DNA from: Eledone cirrhosa
Lineage: Eukaryota
Length of the DNA: 64,000 nucleotides
Reading direction: 5' to 3'
Assembly: GCA_964016885.1 (NCBI GenBank)
Contig: OZ024744.1
Coordinates: forward strand, 71,362,001-71,426,000
The notes under the pieces are model-generated. The model was not told the DNA's origin, ran no database searches, and was given only the letters and a program-made list of their open reading frames with translations. Position 1 is the first letter of the stretch, and the number at the start of each line of letters is the position of its first letter. The position numbers were made by a program, and so were the translations under genes. This document shows, piece after piece, positions 1-64,000 of the stretch.

Positions 1-2733
1 TCCCTGTCGAATGAATCGCGTAATATGGAACGGCTCCGAGAGGTAGCCGTTCACCTTGACCCTTGAGCAGATTCTGCTGTTGTTCATTGCAGCAATCCAG
101 CCTCTGAACACGAGTCCGAAGCCTGCCGCCTCGACCACCGCATCCAGGTAACGATGGTCAACCCTATCGAAAGCCTTAGACTGATCCAAGTTGATCAGGG
201 CCCCACCGAAGCCGGATTTACACCCTACCCTCTCTATGATGTATCGCATGAGGTGGAGGTTGTCGTGTATGGACCTGGTCGGGATTGCGCATGTCTGCGC
301 TTCTCCCAGCAGGTTCTCGACGACAAGCGCCAGCCTCTTTACCAACACCTTGGCTAAAATCTGTAACTCTGTGTTTAGCAGAGTTACGGGCCGGAAGTTG
401 CCTATGTCATCCCCCTTATTCTCGTCCTTCCTGATTAGTGAGACTACGCCCCCGGCTACAGAACTGGGAATTCTCCCGTTCTGTTGCCAGTTGCAGTAGA
501 CCGCTTCCAGGAGACCGGAGAATAAGTCCGGCATTGCTACGTAAAATTCGTAGGGTAGACCGTCGAGACCTGGAGATTTGCGTTTGCCGCATTGGCTCAG
601 CGGGTCCCCTATCTCAGCGGCTGAAATCGGCCTTTCGCAGAACTTTGCCTTACTGTCCGAGAGTTGCAGTAGGCCATCGAGGTATGGACCGAAATCTATA
701 GCCCTTCCAGGCGCGCTGACCCTCCCGAAGAGTTGAGCAAAGTGCCGCTGAAAGGCTGCACACATCTGCTTCGGCTCACGTGTCACGCCTCCGTTTTGGT
801 CCTTCAAAGACCGAATCGTGGACTTGTTGCCACTTTTTGCCTCCGTCACTTGGGCCCACCTAACAGCTTTGGCTCCCTCGTTTCCCAGAGCACGTATTTT
901 GCTTCTGACAACGCAGCCCTCGTGCTTTGCGTCGAAGAACTGGTCCAAGGCCGTTCTCGTTGATAGCACGCTGGCTACGTTGCCACTTCTAATTGCCTCT
1001 TCTACTTTATCTACCAGTTCCTTCTCGGTTCTATTTCTATCACGCTAATTCTTTACTAAAAACTATCGAGTCTAATCTAACTGCCCTCTTGAGAGAGTAC
1101 CACCATCTGTTGTTGACAATGGCCCCTGTCAAGTGCTGTTTAACTAAAGTGCTAATCCGTCTACTGTAGGCTTTGCTTGTCGGTAACGACAAGTTCAGCT
1201 TCCAGTAGCCGGGTACTTGTCTATGGGTTCTATCAAGGTTGGCCATGCAGGTCACTAGTTTGTGATCTGAATAGGCAACCATGAACATTTGTGGACAGTT
1301 TAACATGTCCCTATCTTATTTCTAACTAGAACCCTATCTAGGTACGATCTAGATGTTCCGCTACGATTACTCCACGTCCACAGTGGCGCAGTCGGAAAAT
1401 CTAGTCGATATCTATCGGCCAGGTCAAATCGGTCGATTAACTGTTTGAGGCTGTTACACCCCCCTTTATCGGGACATGCTCCCACATAGTCCCAACGTGC
1501 ATCTAGGATTCCATTCCAGTCCCACACTAAAAGCAAGGAGCGGGACGTTCCCAGAAAAGTCTCTAGACGTTTGAAGAAGTCTGGCCGCGGTGTCCCGGAT
1601 GGGGCATATGCGGCCACCAGCCTGAAGGCTCCACCTTCTCTACCGCCAACGTCTAGGACCACCAGTCGACCCTCCGGGTCCAGATGTACCGTCTGTGTTA
1701 CGAGGCCCAGGTGTTTCCGCAGCAAAACGGCAACTCCGCCCCCACCCATCCGGTTAACAGAGAGATGCGTAGATCTCAAAGTCATCGAAGATGGGGGCCA
1801 GCTGTCACTCGCTCTACATCCTGGACTTGAAAATGGCTACCACATCCATACTGTGCGACCTGAGGTCGTTTAAGAGTTTGCCCTGTTTCCAGGGCATCCC
1901 CAGGCCGCGTACGTTCACACATCCAACTCTTATATTGGCCATGTTGGTGCTGAATAGTTTTGAGAGCAGTTTCCTTGCGAATTTCTACTGGAGAATTGAT
2001 GCTGAAAGCACCATTTTTTTCGAAAGTGACATATCTCCTAGCGTCCTTTAAAAGTTGTTCAGCATTTGTTATGTCGAGATATGTCAGTTTCTCCTTTTTC
2101 TGAACTGTCTGTGCAAAGGGGATTTTGGTTTCTTTGTGGAATTATCTGTGTTGGTGTTGTCATTATTGTTGTTATTGTTGTTGTTATTCTTGTTGTCACC
2201 GATGTTGATATTATTCGTATTTTCCTTGGTGTTGTTGTTGTCTTTGATGCTGGTGTTATTGGTGCTGTCTTTATTTTTTTCTTTGTTGTTATCATTGTTG
2301 TTTTTATCATCATTATTGGTGTTGCTGTTATTTTTGTTGTCATTGAACTGTTTGGTGTCAATTGTGTTGTTTGGATATGAATTTGTTTTTACATTTTCAT
2401 TTCGTCTTTCCATCTCTATTGTATCTATTGAGAAGGAAAGGGAAGACGATGTTGACTGCGAGCTTTGTAGTCTTACCGCCTCTCCACCACCATTATCGTT
2501 GAACGCAGCGTTCATAACGTAATCAAACTTTTACAATATTTTTTCCAAGATTCGATGTAGAAAAAGTTTTCAAAGGAATATTTCGCCCCTGCAGGGGCGA
2601 AAATGAGTTGACCCACCATCTGAAGGTCCAGACGGGTGGTCAAGTTACACAATGATATAAAATTTAACTGAAAACTCACGTTTTTTTCTTACACAAAATA
2701 ACGGAAACTTCTCCGCGAAGTTACACACGTCTG
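1..2733 (-). mobile_element. Tx1/L1-clade non-LTR retrotransposon, copy A (5' part; continues off the left edge; most of ORF1 deleted)
   Basis: Minus-strand APE endonuclease fragments (ORF 1300..1785 'AAYAPSG..LLLVWDWNGILD..SYLDRVL'; ORF 1040..1306 'YSDHKLV..PGYWKLN'), RT start at 1-700, Asn-rich ORF1 N-terminus (2084..2515) and 5'UTR. Near-identical to 4485-8190. Ends in a GATAGAGAGAGATAGATA microsatellite. Confidence 0.9.
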
Positions 2734-2991
2734 ATAGAGAGAGATAGATATATTTCTTTATCAGCCACAGGGGCACAAAAGAAGGGGGCAAATACAAAGG
2801 GGGAAGTTTACATACAATAAAAACGTGTAAAATGTTATCACAAATGCAATTTATAAAGTTAGTCGATTTTCCCCAATATAGGGAGACAGTTTATATGGGT
2901 AACACATACCCCCGAAAAAAAATGTGCAACCCTCATCTCCAGGAGTACGAAGAGTTTGTACTCCTTTCCTCTCCTCCTCCTTTTCCTCAAC

Positions 2992-5900
2992 CTACAGGCT
3001 GATATAGAGAGAAGGCCCATTCACTCGGGCCATTCTCGCCACTTTCACTCACCTTTCATAAAACTTGCTGGGGTACAGCACCTCCCACTCCATCCTGATT
3101 ATTCTTCCAAAGTGGTATTTGAAAAAAAGAATCAGTTGTTGGCTGAAGAGAAAGGTGTGTGACCTCAGCCCTTTCAACCTTGTCCACCATACAACCTCTT
3201 TCGCCATAGCTATCACACAAAGGAAAACCGCCTCTCCCTCGTTTTTGAAGGAGAGTGGCGGTTTGATCATGACCATGGACTCGGTGGTCAACCGGATTGG
3301 TCCCATCCGCGACAATAGTCGTTCTACATAGCCCCACAGGTCAGTGACGCCCGGGCAGTGTATGAATGCGTGCGCGACGGTTTCTTCGTCTCGCACGCAC
3401 CTCGGACAGATCTTTTTTGCAGGGTCCCTGCCCAGGCGCACATGTCTCTAGAGCTTGTCTCGAACTGGTAGAGTTCCTCGGTAGCACTGCCAGGCCAGGG
3501 ACTTTTGGAAGTTGTCAATCGGTCCCGGGCGGAAGGTCCTACCGAACAGACTGGCCAGTTCATCTTCCTCTACGCCTAGAGTTTCACCGAGCGCGTCGTC
3601 GCACTTGCTGCGGATCAACCCTCTACAGAATGACGAAGTGGAGTCTCCACTGATCGCCGGGTCCGCCTGCCAGAAGGCTGTGAGCGCCTGAGCACATTCG
3701 ATGTGCCAGTCGCCCATTTTCCTCGGTCTTTGCTTGACCCAGGCCTGCAGCTCGGTCAGCGAGACGAGTCGTGGGAAGGCTCGCCTCACGAACGGGGCCC
3801 ACACCGGTTGTCCGGTGAGGAATACGTAGAGATGCCGCAGCCTGAGCGCGTGTTTGCGCATCGTCAACCACGGCATCCCAGCCCTCCATTAGAAGGGTGT
3901 TGGCAGCAGATGGATCTTCTCACCAAATGAGCCCGCCTCTTCCAGAGGAATTGGAAGAGCGCGCGCTCCTTTTTGACGAGTGTTTTGGCTGGACAAGGCA
4001 CGACGGTCAAGCGGTAGTAGATGGCGGACGCTATAAAAGTGTTCGCCACCTCCGCTCGACTTTTCAAGGATAGTTTGCACTTGGCCCACTTCTGGGTGAG
4101 TGCAAACACCTTGGCCGTCACTTCGTTCCAGTTCTTCTCCACCTGGAGGTCTGGACAAAACCAGACCCCGAGTAGTTTTACCAGTCCTTCCGTCCAGCGT
4201 CCAACGACGCCATCAGAAGGGATCGGTTTGCTTCTCCACGATCCGAGTTGCAAACCGATATACTTGTCCCGGTTCAGCTTCGCTCCTGTGAAACTTTCGT
4301 ATTCCTTCAGTAAGGTGCCGACTTCCTCGATTTGCGAGGCGCTCGACACCATTAATGAAACGTCGTCGGCGTAGGCCGACGCCGCTTTCCGCAGTCCCGG
4401 TTCCAGAGGGATGCCCTGCAATAGCTCCAACTTCCGCAGTAGTGGCTCGAGAGTCAGTACATACAGAAGGGAGGAGAGAGGGCATCCCTGTCGAATGAAT
4501 CGCGTAATATGGAACGGCTCCGAGAGGTAGCCGTTCACCTTGACCCTTGAGCAGATTCTGCTGTTGTTCATTGCAGCAATCCAGCCTCTGAACACGGGTC
4601 CGAAGCCTGCCGCCTCGAGCATCGCATCCAAGTAACGATGGTCAACCCTATCGAAAGCCTTAGACTGATCCAAGTTGATCAGGGGCCCACCGAAGCCGGG
4701 TTTACACCCTACCCTCTCTATGATGTATCGTATGAGGCGGAGGTTGTCGTGTATGGACCTGGTCGGGATTGTGCATGTCTGCACTTCTCCCACCAGGGTC
4801 TCGACGACAAGCGCCAGCCTCTTTGCCAACACCTTGGCCAAAATCTATAACTCTGTGTTTAGCAGAGTTATGGGCCGGAAGTTGCCTATGTCATCCCCCT
4901 TATTCTTGCCAGTTGCAGTAGACCGCTTCCAGGAGACCGGAGAATAAGTCCGGCATTGCTACGTAAAATTCGTAGGGTAGACCGTCGAGACCTGGAGATT
5001 TGCGTTTTCCGCAATGGCTCAGCGGGTCTCCTATCTCAGTGGCTGAAATCGGCCTTTCGCAGAAATTTGCCTTGCTGTCCAAGAGTTGCGGTAGGCCGTC
5101 GAGGTATGGACCGAAATCCATAGTCCCTCCGGCGCTCCGCCCCTCCCGAACAGTTGAACAAAGTGCCGCTGAAAGGCCGCACACATCTGCTTTGACTCAC
5201 GTGTCACGCGTCCGTTTTGGTCCTTCAAAGACCGAATCGTGGACTTGTTGCCACTTTTTGCCTCCGTCACTCGGGCCCAGCTAACAGCTTTGGCTCCCTC
5301 GTTTCCCAGAGCACGTATTTTGCTTCTGACAACGCAACCCTCAAAGAACTGGTCCAAGGCCGTTCTCGTTGATAGCACGCTGGCTATGTTGACACTTCTA
5401 ATTGCCTCTTCTACTTTATCTACCAGTTCCTTCTCGGTTCTATTTCTATCTAACGCTAATTCTTTACTAAAAACTATCGAATTTAATCTAACTGCCCTCT
5501 TGAGAGAGTACCACCATCTGTTGTTGACAATGGCCCCTGTCAAGTGCTGTTTAACTAAAGTGCTAATCCGTCTACTGTAGGCTTTGCTTGTCGGTAACGA
5601 CAAGTTCAGCTTCCAGTAGCCGGGTACTTGTCTATGGGTTCTATCAAGGTTGGCCATGCAGGTCACTAGTTTGTGATCTGAATAGGCAACCATGAACATT
5701 TGTGGACAGTTTAACATGTCCCTATCCTTATTTCTAACTAGAACCCTATCTAGGTACGATCTAGATGTTCCGCTACGATTACTCCACGTCCACAGTGGCG
5801 CAGTCGGAAAATCTAGTCGATATCTATCGGCCAGGTCAAATCGGTCGATTAACTGTTTGAGGCTGTTACACCCCCCTTTATCGGGACATGCTCCCACATA

Positions 5901-6314
5901 GTCCCAACGTGCATCTAGGATTCCATTCCAGTCCCCCACTAAAAGCAAGGAGCGGGACGTTCCCAGAAAAGTCTCTAGACGTTTGAAGAAGTCTGGCCGC
6001 GGTGTCCCGGATGAGGCATATGCGGCCACCAGCCCGAAGGCTCCCCCTTCACTACCGTCAACGTCTAGGACCACCAGTCGACCCTCCGTGTCCAGATGTA
6101 CCGTCTGTGTTACGAGGCCCAGGTGTTACCGCAGCAAAACGGCAACTCCGCCTCCACCCCCCGGTTGACAGAGGGATGCATAGATCTCAAAGTCATCGAA
6201 GATGGGGGCCAGCTGTCGCTCGCTGTCGATCCTGAACTCGCAAATGGCTACCACATCCATACTGTGCGACCTGAGGCCGCGTACGTTCACACATCCAACT
6301 CTTATATTGGCCAT
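2992..6314 (-). pseudogene. ORF2 (APE endonuclease-reverse transcriptase-CCHC) of copy B, disrupted
   Basis: Consecutive minus-strand ORFs 6126..6350, 5031..6074, 4900..5184, 3864..4841, 3448..3876 and 3049..3441 in shifting frames. ATG at 6314 ('MANIRVGCVNVRGL'). Confidence 0.9.
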
Positions 6315-6342
6315 GTTGGTGCTGTTAAAAGAGGAAAAGAGA

Positions 6343-7971
6343 TCACTCACCCTTCGTCTCCTGGGGACCAGGCCGCACGATTTCCATGGGGGTGTTGGAG
6401 GGGTTGTCTTGATGGGTGGTCGTTTCCGGCGGGGTGGAGATGGAGATGTTTGGTGGGGTGGGGTCTGGTGGGATGGGGGTGTCTGGGGTGGGGAGGCATT
6501 TGTGAAGGACGCAGTTAAGTGGTTTCACGCAGGAATTCCCCACATTCTTCTCAAATGTTTCTTTTAGGGACCTATAAGTTTGTATAGGGACCCTAATCAG
6601 TTTTAGGTTCAGTTTTTTGCTATTTTTTATAGAGTGGGCGAAAGTTTTCCCTTCGGTGAAAACCGAAGGGTCGTTCGTGATGGTCTCCATTAGTGTTTTG
6701 TTTTCAGTGTTTATGTAAGTGTAAGTGTAATTTTCTTGTGTTGTGTTTGTTTTTGTCTGTAGTTCTTGTGTAGGTATTTTGTTTTCAGGAGGTGGGGGTT
6801 TTGTTTGTGATATTTTTGTTGTTTGTGTTGGTGGTTGTATGTTTGTGGTAGTGTTTGCTGGTTTTTTGCTTTTGTGATGTCTTTTCTTTCTTTTCGAGCG
6901 ATGGGGTTCTCCCTCGTCTTCACTGGGTGATGGCGAGATAACCTCATCTGTTGTATCGTCTGTGTGATTGGGGAGGGGTATGTCTTGGGGAGCTGTTGTG
7001 TCTGTATGTGATTTTGCAGTGGTTTTAGGTGGAGTGGGGTTGGGTGGGACTGTGTTTGTTGTGGTTATTTTTGTGTGTTGGTGTTATTGTTGTGGTGGTG
7101 TCGGTGGTTGTGTTGTCTTGATGGGTGTCGGCAGAAGAGCCTTTTTTTTTACTCATTAATTTAGGACAGGAAGCCCTCAGGTGACCCCTGCTAAAGCAAT
7201 GGTAACATGAAGGCCGACTACCCTCAACCAAAAAGTTTATGTAGGTGAGTCCGTCCAGGAGTACACGTTGTGGGATCATAGCTACTCGCTCTGGGCTCAT
7301 TTGCACCAGAACTTCAATGCTAGTCCCATTGAATACATCTCTGGGGGATTTTCCTACTGACAGTATTCTGTCTACATCAAAATTGATGAAGCCCCACAGT
7401 ATCCACCATATGTTCACCCTTGGTGTGACACTCGTGATTTTGATCTTTTGTGTCCTTTTTCCCATGTATGTAGGGAAAAAGGTGTACAGGTTGGATACAA
7501 TTAGCGACACAGAGTAATTTTGGGCCGTCAATTTATCCTTCATGAGTAGCGAAATACTCCCAAAAAGTTTGCTTCTTTGAATGAATGCAATATCATTCAT
7601 TGAACTTTTGAAAACCAGTTAAATTTCTTTCTGTGACAATTGGACTGGTTTTCGGGTAGAATTGGAAACTGTCCTAAAAACTATCGTTTTGAGAGCAGTT
7701 TCTTTGCGAATTTCTACTGGAGAATTGATGCTGAAAGCACCATTTTTTTCGAAGGTGACATATCTCCTAGCGTCCTTTAAAAGTTGTTCGGCATTTGTTA
7801 TGTCGAGATATGTCAGTTCCTCCTTTTTTTTAACTGTCTGTGCAAAGGAGATTTTTGGTTTCTTTGTGGAATTATCCGTGTTGGTGGCGTTGTCATTATT
7901 GTTGTTATTGTTGTTGTTATTCTTGTTGTCACCGATGTTGATATTATTCGTATTTTCCTTGGTGCGTTCAT
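6343..7971 (-). pseudogene. ORF1 (gag-like, CCHC zinc knuckle) of copy B, disrupted
   Basis: ORFs 7025..7600 (CX2CX4HX4C) and 6343..6690; homologous to 25640-26118 and 62440..63681. Confidence 0.85.
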
Positions 7972-8187
7972 AACGTAATCAAACTTTTACAATATTTTTT
8001 CCAAGATTCGATGGAGAAAAAAAATTTCAAACGGATATTTCGCCCCTGCAGGGGCGAAAATTAGTTGACCCACCACCTGAAGGTCCAGACGGGGGGTCAA
8101 GTTACACAATAATATAAAATTTAACTAAAAACTCACGTTATTTTCTTACATAAATTAACGGAAACTTCTCCGCGAATTTACACACGC

Positions 8188-8265
<78 letters not shown>

Positions 8266-8391
8266 AAACATTGGTTGGTATTTTTATTTTATAAACAATT
8301 TTCCACATATGCAATATGTTTGTTTACTATTTGGGTACAATTAACTTACGATAGTGATCTGTAACACGTGTCGTTAGACGAACAAAAAAAA

Positions 8392-8788
8392 ATTGTTTCT
8401 ACTTTTGGCACAAGGCCAGCAATTACCCCAGTGCATTACTGGTACTTTATTTTATCGACCCTGTAAGGATGAAAGGCAAAGTTAACCTCGGCGGGATTTG
8501 AATTCAGACCGTAAAGGGCCGTAATTCTATCCTGAAAAGCATTGCGTCCGACCCTCTACCTATACTGCCAAGTTATTACTTTAGGCACAAGGCCATCAAT
8601 TTCAAGAGAAGAGGAAAGTTGAGTAATTCGACCTCAGTACGTTACTCGTACTTTATTTTACCGACCCCCATAAGGATGAAAGGCAAAGCTAACCTCGACA
8701 GGATTTGAAATCAGAACGCAAAGGGACGTAACTATATGACACAAAGCGTGTTGTCGGATGCTCTACCGATACTGCTAATCCAACACCA
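8392..8788 (-). mobile_element. Two adjacent copies of a tRNA-derived SINE (family 1)
   Basis: Match to the family pattern: A-box-like TGGCAGTATCGG, B-box GAGTTCAAATCC, central CTTTCATCCTTACGGGGTCGATAAAATAAAGTACCAGT, tail GGCCTTGTGCCAAAAGTAGAAACAATT. About 15 copies in the window. Confidence 0.85.
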
Positions 8789-9374
8789 TATACCTGCCGG
8801 AATATAATAGCAAAAACTTTCAATTTGTGTTAGGTCAGGTCAGGCTTCTGCTTCATACTGGTACCATGTAACCGAGTACAACCTGCTTCATGGCCGAGTG
8901 GTCGGCGAATAAATCCGCTCACCCCACTAAATCCTGATTTGATGAGGAGGCTAATTGAAACCCCAGCAGCTACAAAAACAAAACAACAAAAATAAACAAA
9001 CAAAACAAACAAATAGGAGTTGTTAAAGGGGCGATGAACTCCTCAAAGTCAACGGCTATCCAGCCCAACTATGGGTTAAATAACCCCACCAATCCGTAAT
9101 GGGCCAAGCGTGGTGAGTACGGCTACACCTCTGACATGACCAAAACCAAATAGAAAGCGGTGGAGGTCAATCAGGTTTCTTGTGCTTTGATGTTTTGCAA
9201 TAATTTTACTTCTAACGCCAGAAATGAATAAGTACCAAAGTAAAAGACAAAGAGAATACTATTTTAACGTGAAGTCTGTTATTTTACTAATTTTTAAGAT
9301 ACATGTGTTTATTAACCCCCCCCCCCCCCTCCCCTCATATGTTGAACATCATTTCCAGTTCAATTTAACCGTCT

Positions 9375-9480
9375 TAGGAGGTTGGGTGGCTGTTGCAGCG
9401 GGTGTCACTGGCCATCATCCGCGGGAATGCTTTTGCCATCTTGTCAGTGGGGAGCATCACTTCTGCCCTCTTGCCCTAGG
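9375..9480 (+). mobile_element. 3' fragment of a CRE-like (restriction-like endonuclease) non-LTR element
   Basis: GGCTGTTGCAGCGGGTGTCACTGGCCATC (WLLQRVSLAI), homologous to 15325-15640. Confidence 0.55.
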
Positions 9481-9489
9481 CCCAAAGCC

Positions 9490-10680
9490 CTATCAAGTGG
9501 AACTTGAAAAAGTCTAAGAGCGCTTGACCAAAGGAGAAAGTGTCTGTTTTCAGTCCTTACAGTCGCGTACACCACACAACTTCTTTAACTACAGACAATC
9601 TGATTCCTGTAGGATTTTCGCGCCGAGAACGACGCATTAAACTTCCAGTAACTGGGTCCCTGTCTGTGTTTTCTATCTAGGCCATCCCAAATTTATGGCC
9701 TTAATATGCGACCCTTTGTAGTTGTGGACATCCTACTCTATTCCTATCTGTTAACCAACCGAACAAATTATGACATCGTAAGATATAGGAGGCTCGCATT
9801 AGCCGGTGGAAATGTGAAACGTCACAATGAACCTGCTGGCAGAGTTCTTTTCAGGAAACCTGATGTATGCAGACAAGTTGGAAGACCAACCACTAACACA
9901 CCTAAGGGTGATCTTGAAGGCGACACCGGATTGGAAGCAGGGGAATTCAGACAGCAATGTTGAACAGGGTGTGCTGCAGGAGGAACTTGGTCATGACACC
10001 GGTAATGGATGTATAGAAGAAGTAATTTGATATCAGTAACAAAGCTTTAGTATCTTTTTGCTCCTCACAAGAAACCAGCCTGTTTCGGAAGGGTTTATAC
10101 AATCTGAAGGTCATGGCTCCCTGGCAGAAACATTCTTACTTTTTTTGCAACGGGAATCTGTATTTGAACTCAGAATAAGGGAAAATAACGTCTATAGCAA
10201 GCAGTGAAATTGCGCCACTTCATGCGATATAGATGACCCAAACGGTTAGACCAGGTCCACACATGTGCATTCAGGAAATCTAGTCGGTTTTTACACCCCC
10301 TATTTCTATAGGCTACTCCCACACAGTCCCAGAGTGTGTGAAAGATGTCGGTCCTGTCCTCCGCTAACAGTAAAGGAAGAGACGTTCTTAGACAGGCTTT
10401 CTGACGCCTCAAGAAATCCAGCCGTCGAGCCCCAGTCGGCGCATAGACAGCCATCAGTCTAAAAGTGCCACCTTCGTTATTGCTCACATCCAGGACCACC
10501 AATATACCATCAAGGTTCAGGAAGAACCAGGCCTTTCATAAACAGCACTTACACTCCGCCTCACATTCCAGGCCTATTAAAAGATGCAAGGACCTCATAA
10601 TGCTCAAAAATGGTGGGTAGTGTGTGCGTGTCGGAAATGCTGGTCTCGCTGACGGCAGTCACTAGCGATGTGTGTGACTG
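9490..10680 (-). mobile_element. Old degraded Tx1-like fragments, with an RTE-like insert at about 9720-9960
   Basis: ORF 10170..10502 'VVLDVSNNEGGTFRLMAVYAPTG' matches the Tx1 APE. 9490-9680 matches the Tx1 ORF2 end ('FFKFHL') and a 'GP.YWKFN'-like motif. Confidence 0.65.
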
Positions 10681-10699
10681 CCGTAATGGTGTGTTGTTA

Positions 10700-11051
10700 A
10701 TGGTACTTTATTTTATCGACCCAGTAAGGATGAAAGGCGAACCTAACCTACACAGGATTTGAACTTATAAAGTAAAGGGCCATAACTATATACTGCAAAG
10801 CAAAGCGTCTGACGCTCTACCGATAATGCTAATTCACCACTATGAACAAGTAAAATAATAATAATTGTTTCTACTTTTGGCACAAGGCCAGCAATTACTC
10901 CAGTACATTACTGGTACTTTATTTTATCGACCCTGTAAGGATGAAAGGCAAAGTTAACCTCGGCAGCATTTGAACTTAGAAGGTAAAGGGACATAACGAC
11001 GTGCCGAAAAGCATGTTACGCGAGGCCCTGCCGATATTGCCAATCCACCAC
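10700..11051 (-). mobile_element. Two SINE family 1 copies
   Basis: Same motifs as 8392-8788. Confidence 0.85.
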
Positions 11052-11606
11052 CCTATGAACAACAACAAAAAAATAATATCAATAATAACAATAATAATAA
11101 TGTCACTATTGTTTTTGTCAAAATTTCTCACTTGCTCGTAAAAAAAATAACATTCCTTGATAGTGAGTTGTTAAAAGAAACATTTCTGAATGGCGATGAT
11201 AGGTTATTTAACGGATTTTTTAAACAAACGTGAGGTTATGTTAGTAATACAAGGCTTACAGTATCTAGACAATACCATTATAAGAAGAATGCAATTCAAG
11301 AAAACAATTCAATTTCAATTGACATGCATATTCAGCAAAAGAGCGACTTGGTAATATGTGACTGGTTCACATTACAGTTTGACGAGTGTGGCAGATATAT
11401 TGAACACAGTTGACAGTGTGGTGAGAATGGTTATTTAATGATTTAACTATATAAAAAGAGCTATTGCAAAGACTGTCTCTCCAGGTAAGAATATCTATAA
11501 CGTATTAAAGTACATTCAAATTATGAAGCTATGTGTCAGGTGGGGTACCAGCAAGGGTTAGTAAAAATCAAAGCATTAAATATATATATATATATATATA
11601 TATATA

Positions 11607-11920
11607 ACGGCGATGAATTAGTTTTGGGAGGTTTTTTATATGAAATCGTGTGTCCAAACAAATATTGGAGGAAACATAATAGTACTACTGACGATGTTGC
11701 AGATGTGCAACGAAAGAACTTTGTTAGACTATATATATGTGTTTGTGTCTATATTGTATCTGTATTTTTGACCGTTGGTCAGTCAATGGTAACATTGAGG
11801 ACCGAATAAATTAAATTAACCGATATAAAAGACACAGAAGCGAAAACCAACCAAAAAGTGAGTGTGTTCTGTTATTAATTCTGGCAATATTATTACACAA
11901 ATATGACCCTCCCCAAGTAT

Positions 11921-11925
<5 letters not shown>
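11607..11925 (+). mobile_element. Short (TA)n-embedded Penelope-like pseudo-LTR fragment with putative hammerhead
   Basis: Homologous to 36500-36810 (+) and 36030-36200 (-). 11607-11665 is the reverse complement of the segment found at the 3' end of the 36.5-kb copy. Flanked by (TA)n. Confidence 0.6.
11682..11727 (+). ncRNA. Putative minimal type I hammerhead ribozyme
   Basis: CTGACGA-T-GTTGCA(GATG)TGCAAC-GAAA-GAACTT: intact core and perfect 6-bp stem II; stems I and III are weak. Confidence 0.55.
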
Positions 11926-11974
<49 letters not shown>

Positions 11975-12371
11975 CACACACGCACACACACACACACACA
12001 TATATATATATGTGAATCTTTTTCGAACTCTATTTTGTTTCATTGTTTCATCAATTAATAAACATTGTGTGGTAAAATACTTTCATTTGGATAAATCATG
12101 AATATTTTCTTTTCGTGTAATATGTAGGATATTTATTGAAATAATAAAAAAAGGGGGAGACAAAAGGAAAGAATAGGGGAATATAGAAAAAAGGAGGTGA
12201 GAAAGAAAGAAGAAAAAGAACGGGAAGGGGAGGGGATGGCAAGAGCTCTGGTGTTGCAGAAGAGAGGGGAGGGGTGAAGGGAGAGGGTGATTGGGCCGAG
12301 GGTGATATAAATAATTAACTTCATAAGAGCAGCACGTTTGCTACACAAACATTTCAAAGCATTTCCAGAAG

Positions 12372-12536
12372 CAGACTTGCCAACCTCTAAAAACCCAAAC
12401 GGGGAGTACCATGAAAAAAAGTGCACCAAAACGGGAAAAATGAGGCAAAATGGGGAGATTTTACCAAATGAAAGCTATACCAATTTTGGGGTGGATGAGA
12501 GATGTCCCTGTCGGACGGGGAGAGTTGATAGGTTTG
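12372..12536 (+). mobile_element. MITE family A (TIR about CAGACCTGCCAAC)
   Basis: Homologous to 18262-18421, 27661-27855, 30473-30665 and 34968-35095. Flanks CAGAAG/CAGAAA. Confidence 0.7.
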
Positions 12537-12699
12537 CAGAAAATACTGAAGATAATCAACCTAATCTCATTTTACACATAAAAATACAATGGTTCAGTAA
12601 AGGTAAGTTTAATTGAAGAGATAAAAAGATGAAGTCAGTTAAGTGATTCTGCAAGAAAAAGCAGAGTATGTGGAATTAGCAGTTTTGAAATTTCAGAAT

Positions 12700-12860
12700 A
12701 ATTGTTTCTACTTTTGGCACAAGGCTGGCAATTATCCCAGTGTATTACTGGTACTTTAATTTATTGACCCCTTAAGGATGAAAGGCAAAGTTAACCTCGG
12801 CAAAATTTGAAATCAGACACTAAAGAGCCGTAACTTTATGCTGCAAAGCAAGGCGTCCGA
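12700..12860 (-). mobile_element. SINE family 1
   Basis: Family motifs. Confidence 0.8.
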
Positions 12861-12954
12861 TTGTGCAAACGAATTATAAAAAAAAAAATCATAAACAAAT
12901 CTATTTCAAATAACAAGAACACTACAGATATTTAAAAACGGAAAATATAGGGAA

Positions 12955-13255
12955 GAACAAGGGCTCTGGTGTCACAGAAGAATGGGTGGGTGGTGGTGGG
13001 GGTAATTGGCTCTAGGCCTAGGGCGCGGTAGTGTTGGGGCTACGCCCCGCTGACAGGACCGCTAAATCATTTCCGCAGACAATAACCAGTGATACCCGCT
13101 ACAACAACCACCCCACCTCACGGAGCTCCTTCCTTAGATGGGCCGCCGACGTTCCGATCTTGCGGAGGAGCTCAGCAGTACGGGGTCCTAGTACGCCTGA
13201 GGTATTGATGGTGAACAATGCGAAGAGGAAGCGGCTGGACAATCCCCGGTATGCA
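12955..13255 (-). mobile_element. CRE-like non-LTR 3' fragment
   Basis: Reverse-complement homolog of 15325-15640. Confidence 0.6.
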
Positions 13256-13539
13256 GATAATAACTTTTAGAATTTGGTGTTAGATAAAACACCCATATAA
13301 AAAAATGCAGTATACAAAATATAGTTGCTTATTGAACACACTTTCTTATAGAATCCCTGATTTCGAATATTAATATCACAAAATCATAACACACATGTCG
13401 ATTTACCAATGAGTATCTTGGTGTCTCTAGGTTCTATATCACCGGAGCAGCTGAACAGCTTGGGCTGAGCTCTCACTGCCCTAAATATGTTATTCTATAT
13501 GACGTGTACAACACGATCACCCCGTTCGAATAAACCCGC

Positions 13540-14245
13540 TGCCTATGCGTCTTTGGAATGAAAGCGAGAAAACAGCCCTAACCATTCAAACTGCACGCTT
13601 AAACATTTCAGTACTCCAGTCGGCTGGAATTTGCAGATGACATAGTATTTTTTAACTCGCCGGAAGGTGATCTTCGCCATGCACTTAATATGTTTTCTGC
13701 CAAGTGCTGCACGTCAGGAAAAGAAAATCAGTGTTGTGAAGGCTGAGATACTCGTCTGCGCAGTGCATTCTACATGTGAGTGGAACTCTATTGAAGTAGG
13801 TAGAGAATTTCAAGTATCCCAGGGCCGTTTTCACGAGTAAAAGAAGGGGAGAAACTGAATTAAATGCAAGAATTACTGGAGCTGGTACAACACGACAGCA
13901 AATAGAAGCGGTTGAAATGGGGTTTATCCGAAGTGTCTTTGGAGCAACCTTACTTTGTAGTTTGGTGATCAGTGAGTCGCTTCAGGTAGAGCCGCCACTT
14001 CTCCGAATTGAAAGATTACAGCTCCGATATTACTGACATATGGTCAGAATGCCCGAGGAAAGATTAACTTGACAGATTTTATGGGCAAAACCAAACCGAC
14101 AGGAGAACTAGGGGCAGACTCTGAGTCAAAGGGTTAGATAACATCCATGAGCTCGGCTGGTCTCGCTTGGGCATCCAGCCGAATATTAGAGACAGTTCCT
14201 TCCGACAGAACTTTGAAGGCGTGCTTGAGTACTCTGCTCCCACGA
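13540..14245 (+). mobile_element. RTE-clade LINE 3' fragment (degraded)
   Basis: Homologous in reverse orientation to 18960-19800 ('IERLQLRY..HMVRMPEER'). Confidence 0.65.
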
Positions 14246-14350
14246 CCCTCTCTGGAATAAGTGGAAGAAGAATAAGAATAAGAATAAGAATAAGAAGAAT
14301 AAGAATAAGAATAATAATAATAAGAAGAGTCAGTGATAAATGTACTAGAC

Positions 14351-14507
14351 CAGTGGTTCTCAACCCTTTTTTTTACTCATGGACCTCTTTTCCCTTATTT
14401 TTTTGGAGGTGGACCCCCTCATAGTTATTCGACAAAAGAAAAGCTTATTCTATTTTTTGCCTGTGAACCCCCAGGAATATTACATGGACCACAGTTGAGA
14501 ACCACTG
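14351..14507. mobile_element. hAT/Charlie-type MITE
   Basis: TIRs CAGTGGTTCTCAAC / GTTGAGAACCACTG; 8-bp TSD-like TACTAGAC / CGCTAGAC. Confidence 0.85.
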
Positions 14508-14539
14508 CGCTAGACTGTTAGGCCATAGGTTATTTCTTT

Positions 14540-15170
14540 GCCAGTTGGAATATACGAACGTTGAAGGCCGTATACAGGCAAATACTAACCATGCCTACGC
14601 TACATCAATACAACATAGATGTTCTAATCATCAATCTTTTAGGATTGCACAATTTTCATTCGACTAGTACTTGCATTATAATGTTATTGACGTTCATTTA
14701 GAATGGTATGGAGAAATGTTTGATTTCACCAAGATGGCTAACGTATTTCTGTTGTACTGGGAATCCATATCCCACTGCTTAGCTCGGATATATCTAAAGC
14801 TCATCTTGTATAATATTCTTGTCTTAGTAGTTTATGGTCAAACCCTGGATAGCGCTGATTACACTGGACAACAAAAGTCTTATTGACCTAAGTTTGAGAC
14901 CTGTTCTTGAGTAATTTGGGACCAGAGTTTAAAAATGACAATAATATTTTTCTATCACGTCAAGTTTATGGGATAGCCGAGCAAAAGACAAACATGAAAA
15001 CCTGATGTGCTAGGAAAAAATGGATGCCATATTTGAAATCGGAACCTCAAAATTAGCTAAAAACAACAACAAAAAGTGTGTTGACCAGTGTTATGTGAAG
15101 GATCAGTTCTACAACAACTTCCAGGCTGCTACCGATAAGACATCTCTCTGCGATCTGCTCATTGCTGCAT
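14540..15170 (+). mobile_element. Degraded RTE-type APE endonuclease fragment
   Basis: 'SWNIRTL' at about 14543 and 'KDQFYNNFQAATDK..DLLI' in ORF 15020..15259. Confidence 0.45.
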
Positions 15171-15324
15171 GTGCTACAGTAGATGCACCCAAATTATTTT
15201 GTCGCAGAACTCTTTTACGATTTTCAAGAACCGTAAAAGCCATTCCTATATTTTACTGACATACTTACCATCCTAATTTTAATAAAACATTACGGCTCGC
15301 AATGCAGAGGAAAGGAAGATAAAC

Positions 15325-15640
15325 AAAATCCGGGGATTGACCGGCCGCTTCCACTTCGCACCGGTACCCGCCGTCAAGACCACAGGTGTACTTGGACCCT
15401 GTACTGCCGAGCTCCTACACAAGATCGGAACGTCAGCAACCCGTCTGACGAAGGAGCCCCGCGAGGTGGAGGTGGCTGTTGCAGCGGGTGTCGCTGGCCA
15501 TTGTCCACAGAAATGCCTTTGCGGTCTTGTCCGCGGGTCACAGCCCCAACACCACCGTACCCTAGGCCTAGAGCCAATCGTCTTCCCCCGTCCATCTTCC
15601 CATTCTTCTGTGACACTAGATCCCTTGCCTAACCCTTCCT
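15325..15640 (+). mobile_element. 3' end of a CRE-like non-LTR element (RLE C-terminus plus 3'UTR)
   Basis: 'FHFAPVPAVKTTGVLGPCTAELLHKIG..TKEPRE' followed, after a frameshift, by 'WLLQRVSLAIVHRNA'. This resembles the F.P.AVET.G...QRIS.AI.RGNA ending of CRE-clade proteins. Confidence 0.65.
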
Positions 15641-15723
15641 TTTTTGTTTTCATAACCACAAAAGTCACTTGCATTTTTTTAACAATAACACATTATTAGA
15701 CAGAAAAAATAACATTATCTCAA

Positions 15724-15908
15724 TGAATTGGCAGTATCGGTAGAGGCTCGGACGCCATGCTTTGACGCATAGAGTTACGGCCCTTGCCATTCTGAGTTCA
15801 AATCCCGCCGAGGTTAACTTTGCCTTTCATCCTTATGGGGTCGATAAAATAAAGAACCAGTAATGCACTGGGTAATTGCTGGCCTTGTGCCAAAAGTAGA
15901 AACAATTA
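15724..15908 (+). mobile_element. SINE family 1
   Basis: A box TGGCAGTATCGG, B box GAGTTCAAATCC, full tail. Confidence 0.88.
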
Positions 15909-16320
15909 TCTCAAAAATTATCATTATTTTTTAGATTTTATTAAAAGACTCCTAATCTCGCGGTACAAATTTAAGAAACGCAGATATAACGGATAGGGTG
16001 GCAGAAAACCAGCTAGAGCTTGCTAGTTCATATTCTGCTAGTTGATTTGTGTTTGTTGCAAACACCGTAAAACCTCTCTGAAATAGGCACTGCGGGTCGT
16101 TTCTGCAAGTAACACCAGTGTTTCAGCTAGTAATTCTATAAAGCAAGTGGAAGTGTTTATGTTAAACAAGTGTTTTGGTCGAACAATGTAAAGTGACAGC
16201 AGCTACTACTTATTCATCCGGAATGCTATCAGGGTTATTTCACACCTGACCATTCTTGTTTTCTTACTGCATCATTCGATATTATAATCTCCTAGCATTC
16301 TTAATATTTTAGAATACAAG

Positions 16321-16541
16321 GGTGGTGGGTTGGCAGTATCGGTAGAACGTCGGACAACGTGCTTTATGGCCTAGGGTTATGCCTCTTTACGACCTGAATT
16401 CAAATCCCTTCGAGGTTAACTTTGCCTTTTATACTTACGGAGTCGATAAAATCGATAAAATAAAGTACCAGTAATGTACTGGGGTCGATTTAATCGACTT
16501 TCCTCTTCCCCAAAATTGTTGTGTCTAAATCAGAAACCAAT
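16321..16541 (+). mobile_element. SINE family 1 (long variant)
   Basis: Family motifs plus a GATTTAATCGACTTTCCTCTTCCC segment. Confidence 0.85.
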
Positions 16542-16929
16542 ATTTTAGGATACAGAAATAACAAACAAACAAAGAATACATAAACATCCATTTTAGGACA
16601 TCTTTTATATCTGATTTAATGGTAGAGTAATCTGTATTTCCAGATTACTGAAACTCAGATAGAAGTAGTACTGCATGTCGATGCTTAATGTTTTGATTAC
16701 AAATAGGAATAAAGTCATATTTTATCATATCAAGAGATGACTCAGTCAGAAATATCTAGAAAAGTTAGGGCCTCAAGATATGATACTGGGGAAACCTTCC
16801 AATCTGTCATAAAAAAAAAAAAAAAAATGCATTGGATATCTAAAATTTACATCATTGAAAGATACAAGTAAATGTTGCCACCGATTACTCTCAGATCTGT
16901 TCTAAATCTCTGACATAGTGGATATTCGC

Positions 16930-17102
16930 AAAATAGAGTTATGACCCTTGACGTTGTGAGTTCAAATTCCGCCGAGGTTATCTTTGCCTTTCATCCTTGC
17001 GGGGTCGATAAAATAAAGCACGAGTAACGCTCTGGGGCCGATTTAATCACTTTTCCCTTCCTCCTAAATTGCTGGCCTTGTGTCTAAAGTAGAAACAATT
17101 AT
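16930..17102 (+). mobile_element. SINE family 1 (5' truncated)
   Basis: Family motifs. Confidence 0.82.
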
Positions 17103-17169
17103 TTCCCCTATCGAAGGGGCAGTAGTGAAATAAGGTCTTCCTGGTGGTAGATATAAAAAGATACCGTAT

Positions 17170-17469
17170 TAACGAAAACAGAAAAAGCAAAAGAGATTTA
17201 CGTATGCCAGAACACAACGGATGAAGCACTAATAAATGAAAAGAAAAAAAATGTGATATGGAGTGATGAGACTAAATTCGTGACTTTCAGCACAAAGAGA
17301 ACACAGTATGTAAGACGGGCAGTGTGAGAAGAACGGAAATAAATATATTTAAAAACTTACAGTCAAACATATGGAGTCTCTATTAATGATTGGGGCACAG
17401 TAGTCAACAAATGGAGTGGTGATGTATGAGTGAAAATTGACGGAATAATAAATGCTGAGAAATATTGCC
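17170..17469 (+). pseudogene. Tc1-type transposase fragment
   Basis: Translates to 'NVIWSDETKFVTF..YVRR...TVKH...WG...KIDGIINAEKYC', covering the first catalytic D of a Tc1 DD34E domain. Confidence 0.75.
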
Positions 17470-17570
17470 AGGAGCGTGGCTTAGTGGTTAGATAGATGGA
17501 TTCGCAATTGTGAGGTTGCGAGTTCAATTCTCGTTGTGTCCTTGAGCAAGACACTTTATTTCACGTTGAT
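17470..17570 (+). mobile_element. tRNA-derived CORE-type SINE (family 2), partial
   Basis: GTGGCTTAGTGG A box, GAGTTCAATTC B box, CORE-like GTGTCCTTGAGCAAGACACTT. Confidence 0.7.
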
Positions 17571-18261
17571 CTTTCTGCCAATGAACTGCCGGTAGATAGT
17601 ATTAGCAATGGAAAGACCTATCGAAACAAAAGTTTCTTTAGTCCGATTTGACGAGGTCCACCCCACTCGGCAAGCGAATGAGGTTTGGGTTCTTGTCGAT
17701 CGATCAGAAAGCGCGACTAATCCACCGTGTCTTATTGGAAGCAATTTTGCTTTTCCGCCGGCTGAGAGGAATTTGAGAGGTATGTTCGATTCTTCGTAGC
17801 AATTGGTTGTTACTTTTTTTCTGTTTATATTTTTACTCGATTTTCTAAGCTATTATCTATACCATTCGATTGTGGTTACAGTTATTTTCTGCGTTTGGGA
17901 TTTCTACATTTTCTAAGAATTTCAATCTCTTCAACGCTCCGATAGATTATCATATATATATATATATAAAGAAAGATTTATGAGAAAACCACGACGGAAA
18001 ATATATTCTTTGGAGTTGTGTTATGCTGGTCACATTTGAGCTATACACCACCTTTTTGCACTAGATACGCTTTACGTATGTATTAGCTATAGTATAATTC
18101 TAAGTCAAGTTAGCTCTGATCGAGCAAACCAATGATCAAAACATTCCATCCGTGACCTCCCCATCCTTTTATATATATATTCTCGGCCAAATATCCCATT
18201 CGTTTGTTTTAGAGTTTTTTTGTAAGGCCTGAAAGAATATAACTTTTTTTTTCTATTATTC

Positions 18262-18421
18262 TACCATGAAAGAAATTGCCCCCAAACGGGGAGAAATAAG
18301 GAAAAATGGGGATATCTTACATAATGAAAGCTATACTCATTTTCACAAGAGAAGATATCTCTCACCCACTTCAAAGTGGGTGAGAGATATCCCCGTCGGA
18401 CGGGGAGAGTTGTCAGGTCTC
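18262..18421 (+). mobile_element. MITE family A (left end missing)
   Basis: Homology to 30473-30665. Confidence 0.7.
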
Positions 18422-18571
18422 TGTAAAAAAAGACACCTTGATGGGAATAAAACAAGTTGAGACCCACAAAAGCTAACGTCTGATCAAGAAGAGAAAATAG
18501 CCTTGAAACGAATGTTGTTGTCGTAGGAAGAATATGAATCCAACAATTAATGTCAAGTACAGGCGAACATG

Positions 18572-18840
18572 TGGAGGCGCGTGGATTAGTGGTACGGGCG
18601 TTGGACTTACGATAACAATGTCGTAGGTTCGATTCTTGGGCTGAGTTGCATGTTGTGTTCTTGAGCAAAATACTTCATTTCACGTTGCTCCAGTATACTC
18701 AGTTGAAAATGAGTACCAGCAATAGTTGGGGGTTTAACCCTGCGATGGACTGGCGTTCTGTCTAGGGGGAAGTCTTGTACTCTCAGTTGCCGGAATAAGC
18801 ACTGACATAACGACCCTTCTGGCTTAAGACAGACTTTAGA
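18572..18840 (+). mobile_element. CORE-type SINE (family 2), near full length
   Basis: A and B boxes, CORE-like GTGTTCTTGAGCAAAATACTT, then AACCCTGCGATGGACTGGCG. Confidence 0.72.
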
Positions 18841-18959
18841 TCTTTAGCAGGCGGACTTGGTGGTGTACACCTCATATCTATTTCTGCTGCAAAAAATTGC
18901 TGTTAACATATAAGTATGACTAATCCCACCCTAACAAACAAACAAAAAAAACACTTCTC

Positions 18960-20830
18960 TTCTTCATCGTCCACTTATTCATGAGAAGGTCGTGGAGGAA
19001 GAGTCCTCAAACACTCCCTCCAGCGGGTCCTGTCAGAAGCAAACATCTCTAACTATCCGGCTGGATCTCCAAGCGAGACCAGCCAAGCTGATGGCTGTTA
19101 TCCAACCATCTTGCTTGGGTCTCCCGCCGGTTGGTTTTGCTCATAAAATCTATCCAGCAATTCTTTCCTGAGACATTCTAACCACATGCCCACAGTGTCG
19201 GAGCTGTGATCTCTCAATTCGGAGTGACTCTGTAATCTCCGAGCTATGCACTCTATCGAGTAACGTTACACCAAAGACCGTTCGGGGAATCCCATTTCGG
19301 CTGCTTGTATTCGCGATCGTATTCTTTCGGTCATTACCCAAGATTTATGACCATACGTAAGATTTGGCACGAATACCGAATTGGAGATAGCGAGTTTGAC
19401 TTTTGCACCTACCTCCCTTCTTCTGATTACCAAATGTTGAAGCTGGCGCATTACTGCACAAGCTCCTGCAATTCTTGCACTTAATTCAGCCTCCTGACTT
19501 CCATCACTTGTGAACATGACCACGAGATACTTGAACTACTCCACCTGATTTAGAGGAACTCCATTCACATGTAGAGTGCACTGCACAGGATTCTTTGAGA
19601 GGACAAATGTCTCAGTTTTTGCAGCACTGATTTTCATTCCAGTCATGCAGCACTCGGCATCAAACCTATTGAGTGCAAGTCTAAGATCATCTTCTGTCGA
19701 GTTGCCGTCTGCAAATTTTAGCCGACTGATTTTACACCCACCGGTCATGATACCACTTCCAACCCGGCTGCACATGTCAATCCTGTTCATGTAAATAATT
19801 GTTTCTACTTTTGGCACAAGGCCAGCAATTACCTAGTGCATTACTGGTATTTTATTTTATCGATCCCGTAAGGATGAAAGGCAAAGTTAATCTCGGCAGG
19901 ATTTGAACTCAGAATGGCAAGGGCCGTAACTCTGTGCGTCAAAGCATGGCGCCCGACCCTCTACCGATAAATAATGAACAGGAGAGGTGACCCTTGGTGG
20001 AGTCTGACTCCCATATTGAATAGTTTCGATTCAGCACCCTTTATCCGAACACAAATACTCGGGCATTCGTATAGAGACATCAGAGCAGCAAGAAGCTGAC
20101 TATCAATCCCATACTTCTGCACAGCCTTCCACAGCAGGTTCTGAGGAACGCGGTCACATGCCTTTTCAAGGTCGACAAAACAAGAATATACTTATTGGCA
20201 ATATTCTCACGATTTCTCGAATACCTGCCGCAGTGTGAATATTTGGTCGGCTGTGCTGCGTCCGGCGCGAAAACACACTGTCCACCTGCTAGCTTGGACT
20301 CTACAATCTCCCTGCACCTCTTTGCCAGACACTTAGCATAGACTTTATCAGGGAGGCTTAACAAGGAGATCCCACTATAATTGGAACAATCTCTTTTGTC
20401 TCCCTTTTTGAAAATTGGGACTATCATTCCCGATTGCCATTGCTGAGGTGCCCTTCCAGAGATCCAGGTTACCCAGCACACATAAGTCAGCCAGAGAATA
20501 CATTCTATATTTAAAGCTTTTAACATCTCGACCCGGATTTCATCTTCCTCAGTGTAATTTCCACGTTTGAGCTCTTTAACAGCTCTTGCGACCACAGCCT
20601 CTGAGAAATTAGTCACCGCTCACAGATGCACGTCTTGTACATCAAAAGATGCTGTTGTGATCAGATTTAGGAGATCAGCAAAGTATTCTCTCCACCTAGC
20701 GAAGATGCACCTCTCTGAAGAGAGGAGAACCTCGGTCGCGTTCTTGATAGCAGGTGTAGGGGAGGGCTTCTTATTACCAAGTCGGCCGAAGTCGGATTCC
20801 AGATTAACCCCAAAGTCCTCCTATGTCTTA
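18960..20830 (-). mobile_element. RTE-clade LINE, RT and 3' region, interrupted by a SINE
   Basis: ORFs 20080..20616 ('IVPIFKKGDKRDCSNYSGISLLSLP'), 19536..19817 ('LKFAD', 'GMKISAAKT'), 19266..19523 and 19150..19341. Confidence 0.85.
19797..19966 (-). mobile_element. SINE family 1 inserted into the RTE
   Basis: Family motifs; TAAATAAT duplicated on both sides. Confidence 0.85.
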
Positions 20831-20980
20831 ACTTTAGACGATTTAACTGTCTCTGCTTTAACAATAAAATATATTGTATCATAGACGTTTAGTAGAAACA
20901 TATCCGTGGATAATCCAGGGAGTTGTAGGGTTACTGTCATAACATTCGGCACGTCTTGGGCTTTGAATCTTGGCAATTGC

Positions 20981-20982
20981 TG

Positions 20983-21020
<38 letters not shown>

Positions 21021-21100
21021 GCTGTTGCTACTACTGCTACTGCTACTACTACTTCTGCTGCTGCTGCTGTTACTGCTACTATTGCTGCTGTTGCTTCTGG
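20981..21100. repeat. (CTA/CTG)n microsatellite
   Basis: Direct reading. Confidence 0.95.
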
Positions 21101-21289
21101 CGGTGATCATCCTTCTGCAGGTCGGAACATAGCCACTTTATTCCAGAGAAAGGTAGAAAGAAGGCGGGAAGGAAAGACAGAAAGAAAGAGAGAGAGAGAG
21201 AGGAGGGGGTGGAGGAGAGGGAGAAGGGGAGAGGGTATATGGAGAGAGAGAGGGTGAAGGATAGAAATAGAAAGAGAGATAGATAGATA

Positions 21290-24200
21290 AGTTTCTATTT
21301 ATTTGCCACGAGGGCACAAAAGAAGGGGACAAATACAAGGGGGGGGGGAGTTTACATAAAGGAACGAGTAAAAAACAAATAAATATAAAATTAACAATAC
21401 AGTCCTCAATAGGGAGGAGGCGTTTTGAGGGTTACACACACCCCGAAAAAGTGTGCAACCCTTTTCCTTAGGAGCACAGAGAGGGGGTGCTCTTTTGACT
21501 TCCACCTTTCCACCTACAGGCTGATAAAGAGAGAAGGCCCATTCACACGGGCCATTCTCGCTACTTTCACCCACCTTTCATAAAACTTGCTGGGGTTGAG
21601 CACCTCTCTCTCCATTCTGATCCTTCTCTTAAAATGGTATTTAAAGAAAAGGACCTGTTGTTGGCCGGAGAGAAAGGTGTTCGACCTCAGCCCTTTCAAA
21701 CGTGTCCACCATACCACCTCTTTCACCATGGCTATTACACAGAGGAAGACCACCTCTCCTTCATTTTTGAAGGGGGAAGGCGGCTTGATCGTTACAATGG
21801 ACTCAGTGGTCAACCGGATTGGTCCCACCCGTGACAGCAGTCGTTCGACATAGCCCCACAGATCGGCAACGCCCGAGCAGTGTACCAATGCGTGCGCAAC
21901 GGTTTCCTCGTCGCGCACGCATCTGGGACAGATTTTTTTCGAGGGGTCCCTACCCGGGCGCCCGTGTCTGTAGAGCTTTTCTCGAACGGGCAGCGCCCCT
22001 CGGTAGCACTGCCAGGCCAGGTAGCACTGCAAGGCTAGGTAGCACTGCCAGGCCAGGTAGCATTGCCATAGGTCCCGGGCTAAATGTCCTCCCGAATAGG
22101 CTGGCCAGTTCGTCTTCCTCCATGCCTAGGGCTTGTCCGAGGGCGTCGTCGCACCTACTAACCACCAACCCTCTATAGAATGACGAGGTGGAATCTCCAC
22201 CGATAGTCGGGTCCGCCTGCCAGAGAGCTGTGAGCACCTGGGCACACTCGGTGTGCTAGGCGCCCAGGTTTCTCGGTCTTTGCTTGACTAAGGACTGCAG
22301 CTCGGTGAGCGAGACGAGTCTCGGAAAGGCTCGCCTCACAAACGGGGCCCACACCGGTTGGCCGGTGAGGATTACCTGGAGGTGCCGTAGCCTTAATGGG
22401 TGTTTACGCATCAGCTGCCACGGCATCCCCAGCCCTCCTTTCGAAGGGTGTTGACAGAAAATGGATCTCCTCACCAAAGGAGCCCGCTTCTTCCAAAGGA
22501 ATTGGAAGAGTGCGCGCCCCATTTTGGTGAGCGTTTCCCTTGGGCAAGGCACGACGGTCAGGCGGTAATAGATGACGGACGCTATATAAGCGTTCGCCAC
22601 CTCCGCCCGACCTTTCAGGGATAGTTTGCACTCAGCCCACTTCCGCGTCAGCGCAAACACCCTGTTCGATAGCTCACCCCAGTTCTTCTCCACCTGGAGG
22701 TCTGGCCCGAACCAGACCCCGAGCAACTTCATCGGGCCCTCCGTCCAATATCCGACGACGCCGTTGGAGGCCATCGGTTTGCCCCTCCACTCGCCGAGTT
22801 GCAAACCGACTTACTTGTCCCGGTTCAGCTTAGCCCCTGTAAACGTTTCGTATTCCTCCAGTAAGGTGCCGATCACTCCGATTTCAGAGGCGGTTGACAC
22901 CATTACTGTCACGTCATCGGCGTAGGCCGACACCGCTTTCCGCAATCCCGGTTCCAAAGGGATGCCCTGTAACAACTCCAACTTCCGCAGCAGTGGCTCT
23001 AGGGCCAATACATACAGAAGGGAGCAGAGAGGGCATCCCTGTCGGATGGACCGCGTGATTTCGAACGGCTCCGAGAAGTAGCCGTTCACCTTGACCCTAG
23101 AGCAGATGCGGCTGCTGTGCATGGCAGTGATCCAGCTCCTGAAAACGGGCCCGAAACCTGCCGCCACTAGCACCGCATCCAGGTTACGATGGTCGACCCT
23201 ATCGAACGCCTTAGATTGATCCAAGTTGATCAGGGCCCACCAAAGCCGGGTTCGTTCCCAACCCTCTCTATGATGTATCGCATGAGATGGAGGTTGTCGT
23301 GAATGGACCTGGACGGGATGGCGCATGTCTGCGCATCTCCCACCAGGTTGCCCACGACAAGCGCCAACCTCTTTGCTAACACCTTGGCCAAAATCTTTAA
23401 CTCTGTATTTAGCAGGCTTAAAATTACTTATTTCATCCCCCTTGTTCTCGTCCTTCCTCACTAGCGAGACTACGCCCTTGATCACAGAACAGGGAATTCT
23501 CCCGTTCTGTTGCCAGTTGCAGTAGACCGCTTCGAGGAGTTCGAAGAACAAGTCCGGCATACTTAAATACAGTTCGTATGGAAGACCATCGAGGCCCGGA
23601 GATTTGCGTCTGCCGCATTGGCTCAGCACGTCCCCTATTTCAGCCGCTGAGATCGGCCTCTCGCAGGACTTCACCTCCTCGTCCGAAAGACGCGGAAGGC
23701 CGTCGAGGTATGGACCGAGGTCCACATCCCCATCCGGCCCCTCGTCCTTTCCGAACAATCGGGCAAAGTGCCTTTGAAAGGCCTCGCACATCTGATTAAG
23801 GTTCAAGGGTCACCCGTCCATCCTGGTCTCGCAAAGACCAGATAGTGGATCTAGTCCCACTTTTGGCTTCTATCACGCGGGCCCAGCTACAGCTTTGGTC
23901 CCCTCGTTGCCCAGAGCACGTATTTTGCTTCGGACAACGCAGCCTTCGTGTTTCGCGTCGAAGAACTGGCCCAAGGCCGTTCTCGACGCTAGCACTCTGG
24001 CTACGTCGCCGCTTCTAATTGCTTCTTCTACACTATCTACCAACTCCCTTTCCTTCCTATTTCTATCTGAGGCTAACTCCTTACTAACTCCTATTGAAGC
24101 TGCTCTAATCTCTCTTTTGAGAGAACCCCACCACCTGCTGTTGACGATGGCGCCCGTCAACCGCTCCTTAACTAATGTGCTAATCCGGTTCCTGTAAGCT

Positions 24201-27075
24201 TTACTTGCCGGTAAGGACAAGTTGAGCTTCCAGTAACCGGGTCCCTGTCTATGCGTTCTATCAAGGTTGACCATGGAGGTCACTAACTTGTGGTCTGAAT
24301 AGCCAACCATGAGCATTTTTGGATAATTTAAAAAGTCCCTATCCTTATTTCTAACTGAGAACCTATCTAGGTACGATCTAGATTGACCGCTGTGGTTTCT
24401 CCAAGTCCAGGTTGTCACAGTCGGAAAATCTAGTCGATATCTATCGGCCAAGTCGAATCGGCCGATTAACCCCTTGAGGCTGTTACAACCCCCTCTATCA
24501 GGACATGACCCCTACATAGTCCCAACGCGCATCTAGGATACCATTCCAGTCCCCCACTAAAAGCAAGGAGGGGGACGTCCCTAGAAAAGTCTCCAGACGA
24601 TGGAAGAAGTCCGGCCGCGTTGACCCAAAAGGGCCGTAGACGGCGACTAGCCAAAAAGCTCCGCCTTCACCACTGCCAATGTCCAGAACCACTAGTCGAC
24701 GCTCCGAGTCCAAGTGCACCGTCTGTGTAGTGAGACCCAGATGTTTTTGCAGCAGAACGACAACCCCACCCCCACCTCCGGGCTGACAGAGAGATGCGTG
24801 CATCTCAAAGTCATCAAAGGTGGGGGCTAGCTGTCGCACGCTGCTGAATCGGGCCTCGCAAATAACCATCACATTTATACATCGTGACCTGAGGTCATTT
24901 AGAAACATTGCTTGCTTCCAAGGTGAGCCCAGGCCACGCGCCTTTAGACAAACTATTCTCAACACAGCCATGTTGGTGGTAAAGAGAAAATGCACTTACC
25001 TCTCTGCGTCCCGGGGACCGGGCCGCACAATTTCCATGGGGGTGGGGGATGGGTGGTTGGGTGGGGTGGTGGTTTGTGGAAGTGTAGGGGCATCAGTGTG
25101 TGGTGGGGTTGGGGTGTTTGGAGTTGTGTGGTTGTCTGGGGGGGATTATTTTAGGACACGGTTAATGGGTATGACGCAGGGGGGCCCCACGCCTCTTTAA
25201 AAGTGTCTTTTAACGTTTTGTAAATGTCCATTGGGGCTTTTATCGTTTTTAGATGGGGAAGCCCCGTTGCTTGTGCGAAATTCGAACCTTCGGTTTTTAT
25301 TAAGTTGTTATTATAAATAACGTTTGACAGTTTTTTGTTTATTGTACTTATGTAGGTATATGCACATTTTTCTTTTTGCGTGATATTTTTTGTTTGCTGT
25401 TGTTGTGTGTTTTTTTTGTGTTGATGGCTTGGGGAGGGGTTGTTTGTATTTGGGTTCCTGTGGTGTGTTTTCTTTTTTTTCTTTTAACTTTATGAAAGTG
25501 TTCCCCCACCCCCTCGTCTGACGACGAAAGGGGGTCGTCTTCCGTATTCGAGGGGAGGGATTCATTTTCGGCTCGTGTTTGTGGTGCGGGTATTATTGTA
25601 TTTGTTTACTATGCAGGTGGGATTGTTTTCAGTTGTGTTTTAACTTGTGGTGTTAGTTGTTTTTGTGGTGGTGGTGGTGGTTGTGTTGGTAGTGTTGTAG
25701 TTGTTGGTGTGGGCAAAATCGGTGTTTTTTTTTGCTTGGGAACAGGCAGACCTCAGGTGACCTCTGCCACCACAGAGGTAACAAGCGGGTCGTCTACCCT
25801 CCACTGTGATGTGTAAGTAGGCAAGCCCATCCAGCAATATGCGGTCGGGATCCTAACAATTCGTTCTGGTTGCATTTGCACCAGAACTTGCAGGTTAGTT
25901 CCACCGAACACGTTGCTGGAAGACTTACCTACCGAAATTACTGCATCCTCTTTCAAGTCGAGGAGGCCACACAGTACCGCCCAGAAATCAATATCTGGAT
26001 CGATACTGTGTATGGTCAATCTTTGTGTTTTTCTTCCCAAATAAGTGGGGAAGAAGGTAAATAAGGGAGACACAATTAGGGCCAGGGAATGTTTTTCGGC
26101 CGTCAATTTATCTTTCATTCGGATGGATAAACTACCGTAGAGTCTATCCTTCCGAATGAATACAATGTTTTTCAGATGATCTTTTAAAGCCAGTTCAATC
26201 TCTGTCTGTGTGAGTTGTACTGGCTTACGGGTTTTGTTTGATATTGTCCTATAAATAATAGTTTTTAAGCTATTTTCCTTTTTTAGCTCTGGGGAGAATT
26301 TAAAGAAAATAGACCATTCTCCTCCAAAGTTATATACTTCCGTGCATTTTCCATTTGCTGGGCCATGTTCGAAATGTCAATAGGTACATACACGATAGAT
26401 TTTTTATGCTTTGCGCGAACGTCATTTTGTTCGCCCCCTCTCTGTTTACATTTGTCGAAATGTGGTTTTCTTGTTTTTTGTTGTTACAATTTTCATTTTT
26501 TGTTGTGTTTGTGTTATTTATGTTGGTGTATGCCTTTACATTTTCCCCCCGTTGGGGTTAGACTCCATTTTTTCAAAATGTTCGCTTATATTTTCAGTAT
26601 CCGAGAGACTTGTAGTCACAGCTGCCACCTCTCTATCACCTTTGCTGGTGGGCGTGGCACTGTGAAAAGTCGAAACGGCATCCATTAATGTGGGCAATTT
26701 CTCCGAGTCAATTTTTTTCACATTTTTTTCATTAGGGTTAGGCTCCATTTTTTCAATGTTTCTAATTATCATTATTATTTCAGTAGGGAGGCTTGTTGCC
26801 TCCGCTACCCGCTCTCCTTCAGTTTGTCTAGTGGGCGTGTCATCGTTACCTGTGGTAATGGCTTCCATTACCACTAGCGTAGAGACAATTACAAGATTTT
26901 TAGGATGAAAAATTTCACCCCAAAAGGGGTGAACTAAATTAACCCTAATGTCCGAAGACCCAGGCAAGGGGGTTAATTAACACAATAACGCAAGAATACA
27001 GACAAACACTTACTGTTAACACGTAATATCTCCAATACTCGAGGAGCCGATGTGAAGCACGTCTATACCATCCGG
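21290..27075 (-). mobile_element. Tx1/L1-clade element copy C, full length, related but distinct subfamily, disrupted
   Basis: ORF1 at about 24996-26868 ('CYLCGGRGHLRSAC'). ORF2 at about 21514-24971 (APE, 'LDQSKAFDRVDH', 'YADD', 'CPRC..HALVHC'). (GA)/(GATA)n on both sides. Confidence 0.93.
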
Positions 27076-27081
27076 AGATAG

Positions 27082-27112
<31 letters not shown>

Positions 27113-27129
27113 GATAGAGAGAGAGAAAT

Positions 27130-27295
27130 GTGGGGAATCAACTCCAGTACAGGAGTGATACTTTATTTATCGACCTCGAAAAGACGAAAGTCAAAGTTAA
27201 TCTCAGCGGTATTTGAACTGAGGGCGCAGAAAACCGGAACGAATACCGTAAAGAATTCTATCCAATATTCTAATGACAAGAATGCCAATTTACTG
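27130..27295 (-). mobile_element. Diverged SINE family 1 copy
   Basis: TTTATCGACC...AAAGTTAATCTCAGCGGTATTTGAACTG. Confidence 0.6.
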
Positions 27296-27299
27296 CCAT

Positions 27300-28010
27300 A
27301 TACAGAATGTCACCAATGTTCAAGTCCTTGAACGGGTGGATGTCAACAACATCAAGACCATGCTGCTGAAGTCCCAATTACGCTGGGCAGGGCACGTCTC
27401 CAGGATGAAGGTTCATCGCTTACCAAGGATCACTATCTACGACGAACTCTCCACTGGCAATCGCAACAGTGGGGACCAAAGAAGCGAAACAAGGACTGTT
27501 TGAAAAAAATCCCTTGGTCTCTATCACATCGACCATCGTCGGTGATCCACCCTAACTGAGAACCGTGACGCCTGGCATCTCACCAACTATTCTGTCTCCT
27601 TCGAAAACACCCGCAGGGCCAGTCTCGAGGACAAAAGGCGCAGGCAGAAGAACCACAACTTAGACCTGCCAACTCTACCCGTCCAACGGGGAGATCTCTC
27701 ACCCACATTGGGGTGGGAGAGAGATGTCTTCTCTTGTGAAAATAGGTATAGCTTTTATTATGTAAAATCTCCCCATTTTGATTCATTTCTCCTCGTTTTG
27801 GGGCACCTTTTTTCATGATACTCGCTATTTGGGTTTTTAGAGGTTGGCAGCTATGACAACACCAAGTCATCAAACCCTGACCAGGTTTTCAGCTTCCGCC
27901 GCTGCGGCCGTGCCTGCCTGTCCCGCATTGGTCTGATTATTTACGAACATTCCCACAGTCAACGTGGTCCACCCGCTTCTTAATCTTCGTTCGCGAAGCC
28001 AAGCCATGGC
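27300..28010 (+). mobile_element. RTE/BovB-like LINE 3' fragment, interrupted by MITE A
   Basis: 'QLRWAGHVSRMKVHRLPRITIYDELSTGNR' and a terminal C2H2-like 'RCGRACLSRIGL..H'. Confidence 0.8.
27661..27855 (-). mobile_element. MITE family A
   Basis: TAGACCTGCCAAC ... GTTGGCAG; ACAAC on both flanks. Confidence 0.75.
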
Positions 28011-28015
28011 AGAAT

Positions 28016-28232
28016 ATTGTTTCTACTTTAGGCACAAGGCCAGCAAATTTTTTGTGGGGGAGAGAAAAGGCGATTAAATCAACCCCAGTGCATTACTGGT
28101 GCTTTATTTTATCGACCCCGGACTGATGAAAGACAAAGCTAACCTCGGTGGGATTTGAACTCAGATCGTGAAGGATCGCAACTATGCCATAAAACATATT
28201 GTCCGACACTCTACCGATACTGCCAATCTACT
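28016..28232 (-). mobile_element. SINE family 1 with a long target-site duplication
   Basis: GAAGCCAAGCCATG(G/A)CAGAATATTG at about 27994 and 28233. Confidence 0.85.
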
Positions 28233-28679
28233 GAAGCCAAGCCATGACAGAATATTGAAATGCTTATATCATTTCACTGCCTCACTGCCTCACTGCCTCA
28301 CTACCACCCACCTCCAACCCTATACTCTATACTTAACTGTTGTGGCATTCAGCTATTCTGTAGACATTCCATTGCAAACTTTATTATTGTTTCCAGTTCC
28401 ATAACGATTCAACCATGTTCTGTAAAATAGCTCAACAAAATAATACGAAATGTACTATAAAAATAATTCATATCAGATAGCCAGGCATATTAGGAAATAT
28501 TTCGCTAAAAAAAAACACACACATCAAAAATAAACAAATAATAAACGAAAAACAAAAAACAAAAAAATAAAATAAAAAAGAACATCAAAACTCACGTCTC
28601 CTTAGAGAATGGGCGGCGACCACTAAAACTCCCAAGGTCAACCAGAAGAGCTTTGTCTTCGGTTGTATTATTCTTATTC

Positions 28680-29275
28680 TTGTAGTAGTAGTAGTAGTAG
28701 TAGAAGAACTAGTAGTAGTTGTTGCTGTTGTAGTAGTGGTAGTAGTGGTAGTAGTAGTGGTAGTAGTAGTAGTTGTTGTAGTGGTAGTAGTAGCAGTTGT
28801 TGTAGTAGTAGTAGTTGTTGTTGTAGTAGTAGTAGTAGTAGTAGTGGTAGTAGTGGTAGTAGTAGTAGTGGTAGTAGTAGTAATAGTAGTAGTAGTGGTA
28901 GTAGTAGTAGTAGTTGTAGTAGTAGTAGTAGTAGTGGTAGTAGTAGTTGTAGTAGTAGTAGTTGTTGATGTTGTAATGGTAGTAGTAGTAGTTGTTGTAG
29001 TGGTAGTAGTAGTAGTAGTAATAGCGGTAGTAGTAGTAGTAGTAGTTGTAGTGGTAGTAGTAGAAGTTGTAGTAGTAGTTGTTGTAGTGGTAGTTAGTAG
29101 TAATAGTGGCAGTAGTGGTTGTACTGGTAGTGCTAGTGGTGGTAGTAGTGGTGGTGTTGGTGGTGGTGGTAGTGGTAGTGGTAGTTATGGTGGTGTTAAT
29201 AGTAGCATTAATATTAGTATTAGTAGTAGCAATAGCAGCAGCAGCAGTAGTAGTGGTAGTGGTAGGAACAGCACC
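28680..29275. repeat. (GTA/GTG/GTT)n compound microsatellite
   Basis: Direct reading. Confidence 0.95.
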
Positions 29276-29323
29276 AGCAATTCCTGTTTTATGTGATTTT
29301 ATATATATATGTATATATATATA

Positions 29324-30234
29324 TCTATATATATAAAACAGGTTGTCTGTCTGTCTGTCTACTAAAACGGTCGGCACACATCTCCTCCTAAACCGTACGT
29401 TCAAATTTCGGTGAAATTGCTACACTTATAGATGAAGGTCCTGCGGAGATATCGGTCAAAAAATGTTTCAAATCAACGCACGCCAAGTGCAAAAATCGAA
29501 TTTGTAAGGTATTGATTTTTCAGTTCAAATGTATAAATAGAGATGAGAGACGAGTTATTTCCCTTTTATGGCGTCATTCTGCTTATCTATTTACGTTACG
29601 AATATACGACACGTGCAAAAGTACAAAAATACGCGAACAGTTTTTGGACCAGCAAAATTTTAACCAGCAAAATTCATGAGTTCGAAGTTTCAACATTAAG
29701 CTTCCATTTTGCTTCATTTCCATTAAAAAAGTCTTTTAAAACAATATTTTTACTTGAAAACAAGCCTATTTGAATAAGCAAATATTTTGTAAAAATAGCA
29801 TTGATCTATATATAGAATCTCGAATAAAGCCTTATGAGATTTTCAGTTAGAAGCAATGATTTTAAACGACAGACAGATAACGCATTTTTTGTTTGTTTTT
29901 CATGTCCATCCAATTTCTTTGTTTCAAAATAACTGATAGTTTGGTTACGCTGATGTTTTTCTCTGAGACAAGTGTTGCAGTGTTTCCATTTTCGATTTTT
30001 GTTAATAGATTACCAGTGCAGTTTTTATCCCCAGTATCCTCTTTTGTTTTAACATTCGAGTTATGGTTATGTTTTCTTAACTTCATAAGGCATACTGTTG
30101 GTAGAGGGAATATTAATTAAAAGTACCACATGAAAGTCTACACTGTAGACTCTACAGTTTTTAAGCCAAGAAAGGAACTTAACATTGTAACTTTAACACA
30201 GCTACTGAGCAGCCCCGAGCAACGCCGGGCTTTA

Positions 30235-30238
<4 letters not shown>
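29324..30238 (+). mobile_element. Non-autonomous Helitron
   Basis: 5' TCTATATATATAAAA followed by (GTCT)n. 3' GC-rich hairpin CCCGAGCAACGCCGGG followed by a CTAA end. Inserted between A and T in (TA)n. Confidence 0.72.
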
Positions 30239-30286
<48 letters not shown>

Positions 30287-30472
30287 TATGTATACGTACA
30301 TACATATATGTATACAGACGTACAATAATATGACCGAAACGTTGCTTCTGTTAAATTGGTTTACAGATAGAATCTGACCCACTTGGGTCAGCTCAGACTA
30401 TAAGAATACTTGCTTCTCATTATCTGAGCACCTTTAAAGTGATATTCAGTCACAAGACCGAGGATAGTATCA

Positions 30473-30665
30473 CAGACCTTCCAACCTCTAAAAACCCAAA
30501 CGGGGTGTACCATGAAAAACGTGCCCCCAAACGGGGAGAAATGAGTCAAAATGGGGAGATTTTTCATAATGAAAGCTATACACATTTTCACAAGAGAAGC
30601 CATCTCTCACCCACCCCAAAGTGGGTGGGAGATCTCCCCGTCAGACGGGGAGAGTTGACAGTCTG
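30473..30665 (+). mobile_element. MITE family A, complete
   Basis: CAGACCTTCCAAC...GTTGACAGTCTG with a perfect 6-bp flanking duplication GTATCA. Confidence 0.8.
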
Positions 30666-31073
30666 GTATCAGTTAATTGAAGACTTTTACCACACACCAT
30701 ATTCTTACTGCGAGACACTATTCGTGCACACACACACAGACACACGCAAACACATACAGACGCACATACACACACAATCACTTACAGGCACACACAGACA
30801 CACGCACACACATACACACACATACGCACACATATGCACACACACACGCACACAATGCCCCCCCCCACACATTTATAAGTATTCTGCTTACCCAGAACAG
30901 GATTTATACCCATCTTAGGACCTAATGTAGTGTTGATGGGAATATTCAATCGATGCAGAGTGTCATCGGATTTTGTGAAAAGTAGATATCCTCGTATATA
31001 TTGCTGAGTATTGAAAACTGCAGAATCAAGCACCTAATGTTAAACAATGAACCCTACAAAACCCTACAAAAAC

Positions 31074-31104
<31 letters not shown>

Positions 31105-31534
31105 GAAAAACAACAACAAACATGCATACAAACAAACAAACAACAATTTTATTTGTTTCTGAAGCAGAGATGAGTTTTTTTTCCGAGGCTTATGGCATGG
31201 AACGTTTAAATATAAGTTTGACAGCAGAGGCAGCGGAGAGGAATTGTAGCTATATCTCCATACGGTTTAAACACACAGCAAGCCTCCAATATACGAATGG
31301 CTAAATGTCAGCAGAAGGGCACTCACGAGTCATGACCTGGAGGCAGCCCAGCCCCTTTAGAGTGTAAGAAGTTAAGGACAGAAATACTCGCTTGATGGGG
31401 AGCTTCTTCTCTGAAGACCTTCTGTTGTCCAGCTCTCCTGAGACTTACTTACCACTGGAGTTACATAACTATCATCGATTAGTTTGCACATCGATATGTT
31501 AAAGAAATTCTCGATCAGATGGATATGACTCCTA

Positions 31535-32315
31535 GTGTGTGGGCCCTGTTATTGTCGATTTGGGCTCTAGCAATCTATATCATGGCTCTCGAAAACAATT
31601 AGCGTTAAGTGATTTGTTGTATGTGTGGGCCCTAAATCAAAGCTTTCGAAAGACAGCGTTTAGTGAGCTGTATGTGTGGGTCGTGTTATTATCGATTTGG
31701 GCTCTAACAAACTATATTAAAGCTTTCGAAAGACATCGTTTAGTGAGCTGTATGTATGGGTCCTGTTATTATCGATTTGGGTTCTAACAAACTATATCAA
31801 AGCTTTCGAAAGACAGCGTTTAGTGAGCTGTATGTATGGGTCCTGTTATTATCGATTTGGGCTCTAACAAACTATATCAAAGCTTTCGAAAGACAGCGTT
31901 TAGTGAGCTGTATGTATGGGTCCTGTTATTATCGATTTGGGCTCTAACAAACTATATTAAAGCTTTCGAAAGACATCGTTTAGTGAGCTGTATGTATGGG
32001 TCCTGTTATTATCGATTTGGGCTCTAACAAACTATATCAAAGCTTTCGAAAGACAGCGTTTAGTGAGCTGTATGTGTGGGTCCTGTTATTATCGATTTGG
32101 GCTCTAAAAAACTATATCAAAGCTTTCGAAAGACAGCGTTAAGTGAGCTGATGGGTGGGTCCTGTTATTATCGATTTGGGCTCTAACAAACTATATCAAA
32201 GCTTTCGAAAGACATCGTTTAGTGAGCTGTATGTATGGGTCCTGTTATTATCGATTTTGGCTCTAACAAACTATATCAAAGCTTTCGAAAGACAGCGTTA
32301 AGTGACTTGTTGTAT
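31535..32315. repeat. 80-bp tandem repeat, about 9-10 units
   Basis: Unit AGCTTTCGAAAGACAGCGTTTAGTGAGCTGTATGTATGGGTCCTGTTATTATCGATTTGGGCTCTAACAAACTATATCAA. Confidence 0.95.
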
Positions 32316-32395
32316 GGAGTAATGTAACCACGAGTAAAATAATAGACTATATTCTAACTGTTGGAACGTTTTCTGCAATTAAAATGGTAATGGAA

Positions 32396-34340
32396 GCTCA
32401 AATTGTTTTTTCATATATGAATGAAATTTGGTTGGTTGATGCAGTCACGTGAATAAGCACATGGACTTTTGCGCCAGTTTGTGTTTGAGGGTTCTTTATC
32501 GTCATTTTCATTTAAAAAAAGTGGCTGAAAATGTTTTTTTTTTTTTAATAAATGTAATTTGATTGGTTATGACTGTCACGTGAATATGTACATTAAATTT
32601 CGCGCCAGTTCGTATTTAGGGGTTCTTTGTAGCCGTTTTCAGTCACATGATTTGTCATAGAGAGTTTTGTGCCAAATCATAAAAAAAGACACAAATATTG
32701 AAACACTGCAAACCAACAAATTCCAAACAATACCTGCTATTCACCTCCAACCATCCAAAGCACACGAAGACGAACATCCCTTTTAACTTAGCAAGAAGAA
32801 TTTGCACAATTGTCTGCAATTATGAAACGCGAAATAAAAGACTTCAAGAATTAAATGAAATTCTGCTCGAAAGACAGTACTCACCGTTACTAATAGATAA
32901 TGGAATAGAAAGGGGAAAGCAATAGGCATTGATGAATTACGAAAACAGAAACAAATTCAAGGTACGTCCAATATTCTATCATATATCTCAACACACAACC
33001 CAAGAATGAAAAAGCCATTGAAACACACAAAATAATCAAAAGGAAAAGACAACCAAAATCACTAAAAACATTACTCACCAATGCCAAATTACCTACCACA
33101 AACCCACAACCAACTGTCAAGAAATGTGGTCGCTCTAATTGCGGAACTTGCACTCACATCATTGACGGCAACACGTATACATTTCAATCAGGACAAAATT
33201 TTGTTGTAAAAAAATCACTTCACTTGCTCATCAAAAAATTTAATTTATGCCATTAAATGTAAAGGATGCAATGACGATTATATAGGACAAACTAAACTCA
33301 CACTCTGAAACAGAATGACAATTCATCGCCAACAATTACGAGACCCTACCACAAGACAGATACCACTTAGTGCACATCTAGACATATGCGCAAGCGATAA
33401 GACAGCCAAATTCCAAGTCTTCCCACTTTATCTTTGCGCTGACAATACAACAGAACACATGCGAATAAATAAGGAAAATGTGTATTCAAAAATATAGACC
33501 AGCATTAAATATAGTTTAATATACACTAATATGTTAACACCATAACATGCTAACCATCCAAACAGACACATACATAGATACACACATACCACCCTCTTCT
33601 ATATTCGAAAATAAAAACCAGAGCTAAATATACCTTAACATACGTTAATACTCTAACACCTTAACATGCTAACCATACCCTCCACACACACATATAACAC
33701 CCATACACACACACACACATAACTCCCTCCCCCATTTCTACTGATGAATCATTTTCCTACACACACACTCACAAATATATATTCTCTACCCTGTCACCAT
33801 CTCAACATGCTAACCACACCTCACACACACATACACACACATATAACACCCATACACACAAACTCATAACTCCCTTTTCAATTTCTACTAATGGAATAAT
33901 CCCCCTCCCCACACACAACAGCACACAAAACTCTATGACAAATCATGTGACTGAAAACAGCTACAATGAACCTCCATATACGAACTGGCGCGAAATTTAA
34001 TGTACATATTCACGTGACAGTCATGACCAATCAAATTACATTTATAAAAAAAACATTTTTCAGCCACTTTTTTAAGTGAAAATGACAATAAAGAACCCTC
34101 AAACACGAACTGGCGCGAAAGTCGATGTGCTTATTCTCATGACTGCATCAACCAACCAAATTTCACCTATATATGAAAAAACAATCTGAGCACCCCCCCC
34201 CCCTTATTTTAAAAGGCAAATACAATAAGAACTTTCTAACGCGAACTGGCGCTAAATTTATTATACTTATTCACGTGACAGTCATCAACCAGCCAAATTA
34301 CTTTTCTAAAAAACCTAGCATTTCGAGCCACTTTTTTCAC
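32396..34340 (+). mobile_element. Penelope-like element (Neptune-type), 5'-truncated, with inverted terminal repeat
   Basis: RT thumb 'KPTNSKQYLLFTSNHPKHTKTNIPFNLARRI', Cys linker 'KCGRSNCGTC', GIY-YIG 'LIYAIKCKGCNDDYIGQT..RMTIH' (32690-33520). 32396-32671 is the reverse complement of 33923-34191. Confidence 0.88.
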
Positions 34341-34556
34341 ATAAAACAGAAGTACATTCGAACACCAACCAGATACGAGGAAAACCACAAACCCTCCATC
34401 TCAATTCTACTTTTGAAAAACATAAGAACTGTGAAACCGGTAAAGGAAACAAATATTCTTAAAAAGACTCCAGTTGCATTTTCGATTACATCTTTTTTCC
34501 TTATACTTTCACAAGTGTAGGACATCTCGTTTTTTCATTAAAAACCCCCTCATTTT

Positions 34557-34594
<38 letters not shown>

Positions 34595-34630
34595 AATATA
34601 ATTTCAGCGAGATCGCATTTCGGCTGTAGT

Positions 34631-34673
<43 letters not shown>

Positions 34674-34967
34674 TAAAAAAATAATGAATAAAACAATGAA
34701 ACAGTTCCTTATATTAAACAAAAAAAGTTCATTATTTAACGATCGTTTCTAGGATATATATGTGTTAGAATTGGCATGCATATTCAACAGATCTATGTAC
34801 AAAATTATACAAAATTATACAAACTATCAAAATTAAATATACATACCAACACATATATATGCCGTCTTCAGAAATAATGAAATATATTTATTGATAATAA
34901 CAATTAGATTGGACACTACCGTAAACTCTTGGTAGATTTATCTACATATATATATATATATATATTT

Positions 34968-35095
34968 CAGACCTGCTAAAAACCAAAACGAGGAGTACCA
35001 TGAAAGCTATACCTACTTTCACAAGAGAAGACAACTCTCACTCACACCAAAGTGGGGTGGAGGTCTCCCCGTTGGACCGAGACAATTGACAGGAC
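34968..35095 (+). mobile_element. MITE family A, internally deleted
   Basis: CAGACCTGC...TTGACAGG. Confidence 0.6.
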
Positions 35096-35374
35096 AGCCA
35101 TTTTCATAAACTTGAAATATGTTAACGAGAAATGAAAGGCTTTTCACTGCTTGTATAATAATTTTAATACCAGACGCATCAATTAATCCAGTGAGGTTGG
35201 TGAAAGCTTTGATGAGAATAGTGTTATCAATAGAATGTATAGAATTTTATGATATAAAATTGGGTGGATTTGCTATGATGTTTATCGTTAATACAAATAA
35301 ACAGCTATATAATAGTCGTACTGTTGTTATTACACAACGAAAAAGAATTTGCGTTGCTTATTCAAAATATAATG

Positions 35375-35585
35375 GTTTCTGATTTAAACACAAGGCCAAC
35401 AATTTTGTGGGAAGGGAAGAGTCGATTAAATCGATCCCAGTATATTACTGGCATGTTAATTTATCGACCTCGTAAGGATGAAAGGCAAAGCTAACCTCAA
35501 CGGCATTTGAACTCAGAACGTAAAGGGCCATAACTCTAAGCTAAGCAAGTTGTTCGACACTCTACAGATTCTGCCAATCTACCGC
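35375..35585 (-). mobile_element. SINE family 1
   Basis: Family motifs; GCTTATTCAAAATATAAT on both sides. Confidence 0.85.
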
Positions 35586-36029
35586 TTATTCAAAATATAA
35601 TCTTAACTATAATAAAGAAAGGGGTGCGGGACGGCGTCCAGAATATATATTTTTTATCCCGTTTGTAAAATAAGTTGGATTACTTTGAATAAATAATGAA
35701 TGAATATTACATAATTTATCTACTAAATTTCGTAACTCTTGATTAAATATAAATAATTGTACTTGTTATTTTAAGATTCACTTCTTTAAAATTTTCAAAT
35801 GTCAACATTTTCGGTTAGCGGCCGTTATATTATAACACTTATAAAAACATCGCGTATATTTCCGTCAATAATTTTCTCCCAATGCAGTTTATATATAATA
35901 TTTTCTTTTTTAAATGTATCATGGATTACTTTACTGATTACAGAAGACAGTGTAACACAGTCTCTCTTCAATTTCTGTGCATATTCTCAATTACGATTTT
36001 ATTTGATATATCATATCTATATGTATATA

Positions 36030-36810
<781 letters not shown>

Positions 36811-36907
36811 ATATATGTATATATATTTGCGTATAATAACAATATACACACTACAAATACTAGCAGAAAACCACCAGAAGGGTGGTTTTTCTGTTAGTGG
36901 AATTAAT

Positions 36908-37290
36908 AATTGTTTCTATTTTAGGCACAAGGCCAGCAATTACCCAGTACATTACTGGTACTTTATTTTATCGACCCCGTAAGGATGAAAGGCAAAGTTA
37001 ACCTCGGCCGGATTTGAACTCAGATCGTAAAGGGACGTAACTATGCTGGAAAGCATTCCGACCCTCTACCGATACTGCCAATTCACCGCCCTTAGCGGAA
37101 TTAATAATTGTTTCTACATTTGGCACAAGGCCAGCAAATTACCCAGTGCATTACTGGTACTTTATTTTATCGACCCCGTAAGGATGAAAGGCAAAGTTAA
37201 CCACGGCGGGATTTGAACTCAGGTCGTAAAGGGACGTAACTATGCTGGAAAGCATGGCGTCCGACCCTCTACCGATACTGCCAATCCACC
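36908..37290 (-). mobile_element. Tandem pair of SINE family 1
   Basis: Two full copies; TTAG(T/C)GGAATTAATAATTG precedes each. Confidence 0.88.
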
Positions 37291-37890
37291 AAATATTTGC
37301 TAAATAAACCTACGCCCATTTTAGTGGGACTGCTTAACCTTCATTTAGGATTAACAGAGAAATTAATTTGGGTTCATTAAATGGTGTGCGTTGAGCTAAT
37401 TGTTTTACTTTATCATTGTTTTACTTTATCATTTCCGTTTTTCAACAACTAAAAACTCAGTGTAACATTTTTGTGAAGTTTCAGCTTCCAATAAATTACA
37501 CACACACACATATATATACACGCGCACATGTACACACACAAACACACACACACACTCACACATACAATCACACTCACACGCACACACTCACGCACACATA
37601 CACATACATATATATATATATACACACACACACACACGCATACACACACACACGTAGACACAAGAACACGAACACAGAATCATACACACACGAACACACG
37701 CAGACCTACACGGTCACGTACACATAATGTAGATACACAAACCGACATATGCACTCACACAGACGCACTCAGAAACGTTATAGGTACACATGCGAGTATA
37801 TATTCAAGTGCATACACACTGAACACCAACTATATAAAATGCATATACACATACATACATAAATACCTATATATATATATGCATACATAA

Positions 37891-37933
<43 letters not shown>

Positions 37934-38554
37934 CACACATAAATACCTATATATATATATGCATACATAAATACCTATATAATATACACACACATACATA
38001 TATATATATATGTATATATGCACATGTATTATATACATATAGTGTAATAAATATTTAAATAGAATTTTATATATCCCATCCATATAGTATAAAATACTTG
38101 TAAATTATGCCTTCTACATTACCAAAATAGGAAACGGTGTTCATTTTAAAAAACAAAATACGCAGTAAAAAAGTATACTCTCATATCTAGTGCATATATG
38201 TTTTGAGTTTAACTTTCTCGAATTTTCTCTTAAGCCTTTTTTTTCTGCAGTGTTTGTATGGTGGCATAATAAAATATATGTAAACACTAAACTACTTAGA
38301 AGCCATTTTAGAGTACCGCAAATGACAAAGGTCTGCAAAACAGAAGTCATTAAAATTGTTTTAATTCTTTCTCCGGCTTATGAAAACAATAAAAAATAAA
38401 AAATAAAAAATAAAACAGAAAAAATGTTTCCATCATACTAAAAAAAAAAATAAAAATATGCATAAAAGAAAAATCGCCAAGTTGCGTCACACATGACATT
38501 AGAAAGAAGTAAGATATATATATATACACACATATATATATAAATATATATACG

Positions 38555-38623
<69 letters not shown>

Positions 38624-38624
38624 G

Positions 38625-38957
38625 AAAAAACTCAGGACATCGACGGCTGAGCTCCGGCCATTTCGGCAGCTAGATCCGAACTAACCCAGCAGTATTAGGA
38701 CGGCAGGAACCTAGCTGAACTTATCAAGGTTTTTCTTTTGTTTTGACGGCATGCCCATATATGGACTGTACCCCTTGATAAGTTCAGCTAGGTCCCTGCC
38801 GTCCTAATACTGATGGGTTAGTTCGGTTCTAGCTGTTGAAACGGTCGGAGCACAGCCGTCGTGGTTCTGACTCTTTTTCTATTACCCAATCTACTACCCT
38901 AAGTATCGAGTACTCTGGTGCGTTATGGTCCACCTGGTTCCTTACCACACTTTCTTT

Positions 38958-38960
<3 letters not shown>
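38625..38960 (+). mobile_element. Inverted-repeat element in (TA)n carrying a putative variant hammerhead
   Basis: Arms 38625-38729 and 38773-38879 are reverse complements. Related pieces lie at 43246-43395 and 51015-51060. Confidence 0.7.
38770..38865 (+). ncRNA. Putative type I hammerhead with U3:A8 core (TTGATAA)
   Basis: TTGATAA at 38775-81; long stem II CAGCTAG.../...CTAGCTG; GAAAC at 38838; stem III ACGG/CCGT; GTC at 38858-60; stem I imperfect. Confidence 0.5.
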
Positions 38961-39697
<737 letters not shown>

Positions 39698-39979
39698 CAA
39701 AATTTCCTTGATTTTGCTCCGATACTATATTTGGTGAGTTGTTGTTTGCATATTTTTTTCCCGGTGCGTCACTCTGAATCAATCAACAGTTTTCCTCCAT
39801 ATTGCTGTTATCCAAGCCTTTCGAACCCTTGGTGTCCCGACAGAATCTTTTACGTTTCTTTTTGTCTGTCGTGCCAAGATTTTCGGTTACAAAAGCGAAT
39901 CTAAGATTTGAACTTTGAGACTTATGTTGCAACCCATCTCTGTAAATTTCATCAACAAATTTATCACAATTTCATTTGT

Positions 39980-40720
39980 AATATAGATCGTTCTTTTTAC
40001 CTAACATCTTTAAAATTACATCCTTGCTTGATTCCCAAACTTCTCGTTCTAGAACGTTCAAATTCTACACAAGAAATCAATTATCAAATATCCAATACAG
40101 TTTTTTATCCAATACAGTTTTTTTAAACTTGAAAGCTCTTTCAATATAACGTCAGACAAACCTCTCATTATATTGACAAACTGCTTCAATAATCCAGTCT
40201 TAATGAAAACACTGTAGCAACACACCAATTCGCTGATGATAATTTTTGTGTATCAAACCTTATATTTATTTTTAGGTTTTGTCATTTCTTCTGAGCTCAA
40301 TGTAAATTCTTGACTCTGTTTTCCCCACTCTGAGTAAAGATGACTCTGACTCTTGATTCAGTATGATATACACAACCTTTATACATGAATCATCATTGTT
40401 CATTATAGTTGATTTCCTCGAGAAAATTCTCGCACGTTTATTCTAAATGCAACAGCTATTGATGACGGTACAATAAACCACGGAAACATCTTTATTAAAA
40501 TACGGTGCAAAATCTTTCTTCCATTTCGGTACCAATGGTAAGTTGTTTCAGTATATAATGTTAATATCTTAAAGGCTTTGCAGGATCTTGCACATCTAGG
40601 TCTCATCAAAGGTACTATTTTTGTTGGAATTGTCCGCAACATGATCGTGACCAATATTGAACCAGTGATGTTATTTGTTCAAAGTGTAAAGAAAAGGGTC
40701 ACTTTTAATCTTTTGCCATT
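39980..40720 (+). pseudogene. Possible degraded LTR-retrotransposon (Gypsy-like) gag
   Basis: 'YYFCWNCPQHDR...DVICSKCKEKGHF' at about 40610-40705 resembles a double zinc knuckle; the upstream part is heavily decayed. Confidence 0.4.
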
Positions 40721-40865
40721 ATTTTCCCATATAACTTCTGTGTTAAAAAAAGATCTCTATCATTGGCTTAGTTTATCATTGTTACGAGCAGTACATAAAC
40801 TTTGTCACTGAATCACTGAATCAACAGTATGTAGCCATGTAGCCAAAGGTTATCGACTAAATATA

Positions 40866-40983
40866 TATTTATTAAAATAACAGATTAAAGTTTAAGTAAA
40901 GAATCGCGGCTTTCACCCTTAACGTTAAGGGTGAAAGCAGCTATTCTTTGCTTAATCTTTAATCTGTTATTTTAATAAATATT
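40866..40983. repeat. Imperfect palindrome of about 120 bp with no spacer
   Basis: Centre GCTTTCACCCTTAACGTTAAGGGTGAAAGC; arms ATATTTATTAAAATAACAGATTAAAG / CTTTAATCTGTTATTTTAATAAATAT. Confidence 0.85.
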
Positions 40984-41065
40984 TGCTCTAGGGTTCTTAT
41001 ATATTTGATATATATTTATCATTATCGAGCCCTCTTTGGATTTTAGTCGTCACATTTATTATTAT

Positions 41066-41135
<70 letters not shown>

Positions 41136-41204
41136 GTAAGTATGTGTTTAAGTAAGTGCCGTACTAAGAGTGAGAAATGAAATTTCGTTTTCATTTTATT
41201 TCAA

Positions 41205-41241
<37 letters not shown>

Positions 41242-41639
41242 CCTGTTTATATATATATTTATATATATATATAAACAGGAAATATATATTTTCGCTAGCT
41301 CTGGCAGTTGGCAGGGAGACAGTGTACGGTACCGATGAAGGGTAATAACCCAGAAACATCAGTGTTTGCCGTTTTGTTTATATGCCAACACAATAGCAAA
41401 AATGACGGGGTCATTCTCCTGACATGGCTTAAGAGGCTGTTTGTATAATTGCAAACGAATCGAATATTAGGATTAATATTTGAAAAACTCAGAATTACAT
41501 TTCTTGTATCCAGTCATGTAGAGCAATAAAACTATTTGTTATATATATAATGGAAAAATTTGAACAGGAACAAAACAGAGAGGCAGTACAACGAATGTTT
41601 ATTAATTTCACGCTCTGGAGAGTGGGGTGTTGGTGGGGA

Positions 41640-41671
41640 ACGACGTTTCGGGCATAAGCCCTTCCTCAGGT
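41640..41671 (-). ncRNA. Minimal hammerhead ribozyme in a (TA)n-flanked fragment
   Basis: Sense AC-CTGAGGA-A-GGGC(TTAT)GCCC-GAAAC-GTC-GT; AATAAA lies about 35 nt downstream. Confidence 0.65.
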
Positions 41672-41717
41672 GAGAAGTGTGTGGGAACAGAGTTCAAAGG
41701 GTGTGTAGGGGAGTGGT

Positions 41718-41774
<57 letters not shown>

Positions 41775-42543
41775 ATTACATAAACGGAGAAAGCTATTAG
41801 CGATACTCCGACCAATTTCCAACTCACTCAACAAACATTAGGAAATACCGGAGTATATTCCCAATTCAACGTTTGGAGTGCTAACTATATTGTATTGTGT
41901 GGACACCTAGCTGTATTATTTTATATGAGATATATTAAAGATCTCATTTCCCAAACGAATCGTTTCGTTATAAGATTTCTACATGGTGGGTGAAATTATA
42001 CCAAGTTATGTAGAAACTTGTGGAAGATCAATGGATTCTTATGCAAGTGGGCTCTTACAAATCTTCAGTGGGTGCCCAATAATATTAATATTAATAACTA
42101 AATCAATATCAATATTTAGAGATAATCACCATCAGTGCTAGAAGGAACTGTTAGGTTGTAAGTCCAGCAGTTCTAAAGAAAATCTCACACTGTCCCGAAA
42201 ACGGGAGGAGGAGGCTACCGCCAAAAAGTAATATACACGCAGGTCATTGAAGTCTGACAAGAATTCAAGCCTCGTACGAAGAACTCAATTGGATATGAAA
42301 AAATAAATATATGTGTGCACTGTTTAAGGACACAGATATATTTTCTCAGGCAAAATAACAGATATGAGATACAGGAACAAGCAATCAATATTCATATAAA
42401 AAATAAACAGAGTCATACCTTATATCGGATATATATATATATATATATGTATAAATAAACACAGTAAATTGTGTGTCTAAAATTACGAGGGTTGAAATAC
42501 CACATTGGTTTAATAAATTTAACCTGAAGCAATAACTATTTCA

Positions 42544-42628
42544 TCTCTCGGACAGATTAGAGATTTAATGTTTCGCCCTGAAAATTGTGTTTGTAACAGA
42601 TAATCCGTAGGCTTTCCTCAGCGAGAGA
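42544..42628 (-). ncRNA. Type I hammerhead ribozyme (left arm)
   Basis: Reverse complement of 42875-42961, with a 2-nt deletion in stem III. Confidence 0.68.
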
Positions 42629-42874
42629 CAAGATTAAATGGAACAAGCTCATACAACTAAAAGCCACACGAATGAATATCTCACCTCGTGCGCTAGACGT
42701 TAGAAGTGGTGTGAGTGGATATACTAAAAACAATAGCCTTAATACATCCAACTTACAAGCTCTCCTAGTTAGGGAGCCGAAATACAAATAAAATACATAG
42801 TTACGTCCAGCGCACGAGGTGAGACATTCATTCGTGTGGTTTTTAGTTGTATGTGCTTGTTCCATTTAATCTTG

Positions 42875-42961
42875 TCTCTCGCTGAGGAAAGCCTACGGAT
42901 TATCTGTTACAAACACAATTTTCAGGGCGAAATAGATTAAATCTCTAATCTGTCCGAGAGA
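42875..42961 (+). ncRNA. Type I hammerhead ribozyme (right arm)
   Basis: Stem I TCTCTCG/CGAGAGA; CTGAGGA; AA; stem II GCCT/GGGC closing a 30-nt loop; GAAA; stem III ATAGATTA/TAATCTGT; GTC site at 42952-54. Confidence 0.78.
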
Positions 42962-43170
42962 TGAAATAGTTATTGAGACGGTCTGTATATATATTCTATA
43001 TCTTCCGTTTGCTTCAGGTTAAATTTATCAAACCAATGTGGTATTTCAACCCTCGTAATTTTAGACACACAATTTACTGTGTTTATTTATACATATATTA
43101 TTATATAATGGTCAGTATTTATACTTTGAGCTTGTTAATTACAGGGTATCAATACGAGTTAGTAACTTTG

Positions 43171-43245
<75 letters not shown>

Positions 43246-43248
<3 letters not shown>

Positions 43249-43395
43249 AAAAGAGTCAGGATCCTGACGGTTGAGCTCCGGCCGTTTCGACAGCTAGATC
43301 CTGGCTCTTTTCCCTATTAACTACTCTACTATCCTAAGTATCGAGTACTCTGGTGCGTTATGGTCCACCTGGTATCTTACCACAGCTTCTTTGTT
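43246..43395. mobile_element. Fragment of the 38.6-kb element family
   Basis: An inverted end fragment joined to the same tail (AAGTATCGAGTACTCTGGTGCGTTATGGTCCACCTGG); flanked by (TA)n. Confidence 0.7.
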
Positions 43396-44711
43396 ATATG
43401 TATATATATATAAGCGTTTGACATTAGTAGATTCAGTGAAATTAACTTCAAATGACCCGCCGTACGGCAAAATGTGTTTTATTGTATTACATGACTGCTG
43501 CTCTGAAGCCTTTCTAGAGTCTTGAGTAATCATTCGGTAGCTCGCAAACAGACTCGGGGGTTTGTTGTCTATCCTCGCTAAAATTCTATCCGCCTAAAAC
43601 GTTTTTGTATCTGTCTCTGGATATGAAGCCTGTAATTACAAAATATTGCTAGACTAAATTATCTCTTGACGAGTCTATTAAATCGGAAGTAAATAAAAGA
43701 CCCAAATAAGACATTATAGAGTCAACTGACAACCTTGCTCAAAACAAGTTAGTAATTGACTGCTCCGAAACTTAATACTTTCACATATTTAGACGTTTAT
43801 TCAAAGCTCAACTTAAACAACTTAGTTAAACATATACCTTTATAGATGGTAATAAGTACTATAGGCCTACATAGGGCGCCCCACTGTGTTGAGTTGTATT
43901 TCGATGATAAAATATTTATAGATAGACTCTATTCTAGTTTTAGGGGTATATTTCATATTTTCGTATGAGTCATTTGTAATTTGTTTGGAAAACTCATTGT
44001 ATTTGCACTTCTTCATTTGGATTTTCAGTTGCTGTTGTTAGAACTGGCGGTCACAACTCCTACCAGTACATTGGGTATCCTACAGACACAGTGACTCGGT
44101 CCATCACCTTGCTGATAGATACTGTACAGACGCCAGTTGTATTTCATCGTATCCCTGACGAGGGCAGCTAAACGGATACTGAATCTTGCTGAAAGATCGC
44201 CCGCGATTTGGTTCGAGAGTGCAATTCCCCAATCCACCATCTGGGGACCCACACGATGGGAGTTATCTCTCCACACATTAAATATACACATATACAAAGT
44301 TATTGGATGGCCGTTGACTCACCCATGTTCCTCTTCCCTTTGACGGGTTTTGTGGTTCGTCCCACAGGGTGTCCTAAAATCAGACTCCTCACCAAGCAAG
44401 TGGGGTTGTCGGTTTAGTCGGCGACGACTCGACCATGCAACAAGTTGTACATGGTTACATGTTACCAGTAACGATGAACAAACCCTGATATCTTGGAAAA
44501 CTAATGTATCCAAATCCATTATCAACGTTTCTAGAACTTTACAATCTCATCTTCAGGACGAAGTGACGTTTACCTTTGTTGCTACTTATTTATATCAAAC
44601 AGAGTCAATGTGATTGGTTTAGATATCCCCATTGGAATATGAATTTTTTACTGTTAGATTTATGCATCTTCTCATGCTTATTTCAGGCAAACATAATTAA
44701 ATGGCTCACAT

Positions 44712-44846
44712 AATTATAGAGCTGGTAAACCATGATAGAGCAGGGGAAGTATCGAGTACTCCTTACAGTTGGTAATCAAAAAGAGCTAGTGAGACAAGTA
44801 ATAAAAAAAAAAATTAAACAAAAGAGAAAAAATTAAAATAAAATAT
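44712..44846 (+). mobile_element. Short retroposed element with A-rich tail
   Basis: Flanked by a 37-bp direct repeat TCATGCTTATTTCAGGCAAACATAATTAAATGGCTCA. A second, inverted copy lies at 49155-49290. Confidence 0.6.
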
Positions 44847-45309
44847 CATGCTTATTTCAGGCAAACATAATTAAATGGCTCATTGAGGAGGTACAATTCT
44901 AAGCGTTAATAATTCAAATCCCGTAGGTAATATCAACTCAAATCACATTGATAATTCCTAAAAGAAAACGATAGCAAGATTCGTCAAAATCACTTCACCA
45001 GAAGATGAGACTGTGAAGGACTAGAAAGTTGATAATGGATTTGGGTACATTACACAGTCAAAAAAAGGTAAGGACTTCAGAGGAAATATGCAAGCTTAAC
45101 ACAAACTAAATCGGAACAAACGTTTACAATATAACACCCACATACAAATATATGTATACACACACACACATAATATGTGTGTGTACGTGTATATAATTTA
45201 TAAAAAAATAGCTTAAAAGTAAAGAAAGGATTACAGATGCATACGTATATAGGATCATAAACACACGCATATATATTTATGTACGCATACATATACAAAC
45301 ACACACACG

Positions 45310-45346
<37 letters not shown>

Positions 45347-45605
45347 TCAAAAGTAAGATGATATATGTATAAAATAAACACACATATATATATTCATTAT
45401 GCTGTACACACATATGTATGTATGAATGTACACACATACACATATATATATATGTATATATATATGTGTGTGAGTGTGTGTGTGTATGTATCTCTCTCTC
45501 TATATGCCTACATACATAACTATGAATGCTCACATACATACATGCAAACGTAGATTTTTACAGGTATATAACTGTACGCACATGCAAACACACATTCCTG
45601 TACCA

Positions 45606-45678
<73 letters not shown>

Positions 45679-45792
45679 ATTTATATACAAATATATAAAT
45701 ATATACGTGATAATATATGTGTCTGTGTGATAATATATATACACTATATATACATATATATATATACATGTATATATATATATATGTATGTA

Positions 45793-45845
<53 letters not shown>

Positions 45846-45929
45846 AAGGTATAGATTGAGTTAGAAACTTAAAATAGTCTCTTACAATTAAATAGCTCAA
45901 AGAAAGACATTTCCCGGGCCGTATAACAT

Positions 45930-46441
45930 AATTGAATATAAACGAGAGATAAACACAGATATAAACATATATGTGTTCAAATCGTAAGGGACCAGGTTCG
46001 TCAGGGTGAAAAAAATACTAACTATTAACAATAGGGTTTGCCAGAGTCAATTTAAAATAACAAATCAAGAAAATAAATGCAAACCGATATTGGGTATGCG
46101 TTTATGAGACACGCTAGGTCCTGATGCCATGTACGTTATTTTATATACGCACACTATTCAGTGTTCTGAGATACTTAGAAGTGAAGGGTTTACTAATTTT
46201 ACACCCACTGATGAGCAAAGAATTGGTAATTCATTTCGCTAAAATTGCGAAACAGCATCACCAAAAGCTGTCTGGGTGTCTGGCAGTTGCCCCGATATCG
46301 GTTTGTATTTATTTTCTTGATTTGTTATTTTAAATTGAGTCTGGCAAACCCAATTGTCTATAGTTAGTATTTTTTCCACCCTAGCGAATCTGGTCCCTTA
46401 CGATTTGAACACATATATGTGTTTATCTCTCTTTTATATTC

Positions 46442-46445
<4 letters not shown>
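45930..46445 (+). mobile_element. Non-coding Penelope-like element: inverted tail, hammerhead, tail
   Basis: 45930-46094 is the reverse complement of 46290-46445. The spacer contains a canonical hammerhead. Adjacent to (TA)n/(CT)n. Confidence 0.78.
46201..46279 (+). ncRNA. Canonical type I hammerhead ribozyme
   Basis: ACACCCA-CTGATGA-GCAA(26 nt)TTGC-GAAA-CAGC(10 nt)GCTG-TC-TGGGTGT: all core nucleotides and three perfect stems; predicted cleavage after C46272. Confidence 0.88.
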
Positions 46446-46503
<58 letters not shown>

Positions 46504-46518
46504 GTGTATATATATATA

Positions 46519-46635
<117 letters not shown>

Positions 46636-46648
46636 ATATATATATATA

Positions 46649-46749
<101 letters not shown>

Positions 46750-46764
46750 ATATATATATATATA

Positions 46765-46826
<62 letters not shown>

Positions 46827-47196
46827 GTGTGTGTGTATATATAATATATTACAAAATAATCTATATGTATATAATATACATATCTCTGTGTGTAAATTCC
46901 AAGAACAATTTTAAATAAAGCCATTCAATATTTTCAGAAAAATATAAAAAAAGTAAGGAATTTCTTTTTCTTTGCATATGGAAGATATTTCCAGGGCAGT
47001 ATCAGTGAAAACGAGGCGCAAATATAGAATGAAATAACTGCTCCACCTCTAAACCTCTCCACTCAACTTCAGATACAAAAGACAAGGTGTTTTTTGTTTT
47101 TGTTTTTGAGTGGGGTGGAAGGATTGCATGTGTTTTTAATAAATTCCTTTACAGAAAGGAAATTAAACAAAGTCTAAAATAAAACAAACCGGCGGC

Positions 47197-47472
<276 letters not shown>

Positions 47473-47959
47473 GAGGAATTACGAAATAATATGTTAGAGG
47501 TGAGAGTAAGGGTGGAGAATAAGAAGTATATAAATTGATGAAATAAAAATATAATTAAAAAAAATACAAGAAAAGTATAAATGAAGAGTAGAGACGAGGG
47601 AAATTTGAAAACAAACGAAAAAAAAAAAAAAAAAGGATAGAGAAAATAGGTTCTCCCCGATCCGACCCCACCCACATCAAGTTCCTATCTGAATGTTGAA
47701 TATTAACAATACCGACATACGTATATTAAACTGTGTTGCGGCTTTCATGGTGTGTTATAGCTTTGAGATGAGAGTAAAATAAAGAAAATATTTAAACGTA
47801 AAAGTAAAATAAAAAACGTCGGTGGTGATTATAAGAAAACTTTCAAGCCAGTTTTACGAATAAATCAAACGTATTATTTATACCAGTTTGTTGTACATTA
47901 GAATTACAGTACTGACATACACCACACCAGTAATAAAATGGGGCACATTAAAATTACAT

Positions 47960-48400
47960 ATACACCACAGTAACACTACTATACACTACACCAACACTAC
48001 CACAAAACATACGAACATTGCCATACACCACACCAACAATGCCTTACACCACGATATCAACAATGCCATACTCCACGTCAACCCTACCATATACTATATC
48101 AACACTACCGTACATCACACTAACACACCAACACTACCATACACCACACCAACACTACCATACACCACACCAAAATTGCCATACACCACGTCATCACTAC
48201 CCTGCACCACACCAACTCCAGCACTGCCATACACGGCACCACTACGCCAACATACACCACACCAACACTGTCATACACCATTCCAACTGGATCATACACC
48301 CCGATACTTCTATATTTTATGATAACAGTATCATACACAACACAGTTACTTATGTAGACATACGCCATACACAACAATACAAATATACCTTAAAACACCT
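47960..48400. repeat. Degenerate ~21-bp minisatellite (ACACCACACCAACACTACCAT)
   Basis: Direct reading; resumes at 48745-48820 after the LINE fragment. Confidence 0.75.
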
Positions 48401-48424
48401 TAACTCTAAGATACACTGCCATCT

Positions 48425-48742
48425 CTCTCTTCTTCGCTAAACTCCGCCAGTTGCAGACTGCTCATCAACATGAGATATTTTTCTCCACAAAGTTCGATCA
48501 CCAGCAGTAGAGTTTAAAGAGCAAAGATCAAGTCCAGTCCATAAGTTGACATTATCAAGCCAACGTTTTGGCTGCCGGCCTTTGCTTCTCTTACTAGCCA
48601 ACCTTCCTTCCAGGCATAACCTACTCACACCACGAGTTGATCTGTTTATATGACCGTATAGTTTGAGTACTCTTGACTTGACAATTGATGTAGTTGGTCT
48701 AAGTTTGGTAATGTTGAGCAGCTCACTGAGCTTGTCATAAGT
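48425..48742 (-). mobile_element. RTE-like LINE 3' fragment
   Basis: ORF 48437..48778 'LKLYGHINR..LEGRLASKRSKGRQPKRWLDNV..DRTLWR'. Confidence 0.75.
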
Positions 48743-49419
48743 CTCATACACCAACTGCCATACACCAACCCAACCCAACCCAACAATACCATATGATTAT
48801 CGGATTCTACCATACAGCACAACAGCGTGCAACAGCGTGCAATACAGAAACCTCACTTTAACTTAAAACTGGCAACGCAAACATTCACTCACAAGAAAGG
48901 CTTTTACGTTGTCAGCTGATCTGCTAGAAATAATAGCCAATTTTTCCTCCAATCCATCTTTATTCTCTGAAGTATGGAAAACCTTTATTGGATAGCTATA
49001 ACTATGTCTTTTACCATTGGTCAGTTTAATAAACAAAACCTTTGAGTACACGGAAGCTACAAAAAGATTCAACAACAGAAACTTCTGTTTTACAGCTTCC
49101 CTTGTTTCCTTTTTTCCGTTTTCTTAGGCATAATCTGCCTTCAATATTGGAAATTTTATTTTATTTTATTTTATTTTTTCTCTTTTTTATTAATTTTTTT
49201 AAAATTAATGTCTCACTAGCTCTTTTTGATTACCAACTGTAAGGAGTACTCAATACTTCCCCTGCTCTATCATGGCTTACTAGCTCTATACGATCGTTTA
49301 AATTGAATAAATAAATAAATAACCACTCTCACTATTGGTGGTTAAACGTTGAGTTTACTACATTTGGTAAACTATCGCATTTCACACACACACACACTCT
49401 CTCTCTCACACACACTTGT

Positions 49420-50560
49420 GTGGTTAAAGTATTCAAGCACTACTCCAGCAGATCATGTAAGAAACAATTGTCTCCAATTGATCCAGTCGGATCCCTAATC
49501 GAGACCAACCGAGATCATGGACGTTATTCAACCATTTTGCTCGGGGTTTCCTGGGTCTCCTGCCGGTTGGTTTTGCTCGTAAAATCATCTCTCCAGCGAT
49601 TCTTTCCTGAGACATTCTAACCACATCTCCAAAATATCATAGCTGTGATCTCTCAATTTGGAGAAGTAGAAGCTCTACCTGGAGTGACTCCAGGATCTCC
49701 AAGCTACGTACTTTTTTGAATAAGATTACTCCAAATTACCTTTGGAGGAACCCCATTTCGGCCACTTGTATTCGCGATCCTATTCCTTCTACCATTACCT
49801 AAGATCCATGACCATAGGTAAGGGTTAGCACGAATACCGAATTGAAGACAGCGAGTTTGGATTTTTCACCAACCTCCCTTCTTCTGATTACCGAATGTTG
49901 AAGCTAGCACATTACTGCACCAGTTCCTGTAATTGTTGCACTTAATTTAGCCTCCTGAAACTTCATTCACATGAAGAGTGCATTGCGCATGCTTTCTTGA
50001 AAGTATATGTGTCTCAGTCTTATTTCACTGATTTTCTTTCCAGCGACGCTGCACATGGCAAGAGATCAACTTGTCGGAGATCAACTTCGGATGAGCTATG
50101 TAATACCTTGTCTGTCAATTCTAGCTGGCTGCTCCTACACCCACCAGTGTTGATACCATTTCCACACTGGCGGTGCATGTCAATCCTGTTCATAAAAATT
50201 ATGAACAGACAAGGTGAGAGTACACACCCTTGGCTGAGTTCGACACCCACATTGAATGGTTTCGGATTAGAACCCTTTATCAGAACACACATACTAAGGC
50301 ATTCGTATAGAGACTTCAGGGCAACAAAAAGCTGTCCACCTATTCCATATTGGACTCGACAATATCCCTTCATCTTTTTCCCAGAAATTTAGCATAGATT
50401 TTACTAGGGAGGCTTAACAAGATCTCTCTATAAATAGGACAATCTCTTTTGTCTCCCCTTTGAAAATTGGGCTTATCACTCGCAATTGCCTTTGCTTAAG
50501 TGCTTTTCCAGAGATCCAGGGTACCCTGCACATACGAGTCAGCCAGAGAATGCTTTCTTT
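49420..50560 (-). mobile_element. RTE-clade LINE fragment (same family as 18960-20830)
   Basis: 'SQGCVLSPCLFIIFMNRI' and 'MVRMSQERIAG'. Confidence 0.8.
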
Positions 50561-50811
50561 ATAGACACAGCGATCATTGAGCGATGACAAACTGTAATAT
50601 CAAAATGTGCGTGTGTGTATTTATATATACATGTGCGTGTATGTTTTTAACATGAAATTCGGGCTGAGATGTCAAAAGTATACACACGCACATATGTATA
50701 TACACATACATATATACATACATCCATACATACACACACATTTTGATATTACATTCTATCATCCATCAATAATTGCAGCGTCCTGAACCCGGGAAGTGAA
50801 GAAAGAATTCA

Positions 50812-51001
50812 TGGATTGGCAGTATCGGTAGAGGGTCGGGCGCCATGCTTTGCAGCAAAGAGTTACGGCCGGCCCTTTATGATCTGAGTTCAAATCCCGC
50901 CGAGGTTAACTTTGCGTTTCATCCTTACGGGGTCGATAAAATAAAGTACCAGTAATGCACTGGGATAATTGCTGGCCTTGTGCCAAAAGTAGAAACAATT
51001 A
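50812..51001 (+). mobile_element. SINE family 1
   Basis: Family motifs. Confidence 0.88.
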
Positions 51002-51169
51002 TATATATGTATTAGAGAGTTGGGGCACGACGGCTGAGCTCTTGCTGTTTCGACAGCAAATTCCATATATATACTTTTGGATAACTCTATGCGGTGTGAC
51101 TATATTCACATTAGCGCATTCAGGAAAATCAGTTGGTACCTATCGGGAAATTAGAGACGTTCGAGAAAG

Positions 51170-53320
51170 TTTATGAGGTTTTTACATCCTCCTCCCCTAT
51201 TTGCTAGCCCCTCACAATCTCAGTGTGTGTCTAAGATACCATTTCAATCGCATACAATCACAAAAGAGCGAAGTATTTCTTGAAAGGTCCCCCTATGTCT
51301 GAAGAAATCAGGTTCTCCAGTCCTTGTCATTTGCTGCTGGTCATGTCCAGTACCACCGACTTACCTCCCGTGAACAGGAAGATGCTTTGTATCGTGAATC
51401 TAAGCTTTTCCGAAACAACTGCAACTACACATCTCAATCCCAGCTTGGAGAGGCATACACTCATAACCGCCGAAAATGGGTGCGAAGGGTAGTGTCTCGG
51501 AAATTCTGGTTTCGCTTATGGCCACCACATCTATGTTTAGTGACCTGAGATCGTTAAGCAAGTGCCTTACTTCCATGACAATCCTAGGCCACATGCATTT
51601 ACACTGCCAATCCTGAGTAAGGCCTTATTTGATGAGGAGAAAGGAAAGTGAGAAAACTCATTTACGTCAATCGTGTGGCGGAAGAAGTGTTGATCTGTCC
51701 CTTCTGCTAATTGAGGGCTTTGTCAGAAGAACATCACTGTATTTTTTTTATTTATGGACTCAATTTTTAATTTTGTGTATGTGTCTTGGGTGGTTTCTAT
51801 AATTTGTATGAGTTTTGGTATGGTTATTGTTGGTGTGGTGTAGTTATCTGTAATGTGTGTGTGTTCCATTTATTCATTAAATTTTCGTTTTGTTTTGTTT
51901 ATCGCTGTGTAATTTGTCTTTTTTTGCTTTTGATGTTTTTGCTATTATTATTGGGGTGTTGTGTTTTACATGTTGGTGTCTGTGGTGGTAGTGATGTGGT
52001 TGTTGTGTGCCCTATGGCTTTTGCTTTTTTCCTGTCCCCTTTCTGAGGACACAGTAAAAATGTTTTTTAATTTTTCCTTTTTATGTGAGTGATGCTTTGC
52101 CTGGGCGACCTTCGTCACAATCCATGTGTGATTGTACCAAGTCGAGGAGGGGAATATCTTCCTCACGTGTTGTTATTGTTACTGTTATTGTCACCGATGC
52201 TGACGTTTTTTTTTCTTGCGTGTTTGGTGATTTTGTGTTGCAGCTGGCGTTTTTGGCATTTATAGCTGTTGGTTGTGTCCTTCTTTCTGTTGCTGTTGAC
52301 GCTGCTATTTATGTTGGGTGTTTCCTCCCTTGTTGTCTGTTGTGAGCAGAAAGACTTGAGGTGAGATTTTGCCCCACAAGTATGACATTTTGGCTTTCTG
52401 CCTTTCACGGCTACGGGAAGGTGGGCGCCTACCGCAAAATCTATTACATCGGAGATGGTCTTGATGCGCTCTTAGTTTATCCGGATAAGTAGTTCCATTC
52501 CGGATCAGGATCAATTTTTTCTTTTGATCTTGAAGACCATTTAAATAGTCGTTATGTTCTCGACGGCTGCTAGGGCAGCAGCAACTAGCTAAAATGGCTT
52601 CTGTGGGCTGCACCTGGGTCATCTTGACTTTCACTGTGATATAAAGAGTGAGTTTGTCGTTCATGAAGTGGGATACGGAATGACAAAATATCCTCGGGGG
52701 ATATGGGGTTTGCGTGCCTATACGTCTCCTAAGGCCTTCTGGATTTGGACCTTAGTTGATCACTCCACCCAGCGTGATTTAGTTCCAGTTGTATCATACA
52801 ATATGTCATCATGCAAGATAGCTGGTCCTCCATTACGTCAGACGGAGGTTTGAGGTTATTTTGGCTTCTTCTTTGAGAACCATTTTTCTAGATTTTTAGT
52901 TGCTCCCACCAAGGATGCAGCTGACTGTGTAGTTATTGCTTTTGCGTTGCTGACAGCGGCTTCAGTTTGCTTGATGGCTTGGTGGCTGGCTGGTCAACCC
53001 TGTCTGTGATTGTCTGGCTTGCTATTTGTTTAGCTTGTTGGTAGATTCTGACTATTGTCTGAGGTGGAGACCACGAATAGAAACATGCTTTTTTGCGGGC
53101 AGGTTTTCGCAGTTCTGTTTTGTAGACATTGAGGACGAGTCACCACCATTTGTTTTTATTTTAGTAGTGCAATTTGCAATTATATTTGCAATTTTTGTGC
53201 CCTAGGTTGCCTATTATTAGGGCAAATTATAGCGCTTTATTTATACTTTGTAACAAAAATTTCAATAGGAAACGTTTTAAAAACAAGTAAAAAACAACAA
53301 CAAAACTTACGAAGCAAAAG
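51170..53320 (-). mobile_element. Old Tx1-like element E (5'UTR, ORF1, start of APE)
   Basis: 'GRKPKCHTCGAKSHLKSFC' knuckle and 'LLNDLRSLNIDVVAISETR'. ORF1 resembles 62440..63681. Confidence 0.75.
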
Positions 53321-53756
53321 TATGCGTAGCAAGTGATTCGTAAGCGAAATATAATAATGATAAAAAAAAATAATTACAATAACAATAATATACGCATACA
53401 TGTGCGTATGTGTATGAATGGGCAGATGAATGGTTGTCTATATGTGTATAAATGTAGGCATATATATATATATTTATATATGTATATATATTTGCACCCC
53501 CCCCCCACACACACAAATAAACATTCACACATACAAATTGTCTTTAACATCTGTTGAATCTCTGAAAGAATAATTTACGCTTTAGGTTTCATATTTACAA
53601 CGAAGTTGATTATATGGGCAAGTGGTATTGATACTCACTAATACACTTTAAAACCATTGATGTTCCACGCAACCACATGTTATCCTATATTCTACAGAGT
53701 GTAAGAGATTTACCACCCACAGAGAAAACTAAGTTTTCCTTAATCCTTCGGCTTAC

Positions 53757-53787
<31 letters not shown>

Positions 53788-54011
53788 GTATATATATATG
53801 TGTGTTTAAAATACCTTGGCATTTAAACATTCAAACACATATATAAATATGTGTGTGTATGTATCTGTGTCTGTGTAATGTATGTATACATACATATATA
53901 TATACACAGACACACACACACACGCATATATATATATATATATATGTATATATATGTGTTTGAATGTTTAAAGGCCAAGGTATTTTAAACACACATATAT
54001 ATATACATATA

Positions 54012-54061
<50 letters not shown>

Positions 54062-54419
54062 GTGTGTGTGTCTCTGTGTATTTTAGACACACATCATATC
54101 TATATATATGATGTATGTTTAAAACATGTGTGTTTAAAATACCATAGTATTTTAAACTGGTGTACCGAGTGTAAATTTATTTTCTTAGTAGAAACGTGGC
54201 AATGAATTCGAAGTTTCAGCTGTGACGGTTCATCTGGCATATACATATACACATATAATCATATATACACACATATATATGCAGTTATACATGAACCCAT
54301 ACATATGCAGACATGCACACAGACAGACTGACTGACACATAAACACGTGATCGTTCAAATTCGGTCTTGTATTTAGTGATTAATTAACTTAGGTATGTAT
54401 ATAGGTTTGTATGTATGTA

Positions 54420-55232
54420 CCCCTTAGCCTTTGTCAAAGCAGAATTCTAGGAGAAGGAAAACTCTGATATAACACCTGCAACTCTGATGGTATCCAATGA
54501 TGTTGACTTGTTCTTCTTTTTGGTAAATATCATCTTGGTTAAGAGAGTGGGACTGGCTTTGTGCAGTGCCTTTGCTCACTATAAAAGCTTCACGGCACAG
54601 GCATTGCTTTATATCTGGAGATCTCTCTGCACTTGTCGTCACATGGTACCATGGCCCAGCACTATGTGTCAATAATTGTCACAAGTGTAGTGTTTGTACC
54701 CGAGTTTTCAAGTCGCTGGCTGGACTAAAAAGTCACACTCGTTTAGCGCATCAGTAGGGGTTCTCCTACATGGATATGGGGTGGTGGCCGTACTCGAAAA
54801 CGAGTTGGCAGCCACCGTATATATATGTATGAGAGATGACCCCTTAGCCTTTGTCAAGGCAGAATTCTAGGAGAAGGAAAACTCTGATATAACACCTGCA
54901 ACCTTGATGGTATCCAATGACTTGTTCTTCGTTTTGGTAAATATCATCTTGGTTAAGAAAGTGGGACTGGCTTTGTGCAGTGCCTTTGCTCACTATAAAA
55001 GCTTCACGGCACAGGCATTGCTTTATATCTGGAGATCTCTCTGCACTTGTCATCACATGGTACCATGGGCCCAGCACTATGTGTCAATAATTGTCACAAG
55101 TGTAGTGTTTGTACCAGAGTTTTCAAGTCACTGGCTGGACTAAAAAGTCACACTCGTTCAACGCATCGGTAGGGGTTCTCCTACATGGATATAAAGTAGT
55201 GGCCGTACTCGAAAACGAGTTGGCAGCCACCA
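54420..55232 (+). mobile_element. Two tandem ~400-bp RTE-derived non-autonomous elements
   Basis: 54420-54817 and 54840-55232 are near-identical. Each has CTAGGAGAAGGAAAACTC at the 5' end, a C2H2-like 'CSVCTRVFKSLAGLKSH', a terminal hairpin GTGGC...GCCAC and a TA/TATG tail. Confidence 0.7.
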
Positions 55233-55503
55233 TGTATGTATGTATGTTCTTCTGGTTTTATAATTTCACAAAAGTTTTCCCAATAGAGAGAGAGTCGGTT
55301 TCTAACATAGACACAAGACTCTCTCATTGGAATTTACACAACATCAACTAGGTAGATATGTATGTATATCTGCATGTGTAGATATGGATGTTATTGTATG
55401 TGTGGATGTGTATGTCTTGAGTTGTATGTGTGGATGTGTATGTCTTGAGTTGTATGTGTGCATGTGTATATCCTTTGTATCTGTACATGTGTATATGCAG
55501 TTA

Positions 55504-58190
55504 TTAGATGCAAAAGGTTTGGAATGTTTTACATATTCTTACTGTTCCATTAATGGATTGTACTTGTAATTTCCTAACTAGTTGTGTTCTTTCTGTTCCT
55601 GTGAAGCCTAGCTTCTCAAGATTTGTATTGAGGCAGTTACTAACATATCCCAGTGCCCCAATAATCACAGGCATAAATCTGAAGGTGTAATCAGGGTGGA
55701 GTATCAGCAGATTTCTCATCAGCTCTGCATAAATATTCTCCTTTTCGCTAATCTTTGATATTATATTGGCATCTACTGGGCAGCTAATTTCCACTACTGT
55801 GCATGTTTTCTTCTCCCTGTCCCATATCATAATATCTGGTCTGTTATGCCTGCATTTTATTGGGGTTTTTACTGGAACATTCAACCAGTACTCTTTCATA
55901 TTATGTACATGGATGTCTTCCACATTGCTGTAGCTTTTAATGTGTTTATTATCGGGTCTATCTTTTCTACGGATTGTATTGTACAGTGTTTTGGCCATAA
56001 CATCATGCCTCATAGGTACATAGTACCACGATGACATCTTTGGACAGCTGCTTATGGCATGGGTGGCATCTTCTATGTTAATTCTGCAGTCTGCACTTGT
56101 TATCACATCTAGGTGTTTTGCCTGCATCCCTATCTCTTTTGTGAATCAGGTATTTCGTGTTAATCTCCTGTTCTTGGATTGCAAAAGCGTATCCTTCAAA
56201 GTGGGAGCCAATATAGCGGTTATTGGTCCAAGATAGACTACTTTCCTTATCTATATTACCCTCACTCTGGAGCTTCCTGGCAACATACCCATGCATGATT
56301 TTTTGCTGATAAACATGTAGGTTTTCATTCATGGATTCACTGCGATATTGCTGAGCGACTTCCCTGGGTGTGAATTTTTGATTATCACACAGGGAATATC
56401 TCTCGAGGACTTCCTTCCCAACTCTCATGATCTTATCTGTTTCATGCAGATAGACTTACTTGAGGGATGGGCTCCTACGCTTCGAGGTTCGTAGATGTTG
56501 TCGGAGGGATATGATGCGACATTCAAATGCTGTCTGGACTGATGTTAGGCCTCTGCCTCCCTGCTTACGTTTCAAGTAAAGGCGGTCTATGTCACTGTTG
56601 ATGTGGAAGTTTCCGGTGTTGGTTAGTATTTTTTGAGTTCTAACATCAACTGCTCGGATTTCATCTATCGCCCGATTGAATATTCCAAACGTTGGTGTTA
56701 GGATAGGCACAGCAAACACATTGTGAGCCAGTGTTTTGTTTTGCGCAGAGAGTTCCGATGACCATATCTTTCTTAATCGGGTGTAATATTCCCTGGTTAC
56801 GCGTTCCTTATTACAGATAGCATTATAGGATATGTTCTCATCTATCTCCAGGTATCTGTAGCAGTCCTCATCAGATATCGGTGAAACAGTTAGGCCATTG
56901 ATGACAATGTTTCTAGATTGGGTTGTTGTTTTTCCCCCGCTTTACAGTCATGTATGAGCATTTATCTTGGCCAAACTCCATTCCTATATCCTTTGAGAAC
57001 GTTGTAACCAGGTCACGATTTTTCTTCATCCCATCCATGTTCTTGGCATAGAGTTTCAGACCATCCACAAAGAAATTATAGGTCAGGTTCGTATTTATGT
57101 CCTCCTGTGAGCCAATGATGTATCCGTCACATTTCTTGAGCAGAAAGGACAAGGAGTTTAATGACAGGATGAATAATATCACTGAGAGACTGTCCCCCTG
57201 AAATATACCCCTGCGATATTTTATTTTATCAGTGAAAATAGAGTCCTTCCTCTCTGTCTTTAACCTTAGGATAGTAGCCCAAGACAGCTTCTCTATGGCT
57301 CTGATAATAATGTCTGGGACTTTAGCAAGTTAGAGGGCCTCTATCATCCAATAGTGGGGAACAGAATCGAAAGCTTTCCTGTAGTCCAGTCAGACTGTAG
57401 CCATATTCCTCCTAAGTTGTCGCACTGCCGACATCGCAGTTTTGTTGAATAGGAGTTGTTCAGCATATCCCCAAACCCCTTTCTTTCCAGCTGCTTGTTC
57501 ATCTGTGATGATGTTATTATTTTCACAGTGATCTTGGAGGAATAGGTTCAGGCAGGCTGTATACATCTTATACATCAGGTTCTGTCATGCAATGGGTCGG
57601 TAGTTTTTTGCCAAGTGGGTGTCTTTGTTCTTGGGGACCAGTAATGTTTGTGCTAATGTCAACCATTCTAGTATAAATGTATCTCGCTTAAGAACTTGTT
57701 GATCGTCTCTATTGTTGGTGAGGAGTGAGGTTTTTTTGTGTTTGTTTCCATGTAAGCAGAATTGTCACATATCCTATGAATTTTCATAGGTCAGCAATCT
57801 TTTTTTTCTATTTTAGTTATATATGATTGTGGTGTTTTGTTCCTGTTAATATCACTGCTACTACCAAGATAATGCTTCACTGTCGTTGCTAGGGCATATA
57901 AACAGGCGTTGATTTGCCAAAATGTTGGGGTTTTTATCCGTCGTAAATATTCATCTCCTATTTCGTCAATAACACGTAATATTTCATTATTTGTTTTTTT
58001 TTGTTTTTCTTAAATATTGTTGTTTTAATACGTTTGGCAAGAGAAATATTTATACATGAATTAATTTCTCTCTGGAAGATTTCGTTGAGGGAAATTTTCA
58101 ATTGTTTATACTTTTGATGATTATCATTATCGATAGTATTTTCCACAATAGTCGAGGTAAGCTCGGATGTTGTGAAGCCCAAATTAAGGT
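55504..58190 (-). mobile_element. R4/Dong-like non-LTR element (RT, CCHC, restriction-like endonuclease), disrupted
   Basis: 'NRPDIMIWDREKKTCTVVEISCP' (PD..E endonuclease), 'IQEQEINTK', 'DIDRLYLKRKQGGRGL', 'FVDGLKLYAK', 'GMEFGQDKC'. Confidence 0.88.
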
Positions 58191-58299
58191 GGAAGAAGGT
58201 TGCACTTCCAAAACAACTAAACGTGGCTCGTCTGAAGACAGAAGATGTCAGAGCTGAGCTGAGTTGTCGAAGTCCATGGATTCAGTTGCTTCTGTACCT

Positions 58300-60440
58300 G
58301 GATTCAGTTGCTTCTGCTCAATTTACCCCCCTTCATCTCTAGGACTCTACACTTATTAACACCAAATTCCATACATATATCATTGCTGAAAATACGGACA
58401 GTGTCAACAAGTACATCCAATTCCTTCTCACTCTTCCCCAAAAATGTAAGATCGTCCATGAAGAGGAGGTGGTTTATGGTAAGCTCTCCTCTTCCCAGCT
58501 TGTATCCTGCTCTCACTTTTCGCAATATAACGGACAGGGGTATCAGGGTAAAGACAAACAACAAAGGGGACAAACTATCTCCCTGGAAGATACCTATCTC
58601 GATCTTCACGCCTACCAAGGATTCTCCACCTGATGTTATCTCTGTTTCCCAGGACTTCATACTTTTACTTAATAACTGTCTGATGTTGTCTGTCACTTTG
58701 AAGATCTCTAGGCCTTTGGTTATCCAAGAATGAGGTACCATGTCGAATGTCTTTTTGTACTCTATCCATCCTATGGCAAGACCAGTGTGTCTCCTTTTGC
58801 AATTCTTCATTACCATCTTATCAATAAGTAACTGGTCCTTTGTACCACGGGACTTCTTTCGGCATCCTTTCTGTTCGTCCGGTAACAAGTTGTTTGTGTG
58901 GAGGTGATGGTAGATTTCCTCAGACACAATGCTTGTTAACAGTTTCCACATTACGGACAGACATGTGATAGGTCTATAGTTGGTAACATCATTACCCTTG
59001 ATTCGGTCTTTCATTACCAGAACTGTGGTACCCTTTGTCAACCACTCTAGTACCTCACCCGACATCAAGCAGTCATTGAACATGGCTGTCAGTTTTGGGT
59101 GGAGGGATGCTATATTTTTAATCCAATACCCCTGCACACCATCTGGGCCTAGTGATTTCCAATTGGTTATTTTTTTTGGCTGCCCTTTAAGAGTTTCAAC
59201 TGTGATACTCAAATCAGGTTGTTGATGTGCTTGTTCACTACTCTCCTTGTGAACTGACACAATCCACACTGCATGACTATTATGTTCAACATCCTGCTCC
59301 CATATTCCTCTCCAGAATGTCTTATTCTGTTCCGCCTCAGGGATCACGTCATTGCCTATTTCTTTCCTTTGAAGCTGTTCAAACAGCATCTTCTGGTTGT
59401 TGTCAAACATGCGGTTCTGTCTATACTGACTGACTCTGCTCTCATACCGCCTAATCTTTGAACATTTTGCTACAATGCGTTGCTTCAGTTCCTCTATGAT
59501 AACATTTAGCTCTTTTCCCCGAGTTTTGTATTTTACTTTCAATCTATTTTTAGTGTCTATGTTTTGCAATGTCCCATTCAGTAAAGACTCAAGCTTTCCA
59601 ATGTCTTTTCTCATTTCTTTGATTTGACCATTCAGTCGTTTCTTCCACCAAGGTTCTGATCTTTCTTGTTTGTTGTTTCCTCTCGTTTTTATACCAAGTA
59701 ATTTTTTCACCACATTTGCGGTTGCTTTGAGGATATTGTTGCATTGGTGAAGGTTCCTCGCCTCAATGTATAGGATGACTTTATTTACCTTAGCTGTTGT
59801 TTCTTTTAACCTTTTCCTGTCTACAAATTATAGGCTTTCCACTATCATTGTTCATTTCATCTACCACTAAGTTCAGAATAACAACCAAATCTTGCCCTAG
59901 CCTATCAGCATTCATTTCCTCAATGGCTATATCTTTGTTCCAGATGTTATTTATTTCAGCATTCAGATCATTGTCTGCTTCGGTTGCTTCCTCGGATCTC
60001 TCAATTTCTTCACCTTCATTTCCCACTGGCTCATTTGCTTGATATACTCCACTCTCCATTTCCAACTCAATCTCTCTGCTCAGTTCCTCCAGTTCCAACT
60101 CGCTCACCCATCCATTAGTTATTATTACACGAGCTTGACCGGCAAATTTTTGTTCACCTAATTTAAATAGACTAATTTTGTTCCAGATGTTATGCATCTG
60201 TTTTCTATAGCTATTTTCCATGGGGTTACTCTTCAGGTAACATTTCATGACAGTTCTATTCAATTCTTTCGTCCAGTTGGTTTTGTCCCATTCCTTCTTC
60301 TTCCTCCAACACCAGTAGTATTTGAATGACAACCAGTTCCATGCGGCTGGGCCAGGGAGCACTTGCTGGGTGAGAGTCTTTCACATGCCGTTTTAGTCTC
60401 CTTTTCACCGTTATTGGAACTGTTTAGGTTCGACATTTAA
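58300..60440 (-). mobile_element. Second R4/Dong-like element, 5' half with RT
   Basis: ORF 58304..59713 ('NYRPITCL', 'GTKDQLLID', 'IFQGDSLSPLLF', 'HLLFMDDL') and N-terminal ORF 59790..60362. Confidence 0.88.
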
Positions 60441-60640
60441 AGACTCATATCTAGGATTAGTGAATTTATGGTTGCATCACCACCGGTGTTTTTAGCGTGA
60501 CACCATCACGTTGTAAAAGAAAAAACAAATGAAAATAAAAATGTTTCGGGGCAATTTATGTGACATTTATCTATCATTATGTTTTGTGCTGTTTTTAATG
60601 TTTCCTAATGAGAATCCTGTTTATAAGTCATTATTATTAT

Positions 60641-61620
60641 CTCACTGCCCTCTGCCTGCTGGGCACCAGTATCGGTGGAACATCCACCTCGGCGTTCTAT
60701 AGAGGACTAGTGGAGGGGAAGAGCGACGACGTCCTCGGAGAGATCCTGGGCGTCGAAGAAGATCAGCTGTTTGCTCTCTTCCGGAGAACTTTCAGCCCAG
60801 GGCCTATGGATAACTTCCAAAAATCCCTGGCAGTGCTACCGGGGAGCGTTGCCGGTTCGAGATAAGCTCTACAGGCACAGAAGTGCCGTCAGCCGAGCTT
60901 GTCCGAGATGCGCGCAGAGCGACGAAACCGTCGTGCACGCACTCGTTCAGTGCCCGACCATTGCTGACTTGTGGAGCTATGTCGAACAGTTGCTGTCGCG
61001 TGTAGGACTGATCCGGTAGTCGACTGAGTCATATTGTGCAGATGGTCTTGCCGTCTTCCTTCGAGGAGGAAGGGCAGGCGGTTTTCATCTGCCTGGTAGC
61101 CATGGCGAAAGGGATTGTGTGGTGGACAAGGTTGAAAAGGTTAAAGACAGACACCTTCCTCTTCGGCGAATCCCTAATTAACTTTTTCAAGTTTCACTTG
61201 AAGAGGAAAATCAGGGTGGAGAGGCAAGTGCTGCCTTCTAGCAAGTTTGTTGAAAGGTGGGTGAATGTAGCGAGAATGGTCCGCGTGAACGGTACCGCTC
61301 TGAATATACGCTTGTAGTTTGAGGAATGGAAAAATTGAGAGAGGGCGCTTGCCCTGGTGGTCAGGGTGGCCGTGGTCTTTTGTGCGGTTATTGCCACGAG
61401 TAAGCCTCAGAGGTTTCCTCCCTATTGCGGAATTTTTTCATTGTTTCAATTTTCATTTTTATTTTTTATATATATATGTTTCTATGTTTTTTTTTTCTTT
61501 TTTTATATAAATAATAAAAATCTTTACACGCACAAAACCCACATCGTACCGTCCTCTACCGTCCTGTGCCGTCCGTAATGTTTTTCTTGATGTCATCCCT
61601 TGTGGCCAATAAAGAAATCA
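60641..61620 (+). mobile_element. 5'-truncated Tx1-like element (ORF2 C-terminus plus 3'UTR) in (TTA)n
   Basis: 'WQCYRGALPVRDKLY..CPRCAQSDETVVHALVQC' and 'WWTRLKRL'. Ends GTGGCCAATAAAGAAATC then (ATT)n; CATTATTATTAT on both sides. Confidence 0.88.
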
Positions 61621-61640
61621 TTATTATTATTATTATTATT

Positions 61641-64000
61641 GTTGGTGAAGCCGCGCTACTTATCGCCTCCAGTATTTTTCAACGTTTTACCTCGTTTTCA
61701 ACCGTTCTAAACCTTTTATTCAAGTTTTAAATTTGATAAAAGTTTAGAAGAAGCGACCCACCTAATACAGGGGTTCACCCGTAAATAATACGGCACCCCT
61801 TTACGGGGTGTCGTATTTGTGTAAAAATATTTTTTCAAAACAAATTTCAATATGGATAACACAAGAAACAGAGAGAGCGCTGTCAGACAACACAGAGAGA
61901 GGGAGACTTTATCAGCATGTCAACAAGACAGCGTTCCAGCGGAGGTAAATATAAACGAAAATATTACAAAGGAAAAGATTGTTACAGATTTAAAATTACC
62001 AAATATTTCTAACACAAACAACACCAACAACAACACCAACAACAACACCAACAATAACACCAACAACAACAACAACAGCAACAAAAAAAAATAACAGCTG
62101 TAAAGTCGAGAACGACAATAACAAAAATAACAGCGGTAAGGTCGAGAACGAAAATAACAATGACAATAACAACAGCCACAACAACAATAATAGTAGGAAC
62201 AGTATCAACAAAAACAACAATAATAACAACAGCCACAATAACAGTAACAACAGCAAGATATAAACGAAAACAACAACAACAACAACACCAACAACTGTAC
62301 CAACGAAAACATCAACAATGACATCGATGCCTGTAATAGCGATCTCAGCACCACCAGTAAGACCAGTAGCAGCAACAATTGTGGTGCTGCTGAAAAAGGG
62401 ACCACTTCTTTTGCAGGTGTCGCCCGAAATATCGAGACAGTGTTAGTCACAGAGGAGGAGATGGCAGTCGCAAGGGAAATGGTGACAAGAAGCGCCAATA
62501 GAGTCTCTCTGAAACCTCCACCCGATTCTTTTAAGGATCAGCAGCTACGGACAGTGACTTACCGCACCGTAAGCAAAATTTCAGTTCGGGTGGAGAGAGC
62601 CACGGAGGCTCAAATCCAAAAGGCCTTGGGGTGCGTCTGGGCACGCGAAACCCACATCATCCGAGGCAGAAAGTACGCCACAGTAGACGTACTTTTCGCC
62701 ACCTCCCAGGAAGCAAAGTCTCACTCTTTGGAAACACTAAAGAGTGAAGAGATAGTCTTGGTGCCCTCCTACTGTGGGCAGAAAATTGTGAGGGTCAAAG
62801 TGACCCAGGTCCCACCCGACGTGCCCATACCTTGGCTGGCCGCGTCTGTCCTTGCTGGAATCGAGGACAGGACGACCATGCTGCAAGTAGAGAAAATAGG
62901 GAGAGAGAACTGGTCAGGTATAGGCATGCAAATGCTTATTCAAACTGACCAGGAATGTATCGACGCTATCCCCGATATCATAGACATCGAGGAAGGACTC
63001 CAACTCCCTATAAGCGTAGAAGGAAGACGGCCAAAATGTTATCTCTGTGGGTCGAAGGGTCACCTCAGGGCCTTTTGCCCGCAGAAGGCAACTAAGAAGA
63101 AAGCCCCTCCCCTTCCAATACCTGGTCCGCTGCTACCAAGAGCAGGGCAGGCAACAAACGCAGAAGCTCCTTCCTCGGAGAGTAGGAGGGCAACGTCCGT
63201 GGCACCCGCACCAAGGCCACAGACAACTAAAGCAGCAGCATCAGTGGCGGCAACACCAATAGCTACATTTGAAGTAGATACACCAACAACAAAATTGCCG
63301 AAGAGGGCTCCACTACCACCACCAACAGCCATGGAGCACTTACCCCTCCCAGACGCCACAGAATCCGACATGGAGTTTGAGGCGGGAGTAAAGTGGCAAA
63401 CGGTCTGCCACAAAAAAGAAAAAAGAAAAAAACCCTTAGATTCACCCTCCAAAAGCGAAGGCACAAAAAGAGGGGCAAAGGCAGCAAGGAAACTTGCAGC
63501 AACACCACCACCATCACCACCACAAGCACCACCGCCAACAACAACCACACCGCCACCAGCATCACCAAAAACACCAACAACGCAAACAAAACAAAACACA
63601 CACACCAAACAGCAACAAGGAGAAACAGCAACAAAATCTCCCCTCCCCCCAAAAGTACACAGCCATAAACATGGCAAGTAAAGAACTCATAAAATATATA
63701 AAGCAGCACAGACATCACGAAAAAAAATTACTACACCCCACCAACACCAAGAACTCTCCTGTCAAACATAAGCATCATCGAAATCTCATTAGAACAATAC
63801 AAACCTTTAAAACAAAAATTCCCCAACGCAGTTGGAGACTTCAGAGGGTCGGTTACTAAGAGGATATACACTGATATCCTCTTGGAAACACCTATGACCA
63901 GCGAAAGGGACGGTTCTACTGTCCCTTCACCACACGATCAAGGTAAGTGACCCTTTCTCACTTGCCCCGTTTCTCATCCAACATGGCCGTACTCAGAATA
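61641..64000 (+). mobile_element. Tx1-like element D: 5'UTR, ORF1 (61852 to about 63950, frameshifted) and ORF2 start at 63983
   Basis: Asn-rich N-terminus; ORF 62440..63681 with 'VEGRRPKCYLCGSKGHLRAFC'; ORF2 start 'MAVLRI' as in copy C. Confidence 0.88.

Follow-up and report, generated by a model that had tools for sequence, protein, structure and literature searches.

Retrozymes and their proposed dependence on Penelope-like elements (PLEs) are already known (PMC7229834; PMC7761336; bioRxiv 2026.07.22.740005). Retrozymes of coral, mussel and axolotl yield circles (PMC7229834), and among the hammerheads of invertebrate retrozymes most cleave as monomers and have a helix III that is stable (PMC7761336). 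In Xenopus, eight of nine predicted retrozymes showed no cleavage in vitro, and the same preprint bases the link to the mobiliser on pLTR homology (bioRxiv 2026.07.22.740005). PLE insertions are mostly 5′-truncated, and inverted pieces are common among them (PMC8557442). The Hydra clade of PLEs is described as having RWK, DKT, CxCx5C, CxxC and CxH motifs, a C-terminal endonuclease (EN) and insertion into (TA)n (PMC8557442, section 11). For the PAc element of the anole, unprocessed RNA was the main substrate, and cleavage required protein (PMC11167929, section 3 part 2). In the accessible parts of PMC7229834 and PMC8557442, the enzyme that copies animal retrozymes and the origin of the Penelope tail and inverted halves are left as open questions.

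The window analysed here, a 64-kb stretch of DNA, sits on contig C28 of a 3.0-Gb, microsatellite-rich animal genome. We consider it probable that a non-LTR retrozyme gave rise to the locus described below, a dead-end copy, and that its likely mobiliser, acting in trans, was a Hydra-clade PLE. Its likeness to non-LTR retrozymes (PMC7229834; bioRxiv 10.64898/2026.07.22.740005) lies in a non-coding, GC-poor (31–37%) unit arranged head to tail, in which a single type I hammerhead with a stable helix III is found, and in numerous dispersed copies accompanied by PLEs. The units, at 485–547 nt, exceed the 150–450 nt given in PMC7229834 and fall within the 51–972 nt of bioRxiv 2026.07.22.740005. They occur mostly as one to two units with PLE-type inverted halves, in contrast to long arrays (PMC7229834), and contain a cis-motif that points to the mobiliser, whereas the 2020 review, in its accessible text, denies such a motif (PMC7761336). 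With the Hydra clade (PMC8557442), the locus and its relatives share (TA)n targets, partial tandems, inverted 5′-truncated copies, a tail at one end and a hammerhead upstream of the ends. They differ in that the unit has no ORF, the hammerhead is larger with a long loop II, and the tail measures 79–83 nt (92 in the PLE family P2 introduced below) rather than the 30–40 bp described (PMC8557442).

Table 1. Features of the locus and of related elements; coordinates refer to the window unless a locus identifier precedes them.
Feature	Location	Strand	Description or basis
Type I hammerhead	46201..46279	+	all parts placed; descriptor; conservation in copies
Stem I	46201-07/46273-79	+	7 bp
Core CUGAUGA	46208-14	+	sequence
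Stem II	46215-18/46245-48	+	4 bp, closing the 26-nt loop II
Core GAAA	46249-52	+	sequence
Stem III	46252-56/46267-71	+	5 bp including A15.1-U16.1
GUC	46270-72	+	predicted cut after C46272
Helix Pb	46190-46200 with 46219-46229	+	11 contiguous pairs, adjoining stems I and II
Helix Pa	46180-88 with 46232-40	+	continuation of Pb, with two G-U pairs plus a mismatch in the window copy
Inverted 5′-truncated unit copy	45843..46094	-	unit ~268-518; BLAST against full unit L027:1430-1947, 89%
Main 5′-truncated unit copy with hammerhead	46093..46445	+	unit ~70-429; 88% to L027:1430-1947
Inversion junction	46093..46094	.	1-2 nt common to both pieces
First twin hairpin CGGCTC...GAGCT	45894..45921	-	one change in the window copy; just 3′ of the short end site
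Left-flank (TA)n target microsatellite	45800..45842	.	sequence
Right flank, (CT)n then (TA)n	46446..46800	.	sequence
Broken LINE-like elements (RVT_1, endonuclease, zf-RVT pieces)	3864-7618, 21514-24995, 58304-60380	-	profile matches
Family B, 98-99% identical copies	L140:1227-2688		stem II with only 2-3 contiguous pairs
P2, young Hydra-clade PLE	L241:1900-6870 (G000:C15:42262400-42267370)		4973-bp tandem unit
Neptune-like PLE (RT, zinc-finger linker, C-terminal GIY-YIG)	L114:3780-6960; L118:3650-6860	-	minimal hammerhead in the 3′ region

The hammerhead has every part where the preliminary description had placed it. CUGANGA, GAAA and NUH are present together with stems I–III, and the arrangement is of type I, with loops II and III closed and stem I open. 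A descriptor requiring stems I/II/III of at least 6/3/4 bp matched once on both strands of the 64-kb window and in none of 100 dinucleotide shuffles. The Rfam comparison that had been proposed did not return a hammerhead: at the gathering score nothing matched across the 64-kb window, and at E ≤ 10 over 45800–46600 no hammerhead model was among the 10 weak matches. The long loop II is likely responsible for this miss, and an Rfam match is a convenience for hammerheads, not a defining property. The hammerhead as such is an ordinary feature of a known class, and the full stem III had been overstated as unusual, since a stable helix III is usual in invertebrate retrozymes (PMC7761336). An ATG inside the hammerhead core starts a 41-codon frame.

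The locus consists of two truncated copies of a 516-nt unit in opposite orientations. The 3′ end of the inverted copy is the “long” end, which runs into (TA)n, while that of the main copy is the “short” end, located at unit position 433 in most copies. The second of the twin hairpins is absent from this insertion, its place being beyond the long end. The inverted repeat of about 160 bp reported earlier does exist (45930–46094 against 46291–46445, 87% identity over 165 columns); as a terminal repeat it does not stand, because the left arm reaches 45843 and is thus about 250 bp long. It is the overlap of two truncated, oppositely oriented pieces, and the 13 of 154 differences between its arms are unexceptional among insertions of the same family. 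Reading frames overlapping the locus are of low complexity only. No RT/GIY-YIG ORF lies within the unit, and the unit end joins the unit start, so the unit is not an autonomous PLE. The hallmarks of Penelope-type insertion are present, namely 5′ truncation, partial tandems, an inverted truncated copy and a tail at one end; target-site duplications are illegible in the microsatellite flanks. Judged from this anatomy, the locus is a Penelope-type insertion with an inverted, 5′-truncated second copy, and the earlier assignment to a non-autonomous, ribozyme-bearing retroelement of the retrozyme/Penelope world agrees with a non-coding unit family inserted in this manner. The three RT-bearing elements of the window are LINE-like, with RVT_1 and Exo_endo_phos or zf-RVT pieces, and do not match the unit. 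Elsewhere in the window, (CAT)n/(CAA)n forms a long microsatellite and a 21-bp repeat a minisatellite, at 47163–47480 and 47900–48320. A weak terminal-profile match at 53862–53980 on the minus strand (E 0.009) and lone matches to the hairpin motif at 23027 and 42779, both on the minus strand, are probably decayed or due to chance.

Copies of the unit are numerous. The 196-bp spacer of the inverted repeat, used as a genome query, gave 1742 first-look candidates, 40 of which were scored and yielded 41 other matches at 90–94%; an exact pattern through the core and stem II found 56 copies, and its reversed control none. The full copy L027:1430–1947 served as a map and revealed the 516-nt unit to be repeated head to tail. 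The resulting family A set comprises 68 distinct insertions from 90 loci, which are the best-ranked matches of three queries and hence a non-random sample. Both strands are represented in 43 of the 68 insertions and one strand only in 25, so the inverted repeat does not define the element as had been proposed; each insertion has its own arm lengths and end points. Head-to-tail junctions occur in 41 and outward-facing 3′ ends on both sides (tail-out) in 42 of the 68. Two tandem hammerheads are seen in L044/L045 and, in the sister family B described below, in L140.

Selection on the ribozyme was assessed in 30 loci chosen by the first 131 nt of the unit, outside the ribozyme, 28 of which span the hammerhead. 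Core departures in these 28 copies number 14 of 364, against 32 expected at a base-matched background, and the core is intact in 21 of the 28. Departure rates are 3.1% in stem II, 6.1% in stem I, 10.3% in stem III, 20% in loop III and 7.3–9.6% in the flanks. Within family A, stem III is therefore not conserved above the flanks in this unbiased set (10.3% vs 7.3–9.6%), and across the sister families stems I and III retain their pairing despite differing sequence. The conservation that the preliminary description had named as a check is thus observed in the core, which lies above background, and in stems I and III, which are compensated across families. This pattern fits selection on the copying lineages and decay after insertion.

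Together with non-coding sister families, the unit forms a group that is inserted in (TA)n and spans 485–547 nt. Family B, reached through a piece 70% like the 3′ half of the unit, has a 547-nt unit and 2231 candidates, and its top copies are 95–99% identical. Its hammerhead is a type I of its own, in which stem I has 9 bp and the stem III domain 65 nt. The layout of A and B recurs in families C, D (485 nt), E and F. A pattern of flank, core and loop gave 554 matches against 3 in the control; when the pattern ran across both hairpins, the figures were 347 and 0. Three further loci (L193, L200 and L202) represent another repeat family, unrelated to the unit, in which CUGANGA follows a GTTCA-like stem and GAAA is missing from its usual place.

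The 3′ ends of the insertions fall at two sites. In family A, 78 of 110 outer 3′ ends lie at unit position 433 (33 ends) or 516 (45 ends), and a TA run adjoins 66 of these 78; in family B, 44 of 46 ends lie at position 468 or 547. The two sites are about 80 nt apart, and each precedes by a few bases a CGGCTC...GAGCT hairpin, whose stem is invariant in all nine aligned sequences (four from retrozymes and five from Hydra elements). Among the 42 tail-out insertions of family A, 20 combine a long with a short end, none has two long or two short ends, and 22 contain an unclassed end. The corresponding insertions of family B combine long and short in 16 of 17 cases, with one unclassed. We take the end sites as putative start points of reverse transcription, because for Poseidon in vitro both strands are nicked and there are two internal RT starts (PMC11167929). 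The Poseidon element PAc of Anolis resembles the present families in that both strands are nicked and extended and that two internal RT starts define the tail. It differs in starting inside a stem-loop rich in AC within the ORF, and the accessible sections of that paper report no strand difference (PMC11167929); by contrast, the starts here precede a pair of homologous hairpins, with one start of each kind used per insertion.

The same twin hairpins are borne by four Hydra-clade PLE families with RT/GIY-YIG ORFs. The motif in the GIY-YIG locus L118 led to family P2, at least 20 copies of which are identical over the last 269 bp; many retain open frames of 800+ aa, and an RT piece of P2 has 39,850 first-look candidates genome-wide. 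P2 carries a small hammerhead 5′ of the twin hairpins. Its 844-aa frame contains RWR, DKT, YRDD, CxCx5C, GIY-YIG-like, CxxC and CxH motifs, and the protein resembles published Hydra proteins by eye, while Pfam and PDB searches did not recognise the Hydra protein. By these motifs, with RWR for RWK, and by insertion into (TA)n, P2 and its relatives are assignable to the Hydra clade. Both hairpins are located upstream of the ORF in three of four P2 loci and, 99–112 nt apart, in 9 of 20 loci of the three other families, the rest being truncated or decayed. The P2 ends comprise 40 long, 13 short, none elsewhere and 24 read-through, with some loci counted twice. In 11 of 11 distinct insertions, a P2 long end is accompanied by a short inverted partner; the query used there included the long end. 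When the last 250 nt of the unit were compared with Hydra elements, none of 24 loci aligned at E ≤ 1, barring two separate retrozyme insertions. The link between retrozymes and Hydra elements therefore rests on the motif, the end rule and the target, and the exact partner is likely not among the elements examined. By eye, the published consensus of Hydra-1_Obim has no such hairpin in its first 250 nt, and thus the twin-hairpin motif is not clade-wide. A pattern for a short hammerhead near the first hairpin had no matches.

Through helices Pb and Pa, loop II pairs with the 5′ flank over approximately 20 bp, with changes that compensate each other across families, and Pb is a pseudoknot if stems I and II form. 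In 63 family A sequences, 661 of 693 cells are paired in Pb and 527 of 618 in Pa, the latter count including one mostly unpaired column. At the Pa pair 46187:46233, 34 of the 63 sequences have G-C and 14 have A-U, a change that probably reflects one or two events. The flank/loop II duplex outperforms all 300 shuffles in 12 of 16 family representatives, with 1, 2, 7 and 34 of 300 unbeaten in the others; 13 of the 16 came from a pattern demanding the Pa core, and in five the parsed stem I was short. With the common Pa core removed, six cognate pairings were matched by 8 of 720 permutations. Families A–E were first met without the Pa pattern, and their flank/loop II pairing is visible by eye. The GAATT/AATTC mini-hairpin described earlier in loop II is present in sequence, with 297 of 314 cells “paired” in family A, a frequency like that of Pb; as a structure it fares poorly, with a pairing probability of at most 0.16 in all eight folds and competition from the 11-bp Pb, a helix that the preliminary description had overlooked. 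Just upstream of Pa, at 46164–46180, a small hairpin forms with a probability of 0.07–0.90 depending on the construct and has counterparts by eye in families B, D and F.

The fold calculations cover nested structures, with pseudoknots outside the model. None of the seven nested folds that are long enough for stem II gives it a probability above 0.00, the hammerhead forced into 46150–46330 lies 6.6 kcal/mol above the minimum, and the long flank/loop II hairpin reaches at least 0.95 before stem II is complete. Since stem II never forms in these folds, self-cleavage of the window copy as a monomer, which had been anticipated, appears doubtful, with chances near even. On geometric grounds, a 20-bp flank/loop II helix with a linker of 4–10 nt should be unable to coexist in full with stem II. 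The helix most likely acts in two states: in one, a pseudoknot, the Pb part would brace stems I and II; in the other, all 20 bp would form, excluding stem II and keeping the RNA uncut. Short pseudoknots of this type speed hammerheads (PMC3088659). The braced hammerheads of that study likewise pair the stem I side with the stem II side by Watson-Crick pairs, as predicted in about 40% of hammerheads; its examples have 4–6 bp, against 11 contiguous plus about nine more pairs here. In circular folds the 5′ flank has a second partner some 90 nt downstream of the cut, which was tried and rejected: it reached -11 to -14.5 against approximately -10 for shuffles in four rows and showed no covariation by eye.

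Regarding the template, 5′ ends would be expected to accumulate at the cut site if a linear cut RNA had been copied; they do not in family A or B, where 1 of 123 and 1 of 50 5′ ends, respectively, fall within 5 nt of it. Strands longer than one unit number 27 in family A (up to 748 nt) and 17 in family B (up to 1166 nt). Given this absence of clustering and the strands exceeding one unit, the template was either circular or multimeric and uncut. Four units were folded in circular form, and each was better than its 40 shuffles, with z of -2.5 to -4.0. In family A, overlaps are closer within an insertion than they are across insertions for 31 of 37 inverted pairs and for 21 of 25 tandem ones; the tendency is weaker in family B (14 of 25 and 12 of 18). 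Divergence within and between insertions is 7.7% vs 10.1% in A and 1.7% vs 2.3% in B, and does not separate a circular from a linear template. We favour the circle, because short arrays must regain length and because the retrozymes of coral, mussel and axolotl give circles. In the cycle that we propose, a host polymerase would read through a tandem source locus, and two hammerheads would cut out a monomer that is then ligated to a circle. A Hydra RT/GIY-YIG protein would bind both CGGCTC...GAGCT hairpins and nick both strands of a (TA)n tract. Reverse transcription would start immediately 5′ of the hairpins, with one nick priming at each, aided by the short TA runs at both priming sites. One cDNA would often pass its start and exceed one unit, while the other would stop early and be joined in inverted orientation. 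The window copy would be such a two-primer product; with one hammerhead and less than one unit, it cannot itself make a circle and, whether it cuts or not, is a dead end.

The strongest competitor, though an unlikely one, is a non-autonomous Penelope derivative copied from uncut linear tandem transcripts with no circle, in which the hammerhead is kept for another step, such as 5′ end formation or protein-assisted or dimeric cleavage. It predicts the same insertion anatomy, and read-through of the cut site suits an uncut tandem transcript as well as a circle. The modestly greater closeness of repeats within insertions does not discriminate between the templates, the anole PAc element uses unprocessed RNA in vitro (PMC11167929), and stem II is unfavourable in nested folds. 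However, read-through cannot lengthen arrays, yet most copies are about 1–1.5 units long; the group is also old enough to have split into families 70% alike with compensated stems, and circles are produced by the animal retrozymes cited above (PMC7229834).

That the unit is instead a pseudo-LTR or a 3′ fragment of an autonomous PLE whose coding copies lie outside the sample is very improbable. The truncation and frequent inversion of PLE insertions (PMC8557442) would suit it, and the sample takes in 68 of more than 1700 unit candidates and a minority of the 39,850 Hydra-protein and 10,595 GIY-YIG candidates. On the other hand, the 41 head-to-tail junctions join unit end to unit start, and no mapped locus shows the unit entering an ORF, including the best 30 matches to its first 131 nt. 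Moreover, the second hairpin leads into the ORF in P2 but back to the hammerhead in the unit. A MITE-like element with fixed 160-bp terminal inverted repeats and a captured hammerhead has both 87% identical arms in its favour; it is refuted, to the point of a negligible probability, by the arms and end points that vary in every insertion, the 25 insertions without an inverted part and the 250-bp left arm.

Beyond the preferred reading of a retrozyme mobilised in trans, we tentatively propose, as a possibility that is on balance doubtful, that retrozymes mimic the two-hairpin RT-loading signal of Hydra PLEs with the hammerhead as a conformational switch, which would make the two a defined retrozyme–RT pair. 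One RNA would bind two RT/EN units, each priming from one nicked strand at its own hairpin, which would account for both the Penelope tail and the tail-out inversions. The 20-bp flank/loop II helix would hold the circle off, and its proximal half would brace the active fold. In the full-text literature, which includes few subscription papers, we found no report of twin hairpins common to Hydra elements and retrozymes, and none that describes the one-long-one-short rule or a 20-bp flank/loop II helix. The common hairpin and the end rule turn both the copying enzyme and the origin of tail and inverted halves into direct experiments with the parts of one genome, and nature supplies, in the long loop II helix, a design for switching a hammerhead on and off. 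If the mimicry holds, the pair would be the first defined one for reconstituting rolling-circle retrotransposition, and its parts, intact 844-aa Hydra ORFs and a young family of 98–99% identical copies, lie in one genome.

A Neptune-like partner was also considered and rejected, as the unit-like pieces beside GIY-YIG ORFs in L063, L114, L122 and L129 are separate insertions that share their (TA)n tracts. Across 40 GIY-YIG loci, the hairpin is confined to separate retrozyme insertions and one P2 piece. The Neptune-like PLE is itself inserted in (TA)n beside other PLE and retrozyme pieces, and these microsatellites gather nested insertions.
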